From: Lama guanicoe
Lineage: Eukaryota
Direction: 5' to 3'
DNA length: 64,000 nt
NCBI GenBank assembly: GCA_013239625.1
Contig: MU053588.1
Location: 3,314,799 to 3,378,798 of the forward strand
The notes beneath the pieces are model-generated. The model saw only the letters and a program-made list of their open reading frames with translations. It was not told the DNA's origin and made no database searches. Below are positions 1-64,000 of this stretch, in pieces (position 1 is the stretch's first letter; every line of letters begins with the position of its first letter). The translations under genes and the position numbers were made by a program.

Positions 1-59
1 AATATCAGGTTGAATTCTATGAAATCGCTCTCTTGTAAGAAAAAGCCAGTTGATGATTG

Positions 60-600
60 GCAATTCTCCTATGGTTCATCTTAGTGTTAAAAGGTAAATG
101 ATAAAAGGGTCAATGAACTGGATGGGATTTTGAATCTGACTTGGATGTGAACGTGAGGAAGAGGCTGTCAGGCTGGGGGCCATTTTTCTCGACTTGATTG
201 CCGATCGGATGCAGATGCTACTTTGGGGAGAGGAAACCCAGGTGTGTGTGTTGGGGAGGCATGATGGGGAAGAGGCATGTTCAGGTTGGACTTGTTGATT
301 CCAAGGTGCCTTTGGGACCTCCAGGAGGTAGCTGAATATCTGATCTGAAGCTCAGGAGAGAGGGATAGCTAGAGACAAAGTTGGGAGTTATCAGCAGAGA
401 GAAGATAGTTGTGGGAGGGATGATTCTCTCTGGGAGAGCAGCCGAGATAGTAGAACCAACGGAGTGAGATTCCTAAGATGTGCAGAGGACTTTCAAAAGA
501 TGGTTGTGGCCATGTGCTGCAGATAAAGCAACTTCAATAGAATTGAAAAGTACCTGTTGGATTTAGCAAGGAGGAGGCCCTCAGTGACGGGGGGAACATT
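60..600 (-). mobile_element. L2 LINE fragment (degenerate)
   Basis: Purine-rich L2-type text such as gaagctcaggagagagggatagctagagacaaagttgggagttatcagc. Confidence 0.6.
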
Positions 601-689
601 GATGGAAGTGTCCTGGGCTGGGCTCTGGAGGGGCAGACTAGGCCTCACCTCCGGACTGGCCCTTCATCCTCAGTAATGCATGGCTCCAG

Positions 690-703
690 CCACCAGGGGG
701 CAG
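690..703 (+). promoter_or_regulatory. CTCF core motif (CCACCAGGGGGCAG)
   Basis: Close match to the CTCF core CCACCAGGGGGCGC. Binding is not shown. Confidence 0.6.
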
Positions 704-1269
704 TAGCTACATGGAATCCAGGTCGGAGGGATCTGCTGGGGCCAATAAGCTTGCGGAGAGATGTGGGCTGTGGGCAGGGATTGGGCGGTTGGCTGCAGAG
801 GCTGCTGCCTAGTGGGGAGAAACATCCCAACAGTGAAGGGAGCAGGAAAGAAGTTTTGAAAGTGCAGGGGAGGGAATCCCTTTCCCTGGGGTGGCTGCGG
901 GCAGGTTAGCAATTCTCAGTCCTGTCTTGCAATTTCCCTCTTGTGGGCCCTTGGGGGTGCAGGTGGGGTTTATTCAACATGGTGCTCCCAGTGGTCATGG
1001 CGTTTGTATTTTGGACCTAGATTTTCTCTACTCTCATTTCTTGATAGTCTTACTTTGCATTGTGTGGAGAACTTTTTTCAGTTCTCACCTGCTTCCATGT
1101 AGACGTCCTTCGGTGGAAATGCTTTACCCCCACCCCATCCTTAAGGTCTCATCTCAGGCATCACTTCCTCCTGGATGTCCTCCTTCACTGCCCCATCCAC
1201 CTCGTCTTCTACAGAGGACAGTTTTCCCTATCTTGATCCTTAACATTCTGGCTTATAATTGCTTGTTTA

Positions 1270-1620
1270 TTTATTTATTTTGGTCAGCTTTATTGCAGTA
1301 CAACTTAAATACAATAACACTCACTAGTTTTAAGTGTACAGTTTAATGGGTCGTCACACACACACGGTCACGTAAGTACCACCACAGTCATGATGCAGAA
1401 CATTTCCATTACCCTCCAAAGTTCCCTTCTACCCCTTTGCTACAGTCCCTCCTCCCAATCTCAGCTGCTTTCAACCACTGTTCTGCTTTTCTGTCACTAT
1501 AAGTTGGCTCTGTCTAGAATTTCATATAAATGGAATCCTACAGTAGTAGTCTCCTGTGACAAGCTTCGTTCACTTTACTTTTGGGGTTCATCTGTGTTGC
1601 TGTGTATATCAGTAACTGTG
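1270..1620 (-). mobile_element. Ancient L1M 3' end fragment
   Basis: cagctttattg...ttttaagtgtacagtttaatg...cagaacatttccattaccc...tttcatataaatggaatc is typical of antisense L1M 3' UTRs. Confidence 0.8.
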
Positions 1621-2712
1621 TGTTCATTGTATTTCCCTCCCCCTCCTCCCCGAGATGAGAGTCTCTGTGAGGGTCACCTTTGTGCCTTCAGCTCACAACA
1701 CAGTACGAGCACACAGTAGCACTCAGTGAATGTTTCTTAAAAGAACTGAATCGTATGCTCTGGGAGAGCCAGCCTAAGACAGCTTCTGAACTTTGGATGT
1801 GCATTATGCAGGGAAGGCCCATCTGCAAGATGCCTGTGACCTTCACATAGCCCTCCAGCTGTTCCTCCATTTGCTCTGGCCGTTTCCAGTTAGCAGGCCC
1901 TTCCTCCTCTGCCCCTTTCTAAGCCTCTTCCCTCTACCTGGTCCTTGATTCCCCACTCCTTCCCACCTTTCTGGCCTTAGAAAGTCTCCATACCACTGAG
2001 GAGTCTGCCAGCTCCTCCTCCCACCTCCTCCAGGACCCTCCCCACTGTGGCTGCCTCCACACCTCGGCCTGGCTCTGGGTACCTCTCTCTGAGCCCCAGG
2101 AACCCTTCTCTCTGAGCTCCTTTTAGGATGCTGGAGGCAGCTGGCTATCCCATCCTGGGGAGCTATGTTATGATTTCTCTTACCTCTTCTCTTCTGCTTC
2201 CTGCCATTCCCCTTCATCCCCACTCAAACACCTTCCCATGGGAAGCCCTGTGGGAATCTCTAAATTTTATAAAAGCCAGAACAACCTCTGTCTCTCTGAT
2301 TTCTTTCCCTCACCTCCCTCCCTCTATCTCCCATCCTCTTTCTCTTTTCCCCAGTCCGAGTCCCTCTTCTTGACACCCTCAGTCTGCTCTCTTCTCTTCA
2401 TTCTCCAGTCTGTTCCAATCACCTCCTTTCTCCTCCAGCCTCCCCTTAATTCTCTCCACCCATTTACCACCATTTGTTTTCCCTCTTCCTCGCCCACCCT
2501 CTCCCATCTCCTGTCCTCGGGGCCTCCTTCCTTCCTTCCCTAGGCCCCATTTCACTTCCACTTCTGTTTCTTTCCCTTCTTCTTCCTGCATCACTATCCT
2601 CCTCCTTCTCCCAGTTTCTTCTCTGCCCCTCCATGCCTCCATTTCCCTTATCTTACCCTCTTTATCCTCAGGGGTGAAAGGGAGACCCAAGACTCGTTAC
2701 CCAGACACAGAG

Positions 2713-2714
<2 letters not shown>

Positions 2715-2757
<43 letters not shown>
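2715..2757. repeat. (AC)21 microsatellite
   Basis: Perfect dinucleotide run read directly. Confidence 0.97.
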
Positions 2758-2761
<4 letters not shown>

Positions 2762-4587
2762 GCCATAGATGTGTAAACAGACACTGTGTTAGGGAGCATA
2801 TGCCTCTATCTAGAGGTCCATTCAGATACGCACACACAATTACAAGTATCCAGAGCTTACAGTGTATTGCATATAGTGTATGTCACGTACCGTATTTTTA
2901 CATAAGTTTCTGAAATGTGAACAGGCAGAATGAGGAAGTGTGAGAGCTAAGCACACAATCACACAGGAAGAACCATGTGTGTGCACACCTATACCCTCAC
3001 TCAGACCCACATGCAAACACGTTCCTCAGAGGAGCCCAGTACTTCTGGCACTGGGGCTCTTTCAGAAGCGAGGAGAGCACGCACGTTTTCCCCATGTTGT
3101 GTGCCGGGTCCCATGTACATCTTTGCGTGTGCCTGGTGGTTGGGGTTATGATTCAGGGCTGAGTGGAGCCCTCGAGAGCATTTAGGACAAACTGCACCCA
3201 GAGCTTTCTTGAGTCTCCTCCTGGATCTGCTTCTGGTTGGTCCATGAGGGATGTCAGCTTCTGCTTAATACGGATATTCTGCATAATTAAGAGATACCTA
3301 TCATACGTGGGCAAGGGTCCACCACCTCTCAACATACTGTCCAGGAAGCATCCTGAGATGGACTTCCCATGTATCAAATCAACGTTTTTGGATCCGTAAC
3401 GTTGGTACACGTCTGCTTAGTGTGTACTCATCATGCACATAATTATCACATACTCGGTCATTCTTGGAAGGGATGAGTCCCCACCACATGCTGTCACTTT
3501 GGATGCTAGGGGTGAGGCAGAGCACAGGCCATCCTTGCCTTTGGCCACAGCCTCGGCCTGGAGCCTCCCTTCTAGCAGGCTTTCTCTGTCTGTTGTGCAC
3601 ACACACACTGGGGACTGTCAGGTACATTCCTTGCAGGGTCCGTATTCCTTCTTGCTCCTTCCAGGGTGGGCTGTTCCTGTGTTGTTATACACACACCCTT
3701 TTGGGGGTTCCCTTCTTACCAGTGGGACCCATGTGCCTTTGTATGCAAGCAGGGTGGGAGCTTTTTATGTTAACTTGTGTTATCCGCACACTGAGAACTG
3801 GCTCATGGGCGTCTATCTGGTTCACGCCAGGGAGGCCCATTCCGTCATGTGCCTGTGTTACAGGCACGGGCCATACTGTACTCCCTGCATTCTTTTGTGT
3901 TGTGCACACATAGTGAGGATCCTGGCAAGCTGTTTGGAATACGGCTCTGTGTCCCTGACATTCATGCCCTGTAGGTCTTGTGTGCCTAACTTGTGTGCAG
4001 GTGGGGCAGTTATTTCCTGTATTTATTTGTGTTGTGCACACACAGTGTGGGGCCTGTGTAGGGGTTATTAAATGGTTCCATGTCTCTTATGGACTCACTG
4101 CATAAGTCCCTGTACCTACTTTGTATTCACACTAGGAAGATATTTTTTGCATTTATTTGTGTTGTGCATACAGTGTGGGTCCCAAGAGGCTGCTGCCTAC
4201 AAGGGTTTAGCAGGTAGTTCCATGTCTGTTAAGCACGCTGCACAGGTCCCGTGTACTTACTTTGTACGCCCGCGGGGTAGGTGTTTCCTGTATTTATTTC
4301 TGTTACGCACTTGCAGTGTAGATCGCAGGAGCCTTCTCTGCACACGTGGGCGGTTGGTGATTCTCATGTTTCTCTCGTTCACCCTATGCAAGGGTCCTGT
4401 GTGCCCACTCAGTCCACGCAGGGCAGCTGGGCAGGTAACAAAGCGACGGGCGCCTGCGGAGCCGAGACCTCGTGGCGCGTGCCGGTTTCCTCCTCCTCTT
4501 CTTCCTCCTCCCTCCTCCCCTGAAACCCCATCCCGGTCTGGGTACCACTCGCAGCCCCATCCTTCTCCCCGCACCGCAGCGCCCCTA

Positions 4588-4600
4588 CCAGCAGGGGGCG
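4588..4600 (+). promoter_or_regulatory. CTCF core motif (CCAGCAGGGGGCG)
   Basis: Core match inside a small CpG cluster (about 4430-4610). Confidence 0.6.
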
Positions 4601-4899
4601 GCAGCCACGTGTCCTCCTCAGACCCTGCGCAGACCTACCCCTACCCCAGCCCCCTTTCCTTCCTCTCTCTCCCCAGCCTTATGGTGCCAGGCACAGGGGA
4701 GGTGTTCAGTGACTGGGTCCTGCCCTCCTTGCTCCCCTCCCCTCCCTACAATTCTTGTCTCTCCCCACCTGCTCTCACCTGCTCTTCCCTGCTTGGTGCT
4801 CCCCTAGACCTGCTTTTCACTCTCCAGGTCTCTGCTCTCACCCCAGCCTGCACCTTTCTGCTTTTTGTAGGCTCTGTCTCTTTGTTCCCTTCCCCCACC

Positions 4900-6585
4900 C
4901 CCTCACCTTTTCCAAATTTGACTCTTTATTTCCGAGTCTCCATTTATCTCTTGCTACCTCCGTCTTGTATTTCCCTATGGATCTCTGTCCACCAGGATGC
5001 CTCTTCCAGTGTCTGTCTATCTCCATCTCACCAAATCTCTCTGTCTCCTTCGGTGTCTCCTTTCCTGTCTCTTACAGTCTCTATCCATGTCTCTCTCTGT
5101 ACCTCTGTGTTTCTCTGTGTCTCTGTGTTTCTCTGTGTCATCACTTGACTCTCTAAGTCTCTTTCTCTGCTCTCTGTCTCTCACTGTCTCTGTATTTCTC
5201 CTTGTCTCTTTTTCTGTTTTGGTCTCTGTGGCTCTCTTGGACATTTCCTTCTTTCTGTCTGTTTCTTAAGTTCTCTCTCAGAATCCCTATGTCTAATTCT
5301 CTATGTTTCTGTCTACATCTCACTAATCATCTGTCTCCTTGTCTGCCTCTACCCCTCTGTGCCTCTTTCTCTGTCTCTGTCTCAGTCTCTGCATCTTTTG
5401 GTCTCTGTCAGTGTCTTTCTGGCTTTGCCTCTCTCTCTCTCTGCCTCTTTCTTCATATCTCTCTGACTTTGCACATCTTTCTTATCTCTGTGTCTAACTC
5501 TCTGTGCCTGTCTCTGTCTCTGTCTCTGTGTCTTCCTCTGTCTGTATATCTCCAATTCTGTCTTGCCTCTGCATCCCTACTTCTCTGAGTATGGCTCCTT
5601 CTCCTGTCTCTGATTCTTACATGTCTATCTGTCTTATCTCTGTCTCTGTGTGTGTGTGTCTGTGTCTTTGTCTCTGTCTCTCTCTCTATATGTATATATA
5701 TGACTATTCATATCTGTTGTCTGTGTGTCTGCTTCTTTGTGGCCGTCTTTCTGGCTCTTCATCTCTCTGCATAGATCTCTTCTCCTTATCTCTTTATCTC
5801 TGGATGTCTCTGTGGTTCTTAATGCCTCTCTCTGCTTTCATGTCCCCAACTGCTCTCCCCACCTGTCTTACTCACTCATACCTCCCACATGCCAATATGT
5901 TTCTGTGTGTCTCTGGCATCTCTCTGTCTCTCTTAAGTCTCTTCCTACCTCCATATCCCCTGTATTCCCACCCCTCTCCCTACTCCCTTTCCTTCCTGTA
6001 TTCTGTGTCTCTGTTGTCTCTTTGAGTCTCTGGTCATAGGGCCTCTCCCTGCCTTTGGGTTCCCCTCTGCTCCCCACCACTCTCTCTCTCTGTCCCTGTA
6101 TTTCTGTGTTTCTGTGTGTCTCTGTCTTTGAGCATCTCTTTGTCTCTGTGAGTCTTTCCATGCCCCTCACTCTTCTGTGCTCCCTGCCGTCTTTCTGCTC
6201 CCTTTTCCCCCTGTCTCTGTCTCTGGATGCCTCTGTGTCTCTGGGTGTCTCTGAGTCTCTGGGCCTCAGGGTGGCTCCATGCTTTTGAGTCCTCCTCTGC
6301 TCGTCCTCTCTCTTTCCCTTCTATCTCTTTCTGTGTGTCTCTGTCTATCTCTGTATGTCTCTGTGCTTCTCCTTGTCTCGTTGTCCCCCTCTACTCCCTG
6401 TCCCTCTCCCCTCTCTCTGTCACTGCATCCCTATCTATTTCACCCTATCTCTGCATCTCTCTGTCTCTGTGTATCTCTGTGTCTCTATGAGTCGCGGGCC
6501 TCTCCCTGCCTCCGTGTCCCCTGCGCTCCCCGCCCTCTCCCTCTCCCTCTCTCCCCCCTCGCTCTCTCGCTCGCGCTCTCTCTCT
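4900..6585 (+). repeat. Long pyrimidine-rich low-complexity tract (TCTC/TGTC/CTCTG)
   Basis: About 1.7 kb dominated by C and T on the + strand, ending at the CpG island. Confidence 0.9.
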
Positions 6586-7720
6586 GAGCATCCTTGGGCC
6601 CGGGGTTGCCATGGGGACAAGGTGGGAGCCGGGGATGGCGCGCGCCTGGGCTCGCGCCGGCAGCTCAGGCGAGGAGCAGCGGCCAGAGCAGCGCCAGCAG
6701 CAGGCAGCGAGCGGGCGCGGGAGCGGGAGCGGGAGCGGGGGTAGCGTTGGCGGCGGCGGCTCCTCCTCGGCCATCCCCTCGGAGCCGTGCAGCTGACGCG
6801 CATGGCGAAGACAGCGGCGCCTACCGATGGGAGCAGCGGTAAGGCAAGGCGGCGCGGCGCAGCCGGGCGGGCGGGCGGCGGGCAGCCTCCTCCTCTCCCC
6901 AGCTCGCCTGCGCGCCGCCCGCCTGCCCTCCCTTCCTCCCTCTCCCCTCGCAGCCCCTGCCCGCCCGCCCGCGCCGCGCTCGCCCTTCCATTTAAAAATC
7001 TTTAAAACTTTGCATATTAATATCTGCGCTTTGCATAATCTGGCCCGCGCTTTATTGATTGCAAGAAGCTTAATGCAGCCGGCTCGGCCTATTGCAGAGA
7101 GCTCTCCGGGCGGGAGCCGAGCGGGCGCCGCTCGCTCCGCACCGCGCTCCGGCTGCCCGCCGCCGCTGCGGCCCCGGCCCTTTCGCCTCCCTCTCGGCGC
7201 CCAGTCGGGGCTTTGCCCCTGGCTGGGTATTTTTATTATTGGGGGGCGGGGGGGTGGGCTGGCTGTCAGTGGTAATGAGGAAACGAAAGGAATGATGGGG
7301 GGGTGGGGAAGGATGGGAAGAAATGAGGACGTAGAGGAGGTGAAGAGGGAGAGAAAAAGGGGAGAAGGGGCAAGAAGAAATGGGAAAGGAGAGGTGTGGA
7401 GGAGGAGGCAGCAGAGAGAGGAGAGAGCAGTCGACTGAGGACGGAGCTGAAAGGACGGAGCAGAGCGGAGGCAGAGAAGAGAAAGGAGGGAGGCGAGAGG
7501 AGCGCAGACTAGAGAAAGAGCGGACGGCCGGGGAGCTGGCGGAGACCCGGCGATAGGCGCTTCGTCGCTGCCGCCCCCAGGCCAAAAAATAAAGAAAAGG
7601 GGGGAAAATAATACCAATAAAAAGGCGAAAATAAAACACATCGCAGCCGGGGCCATCTGCGCCCGGCTGGCTTCGGCGCTTTGGAGAGGCTCACTGGGCT
7701 GGGCGGGATCCCCATTGTGG
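6490..7720. promoter_or_regulatory. CpG island / distal POU2F2 promoter candidate
   Basis: Abrupt high density of CG dinucleotides and GC-rich sequence around the 6802 exon, against CpG-depleted flanks. Confidence 0.85.
6802..6838 (+). CDS. POU2F2: Candidate distal alternative first coding exon of POU2F2 (MAKTAAPTDGSS + 1 nt)
   Basis: cgcATGG start inside a CpG island, 12 codons plus G, then the donor CG|GTAAGG at 6839. The phase-1 end matches the phase-1 start of exon 2 (G|AA ATA AGA ATG = E-I-R-M). Splicing is inferred, not observed. Confidence 0.7.
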
Positions 7721-10700
7721 ACCCTGCATTTGGGGAAGGGGCGACTGTGGAGAAAACGAGGCGAGAGGGGGTCAGGGCTGGTGGTGGTGCTGCCTTTTTT
7801 TTTTTTCTTTCCTGGGGGTGTGGGGGCCGGTGTAGGGTGATCATGGTGAGGATATTGGTTGGTGATGCTGTCTGAAGCTCGGAAGGAAGCAGGGTGCATG
7901 GGGGGAGAGGTAAGAGGGCATGGGGAATGAGATAGGGCTGGGGGTGGGGATGAGGGGCAAGGGAAAGAAACGGGGTGCCTCGGACTGCTGGAAGGGTGGA
8001 AGCTGGGAGAGGGAGTAGCTGGGATAGGGCTCCGAGGCAGCGGTGTATTCGGCAGGAGAGGCAGGCAGCGGAGCTCCAGGGCCCGGGAGTGATGTTGGGG
8101 AGCCAAGGTGCGCCCCTCAGCTCTCTGGGCAAAGTCTATAACTTGGGGAACCCCTTTGGCTGCCTCCTCCTGCCTCTTTGCTCCCTTCTCTTTTCTTCCT
8201 CTCATCCTTCCCTGGCTCCTTTTTCTCCATCTCCTTTGCCGATTTCTCTTTCTCCCTGTTTTCCAGCTTCTCTGTCTCTTCCTCCTCTTAATAAAAGCTT
8301 TCTCTCCCCCACTCCTCAGGTTTTCTTTTCTTTCTTTTCCATCTTCCTTTTCTCCACCCCTCCCTTTCTTTTTCTCTCTTTTTCCCCTTCTCCTTTCTCC
8401 TTTTCTCTCGTTCTCTCTCCCTGCCAGTCATTTCTCCTGCCCCTCTTCCTTTCCACCCCCTCCCTTAGTTTCATTTATTCATCACTTTTGTAGCATTGGC
8501 CTTGAACAGCGTGCCAGGGAGAGGGGCTCTGTGCAGAGACAGGACTCCCCCAAGTTTCCCCAGAGCCTAACCCCTGTTCTGCACCATTATGTATTTCTAC
8601 CCTCTTTTATCCCTATTGGGGGCTTGGATCTGCCCAGGGGGTTCTAGCACCACCCCGTATTTCCTCTGGCCTCCTGGAGAAGTCCTGCTGGATGCTCACT
8701 GGGGCCATGGGAGGGGGAGGGGAAGACTTTAAGTGAGGGCTCATGACTATGGACTCAGCTCCACTGAGAGAAGGGTGTGGACGGAGAAGAAAATGACATG
8801 GATTGCTAGTGGAAAGTGAAAAGGGGAGGTGGTTGGGGTGGAGGTCCAACTGAGAGGGTCCTCAGAGCTTTTGCACCCGTGGTAAAGATCTGAAGAGAAA
8901 GCCTATGGCCCGCTGACCACTCCCTGCTTTCTCCCTCCATCCTGGGGCCTGCAGAGTTGGGGAGCAGGTCCTGGATTTAGAGAAATACCCAGAGAGATGC
9001 TTAACTCAGTAGCTTTTAGTCTCTTACCATCCTGTTAGGTGAATTTGCCCCCTCCCCCAGGGCATGAAGGGAGAGCATGGCGTCAGTGGGGGGCTGGCGA
9101 GTACAGTCAGACCATGGCGGCAGAGTGCATGTGTACACGGCCTGCATGCGTTTCAAGGGGCGTTCAGGACAGACTGACTGTGTGCCAGGCTTGGGAGCCT
9201 TGGCAGAGTGAAGAGCCAAAGGTGTGAAATCATGACATGTGTGTCCAGCTGGGGGCTGGTATTGGGGGTTCCCACTGTGGGTGACATGTGTGCAGGAGGG
9301 AGTGGGCGCGTGTATTTATCCTGTAAGGTCCTTCCCTTGTCTCGATGATCATGGAGCCCTCGCTGCATGTGTGCTCGGGAGGCACTCTCTGGCTCTGTGC
9401 GCGGTGGCCGTCCATGCGTGTGCATGTCTGTGTGCCAAGTCTGGCATTTGTGGTGGGTACGTCAACCTGTACATACAGTGTGGTTGGCGTAGAGGCTTTG
9501 CGTGCAAGGACTAGGTCTGACCGTGGTGTGCGCCACTAGAGGACACATGAAATAAAGTCACATACATGAAAATAACCATTTTGACATAGAGCTATTATTG
9601 TTGTTGTTGTTGTTATTATTCTTGTTAGGTGTCTCTGGGTCTCTGTGTGTTCTGGGTCAGAGGGAGGGTGGGTTTGTGAAGCAGGGTCCAAGTGCATTGA
9701 TGAGAAATGTGCTCAGAGGTCGCGGGAGTATGGTGGGTTTGGCAGGATGCTTGCACAGCAACCTTGAAGCTGGGTTCAAGAAAACAAAACAAGAAAAGAC
9801 CCCCCCTCCCCGAAGTCTGTCAGCCCGCAGAAACCTTCCTTGGCTCTTTCGTAGTAACAAAGCATCCCATGTCAGGGTGGCAGGCGGATCAGGAGGGAAG
9901 TTGATCAAGGCCACAGACAGCATCTCCAATTGCTGGTAATGTGATCCCACGTCCACTTCCTGATTTCTGGGTAATGCTGGACAGAAGCCCATCCGTGTCC
10001 ATTGGAAAGGTCCAGATCCCCATTTCCTTTAGGCTGCTGGCCAACCCTCTGGCCAGTTACAATGCCATCCTTGGGGGCCTTGGTTACCCTCACTTCCTTC
10101 TTTCAGTCTTTGTAGGGAAAATGGAGGGTGTCTGTTGCAGGGACCATGGTGGGGAAAGAACTCAGCCACAGTGTGTGTGTGTGTGAGATGAGGGTTAGTC
10201 CATACATTCTAAACAGCTTCCTTGCCAGATTTTTTTCCAGTGGGTTCACCACTGGCCACTCCAGGCCACCTGCATTCTAGTTCATACACACTGGCTCCTT
10301 GCATACAGGAGCCACATTGGCTTACCTCACCAATGTGACAGCCAGGCTTGGGGCCCCAACCTCAGCATCCCCCTGGATAGAGCTTGTCAGAGCCTGGTGC
10401 ATAATCTTAGTGTGTGATGGCATGACCTGGGACGAGGGACAGATGGCCTCACCCGGGGGCAAGGGAACAGTTTCCCTGTCTGGCATGTGCTGGTTAATTT
10501 CTAGTATTTTTTTCAGGATTGAAATGACTGAGAAACTTGGCTTTAGAGGATTGTTAGAGGAGAGAGTGAGTGTGGGGTCTCCTCAGACTGGGATCTGTTC
10601 TTTCTTCTAAATATACATCACTTATTATTTTTCCTTTGGGCCCAACACCTCCTGATCTAATAATAATAATAATGACAATGACGACATCCCTTACATCCAC

Positions 10701-13700
10701 CTAGCTCTTACAGCAGCCCTGATGGTGCCCCTTTCACAGATGAGTGTTTGAGGTCCATGTGATTCTCTTAGCCTGTGAGCAACCAACCAGTGCGAGGACC
10801 GAGGTCTTTGGACTCTTGGTACCAAGCCTGGCTTGTCTTTGGAGGTCTGTCCCTCTCCCCCTTAGCTGTCCTAGCACCATTTCCTTTCCTTGGCTCAGCC
10901 CCTTCCCCCTTCCTCCCTGCCCCCGGAGACATCTATCCACAGGCCTGTCTCCTAGGACCTGTCAGGTGGATGGATGCCTTACATGGCTCAGCAAGGGCTT
11001 TGAGGACCTGGGTTTCACTTTGTATCCTAAAGGGAAAGCCAGCAAATGAGCGAAGTCAAGAGCCCGCTCTGTAGGTGACAGTTTGGGGCTGGGCTTCTTC
11101 AAAGACAGGATTACTGATAAGCTTATGTCCCCCCAACCCCTGCTGGTGAACCCAGTGCTGCACAGCCACCTTCCCAGATGCAGGTGGTGGCCTTAAGAAG
11201 CAGGTGCCCCTTCCCTCACTCACCCACAGCCCCACGTTCATTAGATCCTCAGGACAGGCAGCTTTCCCAGCTTTCCCAGGACACATTCAGAAGGAGGCTG
11301 GAGGTGGTGGCCTCACATCCTAGGTCCCCAAATTCAATAGGTATTTATTGACTGGTATGAGTCACCCAGCAAATGAAGTACAGTTAGTTCTCTGACATAA
11401 TCAGGCGATGGTAGCATGATCACTCTTTACCTAAAAACGATTGTTAAGCACCAGCCATGGGCTCTGAAGTGGGCCCAGCCTTAGACATGATTCTGGGCGC
11501 TTGGAGCACAAAAGGAGCTTCTGGGTCATTGGGAATCTGGAGAAGGAGCGAGGTGTGAATTTAAACAGGGAAGTGGGTCTTTGAGGATGCTCAGGCATTG
11601 AGGAAGGGAGTGAGGTGGGAGAGTGGAAAGATAGCCAAGGGAAGTGGGAAGCAGGAAGCAGGGAGGAAGCAGCCAAGGTTGGGGGCGTGGTCCTAAGAGC
11701 AGGGGTTGGCACAGTGTTGCAGGGCCCGTCTGTGGAGATTCTGAGAAGTTTAGACTTGGGGTGTCCAGCTATTATGTGTGTAATCTCAAACACACATTGC
11801 ACCTTGCCTTGGACAACATGGGCTAGTATGTGAGCGTGAGTGAGTGTGTACGCAGAGTCGTTCACCCTGGCATCTGTTCAGACATATTCTCCTTCGAAGA
11901 AACCAGCAAGGGGGTGCTTTAGCTGTCATCCCCAGGATCCTATACCATTCTGGGCTGTGGCCCACACACGTGAGGATAAGAGCAGGCTTGGGACCCTCCC
12001 CCACCAGGGTTCAGACTCATGTGGCATTCACAGACTTAATCCGCTGCAGTGAGGCCAGGGAGGCAGCATCTGTCACTTTCACAAACAGGCAACGGGGTCT
12101 GGGAGAGACACACTCCACTTGCTCACAACCGCTTGAGAAGCAGACGCCTGTACCGCGCTGACCCCCTGTGTCCAAGACAAGATCAGCCCCTCACGGCCCC
12201 CTGCACTAAGGCCAGACCTATACACCGAGTCACTTCCCGCATACAAGCACTCACACATCTGCATATGCACACACACATGCGTGTGAAACGCGCCCCTGAC
12301 ATCCTAACTCCCCATATGCACAACCACATACTCAGATACTCCTTGACTTCAAGCGCAGCTGCTGACATCCTAACCCCTTATTCACGCACACACACTCCTT
12401 TTGACTTAAAGCACAGCTGTAGCCATCCCACCAGCCATACACACATGCCTACAAGCAGGCTCACACACACACACTCCAACACACAGCCTCAAGATCCACC
12501 AGAACCACCGTGGCCAGCGGTCATTGAAGAATGACCGCCTGAGCGGTGTGCTGAGGGGAGGGGGTCACCCTGAAGCATGAGCCGAGGGTCATACAACAGG
12601 GGACCTCAGACTCCCTTGAGGAAAGGGTCAGGCAGACCCTGAAAGGGCTCCGTTGGTTCTGCCAGGTAAGGGAGGCTCAACAAATGCAGGCCAGAGGCGG
12701 GAGCCAGCTAATGGCCGAGGCCGCTGATGGCCGAGATGGCTGGTCAGTGAGGAGGGAGGCTCGACAATTGATGTGACTCGGGGCTGGACAGATGATGGCG
12801 CATATGGCTGGAGATGGCTGGGGGCCACAGACCAGAGACTGGGCGGCCCTTGTCGCCTCAGTAGGGAGAGGGCCAGAGCCGGCTGTGTGGCAGAGGGGTG
12901 GGTTTCCCAGCCTGGCTCGGCCGGCATCATGACTAGCATATGTGTCTTGGGGTCTTTGTATGTGTGAGTGTGTGTGTGCATACGTGTGTGTGCGCATACG
13001 TCAGTGTGAACCTACCTCCATAGAACTTTGTGTCTTGGGGACTCTTGTGGTGCATCTGTGTGTGCCTTTGTGTGTGCATTTGCCTGTGTGTGTGTGTGTT
13101 TACATACCCACCCACAAAGTGTTCAGGGACCCTTCTTGTTGTACCCAGTGTACCTTTGTGCTCACATGTGCATGTGTATATCGAATACGTAGGGATCTTT
13201 CTTATTGTGAGATGATATGCACTCTTGTGCTTGGTTTTTTTGTTTGTTTGTTTGTTTTTTTGGTATTGGGTGAAGGTTGTGGTGAGGGAGAAGGGATGGC
13301 CCTGGACTCCAGCTATCTATGCATCTCGTGGCCCACAAGACCGTCTTTGTGCATCCATTAGTGTGTCTGTCTGGGCATCGGCGGGTGTGGGCTCGTGTGC
13401 TTGCCTGCTCCAGAGTTTGAATATCTGTGTGTCCACAACAGCATCTCCCTCGGAGCATGCTGTGGGTGGGGTGGGCCAGACCAGATGCGGGGGACATCTC
13501 CCTGAATCTCATCATCCCTCTGGAGGGGGTCACACAACTCATGCTAGGCCTGGCTGGGACCCAGCAGCACAGCACTGTGCAGACCACCCCCCTCCTCCTA
13601 TCGCCTCCCTCCATGACCTTTGAGCACAGCAGCCCCAAATACATATTTATCAGAGGGGCTGTGGGGACCAGCCCCTCCCCCACCACTCCCCTCAGGGCCC

Positions 13701-14822
13701 AGCCTGCCTGGCTGCGGAGAAATTAACCTTGTGACACAGGAGCTTGCTGACACCCTCCCCATTCGTATGGCACATATGAGCACGGGTGGGTGTGTGTGAG
13801 AGAAAGAGAATAGGTACTCGTCCAGATTGGAAAGGCTTCAGTAGCCAGGGGAAGAGAGACACACAGGTGTACACATATCCATGTTACTCCTGACACACAC
13901 ACACACACACACACACAGACACACACATACATACACACTCTTCAAACTACAGAGTATAGATGGAGATTTTGAAATTTTAAAATGGATATACATGCAGACA
14001 CATGCAGTGGTTCTGAAATAGACACACACACAGATTCTCAAACACTTGATAGACACATGTACCCATGGGTCCTGAGAGCCAGGTAGACATACCCCTGGTC
14101 AAAGATTCTCTTAGAAAATGCGTAGATACTGAAGTCTACAGATCCACACATTTGTGCACATGTCTCCAGAGATGTTGAAATGGACACACCAGGTATAAAA
14201 GCAAGGATGAGCACACACACAGGTATGAAAGCCCAGACATCCATGCATGTACGTAGGCACTGAGACAGCACAGGGCAAAACAAGTACTAAAACATCACGG
14301 GATTTTTGTTCAACAGAAAAGGTACAAACACAGATACTAAACATGGCAGCATACCAGCCCACATGCCCATGGGTGCACAAGGCCACTTTCAGAGGTCCCA
14401 CAGGGAAGCCACACACAGTGACCAGAAGGGACAGGGATGTGTCCTGAGTTATGGCACACAAACATTTCCCGCTTTAGACTTGTCCCCTGAGAACAAAATG
14501 AAAATGGGTAGATGCTCAGATGAAAACGCTCATGGAATGAATTCATTCATCTCATGGGAACTGGGCCGTATGTGCACCAAGCCCTGTCTTAGAAGCTGGG
14601 AAACAGTGATTTACAAGACAGACCTGGGCCTTGCTCTCCAAGAGCTCCCAGCCAACAGGACGGGCACTGATCGGACCTCAGTGTGTAGTTAGTTATAAAT
14701 GGTTATAACATCTGGGAAGGAAAGAAACAAGGTGCTGGGGGAAGGGATCATGGGAAAACCTGGTTTAGATTGCTGGGTCAAGTCTAACGCCTCTGTGGAA
14801 GTGACATTTAAACTGAGCATTA

Positions 14823-14906
14823 GACACAACACACAGATTCTAACTGTGCACACACATCCTTCCTGACACAACACACAGATTCTAACTGTGCACACACATC
14901 CTTCCT
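14823..14906. repeat. Perfect 42-bp tandem duplication
   Basis: GACACAACACACAGATTCTAACTGTGCACACACATCCTTCCT at 14823-14864 and 14865-14906. Confidence 0.95.
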
Positions 14907-15809
14907 GAAACTCACTGAGGCCACACAGGCATAGATTATGTAGGGCACAGATGCACCCACTCCACTCCCCTGTGCCTCAGTGACCCTCTAGAAAACTCCT
15001 CTGATGGCAAATGCGGTCCTCTTGGCTGGGGCCCAGATGTCTGGGCTCTGACAGAGATGCACAGGGTGTGCCAAGGCTGTGCTGAGTTGGGGGGAGAGTC
15101 CGGGGGCTTCACTGTGGAGGTGATATGGAGAATGGTGGACAAGGTCCAGAGGGAAAGGGGAGGCAGAGGGCTTTCCAGTTGGAGGCACACCCTGTGCACT
15201 GGCGTGGAGGCGTGAGTGGTTTTGGACATCACTGGGCCGGCAGGTGTGTGCATGGTGAGATGAGGCTTGACATCACTGGGAAGGACCACAAGGTTCAGAT
15301 TTATTTCAAGTGCACCACATAGCCCAGAAGGGTTTTGAGGAGGGACTTGATGGGATGTAAGCCGGGTACTAAGTCAGGGATCTCAGAGTCTGGTGTGGAG
15401 GACTGACTGGAGGAGGATGGGGAGACTCCGGAGGGAGGGGCCTTCTGCCCTGGCCATCCACTCTGGGAACCTTGGACAAGGCCTGGCCAGGGAGATGACA
15501 CAGAATGCCTTCCCCTTGCTCCAGCCCCATCTGTTGGCCAACTGGGCAGAGCTGAACAAGCTACAACTTGCTCCCAAGTGGGAATTTGCTGAGGGGGTGG
15601 AGGTCAAGGTTTGCAGTCCCCCCTTAGTGACCTTCAACACTAATGTTTTCTGAGGCTTCCTGAGGCCAGAACTGAGCTGGGTGCCGTGGTACCTGGATGA
15701 GCCAGATCCTTCCCTATCCCAGAGAAGTCCCCAGTTTGGGGAGGTCGACCCTGAAAAAACCTTGTCAGGAAATCCAAGGGTTTATTGAAAGTGTCCAGAG
15801 CTTATTCTT

Positions 15810-15874
15810 TTTTTTTTTTACATTTTTTATTGATTCATAATCATTTTACAGTGTTGTGTCAAATTCCAGTGTTC
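15810..15874 (-). mobile_element. Young, severely 5'-truncated L1 insertion with 17-bp target-site duplication
   Basis: A poly-T run plus acattttttattgattcataatcattttacagtgttgtgtcaaattccagtgttc, flanked by GTCCAGAGCTTATTCTT at 15793-15809 and 15875-15891. Confidence 0.85.
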
Positions 15875-15994
15875 GTCCAGAGCTTATTCTTAGAGAATGA
15901 ATGGGGCAGAAGACCCCATGTGTTGTATGGGGAAGTGATGAGGATGGAGCCTGGTTTTTGAAGGTGAGATTAATTTTCATCTGCCTCAGTGAGA

Positions 15995-16485
15995 AAGCCT
16001 GTCATTCCCCCATCACACTTAGAACATCTTCTTTAGTCTGGAAGCCCTGTATGAACTGGTACCCACCTGCCTGTTCAACTTCTACTCCTTTCCTCCTGCC
16101 TCCAGAAGCTCAGTACTGGCCTTCTTGCTGTTCCTCAAACACATCAACCTTGTTCCTGCCTCAGGGCCTTTGCACCTGCTGTTACTTTTGTCAGGAAAGC
16201 TCTTACCCTCAACACTTCATTTGGGCTACTACTCAAAACCAACCTCCCCCAACAGGCCTTTCCTGACCTCTCAGTCTAAAGTAACATCTTGTAACCTACC
16301 CCTGCACTTGCTTTATTTTCCTTCTTAGCTCTTAAGTACATATTCTTGTCTATTGTATCTCTTCCTCCACTAGAAGGTCAACACTGTGAGGGCAGGGACT
16401 TTGTCTTATTCATGACTGTATCCCCAGTGCCTGGAACAGTGCTCAGCACACGGTAATTGCTCAGTGGATGTTTGTCAGATGAACA
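15995..16485 (+). mobile_element. L2 LINE 3' fragment
   Basis: cctgcctcagggcctttgcacctgctgtt ... gagggcagggactttgtcttattc...tatccccagtgcctggaacagtgc are L2 3' hallmarks. Confidence 0.85.
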
Positions 16486-17679
16486 GGAACCAGGTTCTTT
16501 GTCATGCTAGTTGCCCAGTATAATGGTGGAGCTGAATGTCAGTGGCGCTGGACATGAGTGGAGGAGCTCACCTTCTGAGGGAGGAGGGCTGCACCTACCA
16601 GTGCTGTAGGGACCGTTGGCAAGTTAGGCCACCTCCGGCCTGAGCCATGAAGCAGGTGGACTCCAAACCTATCATTCTGGGCCTGTACACTCCACTGCAT
16701 CTTCCTGAGAATATTCCCCTCACCCCAGCCAGCTCATCCTTGCCCCTCAGCATCACGTCTGCTTACCCCTCACACTGCTGCCCTTCCCCCACCCCCTGAC
16801 CCCACACCCCCCCACCCGCCACAGATAAAGGCAGACCCCAGACTGTGGGGTTGCACACATTCTGCTTTGAGCCCCAGCCACGGCCGTGGGCAAATCACAT
16901 CACTCCTTTTAAACCTCAACTTTCCTCGTCGGCGAAATAAGGTTTTTGTGGGGATCAAGAGTGATCTGGTGTGTGATGATGCTACTAATAATAGCTGCTA
17001 TTTATTGAGTACCTGCCAGGTGTTAGGCATTGTGCTAGGCGCTTTGAACATTTTTTTTTTCATTGAAAAAAAAAGGAGGAAAAAACTCAGGCACGGCATG
17101 CCCCCAGAGCGCCAGACCTGGTCCGTGGTGCTGTGAACCACAAAGTGGACACGGTCCGTCCACACAGAGCCTGCTGTACTCCAGCGTGCGCTCGCACACA
17201 CACTCCTGAAGTAGCACACTGGGCAGGCGGTGGGGACTTGTGCTCCTGCTCAGCCCCCTTCCATAGAAGCCCCAAGGGATAGTCTGGAGGCCACTGAGGC
17301 AAGCAACTCTTACAGAGGGGAGAGCAGCACCAGCCATCCTTAATTCCCCTTTACTAACCCAGTGGAAACTTCCATTGTTCAAATCTGGATTGTGGGGCCT
17401 GGCACAGGGTCTGACCTAGAACTGGCCTTAGAAAACGCTTGTTGAATGAGTGAATGAACAGAGGAACATATTTAGCCAGGTGTCTTCATTGTATTTGTTC
17501 AGCCCAAGACACGTACTAGGACACACCTTCTCCCTGCACTTCTAATACGTTCCCTCCTGCATCCTTCACATCCTACTCCCAAACATCATTTGTGGCTGAC
17601 AATCCTAATGCATTTCCACCACTCACTTGCCCCTTTCTGTGTCAGGCCCTCTCCTCAGTTGGTCATAAGCATGGTCTTG

Positions 17680-17790
17680 TTGACTGCTCACACCAGCACT
17701 GTGAGGCAGGTATTATTATTATCCCCATTTTATGTTTGAGCAAAATGAGGCTCAGAGAGGTGAAGTGACTTACCCAGGGTCACACAGCTT
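17680..17790 (-). mobile_element. MIR SINE
   Basis: tattattatccccatttta...gaggctcagagaggtgaagtgacttacccagggtcacacagc is the antisense MIR core. Confidence 0.85.
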
Positions 17791-18284
17791 TTTGGTGATA
17801 CAGCTTCTGGCCTATAGAAGTGCATGCTGTCTCACCAGTCCTCTGGCCTGCATGCACACTTGATCTGGCAGCTTTTCTCCTCCCAGCAGTGGGATGGCAT
17901 GACCCAGGAGCCAGCTTTGGTCCTAGCTCTGTTACAACTAGCTGTGTGATGTTGGGAAAATTCTTTCCCTCCCTCTGGGCCTAAACTTCCCCTTTTGCTG
18001 TTTCTCCTGCCTGTAAGCCCTCATCCAGTTTCCTGAAGAGGAGAGAGGGCACAAAATTCGACTTGGTCCTACCTTGCCCTCACTAATAGAGGAGAAACCA
18101 GAGGAGCAAACCTTTCTCCACTCAGCAGATTTCAGATTCATTCATGTTCCTGGAGGCAATGGGCTCTGCTGGGCTTAGACACAGAGGGAAAATAAGATAA
18201 GCCTGGCTGGGACAGAGAAAGACCACTCATTGTGTGTCTTCCGAGCACCTAGCCACAATCCTGCCCATGCAGGATTTATCAGCC

Positions 18285-18790
18285 TCACTTTTTCAATTAC
18301 AAACAAATATTGTCATGTGATACAGGTTCATTGTAGAAAAAGTAGAAAATGCAAGTGTTCAAAGATACTGGAAAAAACCCACCATAATAATCTAGTTAAA
18401 TGAAAAAAGAAATTAACTTCTTGATGCCTATCCTTCTAGATAGCTTTTTTCCAAACAGGAGTATGCCTACAAGTTTACCCAAAGAACATATTAAAATTCA
18501 GATACTGGGACCAAACTCAGAATTCTGACTTCTGCTCTATTCTTTTTTATAGGAAAAAAAAAGTGTGTATTTATTTCATAAAAATGGAATCACAAGCTAC
18601 ATAGCAGTTTATAACCTGCCTTTTTTTCCTTCCTAACAATGGATTATGAAAATCGTTTCCTTGTCAATGAATTTATTTCAAACATATTTTCAATGACTCC
18701 ACAGCCCTCCTTTATGTGCCTGCTGTATCATCATTTATTGTACCAGCCCCTAGTCATAGGACCTCTAGATTGTTTCCTGGTGGTCCCTAT
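18285..18790 (-). mobile_element. Degenerate L1M(E)-like fragment(s)
   Basis: AT-rich block with cattgtagaaaaagtagaaaatgc and aaaatggaatcaca-type motifs. Confidence 0.5.
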
Positions 18791-19619
18791 TATAATTACC
18801 CCCAGTTTCTAGATAAGGCCATTGAGGCTCAGAGGAGAAGTCCCTCACATGTGTGAAAAGTTAAGGCACGATCCAAGGGGACCTAGGGGTGGCTTAGGTG
18901 CCAGTGACGGTTCCCAGCCTCACTCAGGATGGGGCTGAGGGGCTCTGAGTGGAGAGACAGGCTTCGGTAGAAGTCTTCAGACAGAAGGCACGTGACCTCC
19001 CAGAAGGAAGGCAGTGTGTGGAGGGGGATGCTTGAGGAGGAGACCGCCCTCTTTCAGGCCCCCAGACCCAGGCACCCTGCAGGCCTAAGCACTGCCCACC
19101 AGGCTCCCCCCAGTCCTCTCGCTGCCTCCCTCCCTAAGCCCACTCGCCGCCTCCTCCACCCTTGCCAGCTTATCAATAGGTTAAGTGGTCAGGTCAGCGA
19201 TATTGACCATTTGATTAGGACCTTGTCAGATCAATCCCTGGCTCATCTCACGGGCCTCCTCCCCTGCCCGCACCCCCGCCCTGTTCTGCGCCAGGGAGCA
19301 GGTGGCTGTGGAAACCTTCACTCTCCCCATGCAGCACCCCAGAACCCTGAGCCCTTTGGCAAGTTCGGATCAGGTGAGAGCCAGCCTGGGCCTCACCATC
19401 TCCTGTCCTAGTCCTGCCAGGTCAGGAGCTTCGAGTGCCATCCTGTCTCCAGTTTTCCTGCCTTGCTTGCCATGCCTCCTGCCTCCCTGCCCCGTGTGGG
19501 CCCTCCTGGTCCTCCGTCTAGGCTCTGGGTTCCTGCACTCCATCTTTGTATCCACTCTCTTGCTTGCAGTCACTGGATCTTGTTTGCTCTGTGTCCTGTT
19601 CCCCTCAGAGTCCAGTCAG

Positions 19620-19790
19620 ACTGAGCTGCCCTCTCTTGTCTGTATGACCTTGGGTAAGTGACTTCACCTCTCTGAGCCTCCATTTCCTCATCTGCCGTGG
19701 AAATGATACTTACCAAACGGTTGTGAGGAGTCTTCGAGATCACAGCCGCAGAGAAACTAACCACGCCTGGCGCATAGCTAGACCTCAGGA
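19620..19790 (+). mobile_element. MIR SINE
   Basis: tgaccttgggtaagtgacttcacctctctgagcctccatttcctcatctg core. Confidence 0.85.
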
Positions 19791-20174
19791 AACTCCGCTG
19801 CTCTTACTAAGGGCTACTCTGCTCAACTTATCCGAGCTGATGTGTTTGTGGGGGCCGGTTGCTCTGTCTGTCTGTTTCTTAGTGAAAGTGCGTGTGGGAG
19901 CCTATGTGTGGGGCCGATGGGCGCTGTCATCCTCAGCCTGTCCCAAGCTCCAGCTCAGGGCTGTACTGGGCAGTGCTTGAGACCCCTAAAGGAGCCAGGC
20001 CCCAGTCTATCCTCCAGGAGCCCGCAAATCTGGCAAGCGAGTAGCAGACTGACTCCAGGACACAGCGAACCATTACATTGGCTTTCAGGAGGCTGAGGAC
20101 CAAATGCTGAGCTTCCTTTCCTTCTCCAGTGAATGTTGGCATCTTCCTCTTCTCTGTGGCACAGCTACAAGGAA

Positions 20175-20300
20175 CCATAGACTTTGGAGTCAGAGAAATC
20201 AGGGTTCAAGTCCTGCCTCCTCCACTTCCTACACCAGGTCACTATGGGTCACCTGCTTCCCCCTCTGTTCCTCAGAGTCTCCATCTGTGAAATGGGGAGA
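20175..20300 (+). mobile_element. MIR SINE
   Basis: gactttggagtcagagaaatcagggttcaagtcctgcctcctccactt...catctgtgaaatgggg. Confidence 0.75.
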
Positions 20301-20639
20301 AGTCATCTTTAAATAGCTCCTACTGCTATCCTCCAGTCTCAAGGCCCTGCTGGGAATACGGCTCCCAGCTCCCACAGGGCGGTCTCTCCCATGGGGAGAT
20401 GTTATCTGCCTGGGAAAGGGGTCTGTCCAAGGGCATATGGAGGTGCAGGGCCCTAGGAGATGGCATGAGGTGGAGAATTGGAGGCAGATGGGCCTGGGGT
20501 GGTCCTGCCCATGGGCATCGTAGCTGAGGGAGGCAGAGGGCAGAGACAAGTAGGGGGCCGCTGCTGGAGGGAAGCCCCAAGGAGAGGCGCTACCTCCAGG
20601 GAAGACCTCAGCCCGAAGGCGCTATCTGGTTCCGGGGCC

Positions 20640-20850
20640 CTGAGAGGCCCGGGGATTCCCCCGCCCGCCCTGCCATCACTTACACCAATATTGACGGTTA
20701 ATGCCGTGTCGCCACTGTGTTCAACACTCAGCGCGGCTAATTGTTTTGACTGGGAATCGGCAAGGCGATTAAACGCCATCGATTTTGCCCTGCGCGCTGC
20801 ATCGATTTTTAAATTTCCTATTGATCCTGGCCCTAAATCTCCTTAACCAA
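20640..20850. promoter_or_regulatory. Candidate enhancer with kappaB and CUT-type motifs
   Basis: Non-repetitive, CpG-retaining, mixed-composition island with GGGGATTCCCC, two CATCGATTTT copies and TATTGATC. Confidence 0.6.
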
Positions 20851-21909
20851 GACCTCACCGTGGAGATGACAGCCGCTGATTAGCTCCGGGGGCAGGGGGG
20901 TTGAGGGGAGTTCCTGAGGGGAAGAAACCCCAGCTCCTCCCTCCCCCCAGGGACCAGGGGTTCTGGTCCCCTCCACCCCTGAAAATGGAGGCCCAGGTCG
21001 AGCGGGGAGGAGGGGGGAAGTGGGAGGAGTTGGGCGAACCCCTTGTTCCTTTTACTCCCCTTTTTTTCTTTCCCATTTGGGTTTCTCTCTGGGCTCTCTA
21101 CCTGTGACTCCCTCTATTCCTCATCTGTGTCCATCTGTCTCCCCATCCATTTTCTCTGTCTATCTGTCTGTCTATTCTTGCTCTCCCTGCTGTCTCAGTC
21201 CATCTTTTTCTGTTCCTTTTCTTCCCTCCTGAACTCCAGTCCTGTCTCTACCAATTCTTTGTGTCCTTGGCTGGTCCTGGGCCTCAGTTTCCCCATCTGT
21301 GCTGGCAGATTTGCCGTGAGATAGGAAGGTAGCCTGCCAAACGTCAAGATCCATGGCCCTGCCTGTCCCACTAAAGCCTTCTGTCTGGAGAGTGCACCCA
21401 CAGGGACACACAGATGTCAGACAGATGTGGCCTTCCTGCCTTTGTCACCCCACCTACAGGGCTCTCCCTCTCTGACCCACAGCTTCCGGTGTTGCTCACT
21501 GTCCACTCATCAGGACTTGCCTGGTGGGAAGGTCTCCTTGAAGTCCTGTCTCCTTTGGGAAGTCTCTCCCTATCCTAAAGTCCCTACCCCTTCTCTGAGT
21601 GCTCATGACAAGCAGGGGCAAGGGTGGTCTTTGTGCAGTTTCAAGCAGCTTTTCCAAGAAGACTATGTTCCCAGAAGACAGGGAATCAGGTTTCAATAGG
21701 AGACACGCAAGTCTGAGCTCTCTAACTGGCTCCACCCCTCACTGAGTTGTACAGGATTCTAGGGAAGTCAGTCTCCTCATAACCTCGTCTCCTGAATCTG
21801 TAAAGTGGGGATGACACTGCCTTACTTCAGGGCTGCAGAGAGGCTCAGCAAACACTCTTTGGAGAGGGTCTCCCCATTTCCTGTCTACCTCTCTGTCCTC
21901 CCCATCTTC

Positions 21910-22360
21910 TACAAAGCACGCAGTAGGACCTTTCTAAAGAGAAACTGCGTCATCTCCCTCCCTCCAGCTGCTTGGACCAGGCTCTGCCAGGTGCAACCTT
22001 GCTATCTTTGTATACTCATCTTTTCCATTTCTCTCACTGAACCCTGGGCAGCCAAAGGCCTGACATTCTCTTGCATCCCACCCAGTGCTCCATCTGACCA
22101 AAGTTGCTTTGTCTGCCAGGCTTGGCTTAGGGATCACATCCTCCCTAGGTCTTTCCTGACCTCCCCTGGGAGTCCCACTGCACCCTCTGCTTACCCCAGC
22201 ATGTGGGCATTAGCTCTTTATTCGGTCACCCCAGCTTGCCTTCGCAGGGCAGAGGCCTCGCCTAATCCATCTCTGCACCTCCCACACTTGGTCAAGAGCC
22301 CAGCCCAGACAAGCCTCAGTATTTGCTGATTAACCAAATGAGTAAATGAATAAACAAATA
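21910..22360 (+). mobile_element. Degenerate L2 fragment
   Basis: Ends in the L2-type tail ctcagtatttgctgattaaccaaatgagtaaatgaataaa. Confidence 0.5.
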
Positions 22361-24039
22361 TACAAGTCAGAAACATTGTTATGACTTTTATTTTCATCTC
22401 CCCAAGGCACACAGGCACCTAATAATGAATAATTCTTCCACATCTTTCTCATTTGACCCTCCTAGCAGTCCTTGGAGATGTATAGTTTGTTAATTAATTA
22501 ATTCCTCCATACACTCATCCATCCATCCATCCACTCAGTCATCCATCATGTACTTATTGAGCACCCTGCATTTGCCAGGCCATCTGCCAAAGGCTAAAGA
22601 TGTAAGACACAGCCCCTAGCCTTTAATGAGCTTCCAGTCTGATGGGAAAAACAGATGTTCAACAAGGGCAAGCATCAGTATACCCACTCATGAGATAGGA
22701 ACACTGAGGCTTAGAGCCGGTAAATGAAGGCAACCAGTGTCTGGCAGGACCTGAGTCCACATTCACCAACTTGTGACTCCTGATGGTGTGACAGGAGCAG
22801 AGTCCCTTTGTTCCAGGAGTGCCTCATCCTGCATGAGGTAGAGATGCTTCACAGGTTCCCCAGGATGCTGACTCTGTTCTCCTCTCTCTCCAGGTTCTCT
22901 GCTGGACCAGGTTGGTGGCCTGAATGTATTAGCTTTGCTGCTTCTGCCCAAGAGGTAAGGGCCACGGCCCCCAAAGCTTTGCTTATTGCTGTGCTCTGGG
23001 CCCTGCTTCCTCTTGGAAGTCCCCGCTTCCTATCCTGGTCCCTGGCCCCACCCCAGGGGTGCTGCCCTGCCTCATTCTGCCTCTATCCTCCCAGAGGTTA
23101 GTCTGACTGATTTGTGTTTTCATCCTCCATGTGTCCTGCAGCTGTCTGGCCAAATGGATTCTGGATGTTGGTGACTGTGCGATTTCTGCTGTTGAGTGTT
23201 GGGGCTCAGTAGGAGAGAGAGATGGGGGTAACTTGATGGCTCAGATCACAGCTGAGGGTCAGGCATACCTGTGTCTGAATCTCTTTTCTGTCCCTTCCTA
23301 ACTGCCGGTGACTTGGGACAATCAGAGCTCTATTTCCTTGTCTACATAAAGGAATAATAACAGAATCCACCTTAAGTGCTTTCCTGAGGATGGAAGCCTA
23401 GTGGGGTCGTTTGGATTCTAGCTCTGGAGCTGGACAGCACTGGCTCTGCCAGTGCCAGCTGTGTGATCCTCAGTTTCCCCATCTGTCAAAGGAAGGTAAT
23501 AACAACATCCCCAACAGGATGTGAGGGTGAAAGAAGTTACTCTTCCGAAGCAGGGAGCCTCAGGAAGCAGGAACTCGAAATACAGCTGGAAGCTCTCCTG
23601 AGCAAGTGAGGATTTGTAAGGCCCCCTCCTTGGAATTCACTGAGACTCCTGGACGGAAGCAGGAGTTCTCTGGTGCTCAGCTCTGCAGGAAGCAGAGGCT
23701 CTGGGCGTTTGCTCTGGAGTTTGCTCCACTCAGCTTGGTGACGCCCAGGCAGTGAGCATCTGAGAAGGGGTAGGGACAGGGCCCCTGGGGACCCCCACTT
23801 CTGGTGCTGCCACCTGTATTCCAACCAGAGCAGCTTAACCCACAGGCCTCAGGACCTTAGGGGGGCCTCTGGTTGCTCTGGTAGACTTGTTGCTATGGGG
23901 GCCACAGCCTTACTTTAAGAAGCAGATGAAAACTGTAGCTTAGGGTTTGCAATCTGATGTGGTAAGGAAGGTGGTAGACTGGAAGTCATTGGTGGTGGGG
24001 AAGCTGCTTTTCAGCGCGACCGACTGTCCCCTGGCAGAG

Positions 24040-24225
24040 ATCCCCCCCCCACCCCCAGCCAGCTTTTCTGATTCCTCAGGAGAAGCCAGAAGTCCTGAAT
24101 TTTATGTGAACTCTCCCAATTTTTAAATGTTGGCAACAAACGCAAAATTTCAAAAATCCCCTTGTGGTCCCAACCACGTTTCAGGCAACCTTTGGCCCAT
24201 AGATTTCTAGTTTTACAACATTTAG
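24040..24225. mobile_element. Probable hAT-Charlie DNA transposon fragment (MER102-like)
   Basis: agccagaagtcctgaattttatgtgaactctcccaatttttaaatgttggc resembles an ancient MER element. The family name is from memory. Confidence 0.4.
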
Positions 24226-24719
24226 TATAGACTTTCTCCCAGGAAAATGCATCCCTATGTCTACCTAATTGTGCTCCAACCTCAGGGCTCTTCACAGGCC
24301 CCCTATAGCTCATCCATGGACCCTGTTCTAGCCGGTAAGAAACATAGGAGTCTGAACTACAAGATGTGTGCTTTCTCCAGGGAACCAGAAGTACAGCTTT
24401 CCCAGGAACCCTCTTGTCCTCTGATGTTCTTGACGTTGAAAAGAAGGTCAGGGAGCTTCCAGTCTGCAGAATTCATTTGGGGGCAAGAGGCTGGCTTTGA
24501 GGAATACCTGAAAGTTGGGCTCAAGTTACAGAGGCATTTAAAAGGAATTACGTGTCAGAGTTGGTGGAGGTTACAATCAGGTCTGTGATTTGAGCTCTTT
24601 GTGTTCAAATAGATGTTTGTTAAGTATCCAAGGTTTCATGGACATATTGGACAGATTTGGTAACACATGCGAGAACTCTTACATCCTCATGAGGAAACTG
24701 CTATATATTAAGGACCACC

Positions 24720-24915
24720 TCTATGCCAGGGATTGTCCTGGGCACTCATTGCAACTCTGTGAACTGGATGTGAGTCATCTGTTATGAGAAAAGGAAATTG
24801 AGGCACAGACAAGGGAGGCAACTGACCTAAGGTTACCTAAAGTTTCCATGGTAGTCTTAAGTAGTAGAGTCAGAATTTTGGACTCAAGTCTGTCTGAACT
24901 TCAAGCTCTCATTCT
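24720..24915 (-). mobile_element. MIR SINE (degenerate)
   Basis: gaaattgaggcacagac...aactgacctaaggtta...agtagagtcagaattttggactcaagtctgtctga. Confidence 0.65.
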
Positions 24916-25883
24916 TCCATTTCGCCAGAACCCACCCTAGGTTTGATATCTCCTCAGGGTGGCCAGTCTTTGTGCTTTGGCAGTGAATTTGACTTGTGGG
25001 GTTTGTAGGGGAGGGAAACATCTGAAGTCCTATTTGGAGCCACTTCTGATAAATTTAGCAATGATAATATTGACAATGGATAATACTGGAGCTACTTGTT
25101 GGTGTTTTGATAAACAGTTATACACTAGAGATGTTTTGTTGATGGAATCTGTAAGCTAAACTGGCCTTGAAGGCTGTTGCCAAAATGTCTGAGTGGTTCG
25201 AGAAAAGTTCAACCTCCCAGGGAGACCTGTTTGGAGGAGGCCAACCCTTTTAGATGTATAATTTTGTCACAAAACAATTATGACAAACGTAGCCATTGCC
25301 CCCATCCCCCACCATCTTTCCTTTATAGCCACACCTGGAAGGTGAGTGATTCTCCAACCGTGTCCAGAGGACTCCTCATGCCTGGGTGTCAGCTGGGGCT
25401 CAGAGCCCAGGGTGAGCAAGACGTCCCCCCACCCCAGCTCTGCAGGTGCCAGGTCAGCCTCATGGCATCCCCTCCTTCACTCCCTCTGGCCCCTCCTCTG
25501 GCTTTCCTTCCACCAGGGCCTTCTCTCCATTCTTGGTTGGGATCACCCTTCCCAGTCGCTCTCAGATCTCCATCTAGGGCTCCTTGATCCCCCTGGGCTG
25601 AGCTGGCCCCCCCACCTCATTCTCCCTTTTTGCACATTGTCACTGTATCTGATCATACATTCTTCGTGCAGTGTTTCCCCGCCGTAAGCTTCATGGCCAG
25701 GGGTGGGGGGAGATTTTTCTATTTGTCCAGCATGTCTACACATATTTCCTGGCACAGTGTAAATGCTCAGCTAAATATTTGTTGAATGAATAAATAAGTG
25801 AGCACATAGACACATAAACCCACATCCATTCATTTATTCTTTCACCCACCGTTTCCTGGGTTCTTGTACCATGATCTGGTGAT

Positions 25884-25920
25884 GCAGAGGGGAGGCAGAG
25901 GGGAGGCAGAGGGGAGGCAG
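25884..25920. repeat. 11-bp tandem repeat (GCAGAGGGGAG)x3
   Basis: Three perfect copies plus a partial copy. Confidence 0.9.
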
Positions 25921-28479
25921 CCCTGTGTGGCCTCTGAGGGCCCCCCAGGCTGGTGAAGAGACAGGCCCAAACACTACTTACCTGAACCCATGGGTCAGGG
26001 AGGTGCTGGCTTGAGAGATAGGGATGAGATCCAGCCACCTGGGGGCTCTCAGGGAGTCTTTAGGAGGAGGAGGTGGGAAGGGGTCTCCTGAGGGTTAGAA
26101 GACAAGGAGGAAGTTACAGCTCAGGTGGGGAGTCACTCCTGTGGGACTGTGGATGCTGGCCTGGCCTGAGTCCCTATGGACAGCCACTGTCCATTGGGCA
26201 TCTGAGGCCCTCCCAGTGCTGGGCAGGAGCAGGGCTGTGTCCCCACCTTGTCTCCCTCCCTTCCACAAAAAGACACAGTGGCCTTTGGTGTGGACCAGGC
26301 TCTGGGGTCACAGAACTGACTCTGGTACAAGTGCCAGGGCTTGCCTAGGGTGCCTGCACACCCCAAGGGGGTCTGGAAGGCCTCGGAAGCAGGAGCTTAG
26401 CTGTAGGTGAAAGGCTTCCATTGCTGAGTCTAGTGAGGTGACCTGGAAAGAACCCAGGGTTGCATAAGGAGAAAGAGAGATGTTGAGCTGCAAGGTGGGC
26501 ACATCCTCTTGCTGAGAGTGCTGATGTGGCTCTGGGATGCTCCAAGATCGGAAATGCAGGCCTGCATGGCAGCGCAGGTGTTCTGCAGACAAGAGTCAAG
26601 AAGCCAGTAGGTGGGGCCAGGGTTTTGTTCTGATCACCCAGACCTAGTTAGTCACCCTTCTGATTGCGCCTGGGGTGGGGGCTTTGGCTCCAGGAACCAG
26701 GTGTGTGCTGTTACAAATGTGGCTTGGGAGTGGGGTGGGCCAGGCTGGAGCTTCAGTGTGGGGGTGGCTCCTTGGCTGCTGTGGTTGGGCGGGCCCCTAG
26801 CATGGTCCACAGGGCATGGCTATATGAGGCTGAGGGCTGTGCTGTGCTGCCGCAGGCAAGTTGGCCAGGCCATAGGCAGTGGCGCTTCTCACTGGGTGTG
26901 GAGTTCGGATGCCAAGGGCTGTTTGTTATTGTAGGGTGCTGGGAAGTGGCAAGAGATCCCTTGCCTGCCTTTGCTATCCCTGAGTGGGTGGAGACAGCTG
27001 TTACCCATCCAGGACTGAGAGTGTCTGTCAGCCACAGGGTGGGGAGTTACAGATGTGGAGGAGGTGAAGTGGGGCACATCTCTTAGCAGCTTCAGGGACC
27101 AATGGGTCCCTGGTATCCCTGACAGTCCCAGAGCAAATGAAGGCCCTAGTGCCCACCGTCGCAGCAAGTGTGGAGCCCCAAGGGCCAAGGGCAAGTACTT
27201 GGCTCTGATTCCAAATGGTGGGCACTGCTGAGGGCTGGAGACAGCAGGCAGGCCATGGAGTCTGACCCGAGATGTTTAGCAATGAGCGTCCCCACCCCCA
27301 CCCCGCCACTGTCCAGCTCACATTGCCCTGCCAGTCTCTGCAGGTCTCTGGTTTCCTTCCTCTCCTCTTCCTCGCCCTGGGGCTCCACTTCCATCGTCCT
27401 TTTCTTTCTTCCTTTTTGTGGTCTTCATCCATGTCTGGCCTCTCCATTCCACCCTGGTTGCCTCCTTTTCCTCCGAGCCTGGATCTGTTTCCAGTCTTGC
27501 GTGCAGGGTGTGTATGGTCCATGTCTAGCTCTCTGTCTCTAGAGAGAGCCACAGGGAGATGTGGCCCTGCTGGTGGTGGGGAGAGGGGGACGAGGAAGAG
27601 AGAAGGAAAAAAGGCACTTGAAGGAAAAGCAAGAAAGGAGGTGCCCCCTTCTCCAACTGCAGGACAGCTTCTGAGGCCCCTGCACAGCCATCTGCCTACC
27701 TCCTCTCAGGGTGCGTGTGGACAGGAGGGCCAGAGGAGTCATCTGAGAGAGGAGGGTCCAGGAATATGTCAGAGAGAAGTAGAGTGGGAGAGAAAGACTC
27801 GGGGAGACTGAGAGAGCACCCCATGACAGAGAAATGCCTGGAGAGAAAGAGCAACAGAGAAAGGCAGGTAAAGAGCAACGGAGGTAGCAAAAAAGTCAGC
27901 TGGGAAAGCAGAGTCAGAGACTCAGAGACAGAAAGAAAGCAGAGTGTGTGACTGTGCTGCTGAGGCCTCCAGGCTTGGGGGGAGGGGGAAACAAGAAAGA
28001 TGGGGCTGAGGGCCTCGGGAAGGTGGGCAGGGCTGGGGAGCAGGAAGGACACGCCTCACCCCTGCTGTCTGGGGGCCCCACCCCCTGACCAGCCTGGTAT
28101 GCCCCGACAGGTGTAAGGAACTTGGCCAAGGCCCCCAGTGTGTGTGTCCCCTGTGTGTGGGGGAGAGGGTGACCGGGAGTGGATGGAAGGGATGTTCTGC
28201 TCCCACCTGCCCTGTGATCGGGACAGAGCCCAGTCTGCTCTGTCTCCTTCCTGCTGCCGCCTCTGATCTTCCCTGTCCATCCATCCTGTCCCCTCCGTGC
28301 CTCGGCTCACAGGGGCTCAGAGGGCCATGGGGAGGGCTTGGGTACCCCCTCCCGACTTCTGGCCTGGGAAAGAGGGAAAGCCATATGTGTGCGTGTGTGT
28401 GCGTACATGTGTGTGTGTATGTGTGAGAGAGAGAAAAAGAGAGGACACCCTGGACTTGGTCTCCCTTCAGCCCCGCTTT

Positions 28480-29090
28480 AGCTTTGCTGTTTGTGTCTCC
28501 TGCAGTATCAACTTCCCTCCACCTCTATCTAGCTGCATGTCTCTCCGTCTCTCCGAGTCCCTCTCATCAGCCATCTCTTACTTTCTCAGTCTCCTCTGCA
28601 TGTTCCTCTCGGTCTTTTATCTGTCTCTCAAACTCATCTCCTTTCACTGCCTTTCTGTTCCTCTGAGTATCGTTTCCATTCTCTCTCTGTGTCTGTCTGT
28701 CTCTCTCCCAGCTCTCCCTGTCCCTGGCCCTGGTCTCTCTTTATCTGTGCATTTTCCGTGGCTCCATCCCTGGGTTTTTGGCTCTGTTGTATTCTAGCTT
28801 TCTCTATTTCTTGCTCTCTATCTCTTTCTGTCTCTCTGGTCACTGTTTCCGTGTCTCTCCATCTGGTCCTCCCATTTGCCCTTCCTCTGCTCTTTTTCTC
28901 TGCCTTTGCCTCCTGCATCTCTGTCTGTGTCTCTTCTGGTCTCTTTCATCTTCTGTCTCTCCCCATCTGTCTCTCACATTCTCTGTGGGTCTCTCGTCCC
29001 TTGTCTCTGCGGGTCTCTAGCTGTCCATCCCTGCCTCTGTGTGTGTCTCTCACTCCCCCTCCCTTCCCCCCTTTTTTTCTGTTTCTAACA
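28480..29090 (+). repeat. Pyrimidine-rich low-complexity tract
   Basis: Same TCTC/TGTC composition as 4900-6585. Confidence 0.8.
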
Positions 29091-32000
29091 CCCACACTCA
29101 CATCCTACCTCAGGAGTAATTGCTTTTGTCTGGGTTGGACTGGACTTGTGGTGGGGGGAGGGTGGGGGGAGCGGGAAGGTCTGGCTGCCCAAGGAGGGTG
29201 GAGGAGGGGGCCCTGGGCCCATCCTGGCAGGGGTCTGGGGCCTCTGGCAGGGAAGGGAAGAAGGCAGACAGGCCCTCACATTAGGATTTGGAGACTCTGT
29301 AGTGATAAAATGGGCTAGGCAGCATCGCAGTGGCAGTCTCTACCTTGAACCCTCCCCCATTCAGAGACAATTCCCTCAAACACCATTGTACGCACCCAGT
29401 CATCATGACACACACGGGGACACACCCAGAGCCTCCAACCCACTTGTGGAAATACACCCGGCCATCGCACACAGGGACACTAGGCGTCACGTAGACACAC
29501 AGAAAGCACACGAGATCTCTGACACGAAAAGAAAGAGCCTCCAGTACATGCAGAGACAAACACACCTACAGCCACCCACTGACACAGGCACAGAATTCAC
29601 ACATGGACACATGGGGACTTGCACCATGGTCCCCAGATACTCACAGAAACGTCCGTGCTCAGCATGCTCGGCTGGGGGCTCGCACACAGGTGCCAACACA
29701 CACAGATTACCTGGAACACAGGAACACGCAGCCACCACGTTACCTGGGCACCAGGGGTCACTGAGATGCCCCCAGGAACACACCCACACTTCCTCGAGGG
29801 ATAGGCAGATCTGCATATACACATTTAGACATTTAAGGACACCCGGGGGAGGGGGGGACACTCATGAAAGTACACACACGCAGAGCCACTGTGTCCCCTA
29901 GGACACACCCACAGACTCGTGGTCACACAGAGGTGACTCAGTAGCTGAGACACACAGGGACACACAGCCCCCGTGTCCCACAGCAGAGCTTAAGGACTCA
30001 GAGACTCATGGCCACCCAGGCACACCAGGGACATGCACATTCCCTTGTATATATGACAACTCGGACACCACAACCCTCCCCTGGAATCCCCTGTCTGAAG
30101 CCTCGCACCCTCCCGCACCCGGACCCCCACACACGTGCAGGCCCTGCCCTGGGGCAAAGACAGGGTGGAGCTGCCCACAGAGACTGAGGGAGGGGGCAGC
30201 CAGGGCTCTGTGTATGGGCAACAGACTGCCTGGGGGTTGTCCCTCTGTTCTGGGCATCCACTCACTCTAGCTTATTCCAGCACCCCCCAAGGCCTTCCCC
30301 CACCCCGTGAATTCAGGACAATGTCTCCCCAGCCCCCCAAGTACCCCCTACCCATCTCTCAGAGGCCCATCCTTCTCATACCTTCAGAGGGCCTCATATC
30401 CCTGAGCTGCTCCCAACTGAGGGGGTGCCTGCTATCTCCCAGGGGGTCTGTCCCTCAATTTATCCCAGTCCCCTTACCTGCCAGAGTGACCCCCGTCCCC
30501 ATCTGCTTCCCTGCCCACTCTCATACTCACCCCCTCTCCTGGCTGTCCAAGCTCTCAGCCTCCCTAAGCTCTCCCGCTGTAGCGGGGGTGGTGGTGGGGG
30601 GCCCTGGCCCCTCAGAGGCGTGGGTAAGGGGTACATGGGGGTGGGGACCTGGGTGCGGCTCTGGGAAAGGGAAGCAAGGCAAGCGGGGAGAGAGAGAGAG
30701 GCAGAGGCAGGCAGGCAGCCAGCCGGCTTTATATCCCTGCCGTATTGATCTACCATGTCACAGACCCGGTCGATAGCCAGCCGAGAAAGAGAGGGAGAGA
30801 AGGGAGGGGAGGTTTGGGGGAGGGCAGTGGGACCCCTATAGTCCTCGGCCCATCTGGGGCCTCCTTGGAAGGCTGTGGGGGCATGTTCCAGCCAGTCCAC
30901 CCCCACCAAAGGGGCCCATTGTATCCTCCCCCTCATCCTCCTGGCTGCGGCCCTCTCCCTGAGAGCCGCCTTGGTAGAATTTAAACACAGACGATCTGCC
31001 CATTTCTTTTCGTCTCTGGTGGCTCTTCATCTCTCTCGTAGGCATGGGGAGTCTGGGTTTGAGGGTGGTGGGCTCACAGCTGTTCACTGCCTCAGCTCCC
31101 CTCTGCCCTTGTGGGCTCGGCAGGTGGGAGGCCCAGAGACTGTTGGGCTGGGCTGGGGACGGACAGGAGTGCAAATCTTCCTTCTTTGCTGTGTGACCTT
31201 GGGCAAGCCAGAGAACCTCTCTGAATGCTCTCTTCCCCAGCCATAGCTAGCCAGGCATTCAGGAGGGCTCTATCCATGTTGGTTTCCTGCCCTTTTGACT
31301 TGACGTTCTACCTCGAAGCTGCACCAGGCCACTGCTAGAGACAGACCACGTATAGAATTTCTTTTTCCTGGTCCCCTTACCCCAGTGGTCTGAGAGAGGA
31401 GAAAACAGCCTATCCCTCTCCTCAGCCTCCTCTTCACTCTGCAAAGAACATTCTACCACCTGCCCCCCCACCGCAGGCTCTCCTGACCTGGGCAGGAAGG
31501 GAGGGTTGTCTCCTTAGGTAGCAAGGGGAGAAGAGAGAGAGAGGCCCAGACGGTGCTGAGAAGTCTGGGGCTCTGCCTGCATCCTGGATCCCAGCCCTGC
31601 CTCTGTCTCCTTTCTGGGCCTCAGTTTCCCCATTACCCCCAAGCTCCAACCCTGCCCAAGCTCCAAGGTTCTGTATGGCTCTGGGATCCACAGGGATTGA
31701 TGCAGATGGGAGGGAGAGCCATCCAGAGGGTGAGACCAAGGCCAGAGGGGTGTCTGCTGCCCCTCCCTCAGCCAGGACTGCCTGGGTCCCAGGTGCGTCC
31801 CCCCAGCCTCCAACTCCCCTGGGCTCCAGTTCTTTGTCTGTCCAGATCCTCCTCCCCTCCCAGCCCAGCCTCCAAGATAGAGGTTGAGGAATCACCTTAG
31901 CCTTGACCCGAGGGGGATGGCAGAGGAGGGGCAGGCAGGCCCCACCCCCACCTCCTGCCCATGGCCATCCCCACAACCTCTCTCCTCCCTGCTTCCCTGA

Positions 32001-34499
32001 GTATCAGGCTGCCCCCCCACCATTGGGCCTCTGCTCCCTTTGTTAGGAGGGGGGAGGGGAAAGCGCTGAGCTGAGGGGACGTGGCCTGACCCCCGACCTC
32101 TCCCCTTCCCTCCTCCCGTCTGAGTCCCCAGGGGCTCAGAGCCCCCTTGACGGACAGTTCTGACCATCAGCCAAATGGCTCTGGGAGTGAGCAGGGGGCC
32201 AGGTAGGGGGGAGGGGAGGAAGGCCTGGCCAGGGCCCTGAGCCCACCAGAGGTGGGGGTTGTTTCATGGGTGGGGGAAGGCCCTTAGGATGAGCAGGAGG
32301 GGAAGATAGGCACCCCTATCCGGCGGGTAGCCTGATTTGACTGGGGGATGTGGAAGCAAAGTGGGGTTCAGCCCAGAGCCAGGAGCTCTGGACGCCCTAT
32401 GGGTAGGGGCCCAGCCTGGGCAGACACCCCCACCCCGCCCCCACCCGGCCTGCGGCATTGGGAGTGCAGCGGGTTTTAAAAAAAATTAAAAGAAAAAAAA
32501 AATAACAGGAGCAAGAGAAGCTGGGGGAAAAAATATATAAGAAAAAATATAATAAGAACTAAGCGGTGGCTGCAGGAGAGAGAAAGGGCAGGAGGCGGGG
32601 AGGGGGGCGCAGGGGGGAGGGCGGCTCGGGCCCTGGTCGCTGCAGAGGCCCGGCCGCCGGCCTCTGCGCTGAGCCCTCCGCGTCCCCCCTGCCGGCCCCC
32701 TCCAGCCCCGATCGATCCAGTTTCTTGGCAATAAAGCATTTTTATTGTCAGCTGCCCTGAATGCCAAATGTGAGCCTGGTCCTGCTCCCCCTCAACCCGC
32801 TTCCTCACCACCCCTCCCCCAGCCCTCCTTCACCCCCCTCTCTGCCACCCCCACCACAGAATCAGTATCGTCCATCACCAAGACCCTCCTCCTCTTCCTC
32901 CTCATCCATGTCAGCCACAGTCCCGTACATCCTCAATAATCCACCAAGCTCCCTCCCCAGCTAGACCGCTTGGCACCCCTCCCTAACCCCAGACCTGCAG
33001 GGGAGCAGAAAGGTGGGCTCTAGATGAGTTGTATGGGGGGACAGGGATGGACAGGAGGGAGTCCAGGTGGGCAGGCAGGGAGATGATGGACACAGGTTGA
33101 GGGAGGTATGGGCAGAAGTCAGGGGAGCAAAAGCTACCTAAGTGACAGCCAGCAGGGGACAAGAACAGGTGGGGGAAGGCAGGCCTGGTCCCTCTGTCCC
33201 CCGCCCCGGCACCCCACCAGTTGTAGTCCTCAAGGTCTGCCTCTACCCCTTCCATACTGAACTTGGACCCCTGTCTCAGGGAGGCAACTGGGGGCAGGGG
33301 AAAGAGACAGGCTAGTATTGGACACCCCTTCTACATGCCCACCTCAGCCCCTTTAGGTCTGGGGACAACATCCCACGTCCCACAGGACCACTGCTGAGGG
33401 CCAGAGCAGAGGGTGCTGGGGAAGCAATTTACAAAAGGCCTTGGTGTCCCCCACCCCACTTAGTCTTCCTCTCTCTTTCTGGTCTCTCTTTTTCTCTTTG
33501 TCTCTCTTTTTGCTTCTCCCTCCTCTGCTGCCGTCTCTGTCTCTCCTGTGCATTTTTCTGTCTCTGTCTCTCCCTGTGTAACTCTCCTTTCTTGCTACCT
33601 CTCCCTCCAGGTATTTAAGGATCTCCACATCCTTCTTTTCTACTTGCACAGTCCAGTTATTCTACCCCTGCATCCCTCTTTCTCTGTCCAGCTCCATGCT
33701 TTTCCTCTGACCTTTCCTGCCCTGCCTGTCCCCTACATCCTTCTCTCATTTCAGTCTCTCTTGCTTTACCCCAAATCCTGCAGCTGGGAAAATAAACAGC
33801 AGAAGACATAGAGGACAGGTCTCTTCTCTTTTTCTCTTGGGGCCCACCAATGTCTGGAGGAGGGAGGTCACGCCTATACCTTCAGAGATGGAGCTGGAGA
33901 ACTGGGGCTGGGTCCTGTCTGTCTGCCATAGACGTGCTGTGTGGCTGTCCTCCAGTCACTTGCCTGCTCTGAACCTCAGTTTGCCCCTGAAAAATGCGCT
34001 GCTCTGACGGCATTATGGCCCCTCCTGTGGAAAACCTGAAGGCCCAGAGTTCTCTGTGGAGGGGATCCTTTTGCTGGGGAGCATGGTCCCCCCCTCCACC
34101 CAGGTGCTCCTATGATGACATCTCAAGGCTGCAGACCTGCCCTCTCCCCTTCTCCTGGCTGCTGGGGAAGGTGAAGCCAGAGAGAGCCTAGGATGCAAGC
34201 TTTTCCCTCTCTGTCTGAACAGAAGGGTGACCCAGCAGGGTAGTGCTTTAGGAATCAGTGCAGGGCATGGATTCAAGACCCCAGGGCCCACTTCTGCTGT
34301 CAGCTCTGGAGGGCAGGAACTGCTTCACTTGTCCCCAGATCAGCGTCTGCCACATGGATGGGGTTCAGGAGATACATGTGGAGTGAAGGAAGAGGTGAGG
34401 AAGAACTTGTGCAGTGTACAGACCAGAGGGGAGAGAGAGAGAGAGAGATGGCTGGAGATGGGGCAGAGCTGGGGGAGGAGGGTGGGTGGGGGGGGGGGT

Positions 34500-34573
34500 N
34501 NNNNNNNNNNNNNNNNNNNNNNNNNNNNNNNNNNNNNNNNNNNNNNNNNNNNNNNNNNNNNNNNNNNNNNNNN
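34500..34573. other. Assembly gap (74 N)
   Basis: Run of N flanked by G-runs. Confidence 0.99.
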
Positions 34574-35329
34574 GGGTGGGTGGGGGTGGGGGTGGGAGGA
34601 GCAGAGGGATTCAGACATCTCTGGGTTGAACCCCTCGGAAGGTTGGGGGCAATGGGGAGGAGAAGGATTCTGGGATGACCCCAGGTCTCCTTGCCAAGTC
34701 ACCACCGTTCACCAAAGACTCAGTGACCTGCTCTTTAACACATCCCTGCATTTGGGCAGCACTCACATTTCCCACCTTGGGCTTCGCCTCACAGCTACCC
34801 CGTTTGCCAAGGGGAGGAAGGAACTCTATGTTCCATCCCCCTGGCACTTGGGAAGAAATGGTTTGATTTAAAAGGTGATGTATATACGCATGTACTTACT
34901 CACATGTCATGTGCTCACTTGTGCCAAGACAGTTCTTACTTTTCACTGTAATGCCTATTTTGATATTATCTTCAGATAATAGTTTTCTGGTTACTAAAGG
35001 ACCTTGGCCCTGGTTGGAGTCGAGGTGAGCAGGTGATGGAGGTGTATGAGATTCTGGCCAAGGCTTAGGAAACCTGGAAGAGGGTGAGGGGTGTTGGGGG
35101 TGGAGGGTGAAGGGAGGCAGGAGATAGGAGTTTCCTACTTACCACCTTGACAGCCAGATGCAGTCCTGGGAGTTCCTTTCCATTTGGTGACAGATGCCCC
35201 TCCTTTGAAAGGCCTCTCATCATCTCACAAACCTGCCCAAGCCTTTGCTCACTCCCTCATGTGGAAGAGTAACAGTCTAACAGCCCATCATGCTTGCTAC
35301 TTACCCTTGGGGCTCTTGCTGAATCCCCA

Positions 35330-35700
35330 GACCAACCTAGGTGGTAGGCACAATCACTGTTCCCACTTTACAGATGGGGACACTGAGGCTCAGGGAGGGA
35401 CATGGCTTGCCCTAGGTCACTAGCCAGTGAGTGGCAGAGCCAAGACTGCCATTCAGGCCCTCTTCATTGGTCCAACCCACAAATGCTTGTCAAGAGCCTG
35501 ATACTAGGGGTCAAGTTTTGTTGGAGGTATGTAGAAAATGTGACTGCCTTGGTGTGAGGGGTTCAGATCCTTGCTCTGCCACCAACTTGCTGTGATACTC
35601 TGGGCAGGTGATTTCTCCTCTCTGAGCCTCAATTTCCTCCTATGGGTCATAGCTTCCATCTCACAGGAGTCAGTGAACAAGGAAATGTAGAATGTCTGGC
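35330..35700. mobile_element. Two oppositely oriented MIR SINEs
   Basis: Antisense core cccactttacagatggggacactgaggctcag (about 35360) and sense core gggcaggtgatttctcctctctgagcctcaatttcctc (about 35600). Confidence 0.75.
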
Positions 35701-35964
35701 AGATCAGGTTACTTGACAAACGACCATGCCCTCCCTTCTTGTTCTTCTCTGATTCTTGTCCGTCCTCTACATTCCAGCTCTTTCAAGCTTTTCCACTTGA
35801 AGAGCATTTTTTCCCCCAAACCATCAACATTCATTGTCTCTTTGGATCCTCACCACTACCCTCTAAAGGAGGAGTTATTATCTTGATTTTACAGAAGTGG
35901 AAACTGAGGCTTAGAAGACTCAAGTCCTCTGCCTTGGGTGCTTGTCCCCATAAACGAGCCATTT

Positions 35965-36510
35965 AACTCATGCATCCCACATGTCTGCTGAGCACTTGCT
36001 ATGTGCTGGGCCCTGTTTGGGGCACTGGAGATAAACCGGTGAACAAAACTGGCACAGCCGATTTCCTCAGAGTCGACAAACTAGAGGGAATGAAGATCCT
36101 TAAGTGTAAATATCAATTAAATGCAAAATCAGAAATTGTGATAAATTCCCTCAAAGGAGAGACAAGAATAGGGAGCCAACAGAGAGACTGAAAGACATTT
36201 AAGCTGAACCTTGAAAGATGAGTGGATTTAATCAGGGAAAGAGAATTTGAAGAAGTGGGACCTGCAAGTGCAAAGGGCCTGGGGTTGGAAAGAGCTTGGT
36301 TTGAGGAATAGAGAGGAGGTAGTGAGGTTTAGGGCAGAGAATGGTGGGGGGAAGAGAGGAGAGCTGTCAGCAGGGGCCATATCACACAGGACCCTGTAGG
36401 CTGGATTGAAGGGTTTGGGTTCTATTCTCAAATGCAGGGAAGCCCCTGAAGAGTCTGAAGCAAGGGAATGACACAGCCTGATTAAGGTTCAGAAAGACCC
36501 TCTCTGGGTA
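35965..36510 (-). mobile_element. L2 LINE fragment
   Basis: ctgagcacttgctatgtgctgggccctg...caagtgcaaagggcctgggg...gaagagtctgaagcaagggaatgac. Confidence 0.8.
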
Positions 36511-37959
36511 CCGAGGGCAGATGAGACATCAGGGTCAGGCATGGAGACATCATGGTCAGGCAAGGGACTTGCAGGGAGAAGGGCACTGAAGTCATCAGGG
36601 CCAAATATGGTGGGAGTAGAGGAATAGGAGGGAACCTTTGGAATTCTGCCAATAACAAGGCTCGGAGAAGTGGAGTTGCCAAGCCAAGGTTACACAGCTG
36701 GCCAGGCAGAGTGAGGGTCTGGCCCTGCACAGACCCAAGCTTTCCCTCTCACCAGACAGATGCTGCTTTTTCTCTGGGGAAGCCTCTGGGAGTCAGAGAC
36801 CTAGGTTGTATCTATTTGGTGTTCTCCACACAAACCTCACAAGGGCCTGGTGTTTTTGGCACTGAGAAATCCATTGTCAGGATTTATGAAAACAAAATTC
36901 AGAGCATCCTACAGGTGGTGTGGTCTGGCAGTGGTACCCAACTGAAAAGTCAAAAATGCACATCTCGTTTAATGAGGCCCTTCATGAATGTAATAATACC
37001 TGGGCCAAGAGATACCCCTACACTGCACCCCCTGCCTGCCCATGCCTCACTGAGCTCAGCAGCCAGGATCTAACCACCTACTATGTGACTTCAAAGTTGA
37101 CACCTCTCCCACCATCATCAGTTGCTTTTGCAGAGATGCAGGCCTAGGACCTCTGGGACTTTCGAGAGGAGAAGCATGCATACGGTCAGTGTGACAAAGG
37201 CAGCGTGCGTGGGGGTAAGGAGAGTCGGGCTCTGGAATTGACCTGCCTGCTCTGAGCCACCTCAGGGTGCTCCTCTGAAAAGTGGGGGATAATAACAGCA
37301 TCTGAATTATTGGATCGCTGGGAAGATGCCAAGAGATGATGCATGGAGCACACGCCTGCACAGAGCAGGCACCAGGTAGCTGCTCTTATTACTTATGATA
37401 ATCATGGGACTGTCAACGAGCTGGAGGGGAGGGGTATAGGGGACTCAAGGGCATGACCAAGGCTGATTTGCCCTGTGCCCCTGGCTTGTGGCACAAGGTC
37501 TGGCACAGGGGGCCCTCTGTGAAGGTGTAGGACTGAATCATATTGAAGAGGCTTTGGCCGGGGGTGGGAGCATTGGGGAGGACAGGGGAGCTTAGCAGAG
37601 GGCCTGGCCTTTAATTTATTCTTCACCCCATTGACCTCCTCGTGAGGCCAGGCGGGCACTCCCATGAGCTCCCTTTTGCGTGGTGGGAGGCCACTGTTCC
37701 TTACTTCTCCTTTAGCAAACAGATCCTCCTAGGTGGCAGGCACTGGGAATGCAGCAGTACACACGTCAGACACGAATCAGTGTGGCTACTGTCACCATTC
37801 TAATCTGAATGTTGAGTGGTGGCTTCACTTGGACACATTATTAAATATAAATAAAATGAATAAGCAAATAAATAATGGAAGAAGGCTCTGCCCAGCCCAG
37901 TGATAGGAGTATGCTGTGAACCAGAGATTGTGATTAATGCAATTCTGTGCACCTGAGGC

Positions 37960-38405
37960 CCTTTAAAAAAAGAGGCTAAAACCAAAAAGGACAGACATAT
38001 TCCCTGTCCCCCGAGCATGAACATGCAAGTAAAGGCAGAGATGATAAACAAGCACATTAACACATGGAAACTCAAATGTTAGTGGCAAGTGCTGGAGGAA
38101 AATGCTACATGGTGAAAAATGGAGAGTGATGAGGAGAGGAAAGGCTATGTGAAGTGGGATGGTCAGAAAGACTTCTCTGTGGAGAGGACATGTCAGTAGA
38201 CTCCTGGAATACATGAAAGGATGCACTGCAGGAATATCTGGGGAAAGACAGCTCCAGGACAGCAGGAAGAGCAAGAGCAAAGGTCCTGAGGCACATCAGA
38301 GCTTGAGTTTGGGTTGCAGGAAAAGAAAGCCAGCCTGGAAGAAGTGAGCAAGTGGTGGAGAGTAATGGAAAGTGACATATTAGAGGCAGACAGGAGCCAG
38401 GTCGC
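37960..38405 (-). mobile_element. L2 LINE fragment
   Basis: ggatggtcagaaagacttctctgtggagaggacat...agcaaaggtcctgaggca. Confidence 0.7.
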
Positions 38406-38649
38406 AAGGCGGGGTCGAGGGGTGGGCAGTTAGGATAAGGAGTCTTGAAGATCTCTTACTTGGACAGCCTCCCTAAGGCTTCCTGGGCTTGGGCCGTTAG
38501 TACCCTGGACAGCGGCCTTGGCCTCTCGGAGCACTTGCAACCATGGGGCGCACCCTACCGAACCAAGACTTTTATTGAGATCTGCTTCTGGTCAGTGAAT
38601 TGGGGGTGGAGAGCAGGTGATACTGCAACACGTATGAATTGACCCCTGC

Positions 38650-39350
38650 CTGCAGGAAGCACAGTCATGTGAATGAGTCATCAATGTACAGTTTAATCAA
38701 TCTTCATCCAGTGAACATCTGTGTGATCACCACCGAGGTCTGTATAAAGGAGGCAGCCAGAGCCCAGGAGTCCCCATCCCTGTGTGTCCCTTTTCAAACC
38801 TTCCCCATCCCTCCCTCCCTGCTGTAGGTAATCATTGTCCTTATTTTGAGGGAGAATTATTTCCTTGATTTTCTTTATAGTTAGCTACCTGTGTCTAATT
38901 TAATTCAAAAATGAATGCAATCTCATTATAAAAACCAAAACCATAATGGAAAAGGTTAAAATCCCATTTGAGTCCCTTCTGCTTTCTCAGTTCTGGTCCC
39001 CTCACCAAAGGTAGCTTTCATTAGTTAATTAGTTACCCTCCAGACCTTCTTCTCTGTATTTGTCAATACCGGTACACCCAGAGAAAATATATAGTGTTTT
39101 GGATATATCTTTTACATAAATGATATTAAGTTATATAAATCATTGTGCAACTTGCCTTTTCATTCAGCAGTCTCTTTGAGAACTTTCCATGTCCATATCT
39201 GTAGGTCTGTTCCATTATCTTTCATGATCACATACAATTCTTAAGTGTGAATGTTACAATTTATTTAGGCACTGTTTTGGTGGCATCTGGTTCTGATTTT
39301 CTCTATTTCAAACCTTGATGTGATAAACACTTTGTGAACTTTTTGAAATC
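38650..39350 (-). mobile_element. Degenerate L1M(E)-like fragments
   Basis: AT-rich block with tgtacagtttaat...gtgaacatctgtgtgatcaccacc and tgtgcaacttgccttttcattcagc. Confidence 0.55.
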
Positions 39351-39399
39351 CCTGTGCATGGTGGCCGGCACTATATTTAAGATTAATGAAGTTCCCGTC

Positions 39400-39530
39400 A
39401 GCCCATGTTACTGCCCCCATTTCACAGATGGGGAGCCTGAGGCTCAGAGAGGTGAAGTCACTTGCCCAGGGTCACACAGCAAATGAATGGAGGAACCAGT
39501 TTCCAAACTCTCCAGTGTCTGACTCCCAAA
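39400..39530 (-). mobile_element. MIR SINE
   Basis: ccccatttcacagatggggagcctgaggctcagagaggtgaagtcacttgcccagggtcacacagc. Confidence 0.9.
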
Positions 39531-40024
39531 CCAACTCTTATATGCACCTGTACCACCTGTACAGATAACACAGCCTATGGGGCAGTGTCCTCATTCATCT
39601 GGGCCTATATGCAGACCACTTCTGGGCTCCACTCCCCAGGAACGAACCAACCCTGCTTTCCCTCAAGCCCTGCCCTGTGGGGGCAGTCTCACTGCAAAGT
39701 AATTTCAGCGCAGTTCAGTTAGTGCTAAGCCCAGGATGCTGCTTGGGTGGGCTGTGGGAAGACTGAGGCCATTACTATTAACTGGGCCACCAGTGGAGTC
39801 AGAGAAGGTTTCTAGAGAGGGGAGATTTGAGCAGAGGCTGCAAAGGCAGGTAGAATTTCACAGCAGATGCAGGAAACACAGAGGATGGGTATGCAGGGGA
39901 ACCCAAATTGTTGAACTGAGGAAGAAGGTGAGCTCTGAGGGCAATACTGGCAGAGGCCCATATCCACTTGAGCTTGGAAAGCCAGCCTTGGACTTCATTC
40001 TGTGGACCATGGAGAGCCTGGAAT

Positions 40025-40500
40025 ACATTCAATTAATAAGATTCAAGCATCTACTAAGTGCCAGGCACCATTTTAGGAGTGAATACCACAGCAAACAAGA
40101 TAAAAAAGGACGCCTACTTTCAGAGAGCTTACATTTCAGAGAGGGAAACAGATAGAAAAACAAGTCAACAGTAACTGAGTTCTGGAGAGTTCTATGAAGG
40201 AAATAACACTGGCTAATGAAGTAGAGAGGGGCTAAGGGAGGGCTTCTTGGAGGAGGCGGCCTTTGAGCTGAGTCTTGAATGATGAGAGGAAAGGGAAGAG
40301 ATGGGGAACAGCACTCTTAAGGGAGGGATCAGCAAGGTCAAAGGCACCAAGGTGGGGACAGACTTGACTTTCTCCAATGTGGCTGGCTTGTGGTACTCTC
40401 ATGGGAGAGATGAGGTCCTGCAGGGACCTGGAGGCCATGGTGAGGGGACTGGGTTTTCCTGGAGGCAGCAGGGTGCTACTGGAGGGCTTCTAGACCAAGG
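40025..40500 (-). mobile_element. L2 LINE fragment
   Basis: caagcatctactaagtgccaggcacc...ggagggcttcttggaggaggcggcctttgagctgagtcttgaa. Confidence 0.8.
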
Positions 40501-42139
40501 ACAAGGGCCCTGTGTTTCAGCCTTTGGACAGCTCCTTTGCACTGGGAGGGTGGAAGTGGCTGTAAGCCTGCAGAGTCAGTGCTGGGTGAGTGGGAGGTCT
40601 GTGCTGGAGTAGACTGTGCAGCAGAGGGATGGGTGGATGGTCCTGGGCCAAGACAGAGCCTCGTTAGAAGAAGGTCCAGGGCTAGGCACCTTCTTCTGTG
40701 GCTTCTTCAGATGCCCTGGGGGGGTATGGGGTGATGAGGCCAAGGACTCTGTTCTCAGGTTACCTACAGTATGAGACATGCACAAGCCAAGATGAGGAGC
40801 AGCAAGCCCAGCATAGCAGCTGAGGCAGAGGCGTTGGGGTCAGAAAGGCTCTGGGTCCGCCTTCTTCTAGTTTTGTGACTGTGGCCTCTAGTGTATTCAT
40901 CAGTCAGTCCATCTTGCCTGTTCTTGTTTCTTTGAAGCTACAGAATGTTAGAGCTGGAAGAAGTCTTAGGGTGCTCCTCTAGCCCACACTTCCCACTTTT
41001 AAATGGGGAAACTGAGGCCCAGAGAGTGCAGGGGGCTGACCCTAGGTCACCAAGTGGCCAGCTTTGGAATGGAGACCTGGTTGGTCTTTCAACCATTATC
41101 TTCTTTGAGTCTTTCACAGTGCATCTTGATTTCTTCTTGCTTGAGGTGAATTCCGGGGATTTCTGGTGGGTCTGGCAAACTGTGGGGTGTGGGGGAAGAA
41201 TGTGAGGAGTTTTTTGTGTCAATGTGAATTTATTAAGCATCTGCTGGCTTCCTGGTCCATAAACTTGGCTGCTTCCAAGATGCCTCTTGCTGGTCTTCCC
41301 CGTCACTGACCTGAGCATCTTCCCTCAGTCTGCTCCTCTTCCCACTGTTCATCAGTGGTGGCCTCAGCTTCCACTCAGCCACCCCACCCAGCTGCTCACT
41401 TGCAAGCCCATTCAAGTCCTGTAGACTCTCACTTAAATTTGTACCCTCATCTGCAACTTCATGGCCTCATTATCTGTTGTCTGGACAACTGTCCCAGCCT
41501 CCCATCTGGTCATCCTGCCTCCAGCTTCTATCCACCCGCCTGTCCTCACACCAGTCCCCAGTGGATCTCCCCTACACAGACTCTTCCTGCTCAAAAGACT
41601 TCCACCTACAACGTCAGATCCAGCCTCAATTTGGATATATGGCACCCTGTCTGGACCTTTCTCATCCTGGCTTGAACCCTCCCAACCTTTCTATGGCCGG
41701 AAATGCCCTTCTATGTCTGGGCCTCATCCTTGACTAGCGTTTACTGAGTCAGTGAAGGAGTATCAGGATATTTTCACCAACTCATCTTCCCCTCAGCTTG
41801 TGAGCCCCCTGAGGGCAGGTTTCAGATCCAGCTGGCACTAAGTCCTCAGCCCCCAGCCCATGGCTTGGCACTAAGGGACACGTAGGAAATGTTTAAATTG
41901 AAGGAAATGGGGAAGGGTTGGCTCACCTTCAGCCAGGAACTGATGGGTCAAGAGTCTAACACATTACTGAGTATAAAAACAAGCTCTAAGGACCATGGGA
42001 GTCAGGCTGTGGGCTGTGAGGAGATTCCAGTGTTCCTGAGTGAGCAGGGAGTGGTTGCCTGCTGTCTACTGGAGGATGGGGAGCAGTCAAAGCTCTAAGG
42101 AGGCCTATAGCAGAGTAGAGAAAGAGCAAGCTGTGGGGA

Positions 42140-42320
42140 GGACAAGTCTGAGTTTGAATCATGACTCCACCGCTCACATGCTGTGTGATGTGGGGCAAGT
42201 GACTTCACCTCTCTGAGCTCCAAATCATCAGTAAAATGAGGATGATAACATACGTTACCTCCTCAGATTGTCATGAAGATTAGATATAATGTATTGGCTC
42301 AACTAGCACAGAATAGACAG
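42140..42320 (+). mobile_element. MIR SINE
   Basis: gctgtgtgatgtggggcaagtgacttcacctctctgagc...gtaaaatgaggatgataac. Confidence 0.85.
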
Positions 42321-43029
42321 TGATGCTGCTGCTATTGATGATGATGGTGATGATGGAGAAGAAATATTTTAAGTTCCTGGATGCTGGCTGCTCCTAAGCA
42401 GAACGTGGGGTGGTTACAGCTTCGTCTAGACTTAGGGCCACTGGAGAAGCAGTTCTGAGGATGAAACAAGTATGTAAACAGGAAATGAAGGCTCAAGCCC
42501 CTAAGTCAGGCAGTGCTGGGGTAGGCCAGGCCAGGTTTTGATTCCAAGAGTATCAGAGGCCTAGTGGAGGATTGCATGGACCTGCAGCAGGACCAGCCAG
42601 ACATCCCTTTGTCTGTGTATCTGTCTGCCACCCTTCATCCTGCTTTCCTACGTGTTGGGGTCCCTAAGCCAGCTTTTCCTGAACTCCCACCCCTACCTAC
42701 CAGAGGCTGCCCTGGCCTAGGTTCTGCGAAGGCCAAAGTGATGAGATGCAGAGGGAGGTTAGTGTCAATGAATCTTAGGCCCAAGGTCACCTCCTGGCCC
42801 AACCATTGACCCACAGTGTGGCCTGCGGCCCAGTCTCCCTATCTCTTGCCAACCTGGGGGTCTGAGGGTCCTCTCCAAGCTCCCACATGTTACAGCCCTA
42901 CAGATGAGGCACTGCTTTGGGGAAACACTGCTTGGGTTCCCACACAGAGCGGGGACACCACCGGAGGCTGAGTGGAGAGTTTGCCAGACACAGCGGGATG
43001 CAGAAACAGGCTGGGGAACCAAGCCACAG

Positions 43030-43335
43030 AGAGGGTCCCCAGGGGCGGCCGAGAGGAAGAGGGCATGGCTGGGGGCCCTGAGGGGTGAAGAATCCTGCTC
43101 GGCTGTCCCCGGTGGGCTGGCTGCTCTCCCCCCCACTCCCCGCCGGGCCCCCAGGGGACCTCGCTCTAATAATGTATTTGATCGACTCGCCGGCCGCGTA
43201 CAAGCGATTATTGTCTTGTCGGGAGTCAAACGTATCGATCCGGTGAGAAATATGAGCGGAGCAATGGGGCCCGCGTGTCAGTTACCAGCCCCGCTGGCCC
43301 TGGGGAGCCCCCTACGTCTCCTTTAATTACCGCTC
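43030..43335. promoter_or_regulatory. Candidate enhancer about 2.4 kb upstream of the canonical ATG
   Basis: CpG-retaining island with TATCGATC, TTTGATCGA, TAAT/TAATTA cores and two EBF-like sites. Confidence 0.55.
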
Positions 43336-44539
43336 AGCCCTGAGCCCAGCCTGGCCTCCCCTGTGCTGGCTCCCTCCCAGGCTCCCTGCACCTCCAGTAG
43401 CCCCCTCTGCTCCCCAGCTCTCAGCCCTTACCTGCCTTGCTCAACATGGCTTGAAGCCTCTTCTCCAGCTGAGAGGCCACCATCTATCTTGCCTGGGCCT
43501 CCCTGTTTCCAGCTGCCAGGCCCTACCCACCCAGTGTGTCCCAAACTCCGCTCCTCTGTCCTCTCAGGCCCATTCTTCTTTAAGATGCCCTGATTCTAGC
43601 TTAGGGACTCAGTGGAGCCAGCATGGGAGGCAAGAGGGGTGGGGAGCGTGTAAGTCTTTCTCCAGCTCCCCCACTCAGCTGTAGACCTGGGAGGGCAGCA
43701 CCAGAATTGGGTGGTGCTTTGCTCCTTGCTTTGGGTTACATCCAAAAGCTCGGTCCTGACACGGATGATGTTGACTGTGTCCAGGGTGGAGCATGGAGGT
43801 GTTTTGGTAGGGTTCTGCCCACACCCCCAATGTCCTTATGACCCTCATTTGCAAGTCTCCCAAAACATAAATCCTAAGTAGAAACAGAGCTCACTGGGCA
43901 AATGCAACTTCAAGATAAGGCTTGAGAACCCCTGCCACCAGACTGCTGTCTGGGAGACCCTCATGTGTAAAAATCCTGCATCTGAGGGAGAGACAGGGAA
44001 AGAGGTGGGCCAGGAGGCAGGAAATCTGGGTTGCAGCCCAGTTAATGCTGTGTGGTCTCTGGATAGCCTCAGTGAAATGGCCTTTACAGTATGGAAATTT
44101 GTGGAGTGTTCATAGCTGGGAACTGTGCCCTCTGTGTGCAGAAGGACCATTGGTCATTTCCTTGGAGTGGGCCTGCCTGCCTGGGTGTGTCTGGGTGCAC
44201 AGGGCCAATGTACAGAAAGAAAGGCACCCATGAAGGTTTGCTTGTGTGTTATACTCTATGTGAGTGTGCATGCGTGTGAATGTGGGCACGCATAGTGAGG
44301 AGGTATGCCTGGGCACACTTGTGTGGATGTGCCCTTGTGCCGGTGTGCCACTTGAGGGAGCAGAGCAGGGCTCTGTGCATGGGAGTGTTGATAGGGAGGG
44401 TTGGTGTTAGGGCCTGTGCACCTAGAGGAGTGTTCTCGTGTGTCTGCATGTGCACACGTGTGTGAAGTGCTGGGGTCCATGTGTATAAATACTTGAGTGT
44501 GCGTATGTGAGTGAATCCAGGCGTCCCTGTGCACGCGCA

Positions 44540-45130
44540 TGGTTTGGGGGGTCCCCCGGCGAGGGGCGCAGCGAGTCCTGCAGGGCTGGGAGCCGGCAGG
44601 TCGGCTGTTCGGAGGCTCCAGGCGGCCCGGCAGCCTCGGACCGGGCACAGGGAGGAGGAAAAGGGCAGCGGGCTCGGCCGCGCCTTTGTCTGCGCCGCCG
44701 TGCGCCGGGAGTCCTGCGCCTTTGTGTGACCCTCGCAGGTGTGCGCGCGGGGGCGGGAGTTCGGGGGGAGACGGGGACCGGGAGGGAGGGGGGGCTCCCT
44801 CCTCCGCAGCCGGCCCCGCCCTCTGGCCCATTGGCTGGGTGCTGCCGCCCTCTGGCGGGCACGGAGGAAAGCGCTGGGCTGAGAGCGCCGCAGCGCGAAC
44901 GGCCAGCCAGCAGCCAGGGGACCAGGTGCTTGCCTCCACCAGAGCTCCTCGGGCGCCCACATTTGCCCCCTGGAAGACCTGGACCTGCTGCCGGCCCTCC
45001 CACTGCCCACGGGCACCACTTCCTCTCAGTGGTGGCCCTGAACGCCTCACCTGCGAACAGGTTCGAGGCTGGGTTCCCCATTCCCCACAGCGGTGCGGAA
45101 ACCTATCGCGAACGCCTCCTCCTGCCCTGC
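44540..45130. promoter_or_regulatory. CpG island upstream of the canonical POU2F2 first exon
   Basis: CpG-rich segment with a GC box (CCCCGCCC, about 44814), an inverted CCAAT (ATTGG at 44830) and a CTCF-like motif at 44846. Confidence 0.75.
44846..44858 (-). promoter_or_regulatory. CTCF core motif (CCGCCAGAGGGCG on minus)
   Basis: The reverse complement of CGCCCTCTGGCGG matches the CTCF core. Confidence 0.5.
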
Positions 45131-45539
45131 TTCTTGGTTTCGATGTTTCTTGGCTCTGGGCCCTTAGGGAGGCCACCTAACTTCTCTGGTCCTCAGTCTA
45201 TTTGTCTGTAAAATGAGGCAAATAGTGAGCACCTCAAGAGATGATGCATGTCTAGTGTGAGGTTCAGGGCCTGGCATTGGGAAAGGCCCTGCAAACTGCT
45301 AGCCGGTGTTTTAATGTTGTTGTTACGGTCCCATTTTTCTTCCCAGACCCACCAGCCATGTTCCATATGTGAAGGCAGCAGAAGGGCTAGAGGCGTCTCG
45401 TGGGGACACAGCTGTTGGAGTCAGCTCTTCCAGCGGGCTTGCTCTCCACCCCACTGCCCCCACTTCCCCAATACACACAGAAGATTTGGGGTCCGCTGCC
45501 TGCTGGGGTGGGCCTTCAGGTCAGGGTATTTTCCCTTCC

Positions 45540-45655
45540 GAAGGGGGCGGGCCCTGTGGTTTCCTCCCTGGGTGACTTCCGGAGGAGAGGGCTTTGCCCC
45601 CAGAGAGGGCGGGGAAATGACACAGTTGTTCCCCCAGCCCTGCGGGGCGGGCAGC
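45540..45655 (+). promoter_or_regulatory. TATA-less proximal promoter / 5' UTR of canonical POU2F2
   Basis: GC boxes at 45544, 45607 and 45644. RUNX TGTGGTTT at 45555-45562 overlapping an ETS-type TTTCCT. ETS ACTTCCGG at 45575-45582. All lie directly before the ATG. Confidence 0.7.
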
Positions 45656-45683
45656 ATGGTTCACTCCAGCATGGGGGCTCCAG
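45656..45683 (+). CDS. POU2F2: POU2F2 canonical first coding exon (MVHSSMGAP + 1 nt)
   Basis: agcATGG start. Translation equals the known Oct-2 N-terminus MVHSSMGAP. Donor CAG|GTAAGG at 45684. Confidence 0.96.
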
Positions 45684-48554
45684 GTAAGGGGCTGGGCCCG
45701 CACTATGGCGGGAGCACAGGCAGCACCTTGGGATTTGTCCCGCTGGGCGGGTCGTTGGCTCGCTCTGCCCTTCCTCTTTAGCTGTCTTCTCTACCCTTTC
45801 ACTCTGTACCTCAGCAGCTCCCCTTCTTCCCATCTGGGGTCCCCACCCCTCAGCTCCTCTTTCCTCTCCCCTTTCACATCAGCACCTGGGGGCTTCCACA
45901 GACAGACCTGCTTCTCCCCTTCTCTGTTGGTAGCAGGCATTGGTAGAAGGTGTTGGTAGCAGGCTGTTGTCTGGAGGACCAGCAGATGGGAGAGTTGCGT
46001 GATCCTCGGGAGGGGACTGCACAGGGTGCACAGGGGCTGGAAGGCTGAGCTACCGGACCTTTGAGTGAGTGGGTGCTTCTGTGTATGCACAAGTGAGCGG
46101 TAGTTCTGAATCTTCTGTGTGTGACTGTCAGGTGCCCCGTGTGTGAGGGGCTGTTGTGTGTGGCATTGTAGGGGTAGCCTTGGCGCTGCTCTCTTGATTC
46201 ACTTCCTCCCTTCATTTGTCTCAGATGTCCCCCTCCTCGGGATGACCTTTCCTGACCTCCCCATCTAAACTGCCAACCAGTCCCGCCATTCTCCAGCCCC
46301 TCGCCCTGCTCTATCTTTTCTTCATGGCACTTAATGCTTGCATGAAAATTTATTATGTTTGTGCGCTTATGAATTGCCTCCCCCACTGAATGTCAGTTGA
46401 CTGAGTGAACATCGTACGCCGAGTACCGTACAAAGCGATTTGTATTTGTTGGCTCATTTGGCATAATGTGTCCATCTGTGCATAATGATAGTTATCTCTG
46501 GGCGATGCTGATGGGAGAGTTAAGTGAGGTAATACGCTTAAAAGCTTAGCATGGGGGCCTGGAATGTGGCGAGCTTCCATACTTCATGGTTGTTTTGTTT
46601 GTAGCCCTATAGGTGTGACTACGGGTGTGTGTCCTATTCGTGGGTGTCTGTGGGGATGTCTTGGTTTGGCATGTGTCATTCTACGTGCATCAGTGTATGC
46701 TGGCATCCCTGTGATCCGTCATCAACATATATTTATTTGAGCAGTTCTATGCTGGATGTTGGAAATACAGATGAAAAAGGCAGCTTCAGATCTTTTCTCT
46801 TGGAGCCCCCAGTCCAATGTTGGGAGATAGATCTATCACCAGACAGGGGAGGAGGTCCAGGCAGATGGGTCAGGACTGGGGTATGTGGGAGGCACAGGGG
46901 GTTGGGGGAGCCCAGAAGACTTGCCCAATTCAGCATGGTCAAGTCAGGGAGGGCTTCCTGGAGGAGGGCATGTCTGGGCTGAGATGGGAAGAATGAGTGA
47001 GTATGAGCAGGGAAAGGAAGGTGAAGAGGGGCTTGAGATGGAAGGAAGACCACTTGCAGGATGATAAGTGATTATTTACTGAGGTGACCGTATGTGCAAC
47101 TGTGGATGTGTGTGTGCACACATACAATGTAGACATGGGGAGCCAGGGTGCCTGCACACACATGCCATTAGCTCCACCACTAACTCATCCCTCTCTGGGG
47201 TTGAATGGGGGCTTTGTATGTGCTGGACACTGGGTTAGGCCCTTTACTTGGGATTTCTCACAGAATTGCCCTGCCTTCGAGGCCTGCCCTAGGCTCCCCT
47301 ACCTGGACATGAATTAATACATGTGTGGCCTTGGGCAGATCACTCATCCTGCCTGATCCTGGGCTCCATATCTGTGGACTGGGTTCAGGGATCCACCCTG
47401 ACCATCTCCCAGGAGAGGTGACTCTGGGTGTGTGAGTATGTGCACATCCATGTGTGTATCTATCTGAGTGACCTCGGTATCTGTGTGTATGCTCATCTGT
47501 GTCTATCTGTATGTCTGAGTGATTCTGGGTGAATAAATGTGTACCTGTGTGTGTGTGTGTGTGTCTGAGTGGCCTGGGTGTGTGTGTATGTACATCTATA
47601 TCTATATCTATCAATATTTCTGTGAGTGACTGGGGTTTGTGCGTGAGTACGTGTCTGGGGGTGACTTGGGGGTGTGTGTGTGTGCGCACGCAGGTGTATC
47701 CACACATGTCTGGGTGTGTTTTGCATATCTGCCAGTGTCACTGTGTTTAGGCATGTGTCTTCATCTGCAGACATTCCTGTCTGGGATCTGTGCACACCTG
47801 CCCTGTGTGTTTGCATGGTCTTCGTCCATGTCTGGGGCTGTGGTGTGTGTACTGTGTGGCAGCTCTTGTCAGCACAGCTGTGGGGCCGCCTCTCTTGTTG
47901 TGTCTGCTGCCTGTATCTCCATCCCTCCTCCTGACACTCAGAAGTGTTCACTCCCTGGAGGCCAGCCCGGGACAGCTGTGGGGTGTGGGGGTGTGAAATG
48001 CTACTCCTGGGGAAGCCAGACTGGGCCAGTGGGTGAGCAGAGGTTCCCGGCAGTGCCGACCCTGCCCACAGGAGCTCCTAGGCCACAGCCTTGATTGAAG
48101 CAGGCTTTGGAGGCAGGGGACCCAAGGGACAGGCCAAGTGGGGCCAGGAGGGGTGAGGGGCAGCCCTTGGGCCCTCTATATTTAGCCCCATTTTCGGTAA
48201 GTGCTAACGAGAAGCTGGCCCAAGTCTGCTAAAACCGGCTGGGGGAAATGCAGAGGAGAAGTGAAAGTCCGTAGAGGGAGGGGTGAGGGAGGGCGGAGGG
48301 GACCCAGAGTCCCAGGCCTGGGGCAGTGGGGCAAGCGAGTGTGAGCCCAGGGGCGTGGCAGCCCTGGGTGGGTCTGACTCTAGGATGGTGGGATTCAAGA
48401 GGCCCAGTAGCCTCCTCATTGCTTTTCCCTGCATGTTCCTCTAAAAAGTTGCACACTGCCTGTGTTGGGAGAAGGCAGGGGTGACCCTAAGCAACCAGTC
48501 AACATTTCTGTGCAAATGAACTGAGGCTTTGAGGGGGGCTTCTGGAGGTGCCAG

Positions 48555-48675
48555 GGGGCTGGAACACATTAGAATCACCTGGAGGGAGGCTTTAAAAAAT
48601 TCAGATGCCTGGGTCTCACCCTGTCCCAATGAAATCAGAGTGTTGGGGGTGGAATTAGGTATCAATATTTCTCTA
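48555..48675. mobile_element. MER5-like hAT DNA transposon fragment
   Basis: cacattagaatcacctggagggaggctttaaaaaattcagatgcctgggtctcaccc matches the MER5A pattern. Confidence 0.75.
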
Positions 48676-50027
48676 GAGGAGGAGTGGAGGAGGGGAGGAG
48701 AGAGAGACAGAGGCTTGATTGTGTGGAGTCTGAGACAGCCTACAGAATAGGCGGGCTCGGCAGACCCCTTGCCAGGCTCCCCACTAAGTATCACGTGGCT
48801 TTCATCCGTGGTGGAAATGGAGTCCCCTGTTCATCCTTGGTGGGGATGATTTGATGAGACCCTTTTTCTCCATTGGGCTCTGATGGAGGAGGAGAATAAG
48901 AGAGACCTGGGCAAAGCGCAGCTCTGGCCATTTTGCTGTGGGCCAGCGGAGTACTGCCTGGGTGTGCAGGCTCTGTGGGAGCTGGGGTGGGATTAGAAAG
49001 AATAAGGAAAACAGAGTGGTGGAAATTTCCCCTCATACCACTTTTGCCTCTCCAGACACTATTTCTGCCGAGGAGAAGTAACCTTAAAAGTTTAGGTTGG
49101 AGCTGCTTGGGGAGAGGGCTGAAGGTCAAAGTGTCAGGTGACAGCAGGGAGAGGGGACTCTTTCATGCACTCATTCATTCCAAAGACACAGTCCTAGACT
49201 GGGCGGCAGTGATTCCAGCCTGGGCCCTAAGGAGCCCACAGTCTGGGGCATAGGGTGGGGGTCACTGCCCAGGTGGTCAGGGTACTTTAGGGGGCAGGGG
49301 TGGGGTGGGGGTTCCCAGATAAGAGAGACACTGACTGACTGGGTAGTCAGGGAAGACCTCCCAGAGGAGGTGATGTGAAGCTTAGGCCTTAAAGACGAGC
49401 AGGAGTTTGCTAGTGGAGAAGGAAGAGGTCGCCCCAGGTGGGAGAAGAGCAGAGGCAAAGACCTGGAGGAGGAAGAGCAGGGCTTCGGGGCCACTCTTGT
49501 TCATTCAACCCACACATCCCATTAGGGACCCTGAGATGAGCCAGACCTGCCCTTAAGGGGTTCTTAGCCTGATGGGGAAGACATTCTGGGGCCCAGATGG
49601 CTACAGCCTTTAGGACAGTGACAGGTAGATGGATCCAGAGTAAAGGGAACAGAGGAGAGACCTCTGAGGACATCAGGGGTGACTTCATGGAGGACAGAGC
49701 CCGTGCTGGGTCCTGAAGGATGACTAGGAGGTCACCAGGCAGAATGCGGAAGAGCATTCCAGGCAGAGGGACTAGCCCATGCCAAGGCTCTTTGTTACAT
49801 GTTGGAAAGACAGCAGGACAGAGGCAGGAATAAATAAGAGACAAAAAGAGCTGCAGGGAGGGATGTTCCTCTCTCTGTCTAGTCTTCTGAGCTGGGTGAT
49901 GCCGGGGACTCAGGGGTGAGTCAGACCAGGCCTGCCCCCTGGTCTGGTGGGAAAGGACCGGGACGCAGGTGACCACAGCCCTGTGGGCTCAGGGCTAGGA
50001 CAGCGAGAAGGCACGTCTGTGGGAGGC

Positions 50028-50414
50028 TGTATTAGTTTGCTAGGGCTTCCATAACAAAGTACCACACACTGCATGGCTTAAACAAGAGAAATTAATTTTC
50101 TTGAAATTCTAGAAACTAGAAGTCCAAGGTCAAGGTGTTGGCAAGGTTGGTTTCTTCTGAGGCCAGTCCTCCTTGGCTTGGGATGACTATCTGCTCCCTG
50201 TATCTTCACACGGTCTTCCCTTTGTGCATGTCCGTGTCCCAATCTCTTCGTATAAGGACACCAGCTGTATTGAATCAGGGCCCACCCTAAGGGTCTCATT
50301 TTAACTTAATTACCTCTTTAAAGATCTTATCTCCAAAGAAAGTCACATTCTGAGGTAATAGGGGGTTAGGGCTTCAACATATGAACACTGAAGGACACAA
50401 CTCAACCCCTAACA
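50028..50414 (-). mobile_element. MaLR solo LTR (MLT1B-like), complete, with 5-bp TSD
   Basis: TG...CA termini (tgtattagtttgctagggc...caactcaacccctaaca), 387 bp, flanked by GAGGC at 50023-50027 and 50415-50419. Confidence 0.9.
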
Positions 50415-51039
50415 GAGGCCAAGAATGAGCATGGACTCTGGGGCGGAGGTGAGGCTTCCCTGGTCTGTGGGAGGGGCATTCGCTAGCTAGGCCGGGAGTG
50501 TAGAACCTGTAAGGTCTGGACTCCGTGGTCATAGAGCAGGCTGCACAAGTGGCAAGAGACGGGCAGCAGAGGGTGACAGGGGCCATACCCTGGAGGTCAG
50601 GATGAGGAGCCTGGGCTTTTCTTGGGGAGACGGGGAGCCGTGGAAGGTTTCAGGGCCAGGGAAGGATCTCCCTGTGGCACTGTGGACACTAGCTAGAAGG
50701 AGGGGCTGGGGAGGGGGCTGGGGCAGGGCTTTCCAGAATGTTAAGAAGGGTGGGATTTAGGGCTGCATCGGGGTTAGTGGTTGCCTGGAGCAGGGCCAAG
50801 GTCTGGGTGATTTAAAGGATCAAGCAGGACTCCTGCTTCTGATACCCCAAAGTCAGGAGAGGAGGGCCTCATCCCCTGGCTCCCTTTGTGTCCTCCTGTG
50901 TCTCTCAGCATCCTTAGCCACTCAGTGCCTGGAAACAGGGCCTGAGCTCTGGCAGCATCTGGTCACCTGCTCCCCACCCCCACCCTCATAAGCTTATGCC
51001 TTAATAGGACTATATGCTGGCTTATTATTTAATTTTTTT

Positions 51040-51655
51040 AGCTTAGAATCTTTTCCTTTTTTATGAAAACATAATGTACATATAGCAAAGTGCTCAAATT
51101 TTAAATGTACAGCTTGATGAATTTTTACATATGTATAGACCCACATAACCACCAAGCAGATCAGGATAAAAAACATTTCCAACCCCCTGTAGGCTTCCTC
51201 ACACCCTTTCCCAGTCAACACTCAACCAAAGGTGCCCACTAATCTGACCTTGATCTAATATCATCTTGCCTCTTTCTGAGTTTCACATAAAAATTGGAGT
51301 CCTAGTGTCTGCCCACTTTTGTGTCTGACATCTTTCCCTCAGCATCATGTCTCTGAGATCCAGTGTGTGTGATGCAGGATTTGGTTCTTTTCCTTGCTGT
51401 GGAGTATTTTATTGTCTAGATGTACCAATGTTGTTGACCTGTTAACAGGCCCTTGAGCTATTTCCATTTGGGGGAGCACATTATAAAAGGACCTCAGGGA
51501 ACATGTGTGCCCGTGGGCGCTCGTGGGCAGGACGCTCCTTTCTCTTGGGTGGACACCTGGGGGTGGATGTGCTGGGTTACAGGGAAGGGGCATCTCTCCA
51601 GCTTTCCTGAATTATTGCTTGTATCGATTTACACCCCCACCAGCAGTGTGTGACC
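51040..51655 (-). mobile_element. Ancient L1M 3' fragment
   Basis: aaatgtacagcttgatgaatttttac...cagatcaggataaaaaacatttcc...atttacacccccaccagcagtgt. Confidence 0.8.
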
Positions 51656-53249
51656 TGGCTTTTTAATCAGAAATTTAAAATCCTAGTGGCGTTTTGTGTT
51701 GAGTAATCTTCAATGGCAAAATTCCTGGACTTTTTTTTTTTCCAATTGCTGAGGTTATCCCAGCTCCTCCTTTAGCTGGCCTTGTGTGAATATCTTGGAT
51801 GCAGAGCACACTAGAGTTGGACAGCTCCTTTGATAGGGTGGGGTCGTGGTCTTGGCAGGGATTTGGAATGAGTTGTGGGGGAGACTTTAGGGTCAGAGTC
51901 AGGGTCAGGAGTAAGGTCTAGGGCCAAGTTGGGAGTCGAGATCAGATGAAGGACTCAGGCCATCTGGATGGGAGTTAGGAATCAGGGTGGGTAAGGGGAT
52001 TGAGAGTGGGTCAGGCAGAAGCCCGGATTTGTGTGGGGGTCTACAACGAGGAAGGGTTGGGTTTGAATCAGTGTCAGGGTGAGCTTGGGTTGGAGTGACT
52101 GTGGGAGATGAGGTGCTGGAAGTCACGAACGGGTCCATCAGATGGCAGCAGTACTGGAGTCACAAAGACCCGGGTCCAATCAAGTCACCTCTGCTGTCTC
52201 ACTGTGCTCTTGGGGAGGTGAGATCCCCCTTGGAGCCTCAGTTTCCTCCTCTGTAAAATGGGGGTAATATTAGCACCAACTGCTAATGTGAGCCCTGAAT
52301 CATGTTTCTCACTGTGCTCAGCACTGGTAACACTCACCTTTCCATGATCAGCATCAGAATACTGTGAGGACAGGGGTTTGTCTCCATTGCTTTGTGTCCC
52401 CTGGTGCCAGCTTGCTGCTTGTCACCTCCCCTCAGCCACCTCCTTTCATTTCCTGGGCCTGCGGAACTGTAGGATAGGATTGTATTTGTAGGGGCAGGAT
52501 CTCTAAGTTGGATCTGGGTGTGCAGTTAGGATTCAAGGCTGAAGTCCCAGGTGAGGTCTAGGATTAAGTCTGAGGACAGGGTTGGGGCAGAGCTGATGGA
52601 GTTGGAATTGGAGTCACAGAGATCAGAGTGGGGCCACCTGTGCGCTGAGTACCCAAAGGGAGGCCAGTGGGAGTGGGGTGTGGACGGGAAAGTGGTGGGC
52701 TGTGGAGGGGGCCAGAGGGCGGCTGAATCAGAGCCGGAGATCTGAGGACTCACTCCTTTGGGGATGCTGTAGTCCCCTCACGCCTCCCAGGCCCCACTCA
52801 GAGTGGAAAACATGCCTCACCCGAAACCTGGTGAGGCTGGTGAGGCAGGACGGGGGCCTGGGCGGCAACCTGAGAGGAGGCCCGAGGCTGACTCGCTCCT
52901 TTAGAACATCACCAACCTCCCCCTGGGCAGCCAAAGCCTCCTCAGGACCAACAACCAACGTCTACCTCCCACCCTGCCCCAGGGTCTCATGGGGGCGGGG
53001 GTGACCCTCTCCGTGCCACCTTCTGGAGGGGTGAAGAGGATCCCTGAGGCCTGAAAGCCCCTCTTCTGTCCCGCTGGAGGTGGGCAGAGGCCCAGAGCAG
53101 AGGGCATGTCTCCCGGAAAGTGACACTTGCAAGGTGGCAGGGGGTGCGGGGGTATTTGGGGAGAGGCTGGGGTGGTGCTGGAGGAGGGGCCCCAGAGCCC
53201 TCCTGGCTTCTGCAACCTCACCCCACTTGCATCCCTCCTCTGTCTCCAG

Positions 53250-53315
53250 AAATAAGAATGTCTAAGCCCCTGGAGGCCGAGAAGCAAGGTCTGGACTCCC
53301 CGTCAGAGCACACAG
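53250..53315 (+). CDS. POU2F2: POU2F2 exon 2 ((E)IRMSKPLEAEKQGLDSPSEHT)
   Basis: Polypyrimidine tract with ccag| acceptor and CAG|GTGAGT donor. 66 nt, phase 1-1. Peptide matches Oct-2. Confidence 0.97.
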
Positions 53316-53427
53316 GTGAGTGGGGAAGGGAGCAGGGAGGGCAAAGGGTCACCATGGTCTGGGACAGGTGTGCGGGCAGATTTTGGGGTGTGGCTGGTGC
53401 CAACTCACCCTTTCCCTCTCTTTGCAG

Positions 53428-53462
53428 ACACTGAAAGAAATGGACCAGACACTAACCATCAG
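53428..53462 (+). CDS. POU2F2: POU2F2 exon 3 ((D)TERNGPDTNHQ)
   Basis: tttgcag| acceptor and CAG|GTCAGG donor. 35 nt, phase 1-0. Peptide matches Oct-2. Confidence 0.96.
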
Positions 53463-53604
53463 GTCAGGAGGGAGTGGATGAGCAGGAGGGTTGGGGAGGC
53501 GGAGGGGAGAAGGAAGCCAAGGGGAGCTCTGGGGGGAGGGGCAGGGTGTCAGAAGCTGCTCCATCTCATTGTTCCCATCCCCCAACCCAACTTACTCTTC
53601 GCAG

Positions 53605-53661
53605 AACCCCCAGAATAAGACCTCCCCGTTCTCCGTGTCCCCGACTGGCCCTAGCACCAAG
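53605..53661 (+). CDS. POU2F2: POU2F2 exon 4 (NPQNKTSPFSVSPTGPSTK)
   Basis: ttcgcag| acceptor and AAG|GTAAGC donor. 57 nt, phase 0-0. Peptide matches Oct-2. Confidence 0.96.
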
Positions 53662-55339
53662 GTAAGCACCTGTCAGCTCAGCCAGGGCAGGGGGAGGGGT
53701 GTCCTGTGGTGGGTGGTGTTTGGCGTTTGGGAGAGGGTCCCGGATGCCTGGTACCTCGGTGACAGGACTCCACCGCCCCTTCTCACCCTCGGGTTCCCGC
53801 CCCAGGCTTGTGACTCACCCAGGCTCCTTCCCCTTCCCTGGGGGGTGGGGGTGGCCAGGGAAATCCCCCCCAGAGCCCCAGGGCGATGAACAACAGGAAG
53901 CTGAGGGCCCCGCCCCCATCCCAACTTCCCTGACCGAACAGGGGCCTGCACCACCCCCACCCCCCCAACGCACACACTCAGGGCCAGCCAACCAGTGGGG
54001 AGGGGGTGGGGGAGGCAGACCCAGTGAGGATGGCTGTGAGGATGCTTTCAGAGAGGATGATGGGGAGGCCGGAAGTGGCAAGATACAGCAAATCCCAAAT
54101 CCAGTTGGGGCCCTGCTGCTGGGCACTCTGGGCTTCCTGGGGTGCCCGGGGCCCAGGTCTCCACCCTCCAGCCTGGTGGGGCCAGCTGACAGGGCACAGA
54201 GGGCAGGGGCAGAGGGCCATGGGCAGGACTCCTGACCCTGACCAAAGGGCAGAGGGATGGGGGTGGGAGGCTGGGAACTGCTCTGTGACCATGAGAAAAT
54301 CACTTCCCCACTCTGGGCTTCTCAGTTTCCTCTTCTCTAATATGAGGGTAGAGGCAGTCAGACTGGACAGTCTCTGAGGTCCCTTCCATGGCTGGTGTGC
54401 TTTGATGCTGCTTGAGGGGTAGGTGTCTTGTCCTGAGCATGTTGGACAGGGCCCAGGGGAGAAGGATTCAGGCTCTGGCCGTCTTCCCTCTGATCTCAGA
54501 CTGGGCTCTGGCCTTAGCCCTTGGAACTGAGAGTGTCCATCGCCCCCACCCACCGACCTGTGCCCCTGCTCCCGCCCTGGCCTGCCTATCCTCAGCTGAA
54601 TCTTGCAGCTTCTCCTTGCCCCACAGCAGCCTTGTTTCTGCACTGGGAGACCAGGGGTCCCAAGGAAGAAAGTGTTCTCACTCCCCTTCCCGGGCCTGGA
54701 CCTGGTCCCTGGGGAAAGCCGGAGGCAGAGAGGGCAGCAGCATCCACACCGTGTCCTATTCTCTGCTCCCGGCCTTTGCTTCTCCATCTCACCTCCTCTC
54801 TTCTGTGTCAGTCTTTCCCTAACTGCAGTGATTCATGTGCTCCCATCACAATTTCAGACAAACGCACACACTACCGCGTACAATTATTTACATCATAATT
54901 TTGTTAATTGCCTCAATTTTTAAAAACATTTTATTATGGAAAATGTGAAGCAGACAGAAAAGTAGGAAGAAGACCATAGTAAAAACAACTCCCTCCCCAC
55001 CAGCCCGGGTATCTGTCAATCAGCTTCAACAATTATCAACTCACAAACTGGCTCACTTTTTCACCAGTTGAAATAAAACGCTTTTTAAATGGAAATTTCA
55101 TGAATGGAAAACCAGAATCACTTGCCATGGAAATAAATGCAATGATTATTAGCATGTACTCAGAGACTCTTGCCTGCTGTAGAGTCTAAGTCTGAGGCCG
55201 GTTCTCCATTTGTTAAAAGGAGGAGATTAGCCAGTATTGGGAGATATTAACGGAGACTTTCTTAAAAGACCCAGAGAGGAAGAAAGAGCCTTGAGAGGAA
55301 CAGTGTTCTCACAATGGCACGCAGTGTTGGTTTTTCTAA

Positions 55340-55520
55340 AAACTTTTAATTAATATATGACACACCCATGTAGATACTCAGTGTACAGCTCTGTGGATTT
55401 TCACAAACTGAACAACTGTGTTGCCAGATCAAGAAGCAGAACATGACCAGACTTACAGGAGGCCCTGAATTCCCCACCAGAGGGCTTCCAGGACCCACTG
55501 TCATCTCACACTGCATCCCT
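55340..55520 (-). mobile_element. Ancient L1M 3' fragment
   Basis: agtgtacagctctgtggattttcacaaactgaaca...cagatcaagaagcagaacatgaccag. Confidence 0.7.
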
Positions 55521-56626
55521 GTATCCCTTAGACTTTCCGACACTGGTATCCCATCTTTGGGGCGTGCCACCAACTCTCTGTCGTTGTCCTTTCCCAGACC
55601 TCTGTCTGTCTCTTGGTCTCAGTCTGTATTGCAAATGCCACGCTCACTCCTACCAAGTCACTGTGTTGCCTTGCACAAGTCGCTTTCCCTCTCTGGACCT
55701 CCTCTTGCAAAAATGGAGCTGGGACATCGGGCTGAAGGATGATCTCTAATGTCCCCTCTGGGCCTGAGAGTGTGTGACTTGTCAGGTCACACCTCCTCCC
55801 ACCCCACGTGTCTTTTCCCAACAGATCTCTCCAGCAAGCCCACTGTCATCTGGCTTCTTATGTAAGAGAGGAAGGAGGCCAGGAGCGCTCTAAGCTGGTC
55901 TGTCCTATGTGTTTGATGCAAGATGCATCTGCATCCTACACAGAGAGATGAGGAGGCGCTCAGTGGACTCTGGGGTGGAGGCTGAAAGCTGGCAGCACCC
56001 GGGCCACATCTGGCCTGCAGATACCCTTTGCTGGTCCTGAAGCCTTTTTGCTTTAGATTTTGAAATGAGTGGCCAGCAGGGGCAGAGTAGGGGCTGGGCA
56101 AGCCTCCCCTCCAGGCAGGTGGGCACGCTCTCTCCAGCCACCCTGCCCACACCTGCCCACACCTGCCCGCAACCCGCATTTGTGCTATTTCCATACACTT
56201 TTGAATTCACGACCTGTGTTATAAGGCGGTGATTTTTATGTATCACCCTAAGATCCTTTCTTCCAATAAAGTCTTATTCCATTGGACAGATAAGAGATGC
56301 CCCTCTGGCTAAAGCAGATGAGAGGTCTGGGACCCACAACCCCCTTATTTGACATCCCAGGGCCCCCACTGGCCTCATTTCTCATTTTACGGATGAAACT
56401 GACTCCCAAAAGGGGAAAGGTACTCTCCGAAGCTGCCCTCTTCTGTCAGGAGTTCAGGTGCAGGGGGTGTGTTAGCCTTTGCTGACTGATGTGGAAACTG
56501 AGGCCAGAGGGGTGGCCTGAGGCCCCCACCGGTCACCACAGTTCTCACCTCCACACCCCAGTCTGCTCCTTCTGTGCTGCTGTGGGGCTGCCATGGCCAC
56601 ACACATGCCCTTTCTTTGGTTCACAG

Positions 56627-56692
56627 GTGGGCATTCTCTCTGGCCTCCACTTAACATTCTGGGGTCCCGGACCCTGCCTCTCTCCTCCCCAG
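56627..56692 (+). CDS. POU2F2: Alternative 5' extension of POU2F2 exon 5 (VGILSGLHLTFWGPGPCLSPPQ, 22 aa)
   Basis: Upstream acceptor tttctttggttcacag|GTG lies 66 nt before the main acceptor, in frame and stop-free. It matches the 22-aa insert I recall from longer Oct-2 isoforms. Confidence 0.8.
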
Positions 56693-56809
56693 ATCAAGGC
56701 TGAAGACCCCACTGGTGACTCAGCCCCAGCAGCACCCCCGCCCCCCCAGCCAGCTCAACCACATCTGCCCCAGGCCCAACTCATGTTGACGGGCAGCCAG
56801 CTAGCCGGG
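56693..56809 (+). CDS. POU2F2: POU2F2 exon 5 (IKAEDPTGDSAPAAPPPPQPAQPHLPQAQLMLTGSQLAG)
   Basis: ctctctcctccccag| acceptor and GGG|GTAAGT donor. 117 nt, phase 0-0. Near-identical to human Oct-2 as recalled (IKAEDPSGDSAPAAPLPPQPAQ...). Confidence 0.97.
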
Positions 56810-57059
56810 GTAAGTACTCGGGGTGCACAGGGCAGGGGGCACAGGCCAGCCACCTCAAATCTGTTACAGGACTGGTGGCCCGGTATGTCCTACCCAGGCC
56901 AAGGCCACTCTGTCAATGCCTGCCTCTTGCCCTCCTCTGTCTTCCTGGAAGACTTCCCGCTAACCTGCTCGGCTCAGGCACTAACTCCTGTCTGCTTTCT
57001 CTGCTTCCCCCTACTCCCACGCCCCTCCTCTGGTCCTGCTGCCCCCGACCGGCCCACAG

Positions 57060-57338
57060 CTCACGGCATTGATGCCAGCTCAGCAGCAGCTCCTCCTGCA
57101 GCAAGCGCAGGCCCAGCTCCTGGCCGCCGCCGTGCAGCAGTCCAGTGCCGCCGCCGCCGCCGCTGCCGCCTCCTCCACCTCCTCCTCCTCCTCTTCCTCC
57201 TCCTCCTCTGCCTCCTCCTCCACCTCACAGCCCCCAGCCTCCTCGGGGGGAGGCGACCTGCCACCACCACAGCCTGCCAGCCAACCCCCCGGGACCCCAC
57301 AGCTCACCCTGTCCCAGCCCATCCAGCTCACTGCACAG
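57060..57338 (+). CDS. POU2F2: POU2F2 cassette exon (LTALMPAQQQLLLQQAQAQLLAAAVQQS...PQLTLSQPIQLTAQ), 93 aa, Oct-1-like Gln-rich segment
   Basis: cccacag| acceptor and CAG|GTAAGG donor. 279 nt, phase 0-0, no stop. Both ends resemble the corresponding POU2F1 exon (PAQQQLLLQQAQ...LLAAAVQQ; LSQPIQ). Confidence 0.85.
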
Positions 57339-57809
57339 GTAAGGGCAGCCCCAGGGAGCACGCTCCCTCCAGCCCAGGACCTAGGGAAGTCGGGAGGTGC
57401 AGGGGCCCGGCTGGTCCACATGGACCACGCTGAGCACCAGCCACGTGCCAGGCAGTTCCCAGCCACCCCAGGAAGGCTTGGGAGATGCTGCCACTTCCCT
57501 CTCAGAGGGGTAAAGCGAGGCTCACAGGGAGGACACCCTCCTCTTGATGGGAGTGCCTGGCTACCCGGTTTCTATTTTCTAAGGTTGGTGCGTTATCCTC
57601 AGTTCACCGCTGAGGAAACCAGGGCCCACCCCCATGAACAGTACCTGTGTGGGTGCAAAACGAAAGGCAGAACCAGAATCAGGGCCCCCATATCATGTCC
57701 CCTGGCTCATCCAGTGAGACACGCTATCAGAAAGGGGCCTGTGATCTACGAGTTAGAAAATGCTACATTCTCTTTTCCCATTCTGGAGACTCCTGGAATC
57801 ATTAGTGGC

Positions 57810-58242
57810 TGTGTTAGTTTCTAGGGCTGCCATAACAAAGTATCGCAAACGGGGTGGCTTGAAACAATAGAAATTCATCATCATCTCAGACCAGAAATCC
57901 AAAATCAATGTGTCAGCAGAGCTGAGCTCACTCTGAAGGCTCTAGGGAAGAATCCTTCTTTGCCTCTCCTAACCTGTGGTGTGGCTGGAAATCTTGGGGA
58001 TGGATCACTCCATCTCTGCCTCTGTCGTCTCATGGCCCTCTTCTCTCTGTGCACATTTGTCTCTGTGTCCAAATTTCCCCTTCTTATAAGGACACCAGTC
58101 ATTGGATTAGGGTCCACTCTAACGACCTCATTTTAACTTGATTACATCTGCAAAGACCCATTTCCAAATAAGGTCATATTTAGAGGCACCAGGGGTGTGA
58201 ACTCCCACGGTAATTTTTTGGAGGACACAATTTAACCCATGA
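57810..58242 (-). mobile_element. MaLR solo LTR (MLT1C-like)
   Basis: tgtgttagtttctagggctgccataacaaagta...ttcttataaggacaccagtcattggattaggg...ggacacaatttaaccc. Possible degenerate TSD GTGGC/TTGGC. Confidence 0.85.
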
Positions 58243-61200
58243 TTGGCTAACAGACTTCCCATAAGGATAGTTGGTCAGAGCAGGGTAGAAGCTGGGCAGG
58301 CCTCCTCTTCTGACAGGCTGCTCTCTCCAGCTCTCCCCTTCTACACCTGCCCATGTCACCCTTTTGCGCTGTAACTTGGTTTCCATAAACATTTGAGTCT
58401 GCAGGGAAGTGAAGGTTCTGAGAAGCCCTACAGCAAGGAACCCGGTTTAACATCCCCCAGCCCTGTGTCTCCCATGACTCCTCCACGGATCCTTTCCCCT
58501 CTTTCCACCTTGTTCCACGGAACCCCTGGCGCCAGTGCTGTGATGCTGTCTACACCAGGGAGCTGTCCAGTGCCCGGCAGGCTGTTCCCTTGACAGCCTT
58601 CAGCCTCAGAAGGGCCGTTCTGCTACTGAGCAGCACTCCCTTAACACTGACGGGTCTCTGCCTCCTTTGAGCTTCCTGCCTCTGGGCCTGGCTCTGCAGA
58701 AACACACAGAGCAATCTGGCCTCCCTACTCTGTAGAGACTCTTCCGAATGTAGCCTCCGAATGCCTGGCTCGCTACTGTTGCTGTATCTAGTCTGTAGGG
58801 CACTGCCTTTGTACCAGGCACTGTGCTAACGTGACCTCCTTGGACCCACAAATTCTCACCATAGCCAAGGCTCCCAGGGCGAGGGGGCGAAATGACTTGC
58901 CTGCCCCAGGTCACACAACTTGAACTCAAGAGGCAGAGCCAACTTGGGAGCCAGACCTAGGAGTCCAGGGCTCTAACTACATAATCTGGGGCTGCTGCCT
59001 CTAGCTGGCACTTCTCCCACTCCAGCCACCAGAGACCCCAGCAGCAGGTGTTCTCTTTGCCTCTTTGCCTCACTGATCAGTGCCAAGACTGGGAGGGCTT
59101 CACTAGGCCTCGACTTTCCGTGCCCCTGCTCCTGTTCTTTCTACACAGAAGTCAGCCCCCTCCCTTTACCGGACAGCTCCTTTTCATCCTTTAAGCCCCA
59201 GCTTGAGTCCACACCTTCAGGATGTCTTCAATGACTTCTCTCCCTCCAGTTGGTTTCATTTCCTGCCTCCTATTGCCCGTAGGAGCCCCCAGCTCCTGCC
59301 CCACTTCTGCCACAGTCCTGATACCCAGAGCTGTGTCCAAATGTGCCCTCAGAAATGTCTGTTAAAGGAACAAAGACTATAGGAAGGGAGGAGGGACAGG
59401 GCAGCCTGGTGCAGACCCAGCCAGGCCATCATCCCCTGTGAGCAGCAGACACTCCTTCTGTTCATACACCTTCAGAACCACCTCCTCCAGGCTCCCCTCG
59501 CACCTCAGCAGCAGCAGGCAGACCCTCTGCCAACTGCTGTCCCACCCAGGCCCTGACTCTCAAGGTCTCCTCAAACCCCTTCTGCCCAGCCCCTTTTTCT
59601 CCTCCTACCCCAGCTTCTCTCAGCTCCGATCTTCTCCATCTGTCCTCTGCAAGTTCAAAGCTGGATCAAGGTTGTTTCCTGGGAATTCTGTCACGCCATA
59701 ATCTCATTTCCCCAACTGACAAATGTTTATCCCATACAGCCCATGAGCTGGGCATCACACTGCACCCAGGCTGCAGTGGGGACCATGTTCCTCCTGCCCT
59801 CGCTGTCCGCTGCTGCCCGGCTCTGAGCTTGACCCTCTCCCCAGCCTGTGTCTCATGCCTGCTGATGCCACTTCCGATGCCTGTTCAGCTCTGTCCTGCC
59901 CTCATTTCGCAGACATTTCCCACCTCTGTGTCAGGAGAGACTCAGACCCAGCCTTGCCCCCGAGGGGCTCCCAGTCTTGTAGGGAAACAGACACACCATG
60001 GAGTCACTAAGAAATGTTTTACTTAAAAAGTCCTGAGAAAGTCGAAAGTGCCCATAGCCCTATCACTTTAAAATTACATAAAGTACGAAGGGGAAGTCCC
60101 CCTTCTGTCCCTCTAATGCCAGCTTCCAAAGTAATATCGGTTAAACAGTTTGGCAGGAACCTTCCGTGCATCTCCCTAGCTCGTACAGATGAAGGGATGG
60201 TCATAATACAGTTTTACAATTTGTGTGTCCCATGCTCGATAGGATGCTTTCCACTGAGGGTGCCACACGGATGTTTACTGAATCTATGAAGGATGTTTCG
60301 CTGCAGCTTTTCAGTGAAGGGTAGGGAAGACATCTCTCCAGAGGAGTGATTCAGAATGTCTGGGGTAGGGTAGGCATTGGTTGAAAATTTACATTAACTG
60401 TTAAAACATCATTTTGTATTGGGAGAGTGGAAGGGAAGGGAATCCCTATTTTTGTAATACGACCACACAAACGAAGCTTGACAAGATCTTTAAGGCAGAT
60501 AGGACCTAGTGAAGAAGGGTTTACCGAGAAACCTGCTGGATATGGTGGGAGTGTGGGAAAAGAAAGGCAGTCCGTGTCTGAGGGAGTCAGGGAAGGCTTC
60601 GGGGAGAAGGCAGTATCTGAATGAGGTGGGACAAGTAGGAGTTTACCAGGTGGATGAGCTGGGAGAAGGGTCCAGGGATGAGAATGGGGAATGCAAAGTG
60701 AGATAGCAGGGTAGGCTCGGGAAGTTGGGGGGTGGGAGCCAGCAAAGGATGAGCTGGAAGGGGGTGCCAGCTGGGCCACAACCCCACTCCAGGCAACTAA
60801 AGAAAAAAAGGGAATATTTGGCTCAGATGATTGAAAAGGCTCAGTCTGGAATATCAGGCCTGGCCCCAGGAATCTGTCTCCCTTTTCTTTCTGGGGCAGG
60901 CGTGATGGGTGCCAGCACTGCTAGACTTGCAGCCTGCCTGCCTGAGGAGATAAAACACCCACGGTCCAGGTTTGAGTTGGTGCCCCCGATCCCTGAGAGG
61001 GTGGGGTCAGCCCCACCTGGACTATATCACCTGAAAGTGGGGGAGGGCAAGTCCCCGAGAGGAGGAGATGGGTCCTACTGCTTGAGAAGGGGTGGTGGGT
61101 GCTAGGTCAGCCCAGCCACCCACCTGGAGGTGTGTCATCAGTGCACCCACAGGCCCTGGAGTCCAGGAGCTGTGCTGACAGGCGGGCCGGTCACTTCAGG

Positions 61201-61494
61201 ACTCCTGGGTTGGGATCTGCTCTTGCTCAGCTATCCTGGGATTTTAGCATGAGGTAGCGTGGGATGTAACACGCAATCCACGTGTAGGTGTTATTTTCTC
61301 CTGTTGAATTGTTCTCTGTTCCATGGTGTTCTGCCCCACGCTCCAGGACTTCCTGGGCTCCATATGACAGGGCCAGCCTCTGGGGGACTGGGATATATAG
61401 AAGATTCTATGCTAGAGACAGGCTAAGTCTGTCTGCCACACCTCCCCACCCACAACCTTTAGAGCTTCCTTAAGTGGAGGGACTGGAGCAATCA

Positions 61495-62475
61495 TAGTCA
61501 CTTATTCATTCAACAAACACATTGAGCACTGGTATATATACCAGGTGCCCATTCGTGGCCCTGAGGGGACAGCTGTGAACAAGACACAAGTGGCTGCCCT
61601 TGAGGATTTTATATTCTAGTGGAGAGACAGACGGTACACAGGTAAACAAACCAGCAAAACAAGGTGGTTTTAGTGTAAGTGTAATGAAGAAGATGAAACA
61701 AGGTGCTGTCATAGAGGGAGGAAGCCACTCTTAATGGGGTGGTCAGGAAGAGTCTCACTGAGAAGGTGGCCTTGGGGAACCAAGGCCTGAGTGAGTCAGG
61801 CATGAAGAAGCCAGGGGGAGAGCTTAATTAGGTAATGCAACAAGTGCAAAGGTTCTGAGGTGGAAACCAGCTTGGCTTGTTCAGGACACTGAGGAAGGTG
61901 GTATGACTGAAGCAGAGACAGTGAACAGGAGACAAGTAAGAAGTGAGACGGGAAGGCAGGCAGGGGCTCGTGGGTTAGGTCAAGGAGGTTGGAATGTGTG
62001 CTGGGTATGATGGGGGTTGTTGAGGGGCTTTAAGCAAATGAGGGGCCTACCCCAACTGACTGTCTACAAAGCTTCCTCAGCTCTGCAGGGAAAACGGACT
62101 ATGGGGGATGGAGTAGAAGCGAGGAGCCAAGTGAGAAGTCCTTGCAGGCATCCAGGTGGAAGAAGAGGGTGGAGGTGGGGTCCAGGATGCTATTTCCTAT
62201 GGTCCGATAGGTCAAGGGTGACTCCAGGATTTGGTCTTCAGCGATTGGGTGGTGGTGAGGTGGTTTCCTGAGTTGGGGAAGACAGGGGAGGAACTGGGTG
62301 TTTGGAGGGTGGGGCTGGGGAACCAGGAGTTTCACTTTGGACACAGTCGGGTTCTAAGAGCCTATTCATCACCCAAGTGGAGACATCAGATAGGCAGATG
62401 GATATTTGAGGCTGAAGCTCTGTGGGGATTCTGGGCAGGAGCTGGAAGTTGTCAGTTGTCAGACTGTCACATGGA
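61495..62475 (-). mobile_element. L2 LINE fragment (about 1 kb)
   Basis: ttattcattcaacaaacacattgagcac tail, caagtgcaaaggttctgagg, and ggagtttcactttggacac...ccaagtggagacatcagataggcagatggat. Confidence 0.85.
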
Positions 62476-62589
62476 CTAGTGGGGCTCCCTGCCTCAAGAG
62501 CTTATGGTTGAGCATGGTGACATGGAGGGGGTGGCATGAGGGCCCAGTGGTAGCAAGTGCCTGTGTTGGAGGACTCTGTTGTGATTTCC

Positions 62590-62930
62590 AAAATGCTTTG
62601 AGAATGGTAACATTACTCAGGCCTCAAAACAACCCAGTGAAGAGTCAGACATTATTACCCCCATTTTGTTGATGAGAAAACTGAGGCCCTGAGAGAAATG
62701 ACTCAGTAAAGATGACTACCATTTATGGAGGACCACTGAAGTGAACCAGTGATCAAGCTAAACGTTCTGTATGTGTTGTCTTATTTATTATTTAACAGCC
62801 CCATGAGGTAAGAATTATTGAGGTGTCACCTGAGGAAATTGAGGCTTACAGAGGGTAAGGAACTGCCCATGGTCTCACGGTGTGTGAAGGACAGAGTCAA
62901 GTTTCTGGCTGTCTCCAGAGCCAGGGTCAT
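62590..62930 (-). mobile_element. MIR SINE fragments
   Basis: attattacccccattttgttgatgagaaaactgaggc and gaggaaattgaggcttacagagggtaaggaactgccc. Confidence 0.75.
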
Positions 62931-63926
62931 TCCAGGACACTGAGCATCGTCACCCTATACAGTCAAGGCCCAGAAGAGAAAGCTGGCTTCCCTCAAGTTA
63001 CACAGCAAGAAGCAAACCCCCGAGGTTCTCAGTTGGAAAGGACCCTTGCACCACCCTAGTCTGCCCTCCCACCCAGTGTGGGAGCTTTCTCTGCACCATT
63101 CTGGGCAGGTGGGAGGGCAACTGCACCCAGGTGGCCCCCAGGACAGATACTCACTGCCTCCCCAGGCAGTAGATAACCAGCCAGGGTCAGGAAGCTGTCC
63201 TCATTTTGCACACAGTCGATTGAAGTGTAAATTACATGGTACCCCAGACCCCATCCCTTCCTGTCCTCCCTACTCTAGACTTAACTATAGGCTGCCAACA
63301 TCTTGGGAGAACGGGGTGTCCAGAACTGGTCATAATTTGCCATATCAGGGATGGCTAGTGAGTGTCAACGTTCATGTGGTGGCTGCCACAGCATACCAGG
63401 GAATGGAGAGTCGGCCCTGTGCGCTGGAGTGAGGCACTGCACCTGGGCAGCTCTGAGGCGTCAGCCTCCTCTAGTTCCTTCTCAAGGTGGCCTCCTCCCC
63501 ACCAGGTGGAACCAAGCCCAGATAGGAAAGTGGGCGATTACACTGCAGTCCTGCCGTGTGTCATATAAACCACGTGTCTCCGTCTTTCTGCCCCCAGTCT
63601 GTGGCCTAGATCCCACCTGTGGCAAAGCACAGACAGTCTGCACCGATACACCACCAGTCCTAAGTTTCCCCTTACCCATTCACTGAAAATTCATGGATCG
63701 CCTGTTAGGCAACTGCACTGGGGTAAGGCAGGGATCAGAACACAGCTATGAGCAAGAATTTTTCTCCTCCCTTTGGCCTTAATGGGCTGTGCTAGCCCTC
63801 TGTGCTTGTTTTTCTCACAGGTTAGCAGATGACCCACTAAATATCCTGGCCAGAGTCCCTGCTGGGTGCTTGCGCTGGTATACCTCCCATTATGCTAACT
63901 TCTCTACCAGCTGACTTGGTCCTGAT

Positions 63927-63940
63927 GCGCCCCCTAGTGG
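63927..63940 (-). promoter_or_regulatory. CTCF core motif (CCACTAGGGGGCGC on minus)
   Basis: Consensus-level match with its CpG retained in a CpG-poor intron. Confidence 0.7.
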
Positions 63941-64000
63941 CTTCAGATGGCACTGAGTCAGAGGGCTCTAGATTGTGGAGAAATGGGGCCTCCTACTGGC

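Follow-up and report, generated by a model that had tools for sequence, protein, structure and literature searches.

A distal first exon of POU2F2 in Lama guanicoe, very probably the orthologue of the mouse spinal-cord exon E1X

The window (the whole 64,000-nucleotide stretch of Lama guanicoe DNA analysed here) carries the proximal first exon of POU2F2 and, very probably, the coding end of a distal one, together with the cassette exon E1b, the shared exon 2 and exon E5b (Table 1). The distal segment lies in the largest of nine CpG islands called in the window. Its ATG at 6802 opens 12 codons, ATG included (6802-6837; peptide MAKTAAPTDGSS), and a G at 6838 closes them before a GTAAGG donor at 6839; the sequence-only reading had described this arrangement inside a large CpG island, and the letters agree with it. 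The two first exons share a phase-1 end, and with exon 2 beginning at 53250, right behind a CAG, the frame opened at 6802 runs on without a stop through exon 2. The 6802 ATG is 38,854 bp from the proximal ATG. The intron between distal exon and exon 2 measures 46,411 bp, and its true length is uncertain because it contains an assembly gap of 74 N. The downstream exons look camelid: nine retrieved proteins carry five or more of six downstream exon peptides without change, and every one comes from Camelus or Vicugna.

Table 1. Coordinates of the features at the POU2F2 locus (positions in the window)
Feature	Position	Strand	Remark
CpG island, presumed distal promoter	6381..7820	.	1,440 bp, GC 0.65, CpG o/e 0.79
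Upstream ORF(s)	6611..6796	+	ATG 6611 (61 codons) and ATG 6635 (53 codons)
Distal first exon, coding 3' end	6802..6838	+	very probable orthologue of mouse E1X; 12 codons + G
AT-rich block in island, candidate regulatory site	7009..7060	+	two TTTGCATA and one TATTGATT (Onecut-type core)
Candidate Onecut element: 48 bp with three ATCRAT (Onecut/CUX-type) sites	20778..20825	.	
E1b, 61-nt cassette exon, putative mouse E1b orthologue	22894..22954	+	breaks 6802 frame
Assembly gap, 74 N	34500-34573		within long first intron
Proximal B-cell exon 1, coding part	45656..45683	+	9 codons + G, donor 45684
Shared exon 2, 66 nt	53250..53315	+	internal Met used by short isoforms
E5b, 279 nt, exon of spinal isoforms	57060..57338	+	

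Alternative first exons of mouse Pou2f2 were described by Harris et al. (2019; PMC6561314). Transcripts of the embryonic spinal cord begin in exon E1X, which lies some 47 kb upstream of the start used in B cells. B-cell exon 1 could not be amplified from embryonic mouse spinal cord, and an E1X-to-E3 product was amplified from spinal cord and not from B cells, the products being sequenced; embryonic spinal cord and B cells were the only tissues compared. The exon was taken from the predicted transcript XM_006539651.3, with the ATG placed at its 3' end. Four spinal isoforms are named (S_Pou2f2.1-4), and E1X transcripts were found both with and without E1b, an optional 61-bp exon that breaks the frame; E5b is a 279-bp exon (PMC6561314).

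The N-terminus MAKTAAPTDGSSEIR opens four Mus records (XP_006539714.1, XP_006539715.1, XP_006539719.1 and UniRef A0A8C6H0M4) and is identical to window positions 6802-6837 at 12 of 12 residues (E=3e-5 within the window). Judging by the offset between the accession numbers, XP_006539714.1 is presumably the product of XM_006539651. With the N-terminus as query, only the top four among the best 120 of 271 matches spanned all 40 residues, and all four were from Mus. With the window's E5b as query, three of the best 120 of 238 proteins began with MAKTAAPTDGSSEIR, and the 93-residue (279-nt) E5b is present in three of the four Mus records that carry this start, XP_006539714.1 among them. The sequence-only reading had mentioned mouse spinal-cord transcripts with a different first exon; the window exon is almost certainly the counterpart of that exon, E1X, since the peptide is identical and both E1b and E5b occur in the window at their published sizes. 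Its proposal of an alternative first exon joined in phase to exon 2 is borne out by the Mus records, which carry the predicted N-terminus followed by exon 2. From the sequence we infer both orthology with E1X and use of the exon in camelids. The distal exon and its promoter were already known from mouse, which makes the core of the finding a rediscovery. A literature search, with most subscription journals outside its scope, found no further study of the exon, of a fish counterpart or of the Onecut-type sites.

An ATG with an open frame and a final G before GTRAG is a frequent pattern: 19 such rows lie upstream of exon 2, three of them with an early stop. This frequency would suit a chance origin of the 6802 ATG and donor, with the true E1X located at some other place, perhaps upstream of the window; a spacing equal to the 47 kb of mouse would likewise land outside the window. 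A coincidence is nevertheless highly improbable given the match of 12 of 12 residues at 6802-6837 and the mouse records that join this exact peptide to exon 2. Among the 19 rows, 6802 is the only one in CpG-rich DNA (local observed/expected ratio 1.01, next 0.45), and it is the only candidate first exon upstream of E1b to be located in a CpG island. By a rough weight table of base frequencies, the 6839 donor takes place 33 among the 3,028 GT sites that lie upstream of exon 2, and within the island it leads all 38.

The probe coordinates of Harris et al. (643-876) give, by hand estimate, a first exon of 256-367 nt in the mouse model, which would put the equivalent 5' end near 6470-6580 in the window. 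The ORFs that start at 6611 and 6635 have G at -3 and +4 and end 5 nt before 6802; they are relevant only if transcription starts upstream of both. A very long CT/GT-rich low-complexity tract (about 5000-6590, AT skew about -0.6) adjoins the distal island on its upstream side, and another CpG island, a small one at 4261-4670 with CACGTG at 4343 and 4606, precedes the distal exon by 2 kb and is a possible further start.

The 6802 segment could also belong to an exon that is internal or hybrid, with the true start still farther upstream, in which case the island would not be its promoter. Harris et al. could not exclude exons still further upstream of E1X (PMC6561314). The same short protein is encoded by three curated mouse transcripts, an AG at 6587 closes a long pyrimidine tract, and the island at 4261-4670 would offer a second start region. 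All three pyrimidine-preceded AGs that were found are GAG, which is a poor splice acceptor, and the exon sits within the largest CpG island of the window. An internal exon is quite unlikely, and a first exon driven from the island is the preferred reading.

Exon E1b, which lies between the two promoters, had been overlooked in the sequence-only reading. Its pyrimidine tract (17/18) is the best among nine candidate 61-nt exons; the other eight have weaker tracts (3-13/18) and leave the cloning primer of Harris et al. unmatched. That primer has no match in the window at three or fewer mismatches, and its best match, with five, points to E1b and not to 6802: at 22937, 15 of 18 bases fit the end of the 61-nt exon, and the final three bases of the primer are those that open exon 2. 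The E1b peptide also turns up in an Apodemus model (85% identity, E=4e-10). E1b is open in the 6802 frame and also holds a two-codon ORF at 22924. In computed frames, its inclusion gives the 6802 ATG an ORF of 37 codons, which overlaps the exon-2 ATG and ends shortly behind it. The E1b donor outscores that of E1X in the rough weight table. Just upstream of exon 2, a segment at about 52950-53132 resembles the N-terminus of two meerkat models (70%) and may be an extra alternative exon.

Together these features suggest how the distal unit may work. The distal transcripts, which are dominant in mouse embryonic spinal cord, would arise from a promoter in the CpG island, some 39 kb upstream of the one for B cells; the distal promoter would serve neural transcripts and the proximal promoter B-cell transcripts. 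Direct splicing of E1X to exon 2 would yield a protein with a different 12-residue N-terminus. Inclusion of E1b may act as a translational switch by turning the distal start into an overlapping upstream ORF. The 37-codon ORF stops just past the exon-2 ATG, so protein from such transcripts must come from the exon-2 Met, and only this short form would be made, by leaky scanning past the weak 6802 start. The 6802 ATG has C at -3 and distal transcripts would carry additional upstream ATGs at 6827 and 22924 (and at 6611 and 6635, if these are transcribed), which makes leaky scanning likely. From these frames and contexts we likewise infer that 6802 may serve as a translation start and that E1b may control translation.

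Records of the protein bear on whether the distal ATG is translated. Among 345 mammalian POU2F2 records (cluster representatives plus up to 15 members per cluster, and thus not a census), 278 start in the proximal exon, 45 at the exon-2 Met and four with the distal N-terminus, all of them from Mus, with 18 other or partial. The distal N-terminus is absent from the 10 camelid records checked. The curated mouse protein NP_001404063 corresponds to XP_006539715 with the first 15 residues removed and so does without the distal ATG; in isoforms 6 and 7, which are curated mouse forms too, the exon-2 Met is the first residue. A real exon whose ATG is mainly a regulatory upstream ATG would fit these records: initiation at the exon-2 Met would supply the protein, with the extended one a minor product, because most distal transcripts would include E1b or be scanned past. 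Such a regulatory role agrees with the main reading except on translation. The 45 records against four, the start of isoforms 6 and 7, the C at -3, the higher score of the E1b donor and the further upstream ATGs (6611, 6635, 6827 and 22924) all speak for it. On the other side, the camelid and mouse peptides are identical at 12 of 12 residues, a similar exon is annotated as coding in 93 of 105 teleost matches, and the product lacking E1b was also found in mouse (PMC6561314). We regard a mainly regulatory ATG as a serious prospect that comes somewhat short of an even chance. The Pou2f2 gain-of-function construct used in chick by Harris et al. (PMC6561314) and Masgutova et al. (PMC6853997) apparently begins at the E1b/exon-2 junction and lacks the E1X ATG, as the primer position indicates; the chick experiments would presumably not test the long, extended protein.

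Onecut factors have the consensus ATCRAT (PMC10914762), a type of motif that is common to Onecut and CUX proteins (PMC6582315). Three ATCRAT sites cluster in the first intron of the distal unit (Table 1), mostly inside a small CpG island at 20541-20810; when the window's 23 sites were placed at random 100,000 times, clustering as tight arose 217 times. AAAATCRAT, which we take to be a longer form of the Onecut site, was found three times against 0.37 expected, and one of 100 shuffles reached three. ATCRAT overall is not enriched in the window (28 against 26 expected), nor is TATTGATT (two against 0.73 expected). In the AT-rich block of the distal island, where we assume TTTGCATA to be octamer-like, both site counts were reached by three of 2,000 island shuffles, and POU autoregulation through this block is possible; a perfect octamer does not occur in the window. 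Both the cluster and the block were noticed first and their statistics run afterwards. The cluster is a candidate neural enhancer or silencer, and beside it 20680-20780 is rich in TAAT/ATTG homeodomain-like words. A further Onecut/POU composite site may lie in AT-rich DNA at 36105-36130, where ATCAAT adjoins ATGCAAA.

Harris et al. could not say if Onecut factors act on Pou2f2 directly (PMC6561314). The coordinates given here bear on two questions that their study left, namely direct repression by Onecut and use of the E1X ATG. A combined reading in which the N-terminus has been kept since the bony-vertebrate ancestor and is translated in neurons, E1b acts as a switch and Onecut factors repress directly through 20778-20825 is rather doubtful as a whole.

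The proximal promoter of POU2F2 in human B cells is arranged head-to-head with the lncRNA LNROP (PMC9971199). The assignment of 45656 as the lymphoid start agrees with the literature, in which this is the B-cell exon (PMC6561314) and shares the LNROP promoter in B cells (PMC9971199). An in-frame ATG at 45617, 13 codons upstream of the canonical start, is used by all 10 camelid records checked. Two CpG islands, 44381-44940 and 43031-43390, lie upstream of the proximal ATG at distances of 0.7-2.6 kb, in the region that in human holds the antisense lncRNA LNROP. The three human LNROP E-boxes were not matched as a trio in the window, which has a single CACGTG at 44455, and an Rfam search gave no matches. 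Homology of the proximal exon with POU2F3 exon 1 is not supported (ranks 104 and 249, with only phase and length equal), nor is homology with the turtle start (rank 70, with only phase equal).

The age of the distal N-terminus was approached through vertebrate records, fish included. Among 50%-cluster representatives the top match was a catfish pou2f2 whose start resembles the 6802 peptide. The catfish query, which biases the search toward its own type, gave 105 teleost matches: 93 of an 18-residue type, 11 of a second type and one shortened. The commonest 18-residue first-exon peptide is MTKTAAIAAKDFSSMWLP (MTKT type). Against this form the 6802 peptide ranks first among 1,916 window ATG peptides (score 23, next 22), and ungapped it ranks 1, 3 and 10 over 6, 8 and 12 residues. 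For 16 of 19 related teleost variants, which are not independent, its rank is 6 or better, and for the other three it is 19, 27 and 66. Given the short peptide and these dependent variants, the ranks are fair evidence of homology and not proof. The similar teleost first-exon peptide supports the 'ancient' part of the earlier suggestion that the distal promoter is ancestral, and the distal N-terminus is probably very old and may be shared with fish. For the other teleost first exon (MFVP type, 11 of 105 matches), the window offers no convincing counterpart. The single turtle record with a first exon has a start that differs from the 6802 peptide. Two fish POU2F1 starts match the 6802 peptide weakly (ranks 17 and 60 of 1,916), and the lamprey start ranks 156.

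Comparison with mouse shows a closely similar system. Mouse E1X, like the window exon, has its ATG at the 3' end and reads in frame into exon 2 if E1b is left out, and both species have the 61-nt frame-breaking E1b before exon 2 and the 279-nt E5b. The distance to the B-cell start is about 47 kb in mouse and 38.9 kb in the camelid, whose span holds the N gap. Mouse E1X has been seen in transcripts, whereas the camelid exon is known from DNA; although it begins none of the 10 camelid records, the full neural exon set (E1X, E1b and E5b) is here recognised outside rodents. The teleost pou2f2a first exon (e.g. P0521 and P0346) shares with the 6802 peptide a start of M followed by T or A and KTA(A), as well as a D-x-S motif, and like the 6802 exon it precedes a D/E-I-R-M-S-K exon 2. 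It differs in having 18 residues with a W-L-P tail against 12 at 6802, and an unrelated second type of first exon occurs in teleost records as well. The paralogue POU2F1 has alternative first exons, as the sequence-only reading had stated, including a 9-residue form that is high in B cells (PMC5100579). Like POU2F2, it places short alternative first exons (Oct-1A and Oct-1L, together with Oct-1X) on a common exon 2 and has a form from the exon-2 Met; unlike POU2F2, its Oct-1A predominates in most tissues, and antibodies have detected both proteins (PMC5100579).
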